Assembly (NCBI GenBank): GCA_951406725.2 | Contig: OX597816.1 | Location: 35,092,001 to 35,156,000, forward strand | Origin: Octopus vulgaris | Lineage: Eukaryota | DNA length: 64,000 bases | Direction: 5' to 3' | In this document: positions 1 through 64,000 of the stretch, one piece after another | How the letters are laid out: each line of letters starts with the position of its first letter | Position numbering within the stretch: the stretch's first letter is position 1 | The notes under the pieces: generated by a model | Told to the model about the DNA's origin: nothing | The model's database searches: none | The model's input: the letters and a program-made list of their open reading frames with translations, nothing else | Position numbers and translations under genes: made by a program

Positions 1-21
1 CTTGTAATTGTATATCTATCG

Positions 22-46
22 TATATATATATATGTTTGTGTGTGT

Positions 47-88
<42 letters not shown>

Positions 89-143
89 GAGTGTGTGTTT
101 GTGCGTGTGTGTGAGCAAGTGTATGTGTGTGTGTGTGCGAGTG
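22..143. repeat. (TA)n/(GT)n microsatellite
   Basis: Dinucleotide runs seen directly; they explain ORF 33..233. Confidence 0.95.
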
Positions 144-1099
144 TATCGAAATCATACTTTTAACAAATTGGTTCTTTTAGTGTTAAAGCGCCAATGGAAA
201 ACACATTGTGATACAGTAACGAAAAAACATTAGTCATTATTTATACGCTGAAAGGAATACTAAATTACATTGTATGCACACAAATTTACACGAAAATACG
301 TGTATAGTTAAACATACCTACATAAAAACACTCACACGCACATATATACATACATATATGTGTGCCTGTGTGTATAAATGTGTGTGTTCCTGCATACACA
401 CCCATATTATCATATATCTGAGAGATAACTAGAGGTAACGCATATGTTTGAAATTGTAGATGTAATAGAAACATCCATTGGCTATCGTATTTTCATGAAT
501 AAATCTCTGACTAGGCTCTGTAATTATTATACACATCCGTACAGTGTTATTCTATAATTACATTGGTAAAGAATTAGCAGGATTCATTAGCATAAAATGC
601 TACAAAATGTCATTGAATTAATATTACAATCAGCACTCTTATCATACTATCTGTTATCATTCTCATATAAATGTGTAACTTTGTGTGTGTGTGTTTGTGT
701 GTGCGAAAGAGAGTGTTGTATGGACGCCCCCCAGACGATGAAGTAGACTAGCCCAATAAGTAGATGTAGCGGGAGAAATTTAGACGTCAAGCGGAGTTGG
801 GTTAAGTAGAATGCATCCGAACGTGCGACATAACAGCAATATATATATATATCATTTTTGCTTTGGTTAGTAAGATTCTTTATTTGAGTTCTTGTGTTGA
901 AGCATATTCCGTTGTGTATGGGGAAAGTCATTTCCTTGTTGTGCCTTATAATGTAACACACTCACCGGTAAAATTTCCAGTTATTTCTTATTTTTATTTT
1001 CCTAAAATTTTCGTTGCGTCTTGCAACGTTTTCAATAGTTTTGACTATAAGGCACAAAAAGACAATGACTCTCCCCAGACACAACAGTTTATATATATA

Positions 1100-1152
<53 letters not shown>

Positions 1153-1155
<3 letters not shown>

Positions 1156-1330
1156 GGAAGCTTTATGAACATAAACAAAAGACGAAGGCAGGTGGAATAC
1201 AAACAAACAATTGTATTAGTATAGCGCTCAGGAATATAAATAAAACAAGTCTTTTACGTTTCGAGCCTACGCTCTTCAACAGAAAGATACACAGAAACGA
1301 AACACAGAAAGAAACAAGGAGAGAAAAAAA
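1153..1330 (-). mobile_element. Solo terminal repeat (pLTR-like) of a Penelope-like element, inserted in (TA)n
   Basis: Similar to 4550-4720 and to 54086-54245, the 3' end of the GIY-YIG element; TA runs on both sides. Confidence 0.75.
1250..1287 (-). ncRNA. Minimal type I hammerhead-like motif, variant core CUGUUGA
   Basis: Minus strand reads UCUUU CUGUUGA A GAGC GUAG GCUC GAA ACGU A AAAGA. Stems I and II pair; stem III is the palindrome ACGU. Confidence 0.65.
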
Positions 1331-1618
1331 ATATATATATATATACATTCCCACCTAGTCCTTTTTTAGTTAAATCATAAAGATCGTATGATAAAAAAGT
1401 AGCATATATATTGAAAGATTCCTAAAAACGGGCAATTTTAAGAAGATATTTATAAAGGCTTCTTTAATTTCATGATTTGATTTCTGCTTGATAATGTTCA
1501 TGTCCTTTTAATACCAGATATATAAGGTAAGAATTTATAAAATGCAAAGTATTGCGATGTAACAGTGGCAACGAGGATTTCGTAGCTCACACAGCCACTG
1601 TGTAGTATTGCGACATAA

Positions 1619-1619
1619 T

Positions 1620-1650
<31 letters not shown>

Positions 1651-1654
1651 AATA

Positions 1655-1722
<68 letters not shown>

Positions 1723-1725
1723 GAG
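1619..1725. repeat. (GA)n/(GAAA)n microsatellite
   Basis: Seen directly. Confidence 0.95.
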
Positions 1726-2476
1726 AGGCTACCCAACATTTTCGAAGTAAACTAATAAAAATTATATTCATTTTCTTACAATTCGCCGTTTGCCATCAAA
1801 TATTACCAGCTACTTTTAACAATAGCAGATCTGACTTTGATCTGGATTTCTAATAAAATTTCAGCTCGTATTCAGTTTGATCTGCCGGTGTGGCTGCGTT
1901 GGTTTAAGTTGGAAAGCTAAAGCAATATTATACCACAGAGTAATATTTGATTCCCAGACTCAAAATGTTTACATTGTTTACTTTTAAGAACAACATATGC
2001 ATAGTGGTTATGCCTAACATTTCTTTCAAAGGGTTACCGTAATTGTATTGATGAAATTTTGTGTTTGACACCACACTATCTCTCTTTTCCCTATTATTTG
2101 TATCAGTGCTTAGGAGTATAATCAATAGAATATGAAATGAATGAATTATCCAGGAGAGTTTTATTCAGTAGCTGTCCATTGACAAATTCTTCGTCCAATA
2201 AAGAAAATTAAAACTCTGTATTGTTAGATTAAATGTCAAGAAATTGTTATTAAATATGATTAGTATAATATTAAAAAAGAAATAGTGAAAAGTAACTTCG
2301 TTTGGGGGACTTTATATCCCGAACGACAGCAGAACTATGCAATCTAGACAGTAGTCTGATGAGATACATGTCATTTCGGTATTTAAAAAAAAATGGACAG
2401 TAAGTTTCTCTTATTCCACTTCAGGAATATACCCAGTATATCTACTGATATATTGGGTATATTTGAAATGGAATCA

Positions 2477-2512
<36 letters not shown>

Positions 2513-2635
2513 ACACACACATATATATATATGTATATATATAATATTAATTCGAGACAAAATCACTATTTTGGAAAACAAACAAGGAAAGACTTAATCA
2601 ATACATAAAAATTTTAATATAAATTAAATAAACCG

Positions 2636-2679
2636 CCACTACAATTGTTTCATGTCTTCAAATGACATTCGTCAGGTGG
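2636..2679 (-). ncRNA. Canonical minimal type I hammerhead ribozyme
   Basis: Minus strand reads CCAC CUGACGA AUGUC AUUUGAA GACAU GAA ACAAUUGU A GUGG. Full core, stems I and II, palindromic stem III, GUA cleavage site. Confidence 0.85.
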
Positions 2680-3032
2680 ATTTCCGTTCTCAAATATCAA
2701 TATTTTAAAATATAAGTTTAAAATAATAAAATTGTCAATGAAAAAATATAAATATATATAATCTATATATAATCTATATATAATCTATATATAATCAATA
2801 TATAATCTAAAATAAACCCTATAAACAATTGAATATAAAGAAACCTATTATTAAAGTTCTCATATTTAAAGATGTACAAAAAACACAAAACAAAAAACAA
2901 AAAACAGCCAAATACTTCAACACATTACTTATTCATACTCCCTCACACACACATACAACCCACATTCATAAACAATATACATATACCCGCTCACACATAA
3001 ATTTGGATTTATTCCCTAATATTTATTATTAT

Positions 3033-3105
<73 letters not shown>

Positions 3106-4549
3106 TGTTATCTTCTCATATCCTTTAAAAAGATTTTGCTCAGTCAAGATAATTGAAAAAATATGAATAAAAATCGGTTTGTTTAATTAATTTTGCTACA
3201 TTACTTTATCACAAAAGCAACCAGAGTGCAATCACTTTTCAATATAAACGTGTTACATGTTTCTTTGATTGGACGTGTTTCTCCACAAATAACATTTATT
3301 CATATAAATGAATACGTAATCTATATACGTATATAAATAGGTAAATACATGCATATTTACATGCTTACATACACACGTGACTTTTTCTCCGCGATGGGGA
3401 ACAAACGTTATGCACTTTTGTAGAGAGTTCAAAAGAAACTGAAGTGGATTCTCAAAGTCCTAGCTATTACTGACACAATGAAACATTCTAGAACATTCCA
3501 AAGTTTCTGTACCTGAGGTTGTTTAGGCGAACAGATAGATATACTTGGGGATATGCATCGACGTATCAGCCAACACGCTAACTCAACCACATAAATAAAA
3601 TTACTTACACATCAGCTTTTCCGTACTGAATGGCCTGAAAACACCTATACACTTTCGACATCTCCATCCAAATGAATTGATATTAACCGGCGTTCTTTTG
3701 TATTAATATGATCATGGGTTTTCTCCCCATTACATTATATTTATACTTGTGTTATGGCCTAATTTTGTATGCCATCTTTAACTGAATTCATTAGTCAGTC
3801 GTTATTTGGTTGATTAATATTAGATAGCTTAGTCTTAGGAGAATTCGTTTATGTCGTCTAAAATATTTACATTGCAGTTTTCGCAGTATTTAATTGTTAA
3901 CGTGGTGTTCCAATGAATAAAAAAGATTTGTTATCTACTCATTGCAACACAGTGATAATTAAAAAGGAAATCTATACTTCATAGCAACTTTACCTCCTAC
4001 CAAGAAGTTTATTCGTGGAAAAACACTTCTAATCAAATGAGAAGAGAACAGATTCACGAATGGTACTTGAAAATACTGAATGTACTTAGTATGCACTTCA
4101 AGAAGTAAACACAGCTATCAAACAAAACTTAAGTGCCATATTTAACACATTTATATTGCAAAGTAATAGTACTCTGCTTGCCTTTGCGATAAAATAATTT
4201 AGCAAATTAATCAAACAAACAGATTAAATTTGTTCGTCAAAATATTTCTATCTTACGTTGGCTGCAGTGTAAAGCGGTGTAATCATTTAAAAAATACATA
4301 TAAATAATCAAACTTTTGCAATGATAATCGGCATAAATTTGCGCCAAATATAAAAATTTCAAAGTGATTTTACTAATTGTTTTTAATTTGAACAAATTTT
4401 AATTTTAATTTAAAACTCGGACGTTTTCTGAAGTCATTAATTTTTTTAAAAAGTTTTCTACTAGAAATTCCTTCAATGGAGTAATTATATAACTAATGCA
4501 ATAAAAATTCAGATACATTATATGCGTAACGTATATATATATATATATA

Positions 4550-4813
4550 ACGGGAAGGTTTACGAAAATAAAAACAAAAGACAAAGGCAGGTGGAGCACA
4601 AACAAACAAATGTATTGGTATGGCGCTCAGGAATAGAAATAGAACAAGTCTTTTACGTTTCGAGCCTAAGCTCTTCGACAGAAAGATACACAGAAAAGAA
4701 ACAAGGAGAGAAAAAAATGCGTGTAGGCGCTATTATGCATATATATATAAAGTCTTTTGTTTATTTCCGTAAACCTGCCTTCGTCTTTTGTCTATTCTCA
4801 TAAAGCTTCCCGT
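4550..4813 (-). mobile_element. Penelope-like terminal repeat with a short inverted partial copy, in (TA)n
   Basis: 4550-4720 matches 1153-1330; about 4750-4813 is an inverted copy of its end. Confidence 0.7.
4649..4686 (-). ncRNA. Minimal type I hammerhead-like motif, variant core CUGUCGA
   Basis: Minus strand reads UCUUU CUGUCGA A GAGC UUAG GCUC GAA ACGU A AAAGA. Confidence 0.65.
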
Positions 4814-4815
4814 TA

Positions 4816-4847
<32 letters not shown>

Positions 4848-5684
4848 CACATACACATTCACACTCATGTTTTTGCGTTCAATTATGAAATGAGATGATG
4901 TAGGAACGCTGGAGTCCTTGAACAACATGGAAAATATTGCATTTCATTTTTTGGGACATATTAGCTCTAGAACATTCGCAGTTGCAGATAAACTAAACAT
5001 ATCAGGATTTTGGTCATATATTTCGTATTTCTCGGCCGTAATTCTACGAGTACACTTTCTATGCAAATTTAAGTTTATGGTTAATAAATCAGGACTAGCT
5101 GAAGTAACAAAAAAATCACGAAAGATTATGGACTGATGCATGCACGATATCTCTGACGGGTATATGTCATTGGCAGACCTAGTCGGGGGTGGCTTTCTAT
5201 AGTGATGCTAGTGAGAGTTATTCATTTTTAACGCAATATTTTCGATTTGAATATAACAAATGATGAAGACTACATTGCGGCGGTAATGAAAATATCCCCA
5301 TATTTTTCAGGTGATACAAACTATCAAGCCATTTCCCTATCACAATATATATGCGAGTATATACGTACGTGTGTGTGTGTTGTGTATTTCATCTGTATAT
5401 AATGATAATTCCATAAACACCATTAGTAAAATTTTACCTAAAATCTCCAGGAAGGTAAAGAGATAGAGAAAGAACATGCTGACTTCACTTCAGCTTAGAT
5501 ACTAAGATATCCGGAAGAAAGACTTGCTACAGATTTTGCTTGTCACTGTTTTCAGTTCATGAAAGAGCACCTGCAAAAATGAGATTGCCAGTTCCTCTAC
5601 CAGATGTATAAAGAATATTGCTCAGAAATAATGAGGATATGTATGTCTCTCAATGAACAACATATGAGGACAACATTGATAGAA

Positions 5685-5990
5685 TTCTTTTTATTGTGCA
5701 CCAATGTTCACTTTGCAAATGCATTGCTTTATACTGAAGTATTTCCCTTGGAACATTAGTAAAATATAATGGCAAAGAAAAAGTGAGGGAAAAGTTGAAG
5801 ATCATTTGAACGTTTTCAAAGAAGAAACACTTGGGCGTGTTTATGTTGTCACACCAAATGCAAGAGAACTGTATTACATAAGAATTTTATTGCATAAAGT
5901 CCGAAATAGTATTTTACCTTTTGCCCTCGTGCATCGGCATTTTCACTTTGGTGCGGTTGCGACCCAACATATCACGGTAGATAAATCTAG
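5685..5990 (+). mobile_element. Helitron Rep/helicase fragment with possible 3' CTAG end
   Basis: Translation LGRVYVVTPNARELYYIRILLHKVR matches the Helitron RepHel motif GRVYxVxP...YYLRxLLxxVRG; CTAG followed by T at 5987-5991. Confidence 0.75.
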
Positions 5991-7067
5991 TATATATACA
6001 AAAATATATACATATGTTTGTGTGTGTGTGTGTGTATGAGCTTGTGTGTTTTTATGTGTGTATGTTTGTGTATAATTAATTTTTGATGTTTATCATGTCC
6101 ATAAGTTTTCTAATGTAGTGACACTTTATGAGAGAATTGTTTATTGGTATATTCCTTCTTTGTACATCTAGTCACTTGAAAGTAGAATGTTCCATCATGT
6201 TTGAGCATAAACTACCCAAATTTGTCATGGGTGGTGGGAGGATGGAAATTTCTCCGTGGTGACATAATTTTAGTATCTAGCCACTGACTGAAATATTTAA
6301 TGGCATTCTTCGCAGCCTCTGTTACAAGGTTTTATCATATGAATTCAACTATGTTACATACTTGCGATAAAATGTTAAGAAATCTCTTAATACAAAATCC
6401 ACTACACACAAACAACTGTTCTCGATATCATGCCCTGTGATTATATTAACCGTGTCATTACCCTCACACTACCCACACGTTTTGACTTCTGTACAGTCCA
6501 CCTTCTTTTACCTATCTCCACATAACATTATCCTTACTATTCACACACTCATATAGGCAAAGAATCTTTTACTTAAGTCCATTGACCTTAAAGCGCATGA
6601 CCCTACTTGAAATGACTTTTTAAAACATATTATTATTTTCCCCTTTTTTGCAGTAAACTTCATACCGTTATTGTTTATGAGTAACATTACTTTCTATGTA
6701 CATAGTAGGCTTATTGTCATTGAGCCTACTAGATTTCAATGCTGTTAAGACAATTGAAATGAATTTTTAAAACATTTCAACATTTTTCACTTTTTTGTAA
6801 TTACTTACTTTATGTGTAACCCCTATACTTCATTCTCATTCACCCAAGTATATTAGGAATGTTGTTTAAACAATTTGTTTGAAAATATTGTAGTCTAGAC
6901 TTTCTATAGACTCACATTCCTCCGCGTCACCTGAAATATTACACGATAGACTTCTGTGTACAAAGATCACACAGAGCACGATATCTAATTACCTTACCCC
7001 TTTTGGTTTTATATTGCGTTGACCTAAAATTAGCAGTTTTTTTCTTCGGAATGAAAAAAAGAAAGTA

Positions 7068-7549
7068 CCGTAAATCCTCGAGTATAGTCCGCCCTAGTGT
7101 ATAATACGCAGGGGATTTTTAGGGGGCTGTACCTCTGAAAAAGTCTAAACCTTGTGTATAATACGCACCCCTTCTTTAACTTGAGTCAAGGAGTTCTATA
7201 TACCGTCCTTGCTTTGTAAAAATCTATACGGTAACATCCTTTATTATTATTGTACATATAACATGATGTAAGCATGTAGTATTTTTGTGCATTTTGTTTG
7301 CAGTTAAATAAAGAAATAACAGTAATAACGTTGAATAAGTGTTGCTAACTGCATGTTAAGCATGATTTAAGTTTGTTTCGCGCCCGACATCACAAAATGC
7401 GTCTGAATAAATATTGCCGGACTGCAAATAGAGACTCGGACATTGCTTAGAAAATAATTTTCATTCTTAACATCGTATATAGTATGCACTAGGGATTTTG
7501 ACCTTTAAATTGTGGGAAAAAAATGTGGATTATATTCGAGGATTTACGG
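7068..7549. mobile_element. Tc1/mariner-superfamily (Tc2/pogo-like) MITE, 482 bp
   Basis: About 25-bp TIRs CCGTAAATCCTCGAGTATAGTCCGC and GTGGATTATATTCGAGGATTTACGG, with TA target duplication on both sides; no coding capacity. Confidence 0.9.
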
Positions 7550-10500
7550 TAGATTTAATACATAAGAAAACTCTTTAACATGGGTGTCATTGGGATTTTG
7601 GATCTTCACTGATGTAACTCCCAAGATTTGCGCACACACAGTCACATGCATATATATTTCCGTGTGAACCGTGCTAAAAATAAAGTTAAAATCCACTAGA
7701 GATGGCTCATATGTTTTAAACATATTACCTGGTGAGTTGCAGATATAATTTGTGTCATACGAATACACAAAACAAACCGTCCCTGCATATAAAGTGTCGC
7801 AAAAATTTAACGTCTTTCTCATGCTGAGATTAGTCAGACTCAAACAGTCAGAGTTAATATATAGAGATAGGTACATATACTTCCTATGATATTGCTGCAG
7901 ATTAGAATGTGAAAGACTAGATTAGAATGCTTTGTGATGTTTTCTCGGAAAAATAAAACCTTTTCGATTGGATTTATGTTTTAAAATACATCAAACAGAA
8001 CGCCATGTGATATGAGAGGTTTACAGACATCGAGTCTGAACACACATCACCAAATATACTTTCTCATTTCTGAAATATTTAACACATGTTGATTCGTCAC
8101 CTGCTAATAAACGGCAAACTTCTGCCGAACAGATTGTTGAGTTTAATCATTTGACGTCAATGGGAACTAGATACCATATGTTTTTACACACAAGGACTAT
8201 ACGGCGAAGTCTTTTCTCTGCGACAATATCCTGTAAATGAGCTTTGCGTTCGAATGTATAGAAATATGTTAAAAATAAATGTACACATCAATGCAGTGAT
8301 CCTCTCTTTTCTTGTGCTCTAGTAGCATATGCCCTAACATAAAGCGAATGAGAAAATCAAATATGAACATAAAGAGTCCCATCACTCCCATCAAAAACTT
8401 GATACGGATAATCAATATTAAAAATTACAATACCATAACTAACAGATTTCGAGGATGTCTTACAACAGTTCAATTAAAAATTACGAAACCTAAAAAGAGA
8501 TGCAGGGCAATAATATAGTTCTTCACCTTTCTTTTTTAATATTAAGGCTAACATAGGAAAACATTTCCGGGCATAATTAGATGGTAATAGATGCTCAGTG
8601 ACAATATCATACAGCTCTCCGAATACTAAGGTCATTATCACTCACAAATCATATTCTGAAGCCCACTTCTATTTGTAACCTTTTTGAACCTGAAGCTGTA
8701 CACTGAATCAAGCAGTTTTGGTAAACTCAGTCGCTTAGGAAGCTGACACCAAGCAGTACTCCAAATAACATAATCGAAAGTAAAAGTTATGTGGGTTTAA
8801 TTGAATACTAAAAATATACAAGGACATATAGGTATATAGATATATTAACATACTAATAATAGAATATATACAAAAAACGTTTTTTTTTGTTTAAATCAAA
8901 ATATGGTATTGTAATAGGCATTAAAACGAGTTTTGTAATACATGTTAGAAACAATAGAGTGTACCCCCAATTGTTTGTAGAGTTCATTTGTCCGAATTAC
9001 AGAGGAATCTTAACATTCATTCCCAAAGAATTCCCCATTCTCAGGGAAAAATGAAAATTATGTTTACTCTAGATATGCGTTCAGTTCTTGACGAAGGTGT
9101 GATAAAATTGGATGCATTTAAACGTTCAAATCAGGCAGATTACGATTAACACATACATATAAGCGTTTAGTTAAGATAAAATAAAGATTGTCTGAACTGA
9201 AACAAATATTCCATTCTATCCACTGCACTTACCTAACGTCTCCGTTTCTACTTGAGCACTTCTACGCTATCTATGTGTTTTCTCCATAATGTTTTCTTCT
9301 GTTTCTTAACGAATGTTATTATTTGGAAGGCAGGAAGAATTACGTAAAGTCTATTTAAGATGCATAAAATAGTATTTTAATATAAAATCGTTAGAAACAC
9401 ATATTTGCAAATCCAAAGATCACACTTTAATTATAACGGTATCTTGCACTTTAACAAGCAATGTAGATAAATTAACCACTATTATCGGATGAAAATGATG
9501 AGAAAATGATAATGGAGCCATGAAACTAAAAGGTTTGCTGAATCAGTCCGACGATATAAAAATTTGAATTCCAGATTATTTAAGGGCATTTCATTTATAG
9601 TTGTTATGTTTGTATCTACTTACCATTTCATTTGAAGATTTACATCAAGCACTACAAGCCATGGAAAAAGGATCGCATTCAATTATTATCATATTTATTT
9701 GTAGATGCTAAGCCTACATTTAAAATATATGATTAAAATATCTTCCAATAGACGTTAAGAGTCCGCGCAGTTTTCTGTTCAGAATATCCATAAAACTTAC
9801 GAAAGATGGAAACATAGCAGTCACTTATATAAGTTGTGTGATAATGATAGTTCATGGTAACTGAGTGTTTATCAGTTTGATTTATAAATATTTTACTCGT
9901 ATATAAGAATGATATACAATTTAGCTGACAGCTTCATCATGCTGCTTCTGCTGGTTTTAAATAACGATTACGTGAAGATTAATAATAAGTTGAATTTTAA
10001 ATATAAAGTTAAAATCTAATTTATATAATGACATTTTCAGACGTTTTTTCTGTTTATTCCTGATATAAAAGTATAGATGTGTGAAAATATTTTGCTTTTT
10101 CTCAAATATATATTCATGAGATCTGGCAAGTTGTTATTACACTTAAATATCAATAAAATAAAACGACGAGTGCGTTAATAGTTAAAATGGTATTACAATA
10201 GGATTGGTGGTGCTTTAGAAATTTAATTTTCGAATAAAGCAGATGTTACATCTGCCCTCACTAACACACACATTTTGCATTAGACTGTGTCAGAATTTTG
10301 CTGAAATGCAATTTATTCTAAAAACTAGATAAACCAAACAAATTTGAAATATATAGCAATTAAAAATTAAAAGATTATAGTGTGATGGATATCAATATAT
10401 TTAAAGCTTGGAGTATGAAACTGAAGATTCAAGAAATAAGTATGCGAGGAAAAGATAGCATATACTATTCCACAGGTTTACTATAAACAAAATATGGTCC

Positions 10501-12169
10501 AGAAATGTATAAACCCTTGCTTTTAGGGGTTTCCCCATTTCATTGCAGGATCGGAAATATTTTGCAAATTTGGAATTGTATACGTATATAACTGAAATAT
10601 GAACCTACTATACATCAGAACTTGGTTAAATATATAAGAATTTTATATAGATTATGTCTGTATGTAATTTTAAATTAAATATAGTGGAATATTCTTTTAC
10701 GAAATTTTGTTTGGAAAGGAAGGCCTGTATATTTCTTATTTTATAGATAAATTGAACTCACTCTTTCTTCTGTAGCTACAGCATTACTTTCGGCTATTTA
10801 AGTCAATTACTGGCTTGTCAATTTGTAAGTCTATTTAAGATAATGTAAAATAACAAGAAATAATAAAATGGAGAGGAATATTTTTCCATAGACTCAGCCG
10901 TTACACATTGGTTGAATTTATCTTTATATTAGTTTCCTTTTGTTATGAATATTAAATTAAAATATTAGTGAGTATGTAATTTTTTAATGATCAGCGGGAA
11001 CTCTGAATTGAATTATTTCCCCAAGTGTGTATAACAAATTTATAATGATATTTTTCTGAAGCAGATACGTGAATATTGCCTAATATTTTCCTGTTGTGTA
11101 TTTCAAATTAGGTGTCCGTAATTATCATTTCTATTCGTTTCAGAGTTTATGAAATATGAGCTAGTTATGATTATACATACTTTACGAGAACTGTTACCAC
11201 ACTTATTAAACCTTGTTAACATCACATATTGTATTCTGATTTATAATTTCACCTGCAAAGTTTATGGTAATCAATTGTGTCTGATTTGTCTGGCCGTTTT
11301 AAATTACGGGGTTGTAGTTGGTATAGACGTCTAAATGAAACGACATTGTGCATGTCCTTTATGGAACCTCTGGAGAAATGTCTTAAACGTTCCCTTTAAT
11401 TTTTTGAAAGGCAATATCAACAAACAGATCACGGGCATGGAGGACATTCCACATGGCTTATAGTATAAGACGGAAGAATTCATCATAATTATTAGTGCAG
11501 AGTTGAAGGGAACTGGAACTCCTGAAGTTACGAGGTACTGAAGAAACGTAAGTGTGGCTATCGCTAAGTAACAATAACAATTATAGGGGCAATAGAAACA
11601 CTAGAAATGGAGGTCGGTACAACTGCGATCCAGAGCCTGGAGTGTGTATATTAGTGACAGAATGCCAATTAGTATAGTTACCCTCTCTTACACGCAGACG
11701 AAGGTGTATATTTGTATAATAGCGGCACCGTCTCAGAAATGAGACTGGTATTGCAATGCAGAATACATTAGACCATTGAATATATCAAAGACCGTATTTT
11801 GTACTGATCATCACCAAACGGTACAAAACAAAGTCTAATGTATTGGGTGTTGAAGGGGGTCAAGAATACCCCAATAAAAGTTTTTAATACAAGCTTATTC
11901 CATTGATATTATCTTTTTACATACAATTTTTGAAAATCAACTTCAACAAAAATAAACATTGAAAAGGAAAAAATTCTACAGAACTTATACTCTATACAAA
12001 AGAGCTCATGATAATGATTAGTGTATTGCGTAGTTCAATGGATTGGATGATTCAAGTGCTACGAGAGACTGAAGGAAGACTCGTTTCAGAAGCACCTGCA
12101 TTTTTAAGACGAAAACTGAAGCTACAATCAAGTAACAACAGCCATACAGCCACCATAGTATCAATAGAA

Positions 12170-12241
12170 GTCTAGAGTCTGTCTACCTTATGTGAAAAGC
12201 CTCTCCGAAGAGATACAGAAGATATGCGGCCATATGACATC
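12170..12241 (+). mobile_element. Short Penelope-like element fragment
   Basis: Near-identical to 15957-16029 (CLPYVKxLSEEIQKICG). Confidence 0.75.
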
Positions 12242-12306
12242 GAAAGATGACTTGTGTGATTATATTTCATATAACTTTGTAGTTTGGTATATTTCATTTT
12301 ATTTTA

Positions 12307-12389
12307 GGTTGTTGTTGTTGTTGTTCTTCTTCTTCTTCTTCTTCTTCTTCTTCTTCTTCTTCTTCTTCTTCTTCTTCTTCTTCTTCTTC
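12307..12389. repeat. (GTT)n(CTT)n microsatellite
   Basis: Seen directly. Confidence 0.95.
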
Positions 12390-15300
12390 ATCTCCATCTT
12401 TCAGACAGCATACATCCTCCCTTCACACATGAAAGCGCAATCCTGGCCATGCTCATTTGTTTAGTCCCTGAAGATGTGAGAATTAATTAGAGAATTAATT
12501 AGATATAACAGATGAATTAGCACAGGTCAATGTCGACTTGACCTGTTTCATTACCTGTTGACATAAATTACAAAATTAAAGATAGTTCGAATAAGATTTC
12601 CTAACGGATATCGTGATCAGAATATAATGGAAAAAGAAGCAAATGAAAACGCTTAGACCGAGAACTGATTGAAATAAATGAACTATTATGCCATCAATTT
12701 AACTCTCCAACTGAGAAACAATAAGGGGGACTAGAAATAATTAGATATGTGTTGATGGAATGCATAATAGGAATTCACGACTCTCATAATTTATCCAAAA
12801 GAATAGAAAGTATACATCTTGATGCGGTTGGTGATTTTCAGTGACGAGGTACAACACCAATATTTATAGAAAAAAATATAGTGTCTGATGCAATGAATGC
12901 ATTTTAGTGGACGAGCTATATACTGGCAGGAGTTTAAATTAGATAGATTTGGCCTCCCATCAAGAATGTACAATAATCTCCAAATAAGTTTTTTTAAAAT
13001 TATTTAGTTAGCATATTGTATTAACAACTACACAAGAAATTACTGTTTCAAGACTTCGATATATTTCTGAGAAAACTGTAGAAAAAATTTAAATTGTAGA
13101 ATGTTTGCCTATCTCTATTCTTCGTGGACCACTATAGAGTGCACTTGGTTTACCAAGAAATCTCCTTAGAATTTATGCAGAAAGCAATAAATATTTTTCG
13201 GCTTGATAATGCAAAACAGGAATTGCTTGTGACGCAATGATTTCGGTTATTCTCGTTAATTTTTATTTTACATTTCGGCAACCCAGATGCTTTTCAATGG
13301 GTTATCAACTTTATTGAGTTGAAGACGTAGACATATAACGACACAGTATCCATATTTTACCCCAAGCCATTATCGAGATAAGTTTCACTTTTCTTTAGAA
13401 TTCGAATTGAAAACTTCGTTAATAGCGTGTTTACAGCGTATGCAATAAAGTTGACAGCGTGCAATAGCATAATGCAATACATTAAGTTCAAAAGAAACGC
13501 AGCTATTACTCTAGTTTAAGTAGTAATAAATATTTTGTAAACGAATCCACTTGGCTTCAATTCACATCTATCACGTTATTACATATCATTTTGAACGTTA
13601 GTCACTTGAACTTTTCAACAATATTTTCTACCAGCCTCCGTCTTCTTCGAGTTTTGTTATACCACCAGAGCCAACTGCCTTTTAATGAATTCGAAATTCG
13701 AGTATCTTACATTCAGGTGTTTCTTTGCTCCTGACGATCCTGTTGAAACCTTCAACCCCTTTGGTCATAGCCCTTATTAGCTCTGATGGGAATCAACCTG
13801 CTATTGAGTTATTTGCCTTTTAATTCTTGTAGGCGCTAATTTTAGTCATTCCGACTGGAGAAACTCACTAGGGCGTCGGTTTTGTTGCCGACTGATCACC
13901 TGCTTGCACGTAGTATTGGATTTCAAGATCAGCCATAGCAGACTTTCATTAGTCTGAGAATGAATTGGCCCAAAAGACAGCTGTCTATATTTAAGAGAAA
14001 GATATGCTTTCAGTACCATCAGATGTTCATGGGATATAGTAACTTCTCTGTTCTGGGAGAAAAGAAGTACAAAACGTCTTTAAGAATTGGAAACATCCAG
14101 ACATTTTGACGAGAATGTAAATTGAAGAAAACATGAGTTTGGTGATAAAGAATACGAAGAGAGGTTGCCTCCATTGCTGCACACCTAAAATACTGCGGAA
14201 CACATTTTACTGAACAATAACTGAGACTTGATTCTAAGTAATTTGGATGCGTTAAATACGATTAAATATTAAATTTTAGTCGGTTTGTCTCTGTCAGGTC
14301 CTGGTGATTCTTAACAGGCTATGCGCCAGTGTACTAGTGACTAAATTACGTAGTTTTACGAAATAATAAACTTACCAAGGGAACTCCAAAATCAGAACGT
14401 AATCGAGTTAATTTCGTCCTCAATGCATCCAAAGTACCTAGAACTAACTGTCAAATCTAATTCAATATATGTAATTTGTTCCTCGGTGTAGTCTTTAGAT
14501 ATTTTGGTGAGATTTATGGCTTTCGTAACTTTTTGACCCTTCAACTATAGTTTGGAGTGATCTAGTATATTTAGCGTTTTTAATTATATGAATATTTTAA
14601 ATGTCAGTGGAATGTTCCAACTAATGGTAGCACTTATATCTTCACAACTATCTCCCTACTTCCATAAATTGTATTCTTAGTATTAAAAAGCCGAATTCAT
14701 GCAGCGCTAAGTAAATGCAGCGGAAGCTGAAAGTTGAAACGAAAAAAGTAAGAATTTCCATATATATCTTACTGCGTAAGCTTTATTCGAAAGCTTATTG
14801 TAACCGCGAATAAAAGCAACAGGGCATCTATGACATAATTATTTATGTCTAATACATAAAACAGCCGTAAGATAATTCATTGTTTATTTTATTTTATGAT
14901 GTACCTTCTCACTTTTCATTTCCAATTATTGTCAGATTGTTTCATCATTACCATTTTCGTCCTGCCATTAGGCATATTCTTAATATCATATGAAATATCA
15001 TATGATTGAATTAAGTTTCCCACAAGTACGTGTTCTTGTTATTAAATTTATTCTTTCATTCTCTTGTCTGTTATACCTCCTATATGCATGACTTTTTCAT
15101 TACATATTTTATTCTCTCTTAAATGGCGAAGTATCGAGCGCCTTAAGTTTCAAGTGAAATATTGATGAAAGTGCTTCTCTCACTAAATATAGTGATAATT
15201 TACTTTTCCTTTTTGTTTCCTAGAATGCAAAAAAGATGCACGATGTGGATCAATTTAAATGGAAAGAACTTCCCAGTGTTGCATATCCCATTATAAAACA

Positions 15301-15753
15301 ACAAAACTAATTTTTGTATCTAATCCTCAGTTAGAATTGCAAATTTTATTCATGACATTCACTTGGATATTTATAAGGACTAAACGTGACCTTACTTGGG
15401 ATGAAATTCCATGAACATTTTAGATACTTCCTAAAAATTGAAACAGACAGGCATTACTGACAATGGGAACTGTTATACATAACATATGAAGAAATTATAA
15501 AAGGTGTCAGTTTGATACATTTGACAAATTTGAATATAATATCAAGTAAAAACTACAACTATTTTCAGAAATAATTTATTTCTCTCTAAAAAAAATGTAT
15601 TTATTTTCGAGAACTTGAATTTGCTGGAGTTTGCTGAAAATCGCAATTGACTTCCGGTTTGATCACCTTTCCATCTCTCTTGAATTATGAGGGAGCAGTA
15701 ACGCATGAGCGAGCAATTTACTAGACTCAACATCGTACGCGAAGAATTTCACC

Positions 15754-16406
15754 AATTTCAATTCCCACCATCCATGCAGTGTAAAGAGAGGACTTGCTCA
15801 GTGTCTAAAGCATCGAGCAAAGAATATAAGCAGCGATCGGGATACCCACTACGAAAAACTGATCAAGCACAGTAACAATCTCTTAAGCAACATCTACCCC
15901 CAAAACATACTATCTACTCCAATTATGAACAAAGGAGAGGATGAAACCAATAGACTGTCTGGAGTCTGTCTACCTTATGTGAAAGGCCTCTCCGAAGAGA
16001 TACAGAAAATATGCGGCCATATGACATCAGGACAGTATTCAAGAGTAATACAACACTTCGCAAATGTCTCCTTCGGATAATACTACCAATAGAAGAGAAT
16101 ATGACCAAGAACTGCGTGTACTTCATTCCATGAAGCTTTGGTAGATTGTACAAAGGCGAAACATGCTGTGATACGAGGAGATATTGATAAATCGGTTATA
16201 GCTGATCATGTCTGGAAAAATGGAGACCACCTCCCGCTGGGGGATGGAGTTAAATAAAAGGCAGAGAACACCACTGGAAAATACGGAAACTAAAAGAAGC
16301 AGAACATATGCTAGGACACAACAACCTACTACGCAGACCGAGTGCAGATATGAATAGCATATGAGAACCGGTATTAAGGAAGAATAGGGAAATATTAGAG
16401 CTATAA
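15754..16406 (+). mobile_element. Penelope-like retroelement: disrupted RT C-terminus plus GIY-YIG endonuclease
   Basis: Frames give NFNSHHPCSVKRGLAQCLKHRA, CLPYVKGLSEEIQKI, NCVYFIP..GRLYKGET, KSVIADHVW and RKLKEAEHM, with stops and frameshifts. Confidence 0.85.
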
Positions 16407-16436
16407 GCCCTGAAAATTCACTCCATAATTGCCCAC

Positions 16437-16510
16437 GGGCATATGGCGTAGTGGATAAGAGCGCAGGCTACTAACCCCAAGATTCCGAGATCGATTCCAG
16501 GTAGCAACTT
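16437..16510 (+). other. tRNA-derived module (Pol III A/B boxes), not an intact tRNA
   Basis: A-box TGGCGTAGTGG and degenerate B-box GAGATCGATTCC; acceptor stem pairs poorly. Confidence 0.6.
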
Positions 16511-16718
16511 GAAGAAGAAGAAGAAGAGAATAACTGCAAATACATCTAGACCTTTAATAACTTTAGCAATATAATAATCTATAACGTTCCTCTGAACGAG
16601 GCTTGGACGTACGCTAATTAGAAAGGCATGCATTCCTTTTTATATGTTCATCATTTGTTTATCTGCAATTCCATTATACTGTCACATGACAACAATCCAA
16701 GATTGTTTACACACAGAC

Positions 16719-16768
<50 letters not shown>

Positions 16769-17079
16769 CATACATATATATATATATGCGTGTGTGTGTG
16801 TGTGTGTATACATGTTTGATAGATACATAGATGGACAGATATATATATATATATATATGCATACATATACATGCATAAATGCGAAAACTTGTATATATGC
16901 AATAATTTCTCTGTACATATATGTGTGTTATCCTGCATAATATTCACCTTAATAATAATAATGATAATAATAATAAGGAAAGTAAACGGGTGGAGCCTCC
17001 TCCTCCTCATGAGCTGGTTTATGATACATCTAGTGATGGTGTCATAATAAAAAAAACACTTGTAATTGTGCAATCTGAT

Positions 17080-17843
17080 AATAAGGCAGGTGTGTTTGAT
17101 GGTCGACAGATTCTTACTCTTGTACGTGATCAAGATGATGGATGTCAAGGACAGATCTAATGACTTTCATTCGTGATGGCAATAGAAAATTTTATCGGTG
17201 ATAAAAAGGCCAAGAAGTATCAAACTCTCGTAGCTAATATGTTGTCAGTTTTACGTAATCTGTGATGTAACATGAATGTCACATTCTATTTCATGTACAG
17301 TTATTTTGGTAAATTCCCTGAGCACCTAGGAGCCGTAAGTGATCAACGAAGCAAGCGGTTCTATTAGGACCGCAAGACCATGGAAGACCGTTACCTGGGG
17401 AAATAGGACAAACGTATATTAGCAGACTACTGTTGGAGCATTAAGAGAAATTGTCCTGGCACTGTCCACAAGCAGATGAGTTTCAAGTACAAATCTCTGC
17501 GTGAATAGACTGAAATCGAGCTTTGCCTACTCAAAGTAAATAATTTCTTATTTATAAATCTCTTTTATAATACGTATAACTTTATTAGGGAAAATATTTC
17601 AAATTGTGTTCTTCAATAAATTTATACTATCTTAAATTTTCCTAGTTATTAATCAGTAATAACTTCTGATAGTCTATGACGTTAATGTGATGAAGACGAA
17701 ATTTTGAGATTTTGAAATACTTTGATTGCGAAAAATAAATGGAGCATTTATGAAATAATGAACTTCAGATCTGAAATCTATGCACTGAAATTAGGCAATA
17801 AAATGTGTTGATATCAATTAAACTAAAAGTTTGTTGACCAGTG
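17080..17843 (+). mobile_element. Decayed DNA transposase C-terminus and right end, Chapaev-3/CMC-like
   Basis: Translation KAGVFDGRQI...ENFIGDKK...FPEHLGAVSDQ..KRFY*D..MEDRYLG...LADYCWSIKR resembles the GxVSDExGERFHQD..MExRYQG..ADYCW family; ends in CAGTG. Family name assigned from recalled motifs. Confidence 0.7.
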
Positions 17844-17862
17844 TTATCTGTTAATCAATGTA

Positions 17863-17992
17863 CACACCCACATATACATACACACAAACGCACATATATA
17901 CATACACACATGCATACGTACATGCATACCTACATACATACACACACACAAGCACACATACACACACAAATACACACCCGCACACACACACA

Positions 17993-18043
<51 letters not shown>
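17863..18043. repeat. (CA)n/(CATA)n microsatellite
   Basis: Seen directly. Confidence 0.95.
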
Positions 18044-18044
<1 letters not shown>

Positions 18045-18856
18045 GTGGACTCTCCTGCTGTCGTTAGACCATGAAGAGGATTTACTTATAGTGATCAAAT
18101 GTTTGTATTCAAATGAGCTCGCTCTCTCCATAAAATCGATATTACCTGTACAGGTGCATTATGTTCTAGGGCAATGTCATCGTGTGAGACGTGTCGAAAT
18201 TACGAGCAAAAGGAGTAAGTTCCATTGCATAAAATCTAGAGCTTCGAGTGACAAACTAACCTCAGATTTGAATTCAGTACTCTCAAACAAATACTGCTAT
18301 TAAATCAACAACAAAATTCCCCTCCTGTATTGTGTAAGAGTAACATGTAATTGTCTTAATTGTGCTACTGTTTCTCTATTCCGAGATATATCGCTTCTAT
18401 TCTCTATAATTATTCTTTTACACTTCAAGATCGTCATGGTTTTGTTCCCAATTTTTATACAGGGTCTATACTCTAGATAATCAGATATTGTGGTTTTACG
18501 TTATTTTGTTCTCATAAATCAATGTATGTAATGCTGTTCACGTTAACAATGAAACAGTTTTACTAGTTCACTCTTTGCTCTTACAAGAAATTCACCAAGT
18601 ATGTTCTAATTATAGTTACGTACAATACAGGGATAAGCCTATGATGATCAAGTGTTGAGCATATTAGAGATGTGGATGACAGGAAATTTTGGTATCAATT
18701 ACAGAGAACGAGAAACGTTTTGTTATGCTATCACAGTTGGTTTACCACGTCAAGATTTTATATAGTCTGTCAGTCTTATAATCAAATCAAGTCAATAAGC
18801 GTCTAAATACATATCTGATAATCTCCAAAGCAATACGAAGGTCGATATTCACGAAC

Positions 18857-19034
18857 TATTTGCGTATGCAGAACTATTATTTGATTAGTTTAACTTTCGT
18901 ATGGCAGGGAACGGTTTTTAGAAGTGTTTGTAAAGGTGACTTTGTATTTGAGAGGTATACATAGGATGGGTTTTCTAAAAAAGGATTTAATTCAATAATG
19001 ATTAAGTATGACGTTGCTAATTTTCTCTATACCC
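18857..19034 (+). repeat. About 178-bp direct repeat, second copy at 19512-19689
   Basis: Two roughly 90% identical copies flank the SINE at 19125. Confidence 0.9.
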
Positions 19035-19124
19035 GAAGTTTTAATGCTAATATCCGAAGTGAAAATCAGTATTTATTCATATGATTTTTCTGTTTCTGCT
19101 AACATTTACTACACAATTATAGTC

Positions 19125-19506
19125 ACAAGAGTGGCTGTGTGGTAATAAGCTGGCTTACCAAGCACTTGATTCCGGGCCCAGCCTTATTGCGTGGCCCTTT
19201 GGAGAAAGTGTCTTCTAATATTGTCTCAGACCGAACTAAGCCTTGCAAGTGGATTTGGTAGACGAAAACTGAAGGAAGGCCATCTAATGTGTTTATGTGT
19301 GTGTGTCTTCCTCCGCTGTCACCGCCTGACACCTGGTGTTGGTATTTACATTTCTGCCACATAGTGATTCGGCGAAAGGGCCCGGTAAAATAAGTACTAG
19401 GTTTCAAAAGACAATAAATACTGGGGCCAATAAATTCGACTAAAATTTCCTTGAGTTGGTGCTTCATCATGGCCGCAGTCTAATGACTGAAACCAGTAAG
19501 AAAAAA
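19125..19506 (+). mobile_element. tRNA-derived SINE, family A
   Basis: Head TGGCTGTGTGGTAA, body GTGGATTTGGTAGACG and tail CATGGCCGCAGTCTAATGACTGAAAC, shared with other copies in the window. Confidence 0.85.
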
Positions 19507-19657
19507 ATGTTTATTCGCATATGCAGAATTATTATTTGATTAGTTTAATTTTCGTACGGCAGGGAAAGGTTTTTAGAAGTGTTTGTAAAGGTGACTTTGT
19601 ATTTGAGAGGTATACATAGGATGGGTTTTCTAAAGAGGGATATAATTCAATAATGAT

Positions 19658-21238
19658 TAAGTATGACGTTGTTAATTTTCTCTATACCCAAATGAAACCT
19701 AATTAATTTGGCTCTTGATCAAATGAAATCTATACATTCAACATTCTTTTTTCACAACTAAATTACACTGGGCTACAGAATATGTGCTTCTTTTATTTAT
19801 GATAGAGTTTGGTTTAAGCTATATTTAGATGCTCTTTCTAATTGGATGACATAACAGGCATAGGCCAGTTAGTTTACAAGTCTAGTTGTAAGTTAAAGGT
19901 TTATATATAGCATTCATGGTATCTTCTACATTAATAATACTAATTAATCTTGTTAAGTTTTTACTTTTATTATTTTTATTGTTTGTCCGCCACATGCACA
20001 AACTTAGTAATGCAAAGTATTTATTTTATTTTATTTTTATTATCCTCATAGTTGGCCCGCCCCATGCAAACTTAGAGTCAACAGCCTGTAGCATTTACCT
20101 AGTATTGCAAAGTTTTTATTTTATTTTATTTTTATTATCGTTATTGTTGGTTCGCCCAATGCACAAATTTAGAGACAACAGTCTCTATCATTTACCTAGT
20201 ATTGCCATTTTATTATAATTGTGTTCTTAATTAGATTACTTAAATGGAAAATCCTTACAAAGATTACAGAAATGATTATGGTTTCTTGACTGTAAGATTG
20301 TATTATTTACTTTTCTTATCGAGTATTAATGCATTAATATGCTCTGCAGGTTATGATAAATTTCTCTGTTATAGTGAATATATCACGCTTAATGGCACAC
20401 TGGATTTTGATGCACTAAACAACTTCGCAGGATAACAAAGAAAGAACTGCAAAATTAATGCCCAAATTAAACACTTAAATTAATGCGTAATGATATTTAT
20501 ATCAGAAGGATATGGCTCAATCTAAACCTAATTATGACGAAGTTAATCGTTGTTAAACTATTTTAACGTTAAAATTGTTAGCGTTAATGACCTAACGCTG
20601 TCATCAGTATAATATAATTTCAGTAATTTTGAGTGTGCTATAGAGATAATCGTCTACTCGTTTAATAAAATAAAATTATTATTTAGTCACCGCAATATAT
20701 TCAATTAGCGAATGATATGGAAATAAACAGCTGCCGGTATAAGTGAAGTATGAAGTCGCTGAGGTTGTTTACATTGGATTAGTTTACATTAGAAATCACA
20801 GAAATTAAAATAATCATTGAGAATTTTAAATTATGAATACTTTGCATTATTAGGTAAATGATACAGACTGCTGACTCTAAATTTTTGCATGGACGGACCA
20901 ACAATAAAGATAATGAAAATAAAAACCAAACAACATTAATTAGCATTATTAATGTAGGAGATACCTTGGATGCTAGATCACCTTTGTATATAAATCTTTA
21001 ACTTACAACTAGACTAGCAAACTAATTAGCCTACACACGTTTTGCCATCTAATTAGATAGAGCAGTTAAATATAGCTTAAACCAGACTCTATCATAAATA
21101 AAAGAAGCACATATTCTGTAGCCCAGTGTAATATTAGTTGCGAAAAAAGAAAGTTGAATGTTTAAATTTCATATGACCAAGGGTCAAATTAATTAGGTTT
21201 CATTTGGGTATAGAGAAAATTAACAATGTCATACTCAA
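19658..21238. mobile_element. Foldback-like element with about 400-550-bp inverted arms
   Basis: 19658-~20210 is the reverse complement of ~20840-21238; the left arm carries extra copies of an ~85-bp subrepeat. Confidence 0.75.
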
Positions 21239-23071
21239 TTGTTACATACAAATCTGTTTGACAATCAGCACTGATCAAACAGGCATCTCCACCAAGGCTG
21301 CTAGAGGAGGAGGGCCAAATTATTTTATTTACACATTTTGCATGATCATGCACATCTGAGAATGACTGGTATATACTATCGGTATGACTGTAGCTGGTTT
21401 TGACAGCATACGATATGCGAAGGTAAAAGCAATGGTGTGATTTTTGTGGAGATAAATCTATGAATATTTACGAAGTAATATATTATGGAAAACATTTTCC
21501 CTATGCTCAAGCGGTTCAAATGTAAGAATGCAACATCGATAAAGCTGGAGGTGGTACTGCAACCTTAAAGTATGAATGCTGCCATCAATGTATTATGTGA
21601 AACTTGAAATTAAGCCAGAACGACGTGAAAGTGTGTTTTGTCATCTGAGGGCATCGAGCCCTGTTGGTGACCTGCGGTACAACGTGTCGTTTTACAATCA
21701 TGAGAGGGCCAAAGCAAATACAATTTCATCAATATATGACATGAGAGCACGTAGCACACTCTCAATGATTGTTTCAGAACATTTTATAGACACTAGTAGA
21801 TTCAAATATTCGCTCCAGCGAATTGAATTCACACAGCTATAACTGTCATGGTTGAGATGTCAAAAGTCAAAGTATCACCGAATCTCAATAGGTTGCAATT
21901 TATTGTTTGATTACATTATATAAAAATTTTGAATCATATTATTGTCTTAAGTTGTAAGTATGCTTTCATAGAAACAAAAATTCATTTAAGAATATTTACT
22001 CTTGAAGAAAGTTATATGTCATAAAAACATACGGAATCAATATAATAACCAAATATTCAACAAATCGTAACTTTCTAATAGCATAGCATTATGTCCTTGG
22101 TTATAAACAAAAACTCATTCTGACCAGACGAACGGTCACTTTCACTTTCTCTCTCCTGCTTTAACTCATTCCATTGACATTTATCACCATACATATATCA
22201 GTAATGTCTCATACGCTATGCAAGAAGCTTAATTTCTTCACGATCTGTAAAATATTCTTGCTGTCAATGACGTTATTCGGCCCCAATAAGACACATGATG
22301 CGACTCATCCCGTACCCGCCTTATGCTTATGTTGTTGGAAACATTGGTATACGTCAACTTTGGTGCCAGAATCCGTAGCCGCAGTTCTTGTATTCCTTAA
22401 AGTCATGATGCATGTCACAAATTTGTTATCTGGCCTGTGTTGCATTGTTCTCTTAATTTCTTTACCCGTGTTTTGGTCTTGAAGACGTGGTATACTCTAC
22501 ATTTCGATACGCTGCATCTCAAATGATGAGCTACATTCTTCCATACTTTGGCGAAAACACATTCACTTGTTTACTGATTGAAGTATAGAAACAATTTCTA
22601 ATGTTTGAAAGACATCAGGATATCTTTCTTCATGCTACATACATGTTTAAATTAGACGATTAAGAATTCACTTCATTTCCTGAGGTTTATCGTCAGTACG
22701 TTCACCTTTTCTTTACGCTGGCTCATATAAAAAAACATTACGTGTGATCTACAGCGTTTTATAAGAATATATATTGTTGTTATGTTGTTGGTCATTATTG
22801 TAATTTTGTTGTTATTTTCTTGGTTCTGTTATCACTCACCATATGATTTTGAATCTTGTTTCTCCTTTCAAAATATTTACTTTTTCCTGTTTCCATTATG
22901 TAATTTATGATTGTTTATGCTTGCAGCTCTGTCTGTGTAATTAATTTTGTGTATTGTTTTCTTTTTAATCATTTGTCTTTTTGTTAGAATATAATTTGTG
23001 TACATCACAGACGTAGCTTGCAACACTTCAGTAAAGACCACTCCACCCTACTATTTCTGCTGTGCACATAC

Positions 23072-23260
23072 AAGGTGGCGAGCTGGCAGAATCGTTAGAA
23101 CATCAGACGGAATGCTTCATGGCAATTCTTCCGGCTTTACTTTGTGAGTTCAAATATCGAAAAATATAGACTTTATCTTTCATTATTTCGGGGTCGACAC
23201 AATAGGTACCAATTGAGAACTGTGCCGATTTCATCGCACAAATGTCTCTCCAAAGCAAAA
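23072..23260 (+). mobile_element. tRNA-derived SINE, family B (degenerate)
   Basis: Head AAGGTGGCGAGCTGGCAGAATCGTTAG...GAGTTCAAAT, as at 36720. Confidence 0.8.
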
Positions 23261-23669
23261 AAATATTGTCTGTGACGTCCTGTTTTTGTTATTATTATTA
23301 GCATTATTGTTTTTACGTATTTTTGTATTCTTATTCGTGTAACATCGTCCGTTTTCCCGTCCTTGTTTTGTATACATTCGAGGCTTTCTTCCAAGGAATC
23401 TAATGTGCTTGGTTTAGATTTTCCTTTGGGCTGGCCAGGTCGGAGCAATCTCAAGATTAATCAGCCAAAATTGCGAGGATGATCCGGTTCTTCACTGAAG
23501 ATTGAAGGTTTCGAATGTCCCGTCCGTGTTTTTTGTATCGTCTTCTAAATGTTTTGTGTTCTTGTCCCAGTTTGTATTTGTTTACATATACACACACACA
23601 CACACACACGCATATATGTATATATATACATATATGCGTGTATGTGTGTGTGTATGTATGTATGCTTAT

Positions 23670-23727
<58 letters not shown>

Positions 23728-23729
23728 AT

Positions 23730-23800
<71 letters not shown>

Positions 23801-23809
23801 CTTACAAGG

Positions 23810-24470
23810 TGAGCAATAGTGTGCGTACGCTGCTATATGTATGTATAACAAAAAAAAATTGGAAGAAGAGCGCAAGAGACGACAATAAAATCACACGGAC
23901 TGATAGACTACACAAAGACGGACAGGAAAAGACAAGGACAGACCACCCGTGGCCCTCCATTCATCAGACAAGCCTCCAAACCATCACCACAGCCTCGGCC
24001 CGTCACACGTGAGACTCTCCAAAGTTGGCCGGCCCAAAAAATATAAGCCAAGCGCACTATATTCCTGGAACAAAGCAAGCGACCCTGCACGACAACACAC
24101 TCCAAAATAATCAAGAAAACGGAGAAACTGTCACGCAAACACAAAAACAAACAAAAACAAGACAGCAACAGGTGTATTTCGACTCACAATGACGCATCTA
24201 GTTCAGCTGGCGTGTGGACTGAAAGCCTTGAGGCATAAACATAGATGAAAGTCTAGTGACAGGAAAATAAGGTGCTGTACGGAGGATGTGTTGACGGTTT
24301 GGAGACTTGGCTGATGAATTGAGGGCCACGGTTGGTCCGTCCTTGTTTTTCCTCTCCGTCTTTGTGATGTCTGTCTGTCCGTGTGTTTTTATTGTCATCT
24401 GTTGCATTCTTGTTCCATTTATTGGATTTATATATACATATAGCGGCGTACGTACACATTTTGTGCACCT
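23810..24470. repeat. Diverged inverted repeat, arms ~23810-23996 and ~24283-24468
   Basis: For example CCGTGGCCCTCCATTCATCAG versus CTGATGAATTGAGGGCCACGG. Confidence 0.75.
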
Positions 24471-24891
24471 TCTCAGTAAGTATGTATCTAAATTCAGTAC
24501 GAGGTTTTTACTCCCTCGTTCAGACCCCCTTAAGCTTTCTTCTTTCCTGCCTGTTTTCTTTTTTTTTTTGTTCCCTCTCTCTATTTCTTGGCATTCTTTT
24601 TCTTTAATCTCTCTTTTGTTATCTCCCTTGTACCTTTCTCTTTGCCCCTTCCACACTCTCTCTATATCTCTCTAGCTTCTTCGCTGATTCTTCTAGCCCT
24701 CTGTCTCCACCTCTCTCTTTCCCTTCCGGTCTTCGGCAAATCCAGGATTGCGCTCGACACTCTGGCAAGTAAGTAACTCGAGGTGAATTAAGGACAATCT
24801 GCATTTTCTGTTCGTCTGTGTATTTAGTACATGATCATATGTTTACTTACTAGACGTATTTTAATTACACACACATACACACACGTATATA

Positions 24892-24938
<47 letters not shown>

Positions 24939-24993
24939 TAAGTATAGGAAGAAATGGAGCTGAACAAAGATTTAACAAAATTCCTTTTTATTA

Positions 24994-25077
24994 TTTTCTA
25001 CATATGTTTCGAAGGCTGCAAAGTCCCTAATTCGGATTGAATAAGGAGTCCAGTTTGCAGCCTTCTCTTCACGAAAA
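24994..25077 (-). ncRNA. Type I hammerhead motif with long stem II and C3G substitution
   Basis: Minus strand reads UUUUC GUGAAGA GAAGGCUGCAAA...UUUGCAGCCUUC GAA ACAUAUGU A GAAAA. Confidence 0.75.
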
Positions 25078-25130
25078 TCCAGGAACTTAATTCTCCTACA
25101 AAATGCACAGCAAGCTTTTCGACAAGCGCT

Positions 25131-25305
<175 letters not shown>

Positions 25306-25369
25306 ATTATAATAAAGGGTAAAAATCATTAATGCTTTTACCAGTGTGTCAGCGTGGAAATAAAACAAT

Positions 25370-25630
25370 CGTTAGGCGGTAGCACACGACAAACACGGTG
25401 GTCAAGCGGTAGTATATGACAGAGTCGGTATAAGCATTCGTTACCTCTGCTCCACTTTTCCGGGATACCTTTAGGCCTATTTCTAGGGAGAGAGTGGACA
25501 CCCTGGTCGTCTCCTTGTCCCAATTTCAGACCAAATCTCACACCGATATATTCAACCGATCCATCCGTCCAGTGCTCCACGCCGTTATTGCACGGCATGG
25601 ACATGTCCCTCCTGGTACCAAACTACAAGT
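25370..25630 (-). mobile_element. L1/Tx1-like LINE ORF2 fragment (end of the RT domain)
   Basis: Frames give WTDGSVEYIGVRFG and NWDKETTRV...AEVTNAYTDSVIYYRLT, resembling the KYLGV..NW...LSLxGR..NxxIxSxxxY region. Confidence 0.6.
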
Positions 25631-25877
25631 CTTCTGAATTGTCATGGTAGAACCACCCTTATATTTTACGGTTGTACCAGACATTCAGCCTTAAATGCTT
25701 TCCCATCTCTGCGACGCACGAAAGTTACACCAGATGTACTGAAAATCTGGGTAAAAATATGAAAAATAATATTAGCTTTATGTTGGGCACTTTTTGTTAT
25801 ATATATTGTGAGCAACAAACCAGTTACATTAAGTTTATATGTTGATTGAATGCATGTACTATCTTATACTTACTTTT

Positions 25878-26584
25878 ATCAGACCATATGACTTTCGACC
25901 ATTGTTTACTGGTCCAATTTGAATGATTTTTTTGGCCAACTGAAGACGTTTTTCCATATTCGCTTCAGAAACCCATGGCTTCTTCCGCGCTTTGCAGCCT
26001 TTCAGACTGTATACTACAAACCTTCTAACAGTTCAGGTTGATATTTGTGACGTACATGCCTCGTCGAAATCCGCACAGAGCTCTGACGATGTTTCTGAGC
26101 GGTTGATGGGTGATGGATCTGTCATCACGAGGTGATTTAACCTTTTTTTCTACCTGTTCTTTGTATAGCCCTTCCATCTTTTGTCTCTCTGAAGCGCTTG
26201 AGAGTCGTTTGCACCACACATCGAGAACATTTCATCTTCTGCGCAATTTGCTTTGAGACATTCCATCTTCATGATGAGCTACGATTTTATCTCACTCACA
26301 CTCACTCAACCTCCTTGTTTTTGGCATTTTACTGTTGATTAACTCTATTTACAACGTATTTTGGAATAAAACTCTGAAATAATGAAGGAAACATACGTTC
26401 ATTTTCGACGTATGTACAGTACAGTATAAAAGGGGTAATTGATGCTTAAGGAAGGTCAACCAGATATCAAAACCAATATATATTGTGAAATATGCCATAA
26501 TATACCATGTACACGAGTTTCATCAACATTGAGATAGCAGAACCCCAAAACATTGGGGTTGCCTAATACTTTTGGCCAAGGCTG
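25878..26584 (-). mobile_element. Tc1-like transposon, 5' half (decayed)
   Basis: TIR CAGCCTTGGCCAAAAGTATTAGGCAAC next to TA; translation includes ARKKPWVSEANMEKRL and WTSKQWSKVIWSD. Confidence 0.85.
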
Positions 26585-26610
26585 TATATATAGATAGATA
26601 GGTGTGTGTC

Positions 26611-26777
<167 letters not shown>

Positions 26778-26784
26778 CACGTTG

Positions 26785-27010
26785 GTCTAGTTCACTCAGC
26801 TGTAGAAATGAGTTGCGACGTCACAGGTGCCAAGCTGTATCGACCTTTGTCTTTCCCTTGGATAACACTGGTGGTGTGGAGAGGGAGGCTGTTATGCATG
26901 GGCGACTGCTGGTCTTCCATAAACAACCTTGCCCGGACTTGTGTCTAGGAGGGTAACTTTCTAGGTGCGATCCCATGGTCATTCATTACCGAAGGGGGTC
27001 TTTACCCCTT
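26785..27010 (+). mobile_element. Probable SINE body/3' fragment between microsatellites
   Basis: GC-richer block starting GTTCACTCAGCTGTAGAAATGAGT, similar to the core of the family D copies near 62350 and 62870 (reverse strand). Confidence 0.5.
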
Positions 27011-27055
27011 ATATGTATATATATATGTATGTGTGTCTCTGTGTGTGTATGTATG

Positions 27056-27165
<110 letters not shown>

Positions 27166-27656
27166 TAGGTAGATAGACAGCCAGACAGACAAGCAGAAAA
27201 ATAGATATATTCTTCATGTTTTGATTTCTGTCATTGAGCGACAAATTTTATCGTTATTTCCACGCACGATGAGGGTATTAAGCAGCTGCAATGCACATAC
27301 TTTCGTGCAGGCGCTGATATAAGATATTGTCTATGGGGAAACAGTCTAAGTGTAGTTGACGAGAAATATATCTCCAATAGAGCAGGGCTCAATTACGTCT
27401 GCTACAGAGAAAAGTATATATTTATTAACTGAAACAAATGCTTTAAATCCCAAATATTATTACTGTGAAAATTAACATTTTATTCGTAAACAGGTTTGCG
27501 TGTTGTTTTGAAGATAAATCAACGTCTTGCAGAAAGCAGATAAAATAAATTAAATAATTTCACCAGCACAAAACAGATTTATGGTAATCAAATCATGGAC
27601 TTATGAGATACGTTTCAATAATTTACCTGCTCTTAAATAACTAGGAATGTAAACAT

Positions 27657-28070
27657 TATAGTCGTGGCAATGTGGTAAGAAGCTTGCTTCCAACTACTTG
27701 GCTCAAGCTTGCATCGCACTGCGTGGCACCTTGGGATAGTGCCTCCTGCTATAGGTTTGTGGCGACGAAAGCCCTATGAGTGTATTTCGTACACGGAAAA
27801 AGCTCGTTGTACATGGATGTGCGTATATTTCCGTCTGTCTGTTAGTTTGTATGCGTCTTCGTGTCAGAGTGCCCCCCAGCTCCCATCACCGATTGACAAC
27901 AGGGATTCGTGTGATTACGTTCGAGTAACATAGCGGTTAGGCAAAAAAAAGCGATAAAATAATACACTTCAGAAAGAAGTCCTAGGGACGATTTGTACTA
28001 CTAAAACCCTTCAATGCGTTATACCAGCATGGTCTCAATCAAATAAATGAAACTATTGAAATGATAAAGG
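27657..28070 (+). mobile_element. SINE family A (degenerate)
   Basis: TGTGGTAAGAAGCTTGCTTCC...CTGCGTGGCACCTTGGG...CCAGCATGG. Confidence 0.8.
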
Positions 28071-28463
28071 AATCATTATTCATGAACACAAATAAGTATT
28101 TTTCACAACTGGCTGTTCAGTGCATTAAGTTACTATCAATTCAATTTGTAAAAGACACTATCTTTAATAATTATGAGCCTGCAGATGGACAGGCCTTCTA
28201 AAGTTCGACACAATAAATAAATCTTTTAAGGTATATATCTTATTTCCTCCAGTGATTAGACTGTGACCATGCTGGGACAACTCCATGGATTTTTGGTCGA
28301 AAGACTTTAACCCAGTACCTATTTTTCAATTGCATGTGCTAAATGTCAGAGGGGGATAGGATAAACTACCTGCATGAACCTTTAAAAGCAGGTAGTAATG
28401 TTATTCTTACTACAAGTTTTCAAGTGTGCTGTTCGATTTAAACAGTTATTTTTCGAAGCTATA

Positions 28464-29385
28464 ATGGAAGTGACGAAGGAACATATGCATAATATCTTGC
28501 TTTATAAATTCAATAAAGGCAACAAAGCAATGGAAGGTGCGAATAATATTAATGCAGTACATGAGGATCGGACAATAAATGTAAACCAGTGTCAACGAAC
28601 GGTTCCAGAGATTCCGAGTCAGAATCTACAGTCGAGAAGACGAGCCTCATCTAGGAAAATGTGTAGAACTCAACAAGGACTTCCTGCAAAATCTTGTGGA
28701 ACAAAATTCCTGTTGACGAACTAGCAGTGAAGATTGGATTTTGTCACTAAACTATTCATCGACACTTACGTGCCATCGAAAAAGTCAACAAATTAGGTCA
28801 AAATGTTCCTCACAAATTTTCCAAGTCTAACCACGCGCAGAGTGTGAATATGTGATCTTCTTTGCTGTCACATCTCACGAAAGAACCATTTTTGAACCGA
28901 ATAGTGACTGGTGACGAGACAGGGGATCTCTATAAAAATGACAAGTGCCGAAGACAGTGGGTAGGGAAAGGAGAAACATCGGTAACGCAGACTAAATATG
29001 GTCTTCACCCACGTAAAATGTCATCTGTTTGGTGGAATATGAAAGGCTTAGTCCACTTTGAACTTTTAAACCCAAACCAAACATTGACAAAAGAGATCTT
29101 GTGCGAGCAGATTTAGCGACTTAAATCAATGCTAAAAGAGAAAAACGACCGTCTTTGGTTTAACGATGACAGGTGTTCTTCTATCAGGATAATGATCGGC
29201 CACATACAGGGGGTATGACATTCCAAAGGCTGGATCACTTTGAATGGGAAACGACGACCCACCCGCTGTATTCACTGGACATGACCCCATCTGATTACCA
29301 TTCATTCCGAAGTCTTTAAAATCATTTGTACGGAAAAATATGAATCCTGTAGATGAGGTCAGAACAGTACTGGGGGAATATATGG
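28464..29385 (+). pseudogene. Mariner (DD34D) transposase pseudogene
   Basis: Translation includes MEVTKEHMHNILLYKF, FLNRIVTGDE, HPRKM..VWWNMKG, QDNDRPH and HPLYSLDMTPSDYHSFRSL, with many frameshifts and stops. Confidence 0.92.
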
Positions 29386-30289
29386 CTCGTTCTGAAATAT
29401 ATTAATAACCTTTCTTCTTCAGATTTCAGCAGATGCTAGTGTAATATAATACTCTATAGTTTCAGTGGAACTTAAAATAGGATTTTAGGAGTATGTTGAA
29501 AATTGGTATGGTGGAACGAATTCATTAATTGACTGATAGATACCAAGAAGAATATCCAAATTGCGAACAACGAGAAAGACATAAAGAAAAGTAATAAGTG
29601 TGAATAATGGGATCACTTCCTGGTGAAAAACCGTGAAAGGAAGCCCAGGTGTATCAAAGCTACGACGAAAGATTTTCGTTCAAGTGATTTAGTTCCACAT
29701 AAATTGGAATATGTTGGATTTAAAAGAACTAGAGAACGATACAATAATAAATAGACAGAATACATAAGATAGTTTATAATTTATAGCTAGAATATATTTC
29801 CGATGTGTTACGCGAGCAGAAAAGTGAAATGCGTCTCCATTCTAATGGATTTAATGTCTATTGATTACTTTTGACAAATTATGAATAATTGCTGAAGGAG
29901 ATGAATATATTGTAACCCTGATGAATGTTAATTTGGTATTCTATTATCCATTTTATAGAGACATATTGGTTTATAAATTTGTAGCTGTCGCGTCCACACA
30001 ATAAATCTACTCACTATATCTTCGAGTACGTATTAATGCAAATTAGATTTAGTGGTCTCAAAAGTAATCAGAGGAGACAATGCTTCAAACAATGAAATTT
30101 GTAAACGACAGAATGAGAAAATATATATCATCAAGAGGTTGAATGGATAGTTAAATATTAAATTCTCCTGTTACAACAGGACAGCTCCTCTTAGATATGC
30201 AAATATGCATACGTTGTTACATACACACACATCTCTCTCTATATCTATCTCTGCATATGTATGTGTGCATAAATAAATGCAGTGCATGG

Positions 30290-30291
<2 letters not shown>

Positions 30292-30324
<33 letters not shown>

Positions 30325-30335
30325 TATATATATAT

Positions 30336-30401
<66 letters not shown>

Positions 30402-30491
30402 GGATAGGTACATAGATAGATAGATAGGTATATAGATAGATAGATAAACAGATAGATAGATCGATGGGTATATAAATAGATAGATAGATAG

Positions 30492-30529
<38 letters not shown>

Positions 30530-30565
30530 ACAGATAGATAGATCGATGGATATATAAATAGATAG

Positions 30566-30621
<56 letters not shown>
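30292..30621. repeat. (TA)n/(GATA)n/(GA)n compound microsatellite
   Basis: Seen directly. Confidence 0.95.
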
Positions 30622-30622
<1 letters not shown>

Positions 30623-30642
30623 ACATGTAATATCATAATATA

Positions 30643-30900
30643 CAGGGGCTGGGCAAAATATTGGAAACACCTTAAATTTCAAGCAAATTTATTTTAATAT
30701 AGGGGTAGGACCGCATTTGGCAGTAATTAGAGCTTGAATTCTACGAGGTGTGGACGCGTAGAATGTTCGAATTCTTTCCAAAGGAATTTTTCTCCATTCT
30801 TCAGTTAAAATAGTCTCCAGTTTTTGTAGTGATAAGTGTAGAGGATATTGACTCCTTACTTGTTTTTTTCTAAAATGCACCATAAATCTCCAATAATATT
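30643..30900 (-). mobile_element. Tc1-like transposon 3' end with TIR
   Basis: TIR CAGGGGCTGGGCAAAATATTGGAAACAC after TA; translation EEWRKIPLERIRTFYASTPRRIQALITAKCGPT. Confidence 0.88.
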
Positions 30901-31348
30901 TATCACTTTACTGATGATATAACTGAAAATTCTTAAATGTGCTAAGCTTTCAAATAAGTATTAATAAACTGAATGGAGTCAGTGCCTCCCTACAGAAACA
31001 CAGAGGTGCACATCAACGCGTATATCTATATATATTTGTTTGAGATACATGACTAACATGTGTGTGTGTGAATTTCATCGTTATATTTTCTTGTATCCTG
31101 GAAGGGTCACAATAACTGCTTCATCGAAAATTTGCCAAAGAATTATGCTGGAATATTATTACAATATATAAGAAATGATGTATCGGAGACTTGTCGTTGA
31201 AAACACTGGAAAGTAACCGCTCACCAGTTTACAATTTAAGCATAAATTGAATTGCCAACTTAACCCTTATTTCAAAGAATATATGCCACCAATTGAAGAT
31301 GTTATTATTATTTCATACGCACACCTTAGTTAAAACAAAAATCAAAAA

Positions 31349-31762
31349 GATAATGTGGTTGTATAAAGTCAACATAACGTGACATTCCCGTAGAGGGAAA
31401 AACACCACCGCTATATAGCCCTAGGAAGCATCGACGCTTCTTGTCGGCTTTGACACATTTCCTGTGTCCTTATATTCGCAAAGGGGAGGCAAGCACCCCC
31501 ACTAGCTAGGATTAGCAACCTGAATACATGCATGTTTCTGGGTATTGCCCGACATCAGTTCAGGGTAGCGTGTCCCAGCTAGCGGTGATACTTACCAAGT
31601 CTTTGCGAATATATCTATTTACAGTGAAATTTATTCACTGGTCACCGTAATTAGAAATATTGAATTTCTAAATGTCTCAACGAGTCATGAGCGGTGGTGG
31701 AACGATAAAGTGGCTGTATAAAGTCGACATAACGTGACAGTCCCGTAGAGGGAATTACACCA
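31349..31762 (-). mobile_element. Retrozyme-like unit: 355-bp monomer plus 59-bp terminal redundancy, with a central HHR
   Basis: Direct repeats at 31349-31407 and 31704-31762; nested inverted stems surround a hammerhead motif. Confidence 0.65.
31519..31564 (-). ncRNA. Type I hammerhead motif (A9U substitution in this copy)
   Basis: Minus strand reads CCUGAA CUGAUGU C GGG CAAUA CCC A GAA ACAUGCAUGU A UUCAGG: 6-bp stem I and 10-nt palindromic stem III. Confidence 0.75.
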
Positions 31763-32231
31763 TATTATTACACCAAAGATAATGAAATAACAAATCCAAA
31801 TTGATCCGTCCAGAGTAAATGAAAAGAACAAAACAAGAAAAGGAGAATAATACATTTATCCGTAAAGAATAAGATAATATAGGAATCTCTAGATTCACGC
31901 ATTTATCAACACCTAAGGGGTTACGTGAAGTCATTTGTGGTGGCTGATCGCACAAAGAGCATTTACTTTATATTTTGATACTGATGTGTGCTATCTAAAT
32001 TTTGTCAAGATTTTATGCCTTCTAATTGGTCTATTAGCGCACTAGTTACTGTTACATATGCTAATATCAAAATATTTTTATTGCTATGATTATATTTATA
32101 GTATCACTACAAAAAATATTACTGGAATTACTATCTAATTGGTTAAGTCTCCAATTATTGGAATTATGCATGTAATTTTATTAATTATATGGCGTTGCTT
32201 ATGTATGTGTGTGCGTGTGTGTGTATGTATG

Positions 32232-32319
<88 letters not shown>

Positions 32320-32344
32320 TGAAGTGTATTTGCCATATAAATGT

Positions 32345-32540
32345 GGCTAACCACTAAGGGTGGATGCTAATGTAATGTAACTTGTAGCCCCAGGAGAACA
32401 TCTTCTCCAAATGGCTAATGACATACTTTCTGTGCCCTACCAGTATTTGAAAAAGGAAGCCGTCCTTCCCATCGTCGATCTGACGTCAGTGCACGACAAT
32501 CACCAGTCTTCGATGCGGAGGGGTCTCTCGTTCAGAGATT
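32345..32540. repeat. Diverged relative of part of the 31.4-kb unit, between TA tracts
   Basis: TAGCCCCAGGA...GGCTAATGACATACTTTCTGTGCCCT resembles TAGCCCTAGGA...GGCTTTGACACATTTCCTGTGTCCT at ~31416-31470. Confidence 0.45.
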
Positions 32541-32542
32541 TA

Positions 32543-32577
<35 letters not shown>

Positions 32578-32599
32578 AAGAAAGAGGGAAAGAGAGATT

Positions 32600-32660
<61 letters not shown>

Positions 32661-33907
32661 ATATATATCTTCGAAGCAAAGGTTACATAACCTAGAATTC
32701 GTATCATATTGGGAAACATTTCTTTTTATGAGGAATCTGAAGTTGTGTTATACATTCTTTTTCATTCAGATTCTGTATTTGGTTGCCGAGTGATGAGTTG
32801 TTCCTTTTATCTTTAATTTCAAATTACGTAACTTGAATATGCCATAGATTCTCCGTCTTTTTAGATAAAATTCGTTAAACATTACCATGTCGTTAATTTT
32901 TTTCGTTAATCGCTAGACTTAAGTAATTGCTTAAAGTACCATATCACAAACCTAATGAAAATCTGTGATATGTAATTAAATGTTCTAATCTTGCAGGCTC
33001 ATTTATCAATGCAATTATAAAGAGCGTATCTCATGGGGTATCACTTGTTTTAGCGAATGAAATGGTTTTAAATTGCATGCCTGATACTATAATGTAGACC
33101 TAGGAAGCGCACGTTATATTTAAATATATTCCTAATAATAACGCAGACGAAAATTATAGGAAGAACAACTGGGAACATGGGATAATAAGCAAAGAGGGAT
33201 CATCGGATACCTGCAAGAAACATAAACATGAAGGGTAAGAAATGCATTAAATCCACATGAAGAAATAGCAAGTATAGTACTACGTGTAAAATTGGAGAAA
33301 AATAACGAAAAAGGTAAAGTTAATATATACCTCAAAAGATGAATGTATAAATTGCCATCACCATAATAAGTAATATAGCAGTAGTATATTATGGTATAAC
33401 CCTGTATGTGGTCTCTAACTATCTTCTAAATATGTGAGAACTTTCTGAAATGCATTACATAAGCAATTCCAAGGATATGCAACTGACACAAGAGTAATAA
33501 TAGGGAACTTTTCCAAGAAAATATTAATACTAATAGTAAATTTGGTAGTGACAGAGAATACAGAAATAATCGTAACGATAAAAATATGTGGAATGCTTAC
33601 ACTAGCATATGTAACGGAAACGTTATCAATACGGGTTCCAAATTTGGGCTCCTGTCCAGAATTTTTAGATATGGGCTTCGTCGATGAAATGGTACTGTAT
33701 TGCTTTTTCTTTATTTATCTATCATCCTATCATGAGACTTTTAGTTTGTTATGCAATGCGGACATTAATGGAAATGATGCGGATGAAGTGTGTGGCTGCA
33801 GAAAGTGATGGCTTTTAATGAACATGAACTGGATTGATATGCTTTGTAGACTTCTTTTTATAGTACCACTCCCGATAATTTTGGGTCAGAACTTGAATAT
33901 ATATATA

Positions 33908-33955
<48 letters not shown>

Positions 33956-34599
33956 TATGTGTGTGAATGTGTGGGTGTTTAGGTGTTCAATTTAATTAAT
34001 TGAATAAGAAAAACGTGTATACGTTCTTATTAAGATGTATTTCTATTCTGGATATCGAGGTATTTGAAAATCTTGTTGATCAACCTAAATTCGCTTACGA
34101 CAAGAAGGATTTGATATAGTGCCTAGGAATATCGTAGAGAAGCACACACCACTGCACTACAGTTTGTAAATGAAATTATCGAATCGTTCCATTTTGCATT
34201 GTTCCGATACTCTAAATACCGTATCTGAGAAAAGGGAATACTAAGAGCGCTAAAAGAAATGGATAGAGAAAAGGTAAGTGTATAGGTTCCACATTGGCGT
34301 GTTTGATGAAAGAAAACATGTTTATAGTCATTTATCCGCCTGCAGTCTGTGATTCTACACCAAAACACATGCATAATACACGAACATTTTCCATTGAACG
34401 CTTTTGCAAATAATTAATTTGGATGTTTTTACTTTGAATACAAATTTATATTCGGCCTACTTACTTACAATATAAGTTTCTCTGCTGTTACATTGATAAA
34501 TGGTTTCTGCTAATCATTTTAGTGTCACACTATATAATTTAGATTTAATGTTGAGGAATGGTTCTCTTAGGTATACACTAACAAATATATAAAATGATA

Positions 34600-36335
34600 A
34601 TAAATAATAATGGAATTGTCGTAAACAGTGCTCAGGTGCACTACCAAATTCTTGGAAGCATGGGAATTTTGAAGGATGCAGTGTTTCGACAGCCAACAGG
34701 TTGTTTATTCCATGCTTCTACAATTCTGAATGGGAAAATATATTTCCGAATGTCATTGGTGTTGTGTTGTTGTGTTGTTTTTTTCACTTTGTATGCATGT
34801 CCACGGCTGATTGAAATAGAAAATTCAAAAAGGTGCTCAACGTTGTCGTTGGGAAGATGGTGCATTGTTTTGTGAGTTTCTTCCGAGTCAGTTGCCAAAC
34901 TTTTCAGCTTTAAAGTGCCCATGCCCAGGAAAGCAAAGCGTACAGATTATGTTCCAATCAAAGCGAGTGGTTTGGAGTTGGCAGTGCTTCTCCCCTCTGC
35001 CTATAAGAGACAGATTGGCAATGATCACAGCATGATTGGGGTCACATCGAGGTTCCTTGGTCGTAACACTGATATCAGTTTCGAGAGTAGTAGTAAACAG
35101 CAAATTGTTGTTACTTTTTTTTTTTAGGGTGGGTAAATATCTATGACCAGTTTGAGTCCAGAAATCATCTGGACTTTGTGGTTAATGAAAAGTTTCCCAA
35201 TCAATTTCAGGGTAGTTGAAGTCACCAGCAATAGATTCATAAGCGGCTGTTGTCCTTGATGCAGTCCTGAGAATTTCAAAAGCTGTGTGTTTTGATGGTT
35301 ATTTGCTGGGCGATAAACAACTCCAAGTATCAGGTTTGACACACTTATGCGTAATTTGCAAAAGAGCCACCCCTGTTGTAATTAGATCAAATCGCCACAA
35401 GAAATTGCTGAATGTAGATAAACACACCGCCTCTACGAACTTAAGAAACAAGTTGTAACCAACTATGCCAAAACCACCATCACAGTATAGAAAGTGTGCT
35501 CATCCTTCTGTGGGTGTGATGAAATCGGAGTCAATAATTTTGATGTAGGAGATAAAAAGGTGCACCTTGTTACACGACCTTCGGTCATTTAAATGTAGGA
35601 ATTTGAAATGGGATTTACCCCCATCATGACGATCTACAGATGATATATGTGTTTTGTAGTTCAGTGGCAACACTGAGGATAGTTTTGTATGGAGTTGTGT
35701 GTGTGTGGAGTGATGTTCTAAGTGTTGATGGTGGGTATGTGTTCCTAGAGTTTGGGATATACGACGTTGGATCTCCAGGTTTAGGTAGGTATTCATGTTC
35801 CCAACACAATTTAAAGAAAACGAATTTCCTCTTTGCCAAGTCATTTGATTGGATGATATACTGCGCATGTTCATTTATGGAGTGGTTTTTCCGTAGTTAT
35901 TTCTTCTTTGGTTGGTGTTAGGAAGTGGAATGCGGTTATATTTTGTTTTTGTTTCACTTACCCGTTGCAGTATATTTTCCATTTGTGTTGTACCTTTCAG
36001 ATGGTGGAAGTTGAATTCCAGGTTCTGGCATGTCTTTAGAGACAAAGGATTCTGCCACAGCTTCATATGGAAGAAGGTGCACCTAAGGCATTTTGTACAC
36101 CCACATTTAAGGTCAGGGCAATGGGATCTGTATTTGAGACATTATTTGGGGTGAAAGTATGTAAAATCTTTTCCATATTGACAGGTGTCTTTAATAATAC
36201 TATGACACACGGAGGATGGAAGAAAGGCACTAGCCATATGTTGATGGTGTTGTAGGGATAGAATGTACAGAAACCCTGATTATGAAAACGACAGGTTTTC
36301 TTGAAGTGGAGGAGGTTTTTCAATTTTGGCGTGCG
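34600..36335 (-). mobile_element. Internally deleted CR1/L2-group LINE (ORF1-like region, AP endonuclease, ORF2 3' end)
   Basis: Translations KFLHLN...DFITPTE, ILGVVYRP and GDFNYPEIDW (APE); RGHAYKV...RKYIFPFRIVEAWN...FK (CR1 C-terminus); Cys/His motifs at ~36150-36300. Confidence 0.8.
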
Positions 36336-36346
36336 GGGTAGAGGGA

Positions 36347-36349
36347 GTA

Positions 36350-36423
<74 letters not shown>

Positions 36424-36567
36424 TTGATGGTAGTGGTGGTGGTGGATATGGTGGTGGATATGGTGGTGGTTGCGGTTGTGGTGGCGGTAGTAGTAGTACT
36501 AGTGGTGATGTTCTTGTTAGTGGTGGTGGTACTAGTAATAGTAGTAGTGGTTGCCGTGGTAGTGGCT

Positions 36568-36621
<54 letters not shown>

Positions 36622-36622
36622 A

Positions 36623-36656
<34 letters not shown>

Positions 36657-36680
36657 TGCTGCAGTACCAGCAGCAGACTG
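36347..36680. repeat. Compound trinucleotide microsatellite (TAT/TAG/GTG/GCA)
   Basis: Seen directly; it explains the poly-T and poly-V ORFs. Confidence 0.95.
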
Positions 36681-36719
36681 CTGAAACGAATTCTGACCTG
36701 TCATGATAGAAGTAGTCTG

Positions 36720-37125
36720 AAGGCGGCGAGCTGGTAGAAACGTTAGCACGCCGGACGTGAAACGCTTCGCGATATTTCGTCTGCCACAACGTTCTGAGTT
36801 CAAATTCCGCCGAGGTCGACTTTGCCTTTCATCCTTTCGGAGTCGATTAAATAAGTACCAGTTACTGGGATCGATGTAATCGACTTAATCCGTTTGTCTG
36901 TCCTTGTTTTTCCCCTTTGTGTGTAGCACCTTGGGGGCAGTAAAGAAATAAGAAATGCTAGCATGCCGAGCGAAGAGTTCAAATTCCGCCGAGATTGACT
37001 GTGCCTTTCATCCTTCCGGGTTCTATAAATTAAGTACGTGTTGTGTACTGAGGTCGATCTAATCGACTGGCTCCCTCTCCACAAAGAATTTCGAGCCTTG
37101 TTTCCAAACTAGAAATTAATAGTAG
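36720..37125 (+). mobile_element. Two tandem SINE family B copies (36720-36953 and 36954-37125)
   Basis: GGCGGCGAGCTGGTAGAAACGTTAG head; GAGTTCAAATTCCGCCGAG occurs twice, with different tails. Confidence 0.88.
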
Positions 37126-37869
37126 TAGTTTGTTGTGGTGGTGACACGCAACTTACTATTGTAGGTTTTGGTTGTATTAGGTCAGACGGTGAAACCAAAG
37201 TATATGCTATTTGCTGCTGGCTGGTTGTTGAGTGGAGCCCTGAACTATTGTCAGATCCGTATAATTTCTAGTTTGTCAGTACTTTAGATATCCGACGACA
37301 ACTGAGAAAAGATTCACTTTATATTGAGAAAATTCAAAACGATATTAACCATTCCTCATGCTTTTGTATTATTTTTTTCTCATTCTTATGAATAACAAAA
37401 TCTACTATGAATATTAGAATACTTCTGCAAGTGTCATTTACAGAAAGTGCGATATGGATAGAAGAGTTATCTCCCTGAAGATATCAGTAGTTAAGATATA
37501 CTTCAAAATTACAAAGAATACATACTGCAAGAAATTGGATATGTCAACTGATATTTCTACAATAACTTTCTTAAGAATTTAGACAATATTCAGCATTGTA
37601 AACTATATTTCATATTCATAAACTATTCCCTTTAGAAGAAGATACTTTGGAGAAGAAAGACCATTACTTCAACATTAAATTATATATTTTCCTCACAATG
37701 GAAATTGTGAAGTGTGTATTTTTTTGTATATTTATTTCAAGGAATAATATATATTATTTAGTTTCATGAATACGATCGCTTTCGGCCACCCATACGCAGA
37801 TAATCACAGAAACGCACAGACGCATGCCTATATGCGTATGTATGTGTGTATATAAGCGTGTATATAAGC

Positions 37870-37961
<92 letters not shown>

Positions 37962-38079
37962 TTGTGTGTGAATGTGGTGTATGTGTTATTATAATATAAA
38001 TACAAAATAAATGTATGCATATATACATACATATATGTACATATCTACATATATATGTATATATACATGCATATATGGG

Positions 38080-39692
38080 TACAGGACATAAAAAAACGTA
38101 GACAGAATGAGAAAGAAAAACATAAAAACAAAAAGATAGAAAACGAACTTTTTTCCGAACGACGAAAAAAAGAACTAACAGAGAAACGAGACAGGTAACA
38201 TAAAGAACATTGCCCTTCATCAGTCGTCCCCTGTTTCATCTACTCCCCTTTCGAAAGTAAAGACAAGACGCTAGTTCATTAAAACAGTCCTTTCCGCAAA
38301 GCAAATTAAATAAAATATGGGGGCTTTGCGGAGGGTGAAAGTGTTAACAAAAACAGGACAGTGAGAACCAGACAATAAAAACAAACGGTGAGGGCTGTTA
38401 AGCCAAAACGATACCGTTCATAATTTTCAGGTGGAAGGGTCATTATGCCAATAATAATAAACTCATGCACTGGTACAATTTCACTTCTTTATTGTTAGTC
38501 AGTCGGTTAGTCATCAACCGATCGTTTGTTTAATCATCATTCGCTTAAACACTAAGTCGGATGTTTCTTTCAATGCTATTTGCGAATTCATCAATTCCAT
38601 GCCATCTCTCAAGAGACATTTCGGCCAAACAAAGACGCGTACACTAGCGAACATGGCAACAGAGAAACACGCCCGCATGCGCACAAGCACACACCCTATC
38701 GTTCCCTCCCTTCCTTTATCAGATATGTAACTCCATAAGCTATCACAAATCTTTATGGAATAACAGGCACATTCAAATATGATATGTAGTGGAGTGGGCA
38801 AGTCTGGAGTGGGCAAATCACAAAACGTAAATAACATGAAATACGTAGACAAACTTGGATATGCAAACAACGACAGAAACAACTGGAAAACACGACAAGT
38901 AAAATAAGGAACGACACATGATCAGTTATCGGCTGTCCATCTACTCCTCATTTGGGACAATTAACGGCAATATGAGGCTTCGAAATGCAGTTACCCCCAC
39001 AAACCAAAATAAAATTTGGGATTTGCGGTGGGTCAAAGATTGTAAGAAAAACAGGACAGCGGAGACATACAACAAACCAAACGAAACTAAAAATGGAGGG
39101 CCATTAGGCCAGACGAGGTAAGGAAGCGAAGGCTGAAGAATATTCTCTTTGACAAGAGAAAAGATAGAAGAGGTGACAGGTAAGAATGCGTCAGGTCTGT
39201 AAGGCAGACTGAAGGAAAAGAAATATGATCATGTCAGGAACAGAAAGATGGACGATGGTCACGCATGAGCAACGAGAGAGATTAAAGGAGAACGAGAGAG
39301 AGAGAGAGAGAGAGAGAGATTGAGACAGACAGACAGACAAATAGAAACGGTGAAGGGGAGAAAAAATTAATTAGAGAAAGGTTGAGAAGGAAAAAACCAA
39401 ACTGGGTAGAAGGGGAGAAAAAAGAATTAGAAGCAAGACAGAGAAAACGGAAGCGGGAGGTCATCCATGTTTATCTTCGTTTGGTTTGTTGTATGTCTCT
39501 ACTGTCCTGCTTTGTTATTGACTTTGAACCTCCACAAATCCCAAATTTCATTTTGATTTGCGGGAGCCGACAACTGATCAAGGGTTGTTCTTTATGTTAC
39601 TTGTCATGTTTTCCATTTGTTTCTCTCATTGTTTCCATACCCAAGTTTGTCTTCGTATTTCATGTTTTTTTACTTTTGGTGACGTTCTGTAC

Positions 39693-39700
<8 letters not shown>
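38080..39700. repeat. Three related repeat copies (38080-38400, 38820-39110, inverted 39460-39695), possibly Penelope-type terminal repeats
   Basis: Shared AAAATTTGGGATTTGCGG...AAAACAGGACAG...ACAACAAACCAAACG block in direct and inverted orientation. Confidence 0.6.
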
Positions 39701-39743
<43 letters not shown>

Positions 39744-39920
39744 CGTGATCACCGTGACCGACCAGGCTATCAGATGTTGCTAGACATCGCGGGTCACAAT
39801 GCGCTTCGCATTGTTTTAGCCTTCAAATGACGCCACTCTGCTGGCTAAGTGAGCAGGCCTCTGAAGAGATGCCGCTAAGCATTTCGTCCGATGTTCTAAC
39901 GATTCTGCAAATTCGCCGCT

Positions 39921-39961
<41 letters not shown>

Positions 39962-40562
39962 TAATGCTACTCACCTATTAATTTTTTTATGATTCGGCCC
40001 AAAAAAGCCCTTTGAATGCCACTAGTCAAATAACCGAACTTAAATTCTTCACTCTACCTTGCATTTTTCATACGCACTTTAATTCTCCCTTTTGACCCAA
40101 AATAAAGGGAAATATTCTCTTTCGCTTTCCCCCCTTTCTTCTAATACTTATTTCTCACTACATATTATACACTCCTCTCATACTGTGCTCTCAACATATT
40201 CTGTTTGAATCTTCCATGCGTCAATATGTACATCCTTGCGACAATGTACTCTTTAATTTAATCAAGATATCCTGGGTCTGGAGAGTAGCCGGTGGTATGC
40301 ACTTCGCTTGAATTTTACCAAGTTTGCTTTAGAAGCGTTGAGGTGTCTTGGAACGGTAAAGAAGTTTGTTTGTTTACGTTCATCGTAATTTGAATTTAAT
40401 GTATGATAGCCTTTCATAAAGCGAAATTTCTATCTATCTTAAATTTGCGGAAGAACTTGTGGTGTGGGCGGTTTTGCTTAATTGGTTCTGAGCACCGCGA
40501 CGGGTAATCACGGAGGTGTGAGTTGGAGTCTCCTAGCCGGCCCCATCCCTTTTTTTCTAGAA

Positions 40563-41658
40563 AATAGGGGTAGATTATCCTGTTCAGTAGGACTCCCTTT
40601 GTCATTAATTACGAGGTATGGACTTGTACAAAGTTTGAATTCTTTCCAAAGGAATTTTTGTCCATTCTTCAGCTAAAATAGTCTCCGGGTCTTGTAGTGA
40701 CAATGGTGGAGGGTATCCTTACATTTTTTTCCAAAATGCACCATAAATGTTCAATAATATTGAGATCTGGAAAAGTGGTGGTCAGATAAGGTGTTCAACT
40801 TCACAAGAATGTTCTTCATGCCATTATGTAACAACTTTAGCTGTGTGAATTGGGGCATTATCATCCTGAAATATTGCGTTTCCCTCTTGAAACAGTTCCA
40901 TAACCATAGGATGAATTTGATCAGATAAAAACTTAAATAGTCTTGACTATTAATTCTTTCATAAATGGAAACTATTGGGCCGTCTCCACACGTATACTTG
41001 GCTGGTCGGAAATGAGGTAAAGTCTGACTCGTCCAAGAAAATAACATTTTTCCACTGCTCTAGGGGCCAATTCTGGAGGATCTTACTCCACTCTAATCCC
41101 TTTGCAGTATTTGTTTTTGAAGCCCCCAAATTTTCGGCTTCAGGCAGCTACAGGTGAACAGTTTTTGTGGAAACTGGGTTCTTTAGGTTGCTATTAAGTG
41201 CCATAGTAATTTTGGGAACTGTACTTTTGTGATCTCTTCTAACAATGCACGTATGAGTCCGACGGACATTATTCGAATATTTTGGATTTCTTCCGGAGTC
41301 TTGATTCAACGAGGAGGTTTTTCCTTCTTTCTCATAGTCTGTCATTACTTTTGAGACATAAATTCTTGATACACCAAACATTTCTGGTGTTTTCATAACG
41401 CTAATGCCTGCTATATAATCACTAGCAATTTCGCCTCTTTGAAAGTACAATAGATTTGTCATTTTAATGAATTTTAATTATCTTTTTCTGATGATATCTG
41501 AAAAGAAACAACAATTTTAGCAAAACATATTAAGCAACACTAATAATAAATAAAAAAAAATATACATGTAAATAAACAAGATTTTGATGGTTTTTATAGA
41601 TATTTCAAAATTATTATGCTATGATACTAAGTGTTTCCATTATTTTGTGCAAACCCTG
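40563..41658 (-). mobile_element. Tc1-like transposon (decayed), same family as 30643
   Basis: TIR CAGGGTTTGCACAAAATAATGGAAACAC next to TA; translations MTNLLYFQRGEI, SGRNPK, FQDDNAPIH and PDLNIIEHLW. Confidence 0.9.
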
Positions 41659-42219
41659 TATATACATATACATAAAGTTTATGAATATTGTTTGGATAAA
41701 CCGTCCATAAGGGCATTGTCAGTCTATAAATATTAATTGAATAAACAGTGCATAAAAACAGTAAAAAGCACTAGAATCTGATTTGCTTATATTAGACGTT
41801 ACTGATGATACGTTAGTAATCTCTTTATCTCTCAGAGAACAGTAATTTTGGACAATCACTATATCATTATGGAATGTTTATCTAATTAACGCGCATAAAC
41901 TGACCACGTATTTATAGACCTTACTAAATGTATAATGTATTATGAACATCATTATGCTATATTACTGAAATAAATGTATTATTGATATGTAAGTTTTATT
42001 TCACTGTTTACAACGTCTCACACATTGATATAGTCTATGGACTACACAGGGAAAATACTGAAATCTATTCATGCTGATGTGTGTCTGTGTGTCCGACTTG
42101 AATGTGGCCGTCAACAAAGGAGCGTTTATTTACCAGAATAAATATATGTGCCTTTGTGAACATGCGCAGGCGGGTAAATAGGACAACGTATATATATATA
42201 TGTGTGTGTGCGTCTATAA

Positions 42220-42756
<537 letters not shown>

Positions 42757-43449
42757 TTGGATCAAAACAGTTTGATTCAAACTCCTTCGGACTGTTTATA
42801 TGTATACATCTTTGTGAATGTGTATAACTTACATTTGTTTACTTTCGTACGTCCATTCTGTAACGCTTTGTTCGCTCGCAGCCCTAATTCTTCGTAAATG
42901 TTGGAGGTACCTCCGATACGCGGATTTCTTAGTATTGTTATTAAACACATGAAACCGACTGCTACGCTTCAGTTGATTACTGATGAAGAATTAGGGCCCT
43001 TCTGTGTCTGTCCTGGATGTACATTTTTTAGCTATGTTTGTTTACTTAATGCATTATTTTTCATTTAAATATATATATATATATATATATAAATGCGTGC
43101 GTGAGTGTGTGTTTGTGTGTAGGTATACATATATGTGAATACTAGTGCGTGGATAAGGCAGTTGATATATGACCATCGAACGGCTACCAAAGCGCGCTGG
43201 CTCAGTTACATGTAGCGTCCTAAAGCCCGGCCACTCAGTGAAGAGTATACGAGGTGCAGATGTGGAGCTGCCAAATTTTATCTAACAGCCAGAATCTACT
43301 GATGCCCTCTGTCTGTCCACCTCTAACGAGATTGTCTTGTATTTTCATGATTTTAATTGATTATATCACTATCTGACGACTGCTCGAATTAATGTCTATC
43401 TGACCAAATTTGGAAAAAGAGGATAATAATATAAAGAGGATAATGATAA

Positions 43450-44127
43450 AACTTTCTATTATAGGTGAAAGGCATGGAATATTTTAGGAAAGGTTAAGTC
43501 AATTACATCGAAGCCAGTGCTCTACCAGTATTAATTTATCAACTTAAAAGTTATGAAAGCAAATTCAACCTCGGCAGAATTTGAACTCAGAACGTGGAGC
43601 CAGATGACATGCCACTAAGCATTTTGCCCAGCGAGCTAATGATTCTGGCAGCTTACCGATTTACTACTAATAATAAAGGTTTGACATTTTTGCATATGGG
43701 TAGCCATTTTCGGAGAGAGATTGAGTCGATTACATTAACCCAGTGGTTCATTGGTATTTTATCTATTGACCTCGAAAAGATGAAAGGCGAAGTCGACCTC
43801 GGTGGAATTTGAACTCTGAACGTAGAGATTAGCGAAATACCACTAAGCATTACGTCCAACATGGTAACGATTCTGCCAGCGCCACGACAAAATAATGATA
43901 ATGATAATAGACCTTTATACTACAGACACAACGACCGAAGTTTGGGAAAGGGGGACAGTTCATTACATAGACCCCAGTATTCAACTGGTATTTATTTTAT
44001 CGACCGCGCCATGATGAAAGGCAAAGTCGACCACTGTTGAAATCGAAGTCAGAAATTGAAGACAAACGGAATACAGCTAAGCATTTTACCTGCCGTGCTA
44101 CCTCTTCTTCCAGCTCACCGCCCGAAA

Positions 44128-44162
<35 letters not shown>

Positions 44163-44220
44163 TAATAACAACAACAACAACAACAACAACACCAACAGCA
44201 ACAACGACGACGACGACGAC

Positions 44221-44284
<64 letters not shown>

Positions 44285-44460
44285 TTTTCTATTCTAGGCA
44301 CAAGACCCGAAATTTTGGGGTAGTGTCCAGTCGATTACATCGACCCCAGTACGCAACAGGTACTTAATTTATCTAAATTTATCAACCCCGTAAGTATGAC
44401 AGCCAAAGCCGACCTCAGCAGAATTTGAACCCAGAAGCTAGCAGCAGACGAAATATCGAT
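43450..44460 (-). mobile_element. Four head-to-tail SINE family B copies separated by (AAT)n tails
   Basis: Repeated GTCGACCTCGG.GGAATTTGAACTC..AACGT...CTAAGCAT blocks near 43570, 43800, 44030 and 44410. Confidence 0.85.
44128..44284. repeat. (AAT)(AAC)(GAC)(GAT) compound microsatellite
   Basis: Seen directly. Confidence 0.95.
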
Positions 44461-45334
44461 AATCATTTCCCCAGATCTCCACCTTCCTAATATCAATAAT
44501 AATATATGTAATTGTATTTGATTGATACGTAAAATACGTTGTTTCATGCTTTTATGTGTCGTTTAGATCTGGTGACTTCTGATAAGCTTCTGAGTTCCGG
44601 GTGTGATAAAATAAATATCAATTTCGAAGTTAGCCAGTGCAATTAACGTCTCCACTTGCCCTAAATTTTCTGACCTTGTGTGAACATGTGAAATCCGTAT
44701 CATAAAGGCGGTAAGCTGACACAACTGTTAGCCTCCAATTCATGGCCGAAATGTTAACAAGCATTTCTTTCGGTTTTGCGCTTTAAGTTGGAACTTCCTC
44801 GAGGTTGGCCTTGCAAGTGAACCTCTCCGGTAGAAAAAAGAAGCATTAGTTGAGATGTGGGATCAGAGTAATCAACAAGCCTTTCCCTTTGTGCCTTCAC
44901 TAGGAGAAGAATACTGAATATGCAACAATCAGCCAATATAATAATGGCTTACATTGAGCAGGTGCAGCGACTTCCAAAATGTAGCCCTCTTTGTTTACCG
45001 TCGGCTATGAAAATTTTGGTCTGTTTGCAAACACGATAAATTTAATTGTAGTACTAACAATTATTCTTTTTCAAATATAAATCCCTTCAATCAAAGTCCA
45101 AACATTCTGACTTGTGGCATGGGTTAACTATAGATAGAAGACTAACTCGGCGTTCGAGTCCCATGACACAGCATCAAATTACAAGGTGTTAAAATATCGA
45201 GTCAGTCATTTATACTTAAACAACTGAAGCGTTTATAAGTTTTCATACAATATTGACCCACCCGATATCACTTTATCTTGAACATATTGACAACTGTTTC
45301 TTAAATAAAATTTATTATGATGCAAATCGCTATA

Positions 45335-45735
45335 ATAGTCTATCTACCAAAGGTAGAAGAGCTGCAGAATTGAGGGGAGGAGCAGGCGATTCCATCGATC
45401 TCAGGGGTCAACAAGTACTTATTTTATCAGCTGAGAAACGGATGAATGGCATTGTCAGCCTTGAGATTATTTGAAGTCAGAAAGTGAACCAGACGATATT
45501 CCTGTTTCGTTAAAACCCAGAAGGCGCTAAACACAGAGAGGACAAACAAGAACAGACAAACGGATTAAGTCCATTTTATCGACCCTACTACGTAACTGGT
45601 ACTTAATTCTCTTTCAACCGAAAGATTGAAAGGAAAAGTCGACCTCGGCGGAATTTGATCTCAGAACGTAGCGGCAGACGAAATACCGTTAGGCATTTTC
45701 AACCAGTGTGCTAATGATTCGGTCAGTTCACCGAT
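45335..45735 (-). mobile_element. Two SINE family B copies
   Basis: AAAGTCGACCTCGGCGGAATTTGA...GCAGACGAAATACCG; tail matches the 36720 copy. Confidence 0.82.
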
Positions 45736-46278
45736 TATATACACACTTCTATTTTACGAACGTAATAATTTCTGAGTTAGGAAATATTTTTGTCTAGATA
45801 CATGAAAAAAATATCCTGACTGCTAATAATTATAGTTAATATGTTTAATACCATACCATATCCACGAAAAAAACTGAAGCAAAAATGTATGGTTCATGAA
45901 GATAATCAATACAAAACAATTAAATAGAAAAGAGAAAGAACACAAAACAAAAAAAAAATTGCAAAATTTTGTGTGGAAAATAAAAATCGTTTGTTGATTT
46001 GCCAGTATTGCAAATCTTAGAAAAAAATATTCAAGAATATTTTATCAATTTGCAATCATACATATGATGATGATGGTGATGATGCTGATGCCGATAGTGA
46101 TGTCGACGACAACGGCAGCAACGGTGATGATGATGATAATGATTAACAGTCTTTTGATTTTATGAAAAATTCAGTAGGTGTGAATATGGCTTTCAAATCA
46201 AATATGGAATTTCTTGCCTGCAGAAAATTAACCACGTTAAATAACCAAGATATTGTGTATGGGTGTATGTATATATAA

Positions 46279-46321
<43 letters not shown>

Positions 46322-47799
46322 ATAAATGTCTATATATATATATATAGTAATAGTGAGATATTTCGATTATCATCGGGTGAGAGAGTAGTCTGTGATGAAA
46401 TACGTTCAAGAAAAAAAATTGCGTAATCTATTGTGATGAAATATTGAATATTAAGCCATATAAAATACTAACTGATAGACCCGGCGTTGACCGACTCGTG
46501 AAACCAATTTATTTAACTTATGATAAATCATTTGAATAAATATTCTACGATTTTTCGGTCTAAGCACGTAAGGTGAGTCCATTGTAGAAATAATTTTAGC
46601 TACATTTTACAGGTAGATCTTTTTTTTAACTTATGCAACTCAAATCCAGAAACATGTTGTATAAAAAAATCAATTTTTTTTCAAACATTGTACAAATATA
46701 ATTTTGACCGTATCATAAAACTCTAAGCCTAAATGCCGTGAAAACTTACCATAAGATCTTACCTTCATCACTATGTCTAAATGTACATCTGAATTTTATA
46801 TCTAATAACAAAATACTGACTCCTAATAGCAAATCCTTAACCCAATCTGAGACCCCAACGCGTAATCAAGACCCTGATCCTTTTTGTGTAGAATAGTGAC
46901 TCCTTTATTTAAAGTAGATGCTTTCAGAAAAGTTTTGATAATGAAAAATTATCGTAACTTCAAAATTTAATTTTGAAAAACATTATTTGCAGGAAGTTAT
47001 CCAGAGAAATTTGCGGAAAGCTAAAAGATATTTAAGAAATAAAGCTATATGGGGTATTAATCTAAAACTTCGCTCAATCTAATCGATTCGTACAATTTTT
47101 AATCGGCACATTAATAGAATTTCCGAAAAATTCTCAATTTGCCAGCGCGCATATAAATATACTTTCGCACAATAATTGGGAAAGAATTTGATTTACTGTT
47201 ATAATTTACTTTAAGGTATGGATGAATTGCGTTTAGCCTTAATCTACCCATTCTTATTAACACCAGGTAGCTATTTAACTCGCCTTGTAATCAGGAGTGC
47301 ACCAAACAATACGCGTGCGTATGCTTACATTTTCGCAAATGCTTGTATGGTCGAGTGTGCAGGCGTCATAAATATTGCGCGAGGGCATTTATAAACCCAT
47401 ATTCTTCCCCTCTCTATAGCGTGTTTATTTCTTTTTTGGTATCTATGATCTTATTTTTGATTTCCTATATAAATGAAGATATTTTGCTTCGCTTTGCTAC
47501 TGATCCGTATACGAAATGAGAAAATACATTGCAGAACTGTCATTTTAACGAGTTGTGTCTATTTATCACGCGATGAGATACGTATGCACCACCGGATGCT
47601 CCTGGAAATCACTTGTTAACTTTCCCACTCGTGATGGATCGATGCTACATGTCGAAATAATTGCCGTGATTAATACTAAAAATTCTCGTAAGTCCCATCT
47701 TCCGACATTTAGTTACTAAACAGACACACATACCCAACACATACACCTATATATTATTAATAATAGTATGACGACAAAAGCATGAATGAGACCTCGATG

Positions 47800-47847
<48 letters not shown>

Positions 47848-47925
47848 GTATATATAATATAGAAAAATTCCTCTATTTACATTATGACAACTTACTGATT
47901 GTCCTATACATACACATGCATACAT

Positions 47926-47984
<59 letters not shown>

Positions 47985-48353
47985 TATATATATGTATATA
48001 TATGTATATAGATATATATGCATATACTGTGGGACCACATTCATACTTACATGCCTTTGTACGCAATATTCACAATTTTGAACCCGGGATGGCATATTTC
48101 TATTGGGGTTTTTATTTAAGATTGGGATTTAGATTTTAGTGTTAAAATCTCGAGTAGCAGTTGGAGTAACAAGTCTACGATATGAGCTAATTTTATGAAT
48201 TTGTGTTGCAACAATCTTCATGTGGATGGCTGTGTGAATATAGATGTTTTATTTTTGGGAATTGTCTTTATTTATATAGTATTGGCCTAGAGACACGCAC
48301 TATTTATATGATCTCCACTTTAGTTTTATTATCATTGTTTCTTTTCTTTTATA

Positions 48354-48645
48354 CCCTTTTGAAGCCTAGCCAGGCTCATGGGCCCGGTTTCTCGGTTTCT
48401 GTGGCGTATGTGTTCCCCCCAGCTGGACGGGACGCCAGTCCATCGCAGCGTTACTAAAGAAAGAGGAAGAGGGAGTGAGAAAAAAGTTGTAGCGAAAGAG
48501 TACAACAGGGGTCCCCACCTTCCTCTGTCGGAGCCTCGTGGAGCTTATAAGTGTTTCCGCTCAATAAACACAAACAAAACCCGATCTGGAAATCGAAACA
48601 GCGATCCTCCGACCGCGAGTCCGCTGCCCTAACCATTGGGCCTCC
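48354..48645 (-). mobile_element. tRNA-derived SINE, family C
   Basis: Minus-strand head CCCAATGGTTAGGGCAGCGGACTCGCGGTCG...TTCGATTTCC; second copy at 52987-53270. Confidence 0.88.
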
Positions 48646-49157
48646 ACTTTATTATTATTCGTTATAGTTTATTTGTGAGATTGTGTGTTTGTGCTGTAAA
48701 GAAAAGCAACAAATTAAATGCTATGGCTTTATTTATATAAACGACCGAACATAAAATAATTAAAAAAATGAACTTTCAATAGCGAAAAATATATTAAAAA
48801 TAACACCTAGTGGATATGGATGTATAAGCGCTCTCGCGCAATCTGCATGTGACATGTACACTCGCTCATACAAACATCCTTTATTGTCGCCAACGGGTGC
48901 TTATGTAAATTACAAAGCAGAAATTAAAAGCAATTTGGTGTTATTCCTCTTATTCAATTGATTCTTCTCGAAATTCACGAGTTGATGGGTGTGTGGTGAA
49001 TTGCGGAACGAGATAAATCGTAATGATTCATCATAGAAATCATGCTTGTATATATACATATATCTATGGGTAAGTGTATCATTATATATATATATATATG
49101 AATAAATAGATTAATAAATCAATGGAGTTGAACGAAGATGTTAATAATATTCCTTTA

Positions 49158-49239
49158 CTTACGACATATGTTTCGAAGACAACATGGTTTTATTCTAAGG
49201 GAATAAACGGTGTAATATGCAATCTTCTCATCAGGAAAG
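49158..49239 (-). ncRNA. Type I hammerhead ribozyme with long stem II, same family as 24994
   Basis: Minus strand reads CUUUC CUGAUGA GAAGAU...GUCUUC GAA ACAUAUGU C GUAAG; core intact, one mismatch in stem I. Confidence 0.8.
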
Positions 49240-49338
49240 AAATGAATTTTCCATGTTAACGGTAAACATAGGATAATTCATTCACCCATCGAAATATATA
49301 TGCGTGTATGTGTATCTCCAAGCACATAAATGTACACA

Positions 49339-49391
<53 letters not shown>

Positions 49392-49629
49392 TTAAGGGTA
49401 GAAATTGATATTTATCCATTAAGACCAGTGGTCTAGCATATTAAAAAAGAATCCGAAGATTAAAATATTTATATATACCAATTAAGGACTGAACACGAAA
49501 AGTGGACAGTCAACATGCTAGATATAGACGTCAAATCACCTTCACCACAAAATATTATGTTCTCAGATCAAACTCAACACAAAACCATAGCAATAAACAA
49601 GTGAAAAATATACGAAATAAAATAATTAC

Positions 49630-49690
49630 CCATGTACTTAGTTTCAGCTGTTATTTTCCGCAAGGAAAACTGCAGCCATCATCAGCATGG
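49630..49690 (-). ncRNA. Type I hammerhead ribozyme (left arm)
   Basis: Minus strand reads CCAUG CUGAUGA U GGCUG...CAGCU GAA ACUAAGU A CAUGG. Confidence 0.85.
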
Positions 49691-49780
49691 TCCGTTATAA
49701 ATGTAATTTGCTGGACTAAATGCAAACACGATACCGAAATATCGCGTGCATGGAGTTCAGCCTATTACATTTATAACGGA

Positions 49781-49845
49781 CCATGCTGATGATGGCTGCA
49801 GTTTTCCTTGCGGAAAATAACAGCTGAAACTAAGTTAGTACATGG
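49781..49845 (+). ncRNA. Type I hammerhead ribozyme (right arm)
   Basis: Reads CCAUG CUGAUGA U GGCUG CA GUUUUCC UUGC GGAAAAU AA CAGCU GAA ACUAAGUUAGU A CAUGG. Confidence 0.87.
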
Positions 49846-51039
49846 GTAATTATTTTATTTCGTATATTTTTCACTTGTTTATTGCTATGGTTTTGTGTTG
49901 AGTTTGATCTGAGAACATAATCTTTTGTGGTGAAAGGCGATTTGACGTCTATATCTAGCATGTTGACTGTCCACTTTTCGTGTTCAGTCCTTAATTGGTA
50001 TATATATATATATACATATATATATGTAATACATAAAATACAGATGTCTGTGCAATCGCTTTTCACGCGAAAAGGGCTTCACCAATCGCTTCCGTAATTG
50101 TGATGCCTGAATAATTTGACCTCGGACAAATGTTAGGCTCTTCATTTGATTTTTTTTATTACAAATGAATAATTAGGCTTTATAGATATAATTCACTTCT
50201 GAATGTCAACTTCCGTTATTGACGTTGCAACGTCAAAAATCTTCTCGCTCTATTTTGATGATATTATTCTAATTCACTATTTGCATACAAATATGATAAC
50301 TTGCCGAAAGAAATATTTACGAACTTCACAAATTTAGACATTCTCTACAAATCCTTTTAGCTATTCAGTTCATATTTGTTTCATTCAGTGTTCGCAATAT
50401 TCTCCCTGAACCTCCCCGTCTAACACACACACTAGTGAGTCACACACGCATATGTGTGTTTTGTAAGTACGTTTGCATACATTTATGCACGGATGTGTAT
50501 TTGTGAGAGAGAGAGAGAGAGAGTCAAGGTTGTGTTGTCATGTATACACACATACGCAAATACTTGTGCATACATCTGTTTTGTACGTATGTGTGCGTGT
50601 GTGTGTGACTAAGAGAGAGAGAGAGAGATAGATAGATAGAGAGAGAGATGTCTAAGTGGCATTCACTCTCTCTCTCTCTGTCTCTCATATGCTTACACAA
50701 AGATGTATGCGTATTTATTTATGTATTTATGTATGACAGTACACTCCTTCACACACACACACACAAATGTCCACTTCATCTGATGCTTGATACTGTGTAT
50801 GTGAGCGTGTAGGTGTGGATGTGTGCGTGGGACGTTCCACCATCGATATTTATTTAAATTATTTTTGTGAAGATATTCACGTAATTCATTGTTTCATTTA
50901 ATTCCCATTTTAATTGTCTAAAATTTCGGAGCACAATGTTCTCACTCTGCAAGAGGAGCTGGGGTCGATGTAGATGGTCATTGTTCTACAGTGAAGTAAA
51001 GTTGTCTACAGGTAGCCAGAGTCAACGTTGCATTCTGCA

Positions 51040-51676
51040 ACTTTACTAACTCAGTCAAGTATGTTTGCAAATATATAAACAAATGTTTCGATGCTGCAAC
51101 ATACATCTTATGCAGATTTGCAGTCATCTGATAAATAAAAATGACACAGATGCACAGTAAGACAGAGGAGAATACATTTGTACCAATGAGGGTTTTGGCG
51201 CATCATCAATTTTCCCCTTCGTGAGAGGCACCCAGTCATCATTCATCTGAGTCTCCATTTAGAGAATGACCACATGGCTATCTTTACAAAACAAACAACC
51301 TTGCAACAAGCACTTTCTTCAAAAGAATTTTCCCTTACAACCATTTTTAAGTTGCGTAATGTAGATGAAAATGTAAGAAAACTCCTTTGCCCACAATTGC
51401 CCAAGTATTACAACTGCAGAACAATAAACGACACAAGAACAAATGTGGGGCTGATGCTGTTGCAAGAGTGTACAGTGCATCACCACACACAATACCAAGC
51501 AGAATGCATCTACTTACGCCTCCTTTTGCATGAAGTACGCGGTCCCAAATCATTCCAAGATTCGAGGAAGATAGATTGGTCGTTTGTGTGAAACTTATAA
51601 GGAAGCATGCTGTCAACAAGGTTTTCTTTTAGAAAATGATGAACATTGGGATATTACATTGACTGAAGCATCAGTA
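51040..51676 (+). mobile_element. Helitron Rep/helicase fragment
   Basis: Translations ERHPVIIHLSLHLEN, AECIYLRLLLHEVRGPKSFQD and CETYKEAC...LLENDEHWDITLTEA. Confidence 0.88.
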
Positions 51677-51678
51677 TC

Positions 51679-51702
51679 AACAACAACAACAACAACAACA
51701 AC

Positions 51703-51763
<61 letters not shown>

Positions 51764-51793
51764 TTAATAATGATAATAATGATAATAATAATG

Positions 51794-51864
<71 letters not shown>
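51679..51864. repeat. (AAC)(AAT)(GAT) microsatellite
   Basis: Seen directly. Confidence 0.95.
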
Positions 51865-51885
51865 AGCAACAACATCGAAAAATAC

Positions 51886-51930
51886 CTGATGAAGGCTGCA
51901 GGGTATATCAATCGAAACGTTGTGTTAACA
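51886..51930 (+). ncRNA. Degenerate hammerhead core
   Basis: Reads CUGAUGA A GGCUG CAGGGUAUAU CAAUC GAAAC GUUGUGUUA; stem II is partly broken and stem I is not evident. Confidence 0.5.
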
Positions 51931-52159
51931 ACAAACATGATGAGGACAAATATCTGTCTTATGTAAATATTGTAAATAATGAATATTTTGTATGTTTGTC
52001 TTTTTGTATATATTAACGATAAGTATGTAACTACGATGTTTGATCAATATGTATCCGGACTGTTGCCATATTAACGAAGCTGAAACAGGCAGAGTAAAGC
52101 CGCTTAGCAAATATTGACCATGAGTACTGTTGTGAACGAACACTATTTTCTAGCGTTGT

Positions 52160-52810
52160 AGCGCACCTCTGCTGTTTACAGAAGTGCTTAGAATGAGGGT
52201 ATGTATCACGTGATCATCACATTGACCTTGAGAAAGAAAGATGCCATGGCGATAGCTGCACAGAGGCCTACGCAGAGTTACAGAAAGAGTATGAAGAGGA
52301 GTGTATGAGCCACAGACAAGTGTGCAAATGATTCAGATGCTTCCAGCATGGTCGAAAAAATGTTGATATTCAGAAACATTCTGGGAGTCCCGCTATCAGC
52401 AGCACTGAGAAAAACATCGGAGAAGTGCGTGCAGCTGTGAGAGTGAGTCTTCAAATCATAACACGTGAGCTATCAGAGGATGTGCTAATTAGTTACGGTT
52501 CAGTTCCGTATCACTGAAGATTTGGGTATGGGGACGTGTGTTTGCTATGTTTGTGCCAAAACTGCTTTGCGCTGACCAAAAAGACACTCGAGTTCCAGTT
52601 GCACAAATTTCTCTTTATTATGTCGAGAACGATGAAAGCGTTTTGAAAAAAATTGCGTAGGCCTCTGACCAGGTATCGCCAAGATCTTGGCAAAATTTGA
52701 TACAGATCCTCTGCTCAACTTACTCTGTCATGGTCAGTGCGACGGTCACTCGATACGCACCTTCTTTCCAAGCACTGTTGTAAGCAATGGACGTGAGATA
52801 AAACGTTCAA
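52160..52810 (+). mobile_element. Mariner 5' fragment followed by an inverted copy of its own 5' end
   Basis: Plus strand: TEAYAELQKEY..CMS..QV.K*FRCF..GR and ITEDLGMGRVFAMFVPKLL. Minus strand 52655-52730: MTE*VEQRICIKFCQDLGDTWSEAYA. Confidence 0.8.
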
Positions 52811-52986
52811 ACTTAGTGCGCCTGCACAGCAGTTGTTAAGGTCATTCTGTGCCAAGCAGCTTTACTCTCCGTGCTGCAGCTTCGTTACTATCTCAACACC
52901 ACGCATGTGTGCTCTTTTTTATGGTCGTTGACCTCTACAAAAAATATTCAGGTGGAAATGTATATGAAAACTCACAATAAACGTCG

Positions 52987-53270
52987 CCTTTTTCAAGCCT
53001 AGCCAGGCTCATGGGCCCGGTTTCCCGATTTCTATGGCTTATATGCTCCCCCCAGACCATCTCAAAGTTACTCAAGAAACAGGAAGAGAGAGTGAGAGAA
53101 AGTTGTGGTGAAAGACTACAACAGGAGATCCCACCACCCGCTGCCGCAGCCCCGTGGAGCTTTTGGGTGTTTTCGCTCAATAAACACAAGCAACGCCCGG
53201 TCTGGGAATCTAAACCACGATCCTCCGACCGCGAGTCCGCTGCCCTAACCACTGTGCCATTGCGCGCCCA
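52987..53270 (-). mobile_element. SINE family C
   Basis: Homologous to 48354-48645. Confidence 0.88.
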
Positions 53271-54051
53271 CATATGAAAACTTGCTAAACGTCTATGAAT
53301 TACTTCTCTTATGACGAGTAAGCATATTCGCTTCTCAAATGTTAATATCGAAGTTTTTAATCTAACTTTGCGAACTTTACATAGCCAATTCCGATTTCAA
53401 CAATAACTTTAAATAATGCAAAGAAAGATGTCCACGCACATACCTAAGTATATCTTTGAAACTATCTTTGCATTTATCTGTTTATCTATCTATCTGACTA
53501 CACATCTCTTTATCTATTTGTATATCTGTATATCCAATGCTCTCTCTCTCTTGCTTTCTCTCTAGAAGTTTTATTTATTATTTTGCACATTACTGAATGT
53601 GTTATATGTTTTATCTTATATTTTATCTTTCTATAATATGTAACTTTTCTAAAGGGTATAATTTAATATTTCATTATTAAATTCATAAAAGGTGCTTTTT
53701 GTTCTAACTTATATATATATATATTTATATATAGATGTATATATATATATATGTATGTATGTGTGTAAGTATATATGTATGTATACGTCTGTGCATGGTG
53801 TTTGTGCCCGCACATGCATACGTATATAAAAAGAAGGCGTGTGTATGTATGAGTATACGTACATTATTGCATACACCCACACATCTTTATATACAAAAAT
53901 ATGCTGGCGTGCAGAGGCATCTTGTGCAAAAGAGTTCTCTAATATCCCAGAGTCTACCAAAGCCTTGTTAGCAGAATTGGTAGACAGAAATTAAAAACAG
54001 TCCCTCACATGTATCTCTGTATGTGAGAGGGAGTGTCTGTGAGGGTTTATG

Positions 54052-54085
<34 letters not shown>

Positions 54086-54089
<4 letters not shown>

Positions 54090-55500
54090 GAGAGTTTACG
54101 AAAAAAACAAGAGTAAGAGAGGTGGTGTACAAAGCAAACAGATGTATTAGTATAACGCTCAGGAATAAAAAAAAGTATTTTACGTTTCGAGCCTACGCTC
54201 TTCTACAGAAAGGGACACAGAAAAAAACAAAGAGAGAAACAATTTATGTAGTGGCTAACGATCTATCATGGCGACTGCCGGACAGAAGGGTCACAAAGGA
54301 GAACGAAGAAGCAGGGGAGATAAAATAAAGATGCCTCCCCAACACGAAGGTGCGTGTGTGTATAAGGGAGTATGTATGTGCGAATGAAAGAGGGTTGGTG
54401 GTCTGGACGTGTGCGTAGGTGTAGGTGTGAAAATGTGGGGATGGGAATTAGTCAGTGCTGGTGTGTGGTTGGTGGGTTGTGATGTGATGTGTAATGTTGT
54501 ATGGTGTAGTGTGGTGTGGTGTGATGTTGTTTGGAGTTGGGTGAGGCGAGAGTGGAGAAAGCACGGGTGTGGTATGGGTCCAGCTGAGTGTTGGGGTATG
54601 GGGTAGGCAGAGGGTGGTGATAGAGGTGGGGTTTGTGGGTAGGCAGAGGGTGGTAGTAGAGGTGGGATATATGGGAGAGGGTGTAGGGGATAGGATGGGG
54701 GGATGGGAAGTATAGGGAAGGTGGAGTAGGAATGTGTATGGGTGCGTTGGGCTTATAGGGAAGGGTTGATTATGAAGGGGGAAGGGGAAGGTGGGTATGT
54801 CAGGAAAGAGAGTAAGAGAGAAGAGAGAAATATGGAAGAGAGAAAGCGAGTGAGAGAGAAGAGAGAAAGAGAGAAGAGAGAAAGAGAGTAAGAGAGAAGA
54901 GAGAAAGAGAGAAGAGAGAAAGCGAGTAAGAGAGAAGAGAGAGAGAGAAGTAGGAATGAAGAGAAGTAGGAGTGAAGATATGTAGGAGTCGGGCAAGAGA
55001 GGAGAGTTGGGTGGGAGGAAGTAGGAGGGGGGAGAGGCAGGGGGAGAAGGTTAGATGCATAGGGGAGGAGAGTTGAGCCCAAATGGCGTAAAGGAGCGAA
55101 GAGAGAATATTAATCTCTGTTCACGGCGCAAACGGGACTCACTATGGTCTCTGCAAGGACAATCTGAACACGGACGGGTGTTGTAAAGAGTGACCGGTAG
55201 ATCGGAAACGGCATGAGACCGGGGTGTTATTGCCGAGGCGGATGTCTCGGAGGTGTTCCGCGAACCGGTCAGCCAAGCGGTGTCCCGTTTGTCCGATGTA
55301 CAGAGAATGACAGAGAGAGAGAGAGCATGAGATGTAATATATGATATTGGTGGAGTGCAGGTGATGGAGTCGGTGATGCAATAGGGTCGATGCTGGGTGC
55401 CGGTGAGGAGACTGGTGTTGGAGAGGTAAGGGCAAGTGCGGCAGCGTGGGCGGGAGCAGGGGAACGAACCAGGCTGGGAGGTAGACACACACTGTGTGTG
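54086..55500 (-). mobile_element. 5'-truncated Penelope-like element (Neptune-like): zinc finger, GIY-YIG, 3' UTR and terminal repeat
   Basis: Translations FPCSRPRCRTCPY, NIIYYISCS..C..LYIGQTGHRLADRFAEH and RLRREQRLIFSLRSFTPFGLN, split by frameshifts; bounded by TA tracts. Confidence 0.92.
54176..54213 (-). ncRNA. Hammerhead-like motif, variant core CUGUAGA
   Basis: Minus strand reads UUU CUGUAGA A GAGC GUAG GCUC GAA ACGU A AAA; stem I is reduced to 3 bp. Confidence 0.55.
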
Positions 55501-55530
55501 AGCATGTATGTATATATATACGTATATGTG

Positions 55531-55563
<33 letters not shown>

Positions 55564-55566
55564 CAA

Positions 55567-55801
55567 AATGGTCCCTTTGCATACTGAATACTTGGTGAAA
55601 TTGATTAATTAATTAATTTTACCCTCAATTGTTGAAATTATAATTCATCTCTCTCTATTTAATGCTTCGGATTTTACCGAAAAAGCATAGTGTTTACTGA
55701 TTTTAACCCACGCTGGTGGAAAGGGGAGAGCAGAAATTCTTCGCTTGCATATTTTGGGTTTGCTGGCACTGTTAGTTTCGAGCAGATCTTCAGAAGCGAT
55801 A
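55567..55801. repeat. Partial copy of the 556-bp unit, between TA tracts
   Basis: Essentially identical to the reverse complement of ~56390-56625. Confidence 0.92.
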
Positions 55802-56017
55802 TATATATATGTCAAAAAATTGTGAAGCATGACTGTCAACACTACTACATGAACCCGAAGATTGCAGAATTCAATGCATGAAAGTACTAGTTCAATCAGA
55901 ATGAATATTTAACATTCTACTATTTCATTTTATTTTATTCAATTATAATATATTATCTTTATATCATTATAAGATTGTAAATAAAACGTGAAAATCAGAC
56001 AAGGTTGGAATTCTTTT

Positions 56018-56087
<70 letters not shown>

Positions 56088-56095
<8 letters not shown>

Positions 56096-57242
56096 AAAGG
56101 GCTTAGTAAAATAAATTACTTTGCCACATACTGAACTCATTAGAAATAGTACCCAAAAAAAAACTTTTTTTAAACTATTTCTAATACTTAAAGAAAATCT
56201 CTCTCATATAGTGTTTGCTCAATTCAACTCACGAAAGTATGGGGGTAAAGACATTAAAAAATCAAATGCAAAGGTTATTTGAGAACGTACGTTTCTAGAT
56301 TAGTCAACTCGACATTTCTATCATCAGCTTAGAACTCCTTGGTTTGGATTTGAAAACACTGAAAGTGGGAGCATACCCTTTCGGCTTCTTATCGCTTCTG
56401 AAGATCTGCTCGAAACTAACAGTGCCAGCAAACCCAAAATATGCAAGCGAAGAATTTCTGCTCTCCCCTTTCCACCAGCGTGGGTTAAAATCAGTAAACA
56501 CTATGCTTTTTCGGTAAAATCCGAAGCATTAAATAGAGAGAGATGAATTATAATTTCAACAATTGAGGGTAAAATTAATTAATTAATCAATTTCACCAAG
56601 TATTCAGTATGCAAAGGGACCATTTAAGGCGAATTCTTGGTGAAATTGATTAATTAATTAATTTTACCCTCAATTGTTGAAATTATAATTCATCTCTCTC
56701 TATTTAATGCTTCGGATTTTACCGAAAAAGCATAGTGTTTACTGATTTTAACCCACGCTGGTGGAAAGGGGAGAGCAGAAATTCTTCGCTTGCATATTTT
56801 GGGTTTGCTGGCACTGTTAGTTTCGAGCAGATCTTCAGAAGCGATAAGAAGCCGAAAGGGTATGCTCCCACTTTCAGTGTTTTCAAATCCAAACCAAGGA
56901 GTTCTGAGCTGTGATAGAAATGTCGAGTTGACTAATCTAGAAACGTACGTTCTCAAATAACCTTTGCATTTGATTTTTTAATGTCTTTACCCCCATACTT
57001 TCGTGAGTTGAATTGAGCAAACACTATATGAGAGAGATTTTCTTTAAGTATTAGAAATAGTTTTAAAAAGGTTTTTTTGGCTACTATTTCTAATGAGTTC
57101 AGTATGTGGCAAAGTAATTTATTTTACTAAGCCCTTTTATATAATGTAATAATTTGAATTCGCCTTAAATGGTCCCTTTGCTTACTGAATACTTGGTGAA
57201 ATTGATTAATTAATTAATTTTACCCTCAATTGTTGAAATTAT
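56088..57242. repeat. Inverted plus partial tandem copies of a 556-bp unit
   Basis: Arms 56088-56600 and 56636-57145 are reverse complements with a 35-bp spacer; CTTGGTGAAATTGATT recurs at 56636 and 57192. Confidence 0.95.
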
Positions 57243-57855
57243 ATATATATATATATATCGTCACTGAAGTATTTCATATGTGATACTTACTTGTAACATG
57301 GAACTACTGGTGATATGGAAGCCAGCACAACCGCTTGTTTGGTCGAATTCAGTGACCAAACCACCACAACCCAGGCTTACCTGCGAGGATGTTTGGTGGG
57401 GACCCAGAAGGACTAATACAAAGGCCTATAAAAAATATCATTGAACCTACTGTAGGTTCTACGTCTCGCTAGCAATAACACGGGGCCCCAGAAAATAACG
57501 TTTGGTGTCCGTTGGGCTGGAGGGCCACTGGTTGTAGGGTGTACTTCAGCGTTGGTTAAAGAATATAGCTTGTAAAGACCACTCTTTTCTCGAAGACGTC
57601 TGTAGATTGGAGAGGTTGTCTCAGGTGCTATGCAAGTCTTTTTAGGCCCAACATTTTGGATTGCACAATCGCTGGCAAAGCGACTTTACGATGCCCAGTT
57701 GAGTAGGGGAGCATCGTAATAAACACAGAAGCAGCTGAGGGTAATGTGGGTGAATCCGATAAAGGGTAAAGCAACCTCATGCTCGGGCATTACGGTATTT
57801 CGCACACGCTATATTCACACACGTATATGTGTACACATATGCGAAAGTGAATGTT

Positions 57856-57889
<34 letters not shown>

Positions 57890-57892
<3 letters not shown>

Positions 57893-58232
57893 GATCCTGG
57901 AAGGAATTGTGCATGGTGCCAAAGATCCCAGCAATGCCATCACGCTTCAGGACCAGTTACTGCAACAGCCTGGGCCCACGGCTTTTTAATATTCTCCCAA
58001 AGAGTCTGAGGAACTTGCACAAAGTAGATGTAGGGGTTTTTAAATCAAAGCTGGACCTCTTCCTATCGGGAGTCCCAGATGAGCCTACCTCACGGCAAGA
58101 GGTGCAAATGAGGGTAGCTATATCAAACTCCATTCTTCTTCAAGTGCCACATACTAGAGCATGCTCCTAGTAATAACAGTGTAGCGCAAAACGGCGGTGC
58201 ATCAGCATGGCCGCAGCTCTGAGCTGAAACTT

Positions 58233-58235
<3 letters not shown>
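57890..58235 (+). mobile_element. CR1/L2-group LINE 3' end
   Basis: Translation SLGPRLFNILPKSLRNL..VDVGVFKSKLDLFLSGVPDEP...SNSIL; tail GGCGGTGCATCAGCATGGCCGCAGCTCTGAGCTGAAAC. Confidence 0.85.
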
Positions 58236-58285
<50 letters not shown>

Positions 58286-59314
58286 ATGTGTGTGTGTGTG
58301 TGTGTGCGTGTGTGCGTGTGTGCGTGTGTGCGTGTGTGCGTGTGTTTGTGCGGGGTTATGTATTATGTAGTCGATTATATTTGCATCTGTATATGATGGT
58401 TGAGAAATATAGTGTTCTTACACGAACATACGTGATTGCAGACGTAGTAAATATTTCTAGCATTGTTTTAGTGCACTGTTTTCTTTCATTTTCTACCATG
58501 TAAGTTCTTCCTTGGCTTCCATACAAACCTTTTGTACGTAATTTATAGACATACCTTCATTATTTTCTCTCCTGTTCCACGTTGGTAAGTGGTGCCAATT
58601 CTTTTATCAAGACGGTATAATTAGTGTGAAAGCTCATTATGCATTTCTTGATTCGAATTATTCTAAATTAATCTATTTTTCATTAAGACTACATATATTA
58701 TTCATGATTTTTCTAGTCGCATTGAATAATTCAATAATTTGTATTAGAAAAAAGGATTATAAAATATTTATAGGCTTCTGTATGGCATTTTTCAACTTGT
58801 AATTCCCACGTATTATAAACTTCAACAAGTTTCTTATGCAGAATCTTTTAAAAAATAATTACTCATTATTTATCTATAGATTACATTGTTTTGAATGATT
58901 TACATAGTTTTTCCAATATATAAGCTTTCTTCGTGTTTCATTACAACAAACAGAAAAAAAATACAGAAATCAACGAAAATGGTAGGAATTCAGGGTGTAT
59001 TCTTCAGTACAAATATTGTGCCCAACTGCTTTATTACACTCACTATCAGAGCTCAATACAACAACTACAAACTTGGTGTCGTCCTTCGCCACCAAATTAG
59101 GAAGTACTTGAATCCTGAGTTTACGATTCGTACTAACAACGAAAGTACCAGGGATCTAGGTATTTTCTTTACAAAATAAAGAACACAAATAGATTCAGGT
59201 TTACTACAGCCGCTTCAGTACTGTTTTGTTGTTCGAAAATTCGATTACATCATGGAAAAATAACCCAGTTTTCTTGAAGTGTCTGTGTATTTATGCATAT
59301 ATGTGGTTGTGTCG

Positions 59315-59476
59315 AGGTGCAGACGTTGCTGTGTAGGAAGAAGCCTGCTTCCCAACCACATGGTTCCGGGTTCAGTCTCGCTGCGTGGCACCTTTGGCAA
59401 TTGTCCTCTACTATAGCCTTTCGCTAACTAAAGCTTTGTGAGTGGATTTAGTAGATGGAGTATAAGAGAAGCTCGT

Positions 59477-59534
<58 letters not shown>

Positions 59535-59535
59535 C

Positions 59536-59580
<45 letters not shown>

Positions 59581-59635
59581 TACATATACATATATATACA
59601 TATATATATACATATATATATATATATACATACAT

Positions 59636-59688
<53 letters not shown>

Positions 59689-59694
59689 TATACA

Positions 59695-59793
<99 letters not shown>

Positions 59794-60241
59794 CCGAATT
59801 TGTGTGAATGTGTATAGAATAATATATCAGTTGAATAAAGTTAAAACATGGTCTGGTTTCACGTTTTATTTTATTATTGTATTATTATTTTACAATGTTG
59901 AAGTGTATATTAAACATTGGATATATATTTTGTGATGCTCATAAAGTTCAATCAGCGCTCTGACATGTTCGTAGTGATCATTAGGTTTCAAAATATATTT
60001 AACTGACAGATTATTTATCAAGAACTCAACAGTTGGTTAAATGCATTCCAAAATCTAATGATTACTTCGAACGTATGAACGCGCTAATTGAATTTTATGA
60101 ACATTACAAAATATATTTTAATTCTGTAAAAATCTTTTTTTTAAATGCACTAATATAAAAACCTGAAAACCAGACAGATCATGTTTTAACCTTATTCAAC
60201 TAATATATGTGTATGTGATTGTGTATATGTATGTGTGCGTA

Positions 60242-60278
<37 letters not shown>

Positions 60279-60482
60279 CTTTCAATGTTTACCTACCCTA
60301 TCGCATGACAACTGATGTTGGTATGATTACGTCCTCGTAATTTAAAGGTTCGGAAGAAGAGGTCAATAAAATACGCACCAGGCTTACAAAGAATAAGTCT
60401 AGCGGTCGAATTCTTCAACTAAAAGGTGTTGTTCCAGCGTGGCCATAGTGAAATGACTGAAACAAGTAACAGAATAAAAGAG
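59315..60482 (+). mobile_element. SINE family A halves (59315-59478 and ~60280-60482) split by expanded (TA)n(GT)n and unrelated sequence
   Basis: Head and tail both match the 42220 copy. Confidence 0.75.
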
Positions 60483-60580
60483 TATATATATATATATATA
60501 TATATACGTGTGATTGTGTAATATAAATTATATTACTCAAAGAAATTCCAACTTTGTTTCCCACGGTTTATTTACAATCT

Positions 60581-60690
60581 TATAATAATATAATATAATA
60601 TAATATAATATAATATAATATGATATAATATAATATAATATAATATGATATAATATAATATAATATAATGTAATATAATACAATATAATG
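60581..60690. repeat. (TATAA)n pentanucleotide repeat
   Basis: Seen directly. Confidence 0.95.
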
Positions 60691-61937
60691 AAATGATAGA
60701 ATATTCTGATTGAAGAAGTATTTTCGTGTGTTACACTATGCAGTGTTTAGGTTCATATAGTACAATTTACACAATGAATTCAGTTGAACCAGGATCAATA
60801 AAGAAGGTAATTTTTATTTTAAATTTACGTCTTCAATTAAGTTTAAATCATAAATCTCTGAGATGCTTTGCATTTATGGTTTCATTGAAGCATATGATGA
60901 AAATGAAAGTTTATTTCCATATCCTTAAGAATAACGTTCTTAAGGGCAATGGAACCTGTAAGAATGTATATTAAATTAATAAAACTGTTGGCAGGTATCA
61001 ATACATTTGGTTTATATCTGTATGCATATGTGACTCTAGAAGTTTCTCTTTTTTTCTTTTTTCATTCAAATATTAGCAAAAATTTCATTTCTTGACTGCC
61101 TTTAACATTGTTTTTTTTTTCAAAATTTGCTATTCGGAAAATAAATTCTTCCGACAATATGAGCAATTACTTTTATATTTCAATAAAAATATCTTAGATT
61201 GACAAGAGGGAAATCTTCCTCAGCAGAGATGTGGAGCTGGCTGATACAACAAAAAAATTTCAGTTATATACATTAGCGTAACGAACAAATTCTTCTCTCT
61301 ATTAGCTATGTAAACATTTGCATGTTATCTTTGTTACAATTCACGAACTGGCTTCAAAGAAGACAAGTGAGATTTCATTGTTCTGGTGTCTACATAACTA
61401 ATGATTAGCAATTATTCCATAAATTAATTACGATAGATGCCATCATTTCCCCAGGACATAGACAACAACTTTATAGCATTTAATAGGTTGTACGATAAAT
61501 AACATTGGTTCATATTACAGTCCCAAAAATGCCACGAACGAAGGCTTTGAATAATTAACTTTCATGTTAACTTCAATAGGGCAATTTTCTTATATGTCAA
61601 GTTATGGACTACGTTACTAAAAGACTATATTCTCTGTTTGAATTGTTTCGCGATGATCCGAAAATAGCGAATGACCTTTATTCTAGGTTACTGTAATTAA
61701 CGACACATTTCCTCAATAGATTTAATACGCTAAATTTTAGTTGTTTTGTTTACGTACGTACGCGTGGTGTGTGTCACACTTACTTCAAAGAAGTGATTGG
61801 CAAAGCGAGAGAGAGAGGAGACCAGAGAGTAAGTAAAAGCGAAAGTGAGGGAGCGAGAGAGAAAGAAAAATAGTACAAAAAACAATGAGTGGTGACGGCG
61901 TTCGTTTTGTGTTTTTAAATGTTTCAGAGAGGAAATA

Positions 61938-61971
<34 letters not shown>

Positions 61972-62217
61972 GGAGGAGAGAAAGAGAGGGACTAAGAGAC
62001 AGTGAATGGTAACAGCGTTCGCATTGTGCTTTTAAAGTTGATACTTAGATACATGCACACATTGTTCAATTAAAAGCGGGAGAAAGGAGAGACACAAAGG
62101 AAGTGAAAGAGAAAGAGAGAAAGTGAGAGAATCAGTAGATCCAAAGAAAAGTTATAGATACATAAACACAGCAAATACTGGATGTCACTTTCACTGTTCA
62201 TTAGCGCACGAAGATAA

Positions 62218-62985
62218 AATTAACTCGTAGGTGGCTGAGTACTCCAGAGACATGCATACCATTAATGTAGCTCTCAGGGAGATTCAAACTCACACAGAAT
62301 ATGATAAGGTTGGCTCCTTTGAATTACAGCTACAACTAATTTTGGCCAGCTGAGTGGATTGGAGTTACATAAACTTTCAAATGGTTGGAAGAAGACGAAA
62401 AAGATCCTATACGGGGCAGGAAAATGTTTTTTCGTCCTTAGGGTCAATATGAAGTGTTAACCCGGTCCTAACAGTGACATTCGTTGATCTCACCGATCTG
62501 GAGGCAAAGCCTCCAGATAATCACCGATGTGCAGGCTGTTGTTATCAAACTGAGTGTGAGTCGAGTGCGAATACACAATGGAATAGGAATTATTTCGTCT
62601 TAGCTTTCACTGCTTATACTAAACACATATTTTTGCCTTACAATATGGAACATTTCCTTTTCTTTCACTTAAAAATTGGCACTCCCTCGGTTACGACGAT
62701 GTGGTTCCTGTTTATCTGATTAACGATCAGTCTGTTGGTAAAATTAACGTGCATGTGGCTGGGTACTCTAGAGTCATGCATACCACAAGGTACTCCTCAG
62801 GGAGATTCAGTCTCACACAGAATGTGACAAGGCTGGGCCCTTTGAATAACTTAAAATCTCATTTTCCAGCTGAGTGGACTGCAGCAAGGTGAAGTAGCGT
62901 ACCTTGCTCAAAGACACAGCGCACCACTGGGAATCGTACTCATGACGTGGCCGAATACACCTAAGAACTGAGCAACCCACCTGCA
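62218..62985 (-). mobile_element. Two SINE family D copies (62218-62365 partial; 62741-62985)
   Basis: Shared GTGGCTG.GTACTC...CTCAGGGAGATTCA...CCAGCTGAGTGGA; the second copy extends to CTTGCTCAAAGACAC...GGGAATCG (reverse B-box). Confidence 0.78.
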
Positions 62986-63483
62986 CTCTTTTAACCGTAG
63001 AGAAATGGAGTGAAGCGATAGAGACAGTGAAAGGAAAGCCTCAGTCATTTACAATGACAATTAGATCGCTTTTTTTTCTAGCTTCTTTACCTTTAAGAAT
63101 GAAGAAGAGACAACGACATTTAGTAATGAATAGAGGGAAATACTTCCAGGTGTTTTCGCTTTTATTCTAGGAGTTCAAGAACAAGGATTGCTAGTTCTGT
63201 CTTATTTCCCTGATGCGTACTCGTCTTTCTTCATGGTTCTTCATGTATTTTAGTTGGCGGGGGGAGCCCATATATTTTTTTCAGGCACGTTTAACGCTTT
63301 CTCTACAAACTACAAAATACCCTCACCCTGCCTTCATTTTACATTCATACACAAACCAGTGCAAATTTCGAACGGGGAACAACTGTGAAAAGAGCCCAGA
63401 AAAATGAGTAATACCCCCTACAAAATGGGTGAGGGAAAAAGTTGCCAACAGATGGCTACAGGAAATTCAAATTCATACTTCAG

Positions 63484-63813
63484 AAAGTGTCTTCTAATAT
63501 AGCCTCGGGCCGACCAAAGCCTCGTGAATGAATTTGGCAGACTGAAACTGGAAGAAGACCCGTCATATATATATATATATATATAATATTTTTACGTATG
63601 TGTGTTTGTCGCTGTGTTTGTCATCCAAACACAACTATCTGACAATCGATGCTGGTGTGTTCGCGTCCTGTAACTTAGCCGTTCGGCAGAATAAACTGAT
63701 AGAATAAGCACGAGGCTTACAGGGAATAAATCCAGGGGTCAATTTCTTCGACTAATGGGCTGTGCTTCAGCATAACTACCGTCAAATTACTGATACAAGT
63801 AAAAGAATAAAAG
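63484..63813 (+). mobile_element. SINE family A, 5'-truncated
   Basis: AAGTGTCTTCTAATATAGCCTCGGGCCGACCAAAGCC...GATAGAATAAG...AGTAAAAGAATAAAAG. Confidence 0.85.
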
Positions 63814-64000
63814 ACTAGCAGAAGTACCAGTAAACCAAGAAGGATCTTTGAATATGTACGAGGTATTCTAAGGCTAAATAGTAATTCTGTTTACGTTTGC
63901 ATAACTGAGATATGTTGGTTGGATTACATATATTTTTTTCGTTTCATATTTCTTTCTATATTCTTTAACTGTCCCAATATAGAAACGTCTCTCGTGGCAC

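Follow-up and report, generated by a model that had tools for sequence, protein, structure and literature searches.

The window, i.e. the whole stretch of 64,000 nucleotides of Octopus vulgaris DNA that was analysed, carries three copies of a motif with the layout of a minimal hammerhead ribozyme, in which position 6 of the core is U. This raises the question of whether the motif belongs to a hammerhead family that has replaced A6 as a whole, and whether an RNA with such a core would still cleave itself.

Structure of the U6 motif

The three copies (Table 1), which all lie on the minus strand (the first-pass annotation gave no strand), share the pattern CUGUNGA-A-GAGC-loop-GCUC-GAAACGUA. Copy 2 reads, 5′ to 3′ from 4686 to 4649, UCUUU CUGUCGA A GAGC UUAG GCUC GAAA CGU A AAAGA. 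The features described in the first-pass annotation were recovered on re-reading: U is present at position 6 in 3/3 copies, N7 is U, C and A, respectively, and stem II GAGC/GCUC, GAAA and ACGUA are identical in 3/3 copies. Copies 1 and 3 differ from copy 2 at N7 and at the first base of loop II, and copy 3 has two further changes, both in stem I, which comprises only 3 bp in this copy. One additional A, which that annotation had not mentioned, is located between A9 and G10.1; an inserted base at 9/10.1 is a known trait of the hammerheads of Penelope-like elements (PLEs) (PMC4209133, available text).

Each copy is part of a repeat of 165-180 nt, with 80-88% identity between copies, that ends at a (TA)n array. 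The three copies each stand alone in the window, in no tandem arrangement, and every one of them is 5′-truncated. Located 3′ of the ribozyme on the minus strand, the block CCUGAGCG (4624-4633 and equivalents) is identical in all three copies and is partly retained in loose contig ends with diverged flanks. An alternative fold might arise if the GAGC of this block paired with GCUC of stem II.

Table 1. Features of the U6 hammerhead copies and of the associated Penelope-like element, in window positions
Feature	Position	Strand	Basis or remark
U6 minimal type I hammerhead, copy 2 (putative)	4649..4686	-	sequence, alignment, folding, covariance model
Copy 2, stem I	4686-4682/4653-4649	-	
Copy 2, core	C3 4681, U4, G5, U6 4678, N7 4677, G8, A9 4675	-	
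Copy 2, inserted A	4674	-	
Copy 2, stem II	4673-4670/4665-4662	-	
Copy 2, loop II	4669-4666	-	
Copy 2, G12, A13, A14	G12 4661	-	
Copy 2, palindrome ACGU	4658-4655	-	
Copy 2, A17	4654	-	
Position 6 = U (canonical hammerheads: A)	4678..4678	-	contigs of four runs
Predicted cleavage site, 3′ of A17 in GUA	4653..4654	-	inferred from hammerhead rules
U6 hammerhead copy 1, N7 = U	1250..1287	-	in solo pLTR ~1152-1331, (TA)n on its flanks
U6 hammerhead copy 3, N7 = A, 3-bp stem I	54176..54213	-	in pLTR ~54088-54245
pLTR / 3′ end of 5′-truncated Penelope-like copy (copy 2)	4552..4716	-	between (TA)n arrays; 80-88% identity to the other two copies
Inverted partial pLTR-end copy beside copy 2, without hammerhead	4756..4822	+	blastn, sequence
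5′-truncated, frameshifted C-terminal GIY-YIG endonuclease, CX2-5CxxC linker (Neptune/Nematis type)	55052..55490	-	begins at (TA)n array
C-rich low-complexity stretch from endonuclease stop to pLTR, putative 3′ UTR	54246..55051	-	no (TA)n junction inside

Assignment to minimal hammerheads

A minimal-hammerhead descriptor with position 6 left free gave five matches in the window, namely the three U6 copies and two A6 motifs, compared with a mean of 0.07 in 100 shuffles, so that the motif is not a product of chance. In a covariance model based on 24 hammerheads from a related A6 family, the U6 copies rank first to third among 12 matches, with E values of 5.7e-05, 0.0063 and 0.013 on a rough calibration. 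The bases C3, U4, G5, G8, A9, G12, A13, A14, A15.1-U16.1 and H17 are present in 3/3 copies, and the only variation of at least 2% that contigs show at these core bases is G8A (2.4%, in one of four runs). The A6 relative aligns to the U6 copies without gaps, one stem II pair being changed from G-U in the relative to A-U here; no compensatory pair change was found within the U6 family.

Stems I and II enclose the core, with the pair G10.1-C11.1 present. Folding of the three copies gave a pairing probability of 0.98-1.0 for stem II, and of 0.73, 0.74 and 0.02 for stem I in copies 1, 2 and 3, respectively. The letters UNGAAGA, which occur in every copy, could also be read in a shifted register, as an A6 core two bases downstream (U3-N4-G5-A6-A7-G8-A9) with a stem II of 2 bp. 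Such a register requires a U3-G8 mismatch, a free position 4 and an insert of 2 nt before G12, loses the strongly predicted 4-bp stem II, and is at odds with the gap-free alignment of the A6 relative in the first register; we consider it barely credible.

Among the traits of PLE minimal hammerheads, the inserted base at 9/10.1, the palindromic 15.2-16.2 and the lack of a loop III are all found in the U6 motif, and copy 3 shows the location in a pLTR, as it follows a GIY-YIG fragment on the 3′ side and no (TA)n break separates the two. Assignment to a non-LTR retrozyme was rejected, as the copies are dispersed and minimal, instead of canonical type I hammerheads in short head-to-tail repeats. 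The search against Rfam gave no hammerhead at E up to 5 in the whole window or up to 10 in 4600-4730, and the Rfam matches in the window are microsatellite artefacts only. Rfam also missed the A6 minimal motifs of the window, which makes this test weak for the minimal subtype.

The U6 motif misses strict hammerhead membership on A6, with U in 3/3 copies and in more than 98% by depth in four runs, and fits every other testable feature of PLE minimal hammerheads. Judged by its sequence, it is a putative type I hammerhead of the minimal, dimer-type form, located in the pLTR of a Neptune-like Penelope element.

The Penelope-like element

The link to Penelope elements that had been proposed for the motif is supported by a GIY-YIG element upstream of copy 3, which has homologues with RT and GIY-YIG. 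Copy 3 is also the copy at the 3′ end of a GIY-YIG element, with the endonuclease stop 844 nt upstream of its C3. The element ends 121 nt past this C3, at a (TA)n array, and (TA)n bounds the unit on both sides. The physical link between pLTR and endonuclease is that of one window copy; one of the three copies retains coding sequence, and RT is absent from the window element copy.

The linker of the window endonuclease is CSRPRCRTC (CxxxxCxxC), and linkers of the type CX2-5CxxC mark Neptune/Nematis elements (PMC8557442, available text). When proteins were searched by word index with the endonuclease frame of 71 aa, no relative was found among 14 candidates, and Pfam gave no match to the broken endonuclease fragment. 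With phmmer, 898 endonuclease relatives were found at E up to 0.001. Pfam analysis of seven relatives detected RVT_1 followed by GIY-YIG in three, GIY-YIG only in one, and no match in three short ones. The linker and the RT-GIY-YIG homologues agree with the Neptune/Nematis clade. An endonuclease identity of 40-58% to elements with the A. digitifera-type Neptune hammerhead lends indirect support to a Neptune placement, and the element is provisionally described as Neptune-like.

Other hammerhead-like motifs and repeats in the window

The other hammerhead-like motifs of the window (1035, 2675, 51886 and 56327) all have A6. The motif at 2633-2679 on the minus strand (C3 at 2675) is canonical and hammerhead-like, with a 4-bp stem I, a 5-bp stem II, a palindromic AAUU loop III and a GUA site; it is located near (TA)n and probably represents another Penelope family. 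Also on the minus strand, at ~1000-1038 (position 3 at 1035), a U3-A8 minimal hammerhead-like motif was found, with UUGAAAA, a 5-bp stem II and an AAUU palindrome. This variant is known from Schistosoma elements; the stretch is AT-rich and a chance match is possible. On the plus strand, 51881-51927 contains a minimal hammerhead with canonical CUGAUGA, an inserted A, an imperfect stem II and an ACGU palindrome, which directly follows an (ATG)n/(AAT)n microsatellite and is the fourth match of the covariance model (E 0.12).

Tandem and inverted copies of another repeat are present at 55574-57260, including a near-perfect inverted repeat of 325 nt (56456-56780) and a hammerhead-like motif with a GUAC palindromic loop (C3 at 56327, minus strand), of which a second copy near 56909 (plus strand) lacks one core A. 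The arrangement resembles pLTRs in inverted orientation, from yet another Penelope family. Broken remnants of DNA transposons were found at 28386-28724 (+), 41148-41477 (-) and 51190-51591 (+). The first encodes a Mos1-type HTH (Pfam HTH_48, E 1.2e-07), and the second has a weak HTH match. The frame at 51190-51591, for which Pfam gave no match, presumably resembles a Helitron.

Position 6 across the family

Public sequencing data were used to follow position 6 beyond the window copies. Twenty-four runs matched window positions 3400-7400, twelve of them containing this part wholly or partly, and four of these were used: X4 (organism A), X7 (organism C), X8 (organism D) and X15 (organism A; RNA only by guess). 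Contig records were placed on 4575-4720 at 80% likeness with a reporting floor of 2%, resulting in 10,157 (X4), 5,049 (X7), 3,261 (X8) and 1,804 (X15) placed records; these counts are contigs weighted by word depth, not element copies, and an A6 subfamily below 2% would stay invisible in them.

At position 4678 no alternative base reached 2% by depth in any of the four runs, and U6 is therefore the family consensus. The contigs thus back the reading of A6U as a family-level trait, and a genome-wide A6 consensus, which had been named as the finding that would speak against it, was not seen in the four runs. N7 is shared among C (29-44%), U (32-50%), A (15-17%) and G (4.7-8.8%) over the four runs, the first loop II base occurs as three letters (G 84-95%, A 5-14%), and G8 is altered in 0.2-2.4%. 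The allele shares are near-identical across the three organism labels, which indicates closely related organisms rather than independent lineages. As the RNA nature of X15 is guessed only, its records are no evidence of transcription; no joints are shown in them. The exact U6 pattern had 0 matches in viral, metagenome and prokaryote genome contigs, collections that are poor in animal DNA and uninformative on its range.

Related A6 family

Scanning of metagenomes with both position 6 and position 7 left free gave at least 121 loci. Among the 132 matches listed, 131 have A6 and one has U6, and almost all belong to one family, which corresponds to the Neptune entry for Acropora digitifera in Fig. 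S3 (PMC4209133, available part). Since the scan pattern was modelled on the window motif, the scan shows that a relative exists, not how frequent U6 is. At least seven loci of the related family match the window endonuclease with 40-58% identity in the GIY-YIG frame, and in five of those seven the endonuclease precedes the hammerhead and shares its strand. Most simply, U6 would be a derived state of the window family. For monomers of the A6 relatives, folding predicts pairing between the core box and the cleavage-site strand (109 of 126 among the matches listed), a possible off-state latch.

Possible constraint on the motif

Fifteen alternative alleles were counted (16 rows, one being left out as private to the reference copy). 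Five out of the fifteen correspond to the five sites that are free in hammerheads (p 1e-4 to 6e-4, binomial, equal site rates), and three to N7 (p 1e-4 to 4e-4). At the C7-G8 CpG, U7 is commoner than A8 by 13-202 times, from which it follows that U7 spread through source elements, whereas A8 did not. The depth of the core is 2.2-4.1 times that of the best 3′ flank bin, even though it dips mid-stretch. Loose ends of diverged flanks cluster before 4646 and behind 4684-4685, adjoining the ends of stem I. This suggests that a subfamily with diverged flanks shares the hammerhead block, its position-6 base being not separable in these data.

The window copies differ at 0/23 constrained sites compared with 13-18% in the flanks (Fisher p 0.057, 0.019 and 0.035, the pairs being non-independent). 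In the contigs, 1/23 core sites are polymorphic compared with 6/83 in the flanks (Fisher p 1.0; binomial p 0.11-0.29), and at most positions of the 146-nt stretch, in the flanks as well, no variant reaches 2%. Core polymorphism is therefore not below that of the flanks in the contigs, and the invariance of U6 alone could be due to common descent. This is what would be expected of a dead ribozyme carried as a neutral passenger, whose founder had a disabling A6U and amplified recently, so that U6 is shared by descent. Such a passenger leaves unexplained the share of alternative alleles at N7, the asymmetry between U7 and A8, the depth peak bounded by stem I, and the agreement at all 23 constrained positions of copies that are 20% apart, and we regard it as unlikely. 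The free N7 together with the kept G8 leans towards a maintained hammerhead fold over a neutral relic, although the contigs show no significantly stronger conservation of the core than of the flanks.

U6 might also be imposed by an overlapping signal, either the pyrimidine tract of a splice acceptor that extends into the core or a short reading frame with N7 as the wobble base of Val. A long pyrimidine tract precedes the motif, and in D. virilis the end of the Penelope intron overlaps helix I (PMC4209133, available text); the frame VEE(R/L)RLET-stop is present in 3/3 copies, with N7 as third codon base. Nevertheless, the T runs vary in length, the frame has no start codon in the translated stretch and is preceded by a stop in copy 3, and a non-synonymous loop change occurs in 5-14%. 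An overlap of either kind is considered very improbable.

Proposed mechanism

The prediction of an attenuated self-cleaving RNA that depends on a dimer or on a protein is given an even chance here, and it is based on the slow cleavage of position-6 mutants in published work. The founder of the family would have changed A6 to U, with amplification afterwards, and subfamilies would then have varied N7 and loop II, not the catalytic G8 and G12. In tandem transcripts, the two ACGU palindromes would pair and form stem III, and the RNA would be cut after GUA slowly, and only as a dimer or with the protein of the element. For the monomer, folding predicts an off-state hairpin in which U6 and A15.1 are paired. 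Weak cleavage may suffice, because the full-length RNA would be the template for reverse transcription.

In the available parts of the literature, minimal PLE hammerheads are described as lacking loop III and forming stem III from two palindromes in a tandem transcript, and those with A6 are already slow in vitro (PMC4209133). The natural A6C hammerhead, known from one phage (PMC3088659, PMC7151607), has a kobs below 0.1 per min (PMC3088659), with 0.004 per min in 1 mM Mg2+ and 0.31 per min in 1 mM Mn2+, and A6C put into another, fast ribozyme gave 3.55e-6 per min in 0.3 mM Mg2+ (PMC7151607). In a deep scan, every single mutant of the CUGA region was low in activity (PMC9901934). A PLE hammerhead from Anolis cleaved only in the presence of the protein of its element; insertion in vitro did not require this cleavage, and RNA ends at the site were not seen (PMC11167929).

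Folding of the three monomers gave pairing probabilities of 0.98, 0.42 and 0.61 for U6-A15.1, a pair worth 0.4-2.4 kcal/mol. Considering secondary structure only, the modelled active dimer is less stable than the predicted minimum-energy dimer by 11-13 kcal/mol. The idea that U6 is the unique maker of the off-state hairpin is weakened, as position 6 is also predicted to be paired in 109 of the 126 A6 relatives folded as monomers among the matches listed. More tentatively than the attenuated reading, U6 may be a selected working core with a built-in brake, so that cutting would require either dimerisation of the RNA on the protein of the element or Mn2+.

The same monomer pairing is compatible with a loss of catalysis, in which the fold would be kept as a non-cleaving RNA element, e.g. 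as a binding or folding signal for the RT-endonuclease protein. The Anolis element, with insertion that needs no cleavage and no ends at the site, fits such a role, as do Naiad elements, which amplify without canonical hammerheads (PMC8557442, available text). However, a free N7 and the retention of G8, A9, G12-A14 and a non-G at position 17 follow the rules of a catalytic core, and the off-state pairing is not specific to U6, given its frequency among the A6 relatives; a purely non-cleaving element is rather doubtful.

Comparison with known systems

The closest described hammerheads are the minimal hammerheads of PLEs, above all the A. digitifera Neptune entry (Cervera and De la Pena 2014, PMC4209133, available part), which have A6 where the window family has U6. 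A6 is present in 56/56 motifs of Fig. S3 of that source, but the descriptor used there required A6. The U6 copies further differ from the A. digitifera Neptune entry by A17 instead of C17 and by A10.2-U11.2 instead of G-U. N7 is four-way variable in the window family, in contrast to C in 127/132 relatives among the matches listed, and the endonuclease is located ~840 nt upstream, compared with within a few hundred in the A. digitifera-type system.

Similar to the U6 family, the C6 hammerhead of Bcep176 (Perreault 2011, PMC3088659; Naghdi 2020, PMC7151607) is a natural replacement of A6 with the remaining core kept. It is a single phage motif with measured low, Mn2+-favoured activity, whereas U6 is a sequence trait of a putative dimer-type minimal motif, across a high-copy animal retroelement family. 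The U3-A8 minimal hammerheads of Schistosoma Cercyon (PMC4209133, available text) are likewise a family-wide core variant in PLEs; U3-A8 is a compensated pair, while U6 has no visible compensating core change. The Poseidon PAc hammerhead of Anolis (Frangieh et al. 2024, PMC11167929) is also a PLE pLTR hammerhead and serves as a model for protein-assisted, dispensable cleavage. It belongs to another PLE clade, its ORF starts inside the ribozyme, and no change at position 6 is described in the available part of that paper.

No natural A6U hammerhead was found in the literature searched, and Lunse et al. 2017, on PLE variants, may already describe such cores. The string CUGUNGA had no occurrence in the hammerhead literature searched by text, figure-only data being beyond the reach of this search. 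No natural A6U is reported in the available portions of PMC11014351, PMC6765202, PMC7229834, PMC6155905, PMC6961537, PMC12192606, bioRxiv 10.64898/2026.07.22.740005 and the supplement of PMC3088659.

Implications for Penelope-like elements

The U6 variant is genuine and extends over the whole family; both the ribozyme whose core it alters and the type of element that carries it are known. PLEs retain hammerheads even though cleavage is slow and was not required for insertion in vitro, and some clades lack the motif. The family described here is represented by thousands of distinct contig records despite a change in the core that, in other hammerheads, lowers the rate by orders of magnitude. 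By keeping G8 and G12 and letting N7 drift, it constitutes a natural test of the need of PLEs for self-cleavage. If U6 does not cut, the fold would be retained for something besides catalysis. If U6 cuts, it would be a large natural exception to the A6 rule, and searches based on CUGA would undercount ribozymes; and if U6 is a selected working core, a whole class of high-copy ribozymes in animals would have escaped descriptors with a fixed CUGA.

Follow-up and report, generated by a model that had tools for sequence, protein, structure and literature searches.

The closest described relatives of the element reported here are the metazoan non-LTR retrozymes of Cervera and de la Pena (2020, PMC7229834), with which it shares a type I hammerhead ribozyme, a unit on the 350-nt scale, the lack of an open reading frame (ORF), strong self-pairing, and a mollusc host. 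Those retrozymes form long arrays, whereas the octopus copies are mostly dispersed and shorter than about two units; mussel retrozymes of 350 to 390 nt accumulate as circles. Penelope-like elements (PLEs) have been proposed as the mobilizers of metazoan retrozymes (PMC7229834), and Li, Clavereau, and Pollet (2026, bioRxiv 10.64898/2026.07.22.740005) argued for a PLE origin of non-LTR retrozymes on the basis of co-occurrence and pseudo-LTR (pLTR) homology, mainly in vertebrates. As for the enzymes, a purified anole PLE protein, predicted to be a dimer, cleaves both DNA strands at AT-rich sites and begins reverse transcription at two positions inside the RNA, the limits of the genomic "tail"; insertion in vitro did not need hammerhead cleavage, mutants being without effect (PMC11167929). 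Inverted PLE insertions usually have the tail at one of their ends (bioRxiv 2021.04.23.441226), and the target duplications of rotifer PLEs measure 8 to 10 bp (PMC3846280).

The window, a 64,000-nt stretch of the Octopus vulgaris genome (contig OX597816.1, positions 35,092,001 to 35,156,000), contains one copy of a dispersed, ORF-less 355-nt hammerhead repeat, i.e., a non-LTR retrozyme. This 5'-truncated copy occupies positions 31355 to 31762 on the minus strand, its 408 nt comprising one 355-nt unit plus 53 nt (1.15 units), and is 94% identical to the family majority, with 21 differing positions relative to the 355-nt majority unit. Unit positions are numbered along the hammerhead strand with position 1 at window 31762, which places the expected cleavage after unit 238. 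Direct repeats at 31346 to 31407 and 31701 to 31762 are 355 nt apart and 89% identical. The initial annotation had described 59-bp direct repeats 355 bp apart, which we recovered with 53 of 59 positions matching; because 31349 to 31354 are target flank, they consist of a 53-bp repeat of the element itself (31355 to 31407 and 31710 to 31762) plus target bases. This terminal repeat corresponds to a partial tandem of the PLE type, and the proposed copying of slightly more than one round is borne out by the seamless passage beyond one unit. The element is bounded by a target-site duplication of 9 to 10 bp, one copy at its 3' end (31346 to 31355, AAAGATAAT plus one ambiguous base) and the other at its 5' end (31775 to 31784), the latter preceded by 12 nt of minus-strand junction filler (31763 to 31774) in which, by its sequence, a stretch of the element's initial bases has been copied again. 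In agreement with the reported absence of an ORF, the longest stop-free frame is 50 aa. GC content is 44.8% for the window unit, 47.0% for the majority, and 43.1% for a second, 353-nt family (see below), values on either side of the roughly 45% below which retrozymes are expected to lie. In three sequencing runs of unstated kind, no contig joined across the window insertion as an empty site would; contigs spanning its junctions (30858 to 31384 and 31734 to 32190) occurred in two of the three and, as these are labelled as two different organisms, the insertion is likely not a private recent event.

A genome search with the 355-nt unit gave 2,521 first-look candidates, 40 of which were scored. 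Exact matches numbered 86 for the intact-core pattern (0 for the reversed control), 380 for the motif at one preferred end site, B, and 286 for that at the other, A. A consensus lacking the CUGANGA core had been named beforehand as evidence against a retrozyme, and the 86 intact-core matches show that the family consensus keeps it; the retrozyme-like monomer of the initial annotation thus stands as a multicopy, noncoding 355-nt unit with a conserved type I hammerhead. Pooling four genome searches with the unit and two with a cargo sequence described below yielded 121 distinct insertions, the size of the unit falling within the 150 to 450 nt of noncoding, multicopy non-LTR retrozymes. The type I topology and duplications of 8 to 15 nt set the family apart from plant-type LTR retrozymes, which have a type III hammerhead in their LTRs and a 4-bp duplication. 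Further copies were mostly dispersed and shorter than about 2 units: no contiguous run in the 121 insertions exceeded 749 nt, and 1 of 12 loci found with a two-unit query exceeded about 2.1 units. Head-to-tail loci with two hammerheads do occur (L027, L008, L119, L097, L005, and L269), as does a 4.1-unit tandem of unlike units (L275). The second retrozyme family (353 nt, e.g., L240 to L259) is 57% identical to the first, returned 4,099 first-look candidates, and keeps the same layout, with ends at matching positions as read by eye and uncounted. A more distant third type was seen at L229 and L231; both the second family and this type also carry the insertions described below as ORF1-only.

The type I hammerhead lies at 31519 to 31564 on the minus strand, identified by its sequence, by covariation across 27 copies, and by the family core. 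Stem I pairs 31559 to 31564 with 31519 to 31524; the core, CUGAUG-U, runs from 31558 to 31552; stem II (31551 to 31539) has a C-A mismatch at its base; next come GAAA and a palindromic stem III; and with a GUA cleavage triplet, cleavage would be expected 3' of 31525. An Rfam scan of the locus with E values up to 10 returned neither a hammerhead nor another relevant family, so the call rests on inspection and covariation. Among 27 chosen copies of several subfamilies, all six stem I pairs showed double changes, and none of 500 shuffles reached the covariation score, a comparison in which relatedness alone can beat shuffles and 3 of the 27 rows are misaligned in stems II and III. The base pair at the foot of stem II is noncanonical in 25 of the 27 rows, a defect similar to that of an axolotl hammerhead (PMC7229834), and stem III is, by eye, palindromic in each main variant. 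The reported A9U core mutation is present as the U at 31552; it is private to the window copy, 29 of the 30 top copies having A at core position 9. With this change and one hammerhead only, the window copy could likely not release a monomer, which upholds the inactivity suggested for it.

The unit is strongly self-paired. The stems noted initially proved accurate in detail: 31403-31412/31690-31699 (10 of 10) and 31471-31483/31601-31613 (13 of 13) pair perfectly, and the two mismatches of 31499-31511/31573-31585 become G-U pairs solely on the minus strand. That strand folds at -135.4 kcal/mol (z, -9.4; none of 100 shuffles equally stable), the plus strand with a z of -7.2. The monomer had been pictured as a rod, which holds for the minus-strand arm closing the hammerhead (about 31471 to 31613, built from the latter two stems) but not for the remainder, where short hairpins form a multibranch. 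At minimum energy, the hammerhead core is partly mispaired, the hammerhead-competent fold lying 3.1 kcal/mol above the minimum for the window copy and 4.4 kcal/mol above it for the family majority.

Across the family, the ends of the insertions follow a definite pattern. Among one-armed insertions, 67 of 73 3' ends fall at site A (39) or site B (28), A being a broad class (unit 29 to 64, mostly 50 to 63) whose limits are obscured by microhomology to runs of TC and TA; 5' ends are spread across the unit. Site A (about unit 50 to 58) corresponds to window 31350 to 31358 on the minus strand, where the window copy has its 3' end (31355), and is, by analogy with PMC11167929, likely an internal start of reverse transcription. 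Site B (about unit 107 to 116; 31647 to 31655, minus strand), the family's second preferred 3' end, lies just 3' of a hairpin at 31650 to 31670. The two are about 60 nt apart, neither coincides with the cleavage site, and the minus-strand segment between them (31650 to 31710), with two predicted hairpins, would be the equivalent of a tail. A second, head-to-head inverted arm is present in 46 of the 121 insertions, comprising 35 A+B, 1 A+A, 0 B+B, and 10 with one unclassified end. With these 10 left out, and with end classes that were drawn after inspection of the data, A+B pairing accounts for 35 of 36 insertions (P of about 5e-10 versus independent choice); in the subset picked by the hammerhead motif alone it was found in 12 of 12 classifiable cases among 14 two-armed insertions. 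Duplications of at least 8 nt flank 14 of the 33 insertions with nonmicrosatellite flanks (33 of 95 examined), against 3.6% of shuffled pairs. TA or TC runs abut 54 of 119 A and B ends. A TC run directly follows the A end in 15 of 74 cases and the B end in 0 of 45, and the runs at A could reflect target choice by microhomology or a telomerase-like slippage on the template. Attachment to a coding element with fixed ends had been named as grounds for rejecting a retrozyme; the ends are indeed fixed, at two internal sites, but there is no constant coding partner. Taken together, 3' ends that are fixed at two sites within the unit, second arms in inverted orientation, and short duplications make up the signature of PLEs, which the initial annotation had overlooked.

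This pattern matches the tail and internal priming of the anole enzyme (PMC11167929), and PLE enzymes are therefore the likely mobilizers of the family. We put at roughly 80% the probability that the window copy was inserted by the reverse transcriptase (RT) and GIY-YIG endonuclease of a PLE acting in trans. With EN+ PLEs (PMC11167929, PMC3846280, bioRxiv 2021.04.23.441226) the family shares two internal starts, a tail on one arm, head-to-head arms, partial tandems, 8- to 13-bp duplications, AT-rich or (TA)n targets, and a TATA plus initiator-like motif near the hammerhead. It differs in having no RT/EN ORF, in the predicted fold of its unit, a closed and strongly paired monomer, and in the A-B spacing of about 60 nt rather than the 30 to 40 nt of PLE tails, the last counting against the PLE reading. 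In the mechanism we envisage, transcription would start from a source locus that has two hammerheads as well as the TATA-like promoter, and the transcript would cleave itself to a monomer, which probably circularizes. A PLE protein, likely a dimer, would bind the hairpins around A and B and nick both target strands about 9 to 13 bp apart, with priming at A from one nick and at B from the second. Synthesis would then proceed back around the unit, past the cleavage junction, and end after about two turns at most; persistence of both primed strands would give a head-to-head A+B insertion and otherwise a single arm would result, the window copy representing the single-arm outcome, primed at A and carried through 1.15 turns.

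Candidate enzymes are present: the genome holds many uninterrupted 781-aa frames with GIY-YIG matches, and the two such frames tested matched both RVT_1 and GIY-YIG. No pLTR homologous to the unit was found in 30 PLE loci (of 6,136 first-look GIY-YIG candidates); the one weak match, at L087, comes from an old second-family retrozyme copy that lies outside the PLE. Apparent PLE-retrozyme chimeras were likewise discarded, L015 being an insertion into a preexisting PLE ORF, L011 and L027 having some 80 to 100 nt of non-PLE sequence at the junction, and L007 a microsatellite in between. A young PLE family (L081 to L086) has a frame of 781 aa and, downstream of its ORF, a promoter-like array of repeats, and a pattern search of its pLTR gave no hammerhead. 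Elsewhere in the window, positions 56085 to 57148 form an inverted repeat (97%), with more copies of the inner arm at 55566 to 55801, a minimal hammerhead-like motif near 56395 to 56420, and an adjoining GIY-YIG fragment at 55238 to 55354; the whole region (55566 to 57243) likely consists of PLE-type inverted insertions of another family. Its segment 55803 to 56020 resembles, by eye, the 3' end of the L087 PLE, including a hammerhead of its own whose stem III is a 4-nt palindrome.

Some units contain an insert of 1.7 kb at about unit 177 to 207; it has the orientation of the hammerhead strand and lies immediately 5' of the core. It encodes a single ORF of 460 to 480 aa (460 to 463 aa in two intact copies), with a zf-CCHC match (E, 0.0016) just below the curated Pfam cutoff and ZCCHC3-like look-alikes at 0.89 to 0.92, which are weak by that method's own measure. 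First-look candidates numbered 285 for the insert and 13,843 for the wider protein family, and a search with the protein identified a single homolog among 7,999 scored candidates, a protein of Octopus bimaculoides. Twenty ten-kilobase loci contained no RT frame of at least 300 aa on the same strand, as expected of an ORF2 partner. From these sequence features we read the protein as LINE ORF1-like and the element as an ORF1-only LINE. HAL1-like elements are ORF1-only, nonautonomous LINEs. The cargo resembles these and the target-specific Tx1 elements (PMC4494074) in its CCHC knuckle, ZCCHC3-like RNA-binding features, direct duplications, and reinsertion at the same site. It differs from them in its apparent target, about 25 to 30 nt downstream of TATA boxes in unlike sequences, retrozyme subfamilies included, and in the later movement of the composite with PLE-type ends; the 20 loci contained no ORF2 partner.

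The duplications flanking the cargo, mostly 15 to 21 nt, agree within each locus and vary from one host subfamily to another, a sign of repeated independent insertion. Of 52 cargo junctions with a duplication of at least 11 nt, 16 have a strict TATA motif 18 to 40 nt upstream, many of the 16 representing one homologous retrozyme site and a handful unrelated targets (L178, L232, L237, and L222); for comparison, a similar motif lies 24 to 33 nt upstream of 1.9% of random positions, window and pattern not being identical. In the window copy, the TATA-like box (unit 143 to 155; 31608 to 31622, minus strand) would direct a start about 25 to 30 nt downstream, at about 31583 to 31587, and this presumed start region is the position of the ORF1-only insertion in other copies. 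The junctions suggest that ORF1-only elements may target transcription start sites. At L220 to L239 (e.g., G000:C4:70038000-70058000 and C4:27052000-27072000), 1.8-kb ORF1-only elements of several subfamilies form trains, inserted in head-to-tail order at a single site; the train's first element is often located 26 to 32 nt downstream of a TATA box, and identical scores make some train copies likely very young. At the 5' junction of the L169 insert (G000:C10 near 40599134), the first 13 nt or so of the ORF1-only element appear to resemble the 5' end of U1 snRNA. The retrozyme and its ORF1-only cargo move as a unit with PLE-type ends: in L197 both arms have their 5' ends inside the insert and their 3' ends at A and B, L059 begins within the last 60 nt of the insert and ends at A, L227 holds tandem composites about 2 kb apart, and A+B pairing was found in 6 of 6 classifiable two-armed composites (of 12).

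Two other accounts of the copies appear improbable to different degrees. The unit might be the pLTR of an undiscovered autonomous PLE and the copies truncated PLE ends, not a separate noncoding replicon; every end feature is after all a PLE feature, and Xenopus retrozymes resemble pLTRs (bioRxiv 10.64898/2026.07.22.740005). We consider this improbable, given that copies continue without a seam over more than two units and no ORF for RT and GIY-YIG was found between these, such as an autonomous PLE would have, that the sole recurring coding insert is without RT or endonuclease, and that the pLTRs of the 30 PLE loci show no similarity to the unit. Less credible still is SINE-like mobilization by a LINE, for example a Tx1/L1-type partner of the ORF1-only elements, with inversions arising through twin priming, although LINE-like elements are abundant and target the unit, and short target duplications are also compatible with LINEs. 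LINE priming begins at the RNA's 3' end, and twin priming yields largely nonoverlapping segments. The arms seen here overlap, end at two fixed internal sites, and pair strictly as A+B; the unit has neither a tail repeat nor a tRNA-like head, and the ORF1-only insertions mostly have longer duplications, of about 15 to 21 nt.

PLE mobilization leaves a choice of template. Copies cross the cleavage junction seamlessly and none of 142 arms has its 5' end exactly at the cleavage site, which lends a linear monomer template no support; a mild cluster of 5' ends occurs at unit 241 to 253. Successive turns differ by 7.6% (4,572 sites, L275 left out) and paired arms by 7.65% (3,124 sites), compared with 13.1% between insertions, an equality that fits one monomer read repeatedly and equally a homogeneous multimer. 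We lean toward a circular RNA, with which the data fit. A substantial minority view would be that what PLE enzymes copied was a linear multimer left uncleaved, or a read-through transcript, derived from source loci in tandem, and that the hammerhead, like any circle, is incidental. The indifference of in vitro PLE insertion to hammerhead mutations (PMC11167929) speaks for this, as do the mispaired core of the minimum-energy fold, the missing ends at the cleavage site, and L275, whose unlike units indicate that a linear multimer could be a template and that not every multimer came from one circle. Against it stand the rarity of arrays documented by the run lengths above, the likeness of successive turns to paired arms, the retention of core and stems across subfamilies, and the circular accumulation of mussel units of similar size (PMC7229834). 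None of the runs listed as containing the sequence is on record as RNA; contigs from four runs presumed to be RNA overlap portions of related copies, with no back-joint, but by their nature cannot show strand, ends, or circles and carry no weight either way.

On the preferred reading of a PLE-mobilized circular template, the composites would allow a three-tier parasite, a scenario we regard as speculative and rather unlikely in full: a circular hammerhead RNA would hijack dimeric PLE priming, once per hairpin-defined site, and an ORF1-only element homing to start sites, the retrozyme promoter among them, would turn the 355-nt circle into a protein-coding ribozyme circle of about 2 kb, of which that PLE enzyme makes tandem copies. 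If true, this would be a natural protein-coding retrozyme in an animal.

By its testable features the family is a non-LTR retrozyme, a known class, and what is new is the evidence on its movement. The literature searched gave no account of an octopus retrozyme, this family, paired use of retrozyme ends, or an ORF1-carrying composite, though supplements, Repbase, or Dfam may list the family; fixed paired ends, inverted arms, and target duplications as found in octopus are not described in the accessible text of PMC7229834. The vertebrate preprint (bioRxiv 10.64898/2026.07.22.740005) reaches the same conclusion of PLE-driven movement, and monomers, dimers, and multimers coexist in both systems; its evidence includes pLTR homology, whereas ours is insertion anatomy in a mollusc, with no homologous pLTR among 30 PLE loci.

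Overall, the data bear on what mobilizes animal retrozymes, for which the PLE case has so far been built on shared hammerheads, co-occurrence, and pLTR similarity, and they place the PLE insertion fingerprint on a noncoding RNA element. The near-strict A+B pairing implies a claim about the PLE mechanism itself, namely, that a single complex uses a different priming site for each target strand, and a well-folded 355-nt substrate with a cis signal of about 60 nt suits the existing in vitro PLE assay. The apparent targeting of start sites by ORF1-only elements is a separate lead. In the octopus genome, the same signal of about 60 nt appears to move a foreign coding cargo of 1.7 kb.

Follow-up and report, generated by a model that had tools for sequence, protein, structure and literature searches.

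What arrangement of DNA places one hammerhead-ribozyme (HHR) motif on each strand of the same short locus, how did it arise, and what would RNA copied from it do? These questions are raised by a palindrome of ~520 bases in a 64-kb stretch of Octopus vulgaris DNA, which was analyzed as a whole and is called the window below. With a probability of about 0.78, we read this locus as the inert remnant of one heavily 5'-truncated Penelope-like element (PLE) insertion into (TA)n, with head-to-head arms of ~235 bp that carry hammerhead motifs.

Architecture of the palindrome

The two inverted arms, 231 bp on the left and 236 bp on the right (Table 1), are identical in 229 of 236 alignment columns, and the remaining columns are 2 mismatches and 5 gap columns. 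By event, the arms differ in substitutions at 49538 and 49553, a 1-nt indel at 49541 and a 4-nt indel at 49636, while the 72 bp nearest to the spacer match perfectly. An earlier note on this DNA had described ~240-bp near-identical inverted arms around a 56-bp spacer that is itself an imperfect hairpin, and both descriptions hold: the spacer fold was better than all of 200 shuffles on both strands, as RNA (z-scores of −5.7 and −4.7 for the two strands) and as DNA (−3.3 and −3.4). The note had also placed a 4-nt indel in stem III of the hammerhead as the difference between the arms; its position is correct, but it is accompanied by the 1-nt indel and the two substitutions. Three of the four arm differences fall within 16 bp (49538–49553) beside a short direct repeat, and they possibly represent one complex mutation.

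Outside the aligned region, the arms continue into a common TATATATA, which reaches ~49470 on the left and ~50006 on the right. The flanks beyond it are unrelated, and the symmetry ends with the element. At its right end the element passes into a (TA)n-rich tract, and at its left end into ~80 bp of unique sequence followed by a long (TA)n. A target-site duplication is unreadable because the insertion lies inside (TA)n. Neither the arm nor the 80-bp left extension has a further copy within the 64-kb window.

Near-identical inverted arms beside microsatellites might also result from a fold-back artefact of the assembly or the library, and inverted PLE structures are known to trouble assemblies (PMC8557442, available sections). 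We regard this explanation as very improbable, since there are four differences between the arms, the symmetry goes no further than the element ends, two more such structures of different ages lie nearby and the geometry is biologically documented. In addition, the DNA of the window, which is AT-rich (GC mostly 27–45%) and rich in microsatellites, contains no N.

Table 1 Features of the palindrome and its flanks, in window positions.
Position	Strand	Feature	Basis or remark
49342..49388	.	microsatellite of (TA)n on the element's left side	repeat scan
49389..49469	-	~80 bp between the left arm and the long (TA)n; PLE 'tail' or host sequence	flank comparison
49477..49707	-	left arm; 5'-truncated pLTR-like copy, 3' end leftward	alignment; orientation from HHR
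49630..49690	-	type I HHR with the short form of stem III (3+1+3 palindrome of 7 nt); cut predicted at 49635/49634 after GUA	motif
49696..49701	+	TATAAA directed into the spacer, contributed by the left arm's antisense strand; may be chance	mirror copy 49775-49770 on the minus strand
49708..49763	.	spacer of unique sequence that folds as an imperfect hairpin on either strand; likely site of fold-back or joining	folding; role proposed
49764..49999	+	right arm; 5'-truncated pLTR-like copy, 3' end rightward	alignment
49781..49845	+	type I HHR with the long form of stem III (5+1+5 palindrome of 11 nt); cut predicted at 49840/49841 after GUA	motif
49836..49839	+	4 bases unique to the right arm, within a short AGT direct repeat	sequence, alignment
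50000..50027	.	(TA)n-rich tract adjoining the right end; likely insertion target	sequence

Hammerhead motifs

Each arm contains a complete hammerhead core (CUGANGA, GAAA and NUH together with helices I–III), and the two are divergent as the earlier note had stated. The cores, at 49786 (+) and 49685 (−), face outward and are ~100 bp apart. Both motifs are of type I and possess a helix I of 5 bp, CUGAUGA, an extra U after A9, GAAA and a GUA cut triplet. Helix II of both HHRs consists of 5 bp, an internal loop and a further 6–7 bp, with pair probabilities >0.9. The pair 10.1–11.1 is a G-U wobble in both HHRs, where a G-C that is highly conserved, albeit not invariant, would be expected. Hence the term 'intact', which had been applied to the two hammerheads, is appropriate for the core letters but not for G10.1-U11.1 or for stem III, which is weak.

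The two stem III variants are each palindromic around a single central base. As the 4-nt indel preserves this symmetry, the symmetry that permits dimers is retained. Loss of the 4 bases from the left arm by slippage appears to be the simpler reading of the indel, because these bases sit within the AGT direct repeat. Calculated stem III duplex energies were −1.6 kcal/mol for two short variants, −8.6 kcal/mol for two long ones and −2.4 kcal/mol for the mixed duplex, and in the folded monomer the stem III pair probability was only ~0.02 (long) or 0.002 (short). Cleavage of either HHR as a monomer is doubtful, and even in unmasked RNA cleavage would likely be weak and dimer-dependent. Dimer cleavage has reportedly been described by Lunse et al. 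2017. We found no measurement of the effect of G10.1-U11.1 on an HHR in the literature checked, and PMC6431247, PMC2837043 and PMC544870 contributed no decisive information. The available text of PMC4209133 reports no cleavage by a single minimal HHR motif and low cleavage by dimers, and a lizard PLE hammerhead is described as cleaving only with the element's protein present (PMC11167929, available text).

A descriptor with strict structural requirements (at least 5 bp in each of helices I and II; thresholds fixed after the motif had been seen) recovered the motifs and had two matches in the window, namely the HHRs of both arms, versus none in 300 dinucleotide shuffles. A relaxed descriptor gave three matches, compared with a shuffle mean of 0.11. 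Rfam had no match at the gathering score in the whole window and left both HHRs undetected; at E values up to 10, the 18 matches within 49300–50200 included no hammerhead family and were hairpin or TA-repeat noise.

In the sections of PMC4209133 that were available, the hammerheads of PLEs are characterized by families of copies, a base between positions 9 and 10.1, a conserved G10.1-C11.1 and a palindromic stem or loop III, and the minimal HHRs (min-HHRs) of PLEs by a helix I of 4–5 bp and a helix II longer than canonical. The HHRs found here agree with this description in their helix I of 5 bp, the unpaired U between A9 and 10.1, the long helix II and the palindromic stem III, but deviate in G10.1-C11.1, which is G-U in both arms. 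The same source describes dual min-HHRs on opposite strands ~100–700 bp apart and relates dispersed motifs to truncated PLEs. The dual min-HHRs of Schistosoma mansoni (PMC4209133, available sections) share with our locus the location on opposite strands, a spacing within this range, the short helix I, the long helix II, the base after A9 and the palindromic stem III, whereas G10.1-U11.1, the stem III lengths of 7 and 11 nt and the internal loop in helix II are particular to the octopus motifs.

Two further observations concern the motifs and their surroundings. A donor-like site lies 5 nt past the predicted cut and an acceptor-like site near the arm end (49846–49987 (+), mirrored in the left arm); the 142-nt U-rich stretch between them could, in a post hoc reading, be a PLE intron. 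A decayed minimal hammerhead occurs at 51886–51925 (+), immediately after an (AAT)n(GAT)n tract, and has the start of its core and helix II in common with the HHR of the palindrome. Since its two ribozymes are alike except for the natural difference in the length of stem III, the locus offers a ready pair for tests of monomer versus dimer cleavage.

Relation to Penelope-like elements

Inverted 5'-truncated copies and (TA)n targeting have been described for PLEs (PMC8557442), and such copies, like one-sided tails, are routine in these elements according to the available parts of PMC8557442 and PMC8969392. Head-to-head inverted pseudo-LTRs (pLTRs) of ~180–220 bp with palindromes at the junction have been read as products of self-priming on an antisense strand (PMC3846280, in part). 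The palindrome shares with the inverted pLTR pairs of endonuclease-containing PLEs (PMC3846280, PMC8557442; available text) head-to-head arms of ~200 bp, outward 3' ends, a junction palindrome, an AT-rich or (TA)n target and a possible one-sided tail. It differs from them in that no ORF or direct pLTR lies between its arms. Moreover, its junction is an imperfect hairpin of 56 nt, whereas the rotifer examples have palindromes of 18 and 38 bp, and its possible tail measures 80 bp, versus 30–40 bp in the published pairs, and could here be host DNA.

The earlier note had interpreted the locus as an inverted terminal copy of Penelope type. The HHR anatomy, the geometry, the (TA)n flank and the published descriptions agree with this interpretation, but no RT or endonuclease ORF is attached: at the locus, a search for an ORF encoding RT and a GIY-YIG endonuclease, as in an autonomous PLE, was negative. 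A 98-codon frame (49493–49789) had only sub-cutoff Pfam matches and was treated as spurious. With no such ORF attached and no further copy of the arm in the 64 kb, assignment to the family is based on motif and architecture.

Coding remnants of a PLE were found elsewhere in the window. Between this palindrome and a second one with HHRs (see below), a frameshifted fragment on the minus strand (~55145–55505) combines a CxxxxCxxC motif with a GIY-YIG-like stretch. A cysteine motif upstream of GIY-YIG marks the Neptune, Nematis and Naiad elements (PMC8557442, available sections). The fragment itself was undetected by Pfam, and a word-index protein search with the GIY-YIG piece yielded 0 of 7 candidates; a full protein scan, however, retrieved 861 relatives of a 70-aa piece at E values up to 0.001. 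Among 11 of these that were scanned for domains, 8 contained GIY-YIG, 5 RVT_1 and 4 both. A copy of a repeat with a variant hammerhead core, at 54094, lies downstream of the fragment on the same strand. Taken together, the RT and GIY-YIG relatives of the fragment and the HHR copies at (TA)n indicate that this genome contains PLEs that carry hammerheads and target (TA)n, while the family of the palindrome itself is not tied to an ORF.

The fragment appears to be part of a 5'-truncated PLE remnant (54086–55507, −) with a long pyrimidine-rich 3' region, a variant hammerhead at 54208 and (TA)n at both ends. The repeat family to which the variant belongs (1155–1300, 4550–4813 and 54094–54236) has a core of CUG-UU/UC/UA-GA, not CUGANGA, and 3' ends at (TA)n; its member at 4550–4813 is an older, lopsided head-to-head pair with 79% identity. 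Older inverted pairs (72–86% identity) with no convincing hammerhead are located at 19656–21239, 23806–24471, 38818–39682, 52061–52898, 59823–60207 and 3172–4225, and may be MITEs or decayed foldbacks. Transposase remnants of Tc1/mariner type occur at 28386–29113 and 25862–26032 (Pfam HTH_48, Transposase_1 and HTH_Tnp_Tc3_2). Other segments, for which Pfam gave no support, presumably resemble a PLE C-terminal region (15709–16080 and 12162–12241), a Helitron (51190–51591) and a LINE end (57763–58170).

With its long near-perfect arms, short spacer and TA at both ends, the palindrome could also be taken for a MITE or foldback, that is, a non-autonomous DNA transposon with long inverted repeats and a TA target that carries a PLE-derived hammerhead by chance, and the Tc1/mariner remnants show that DNA transposons have left traces in the window. 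Nevertheless, such an origin is improbable. Only one copy exists in the 64 kb, the architecture is the one documented for PLEs, and retrotransposition fits the asymmetry of the nearby HHR palindrome, which has a tail and a fragment that was inserted separately.

With respect to the age of the PLE insertion, the earlier note had proposed that it was recent. This is plausible from the arm identity of 97%, compared with 72–86% in most other local inverted pairs, but conversion between the arms could mimic youth.

A second palindrome and the mechanism of inversion

The second HHR palindrome (56096–57243) is unrelated to the first, lies ~6 kb from it and likewise has an arm identity of 97%. Its HHRs at 56327 (−) and 56908 (+) face outward, and each has its own defect, namely a stem I mismatch in the left and a missing core base in the right motif. 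The element has (TA)n at both ends and a ~100-bp tail on the right arm only. Because this tail repeats a sequence 556 bp upstream, the unit looks non-autonomous and retrozyme-like. Comparison of the junction with a third copy revealed that the spacer is ordinary element sequence in the direction of the left arm and that its junction with the right arm falls at a 5-of-6 microhomology; this spacer is not a hairpin. Alignment of the arm of the first palindrome with the 56–57 kb element yielded no significant likeness (29 of 200 shuffles were as good, for the whole unit), and the 80-bp left extension showed a weak likeness to the tail of that element, which was borderline in a post hoc test where 49 of 2000 shuffles did equally well. 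At 55566–55801, an internal fragment of 233–236 bp of the 56–57 kb element, 100% identical to it, ends 3' at an internal site and is bordered on both sides by (TA)n and then the same 7–8 bases, which look like a target duplication. Counted by hand over both palindromes, 3 of ~10 arm differences lie inside HHRs versus ~1.7 expected by length, and we considered an enrichment unpersuasive.

For the first palindrome, PLE biology suggests the following course of events. An RT/GIY-YIG protein encoded elsewhere would have nicked AT-rich DNA and started reverse transcription close to the RNA's 3' end. Copying would have halted after ~290 nt, just upstream of the HHR, and the 3' end of the cDNA would then have folded back at the imperfect 56-nt hairpin that belongs to the element itself and primed a copy of the cDNA, giving two arms with outward 3' ends. 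The observed 4-nt slip in stem III and the cluster of three small changes would have arisen during or after insertion.

A less probable alternative to this fold-back is twin priming, in which both target strands are nicked and two cDNAs, made on two PLE RNAs, are joined at their 3' ends via the partial self-complementarity of the spacer. In vitro, both strands are cut and extended by a purified PLE protein, which begins RT at two adjacent sites (PMC11167929, available text). Two templates could also account for the arm differences of the palindrome and agree with the separate HHR defects in the arms of the 56–57 kb element. Furthermore, the tail of the latter is on the arm that is not continuous with the spacer. 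Under fold-back this arm would be the copy, so that simple fold-back leaves the tail position unexplained, and twin priming explains it better. The 80-bp left extension of the first palindrome, if it is a tail, may pose the same problem. On the other hand, the spacer of the first palindrome forms a strong hairpin along its whole length, which is a natural fold-back primer, and its two arms have the same terminal base position and the same unusual G-U pair. For this locus we put fold-back at slightly better than even odds and consider the joining, at the hairpin, of two cDNAs primed independently as the weaker candidate. On the mechanism of inversion, the 56096–57243 palindrome is the more informative of the two.

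Predicted folding of RNA from the locus

Folding of the full palindrome gave −435 (+) and −438 (−) kcal/mol, and forcing the HHR fold within it carried a penalty of 87 and 89 kcal/mol, respectively. The antisense arm is always transcribed before the HHR because the arms are head-to-head. In nascent read-through RNA at the moment of HHR completion, the probability of stem I was 5e-56 and 2e-57, compared with 0.49 and 0.37 in transcripts starting in the spacer. On the plus strand, the switch was sharp: a start at 49690 gave 0.59 and a start at 49685 gave 2e-7. All of these energies and probabilities are from equilibrium models. They predict that any transcript crossing the locus would form a rod of ~235 bp in which the ribozyme cannot form, and that the HHR would be free only in transcripts starting between ~49690 and the HHR. 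The suggestion that a double-stranded RNA (dsRNA) hairpin could mask the ribozyme is thereby supported, and in a stronger form than originally claimed, as the antisense arm always comes first.

The dependence of predicted folding on the start position might suggest a selected host element, either a gene for a hairpin RNA or a switch whose outcome, ribozyme cleavage or dsRNA, is set by the start site, and the inversion does place a TATAAA ~85–90 bp upstream of each HHR. We consider this very unlikely. Switch-like folding is expected of any head-to-head duplication, TATAAA occurs here once per 960 bp per strand (corresponding to a chance rate of ~4% in any 40-bp stretch of the window), and no host exon was detected among the ORFs scanned. 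The latter comprised 12 chosen ORFs and 150 of the 232 complexity-filtered ORFs of at least 55 aa, which gave only Tc1/mariner pieces and sub-cutoff noise; short exons would escape such a scan. A self-contained unit is a similarly far-fetched idea: a TATA box donated by each arm would start transcription in the spacer, where alone the facing hammerhead can fold, both strands could give self-cleaving RNA, read-through RNA would be a silencing hairpin, and the unit would move with PLE protein supplied in trans. The idea depends on a single TATAAA with the chance rate given above. If it were true, palindromes whose arms supply each other's promoter would offer a genomic origin for RNAs that carry ribozymes in both polarities.

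Comparison with other ribozyme-bearing and inverted elements

Like the non-LTR retrozymes of metazoans (PMC7761336; bioRxiv 10.64898/2026.07.22.740005; available text), the locus is a short non-coding unit with type I HHRs and a relation to PLEs. Retrozymes, however, form head-to-tail arrays with HHRs on one strand, from which monomers are released, whereas the present locus is head-to-head with one HHR per strand. A non-LTR retrozyme was rejected for this locus, which has no head-to-tail tandem units. Viroid-like RNAs carry hammerheads in both polarities and adopt a rod-like fold. The palindrome resembles them in the ribozyme motif on each strand and the rod-like fold, but it is genomic DNA, its arms copy each other, it has no tandem unit that could give a circle, and its HHR is preceded, and thereby blocked, by the antisense arm. 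A viroid-like RNA was rejected as well, given one HHR per strand, no tandem unit and an HHR fold that is predicted to be blocked in read-through RNA.

Rearranged Penelope copies in Drosophila (PMC3681739, available sections) also contain inverted PLE sequence; transcripts and small RNAs have been shown there, whereas dsRNA from the octopus locus is predicted. The Drosophila siRNAs match the inverted regions of the rearranged copies (PMC3681739). If the octopus locus is transcribed, its hairpin could, as the earlier note had suggested, be a substrate for ADAR or Dicer.

Significance

The palindrome is likely a further instance, and a clean specimen, of an already published type of PLE insertion. 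Its family, or the movement of such palindromes as units, was not described in the literature searched; repeat databases and the supplements of PMC4209133, which were outside this search, may hold the family. Should the locus be transcribed, it would function as a source of dsRNA and not as a ribozyme. Together with the 56–57 kb element, it suggests that a census of minimal palindromes could decide between cDNA fold-back and twin priming as the origin of PLE inversions, a choice left open by the literature consulted.
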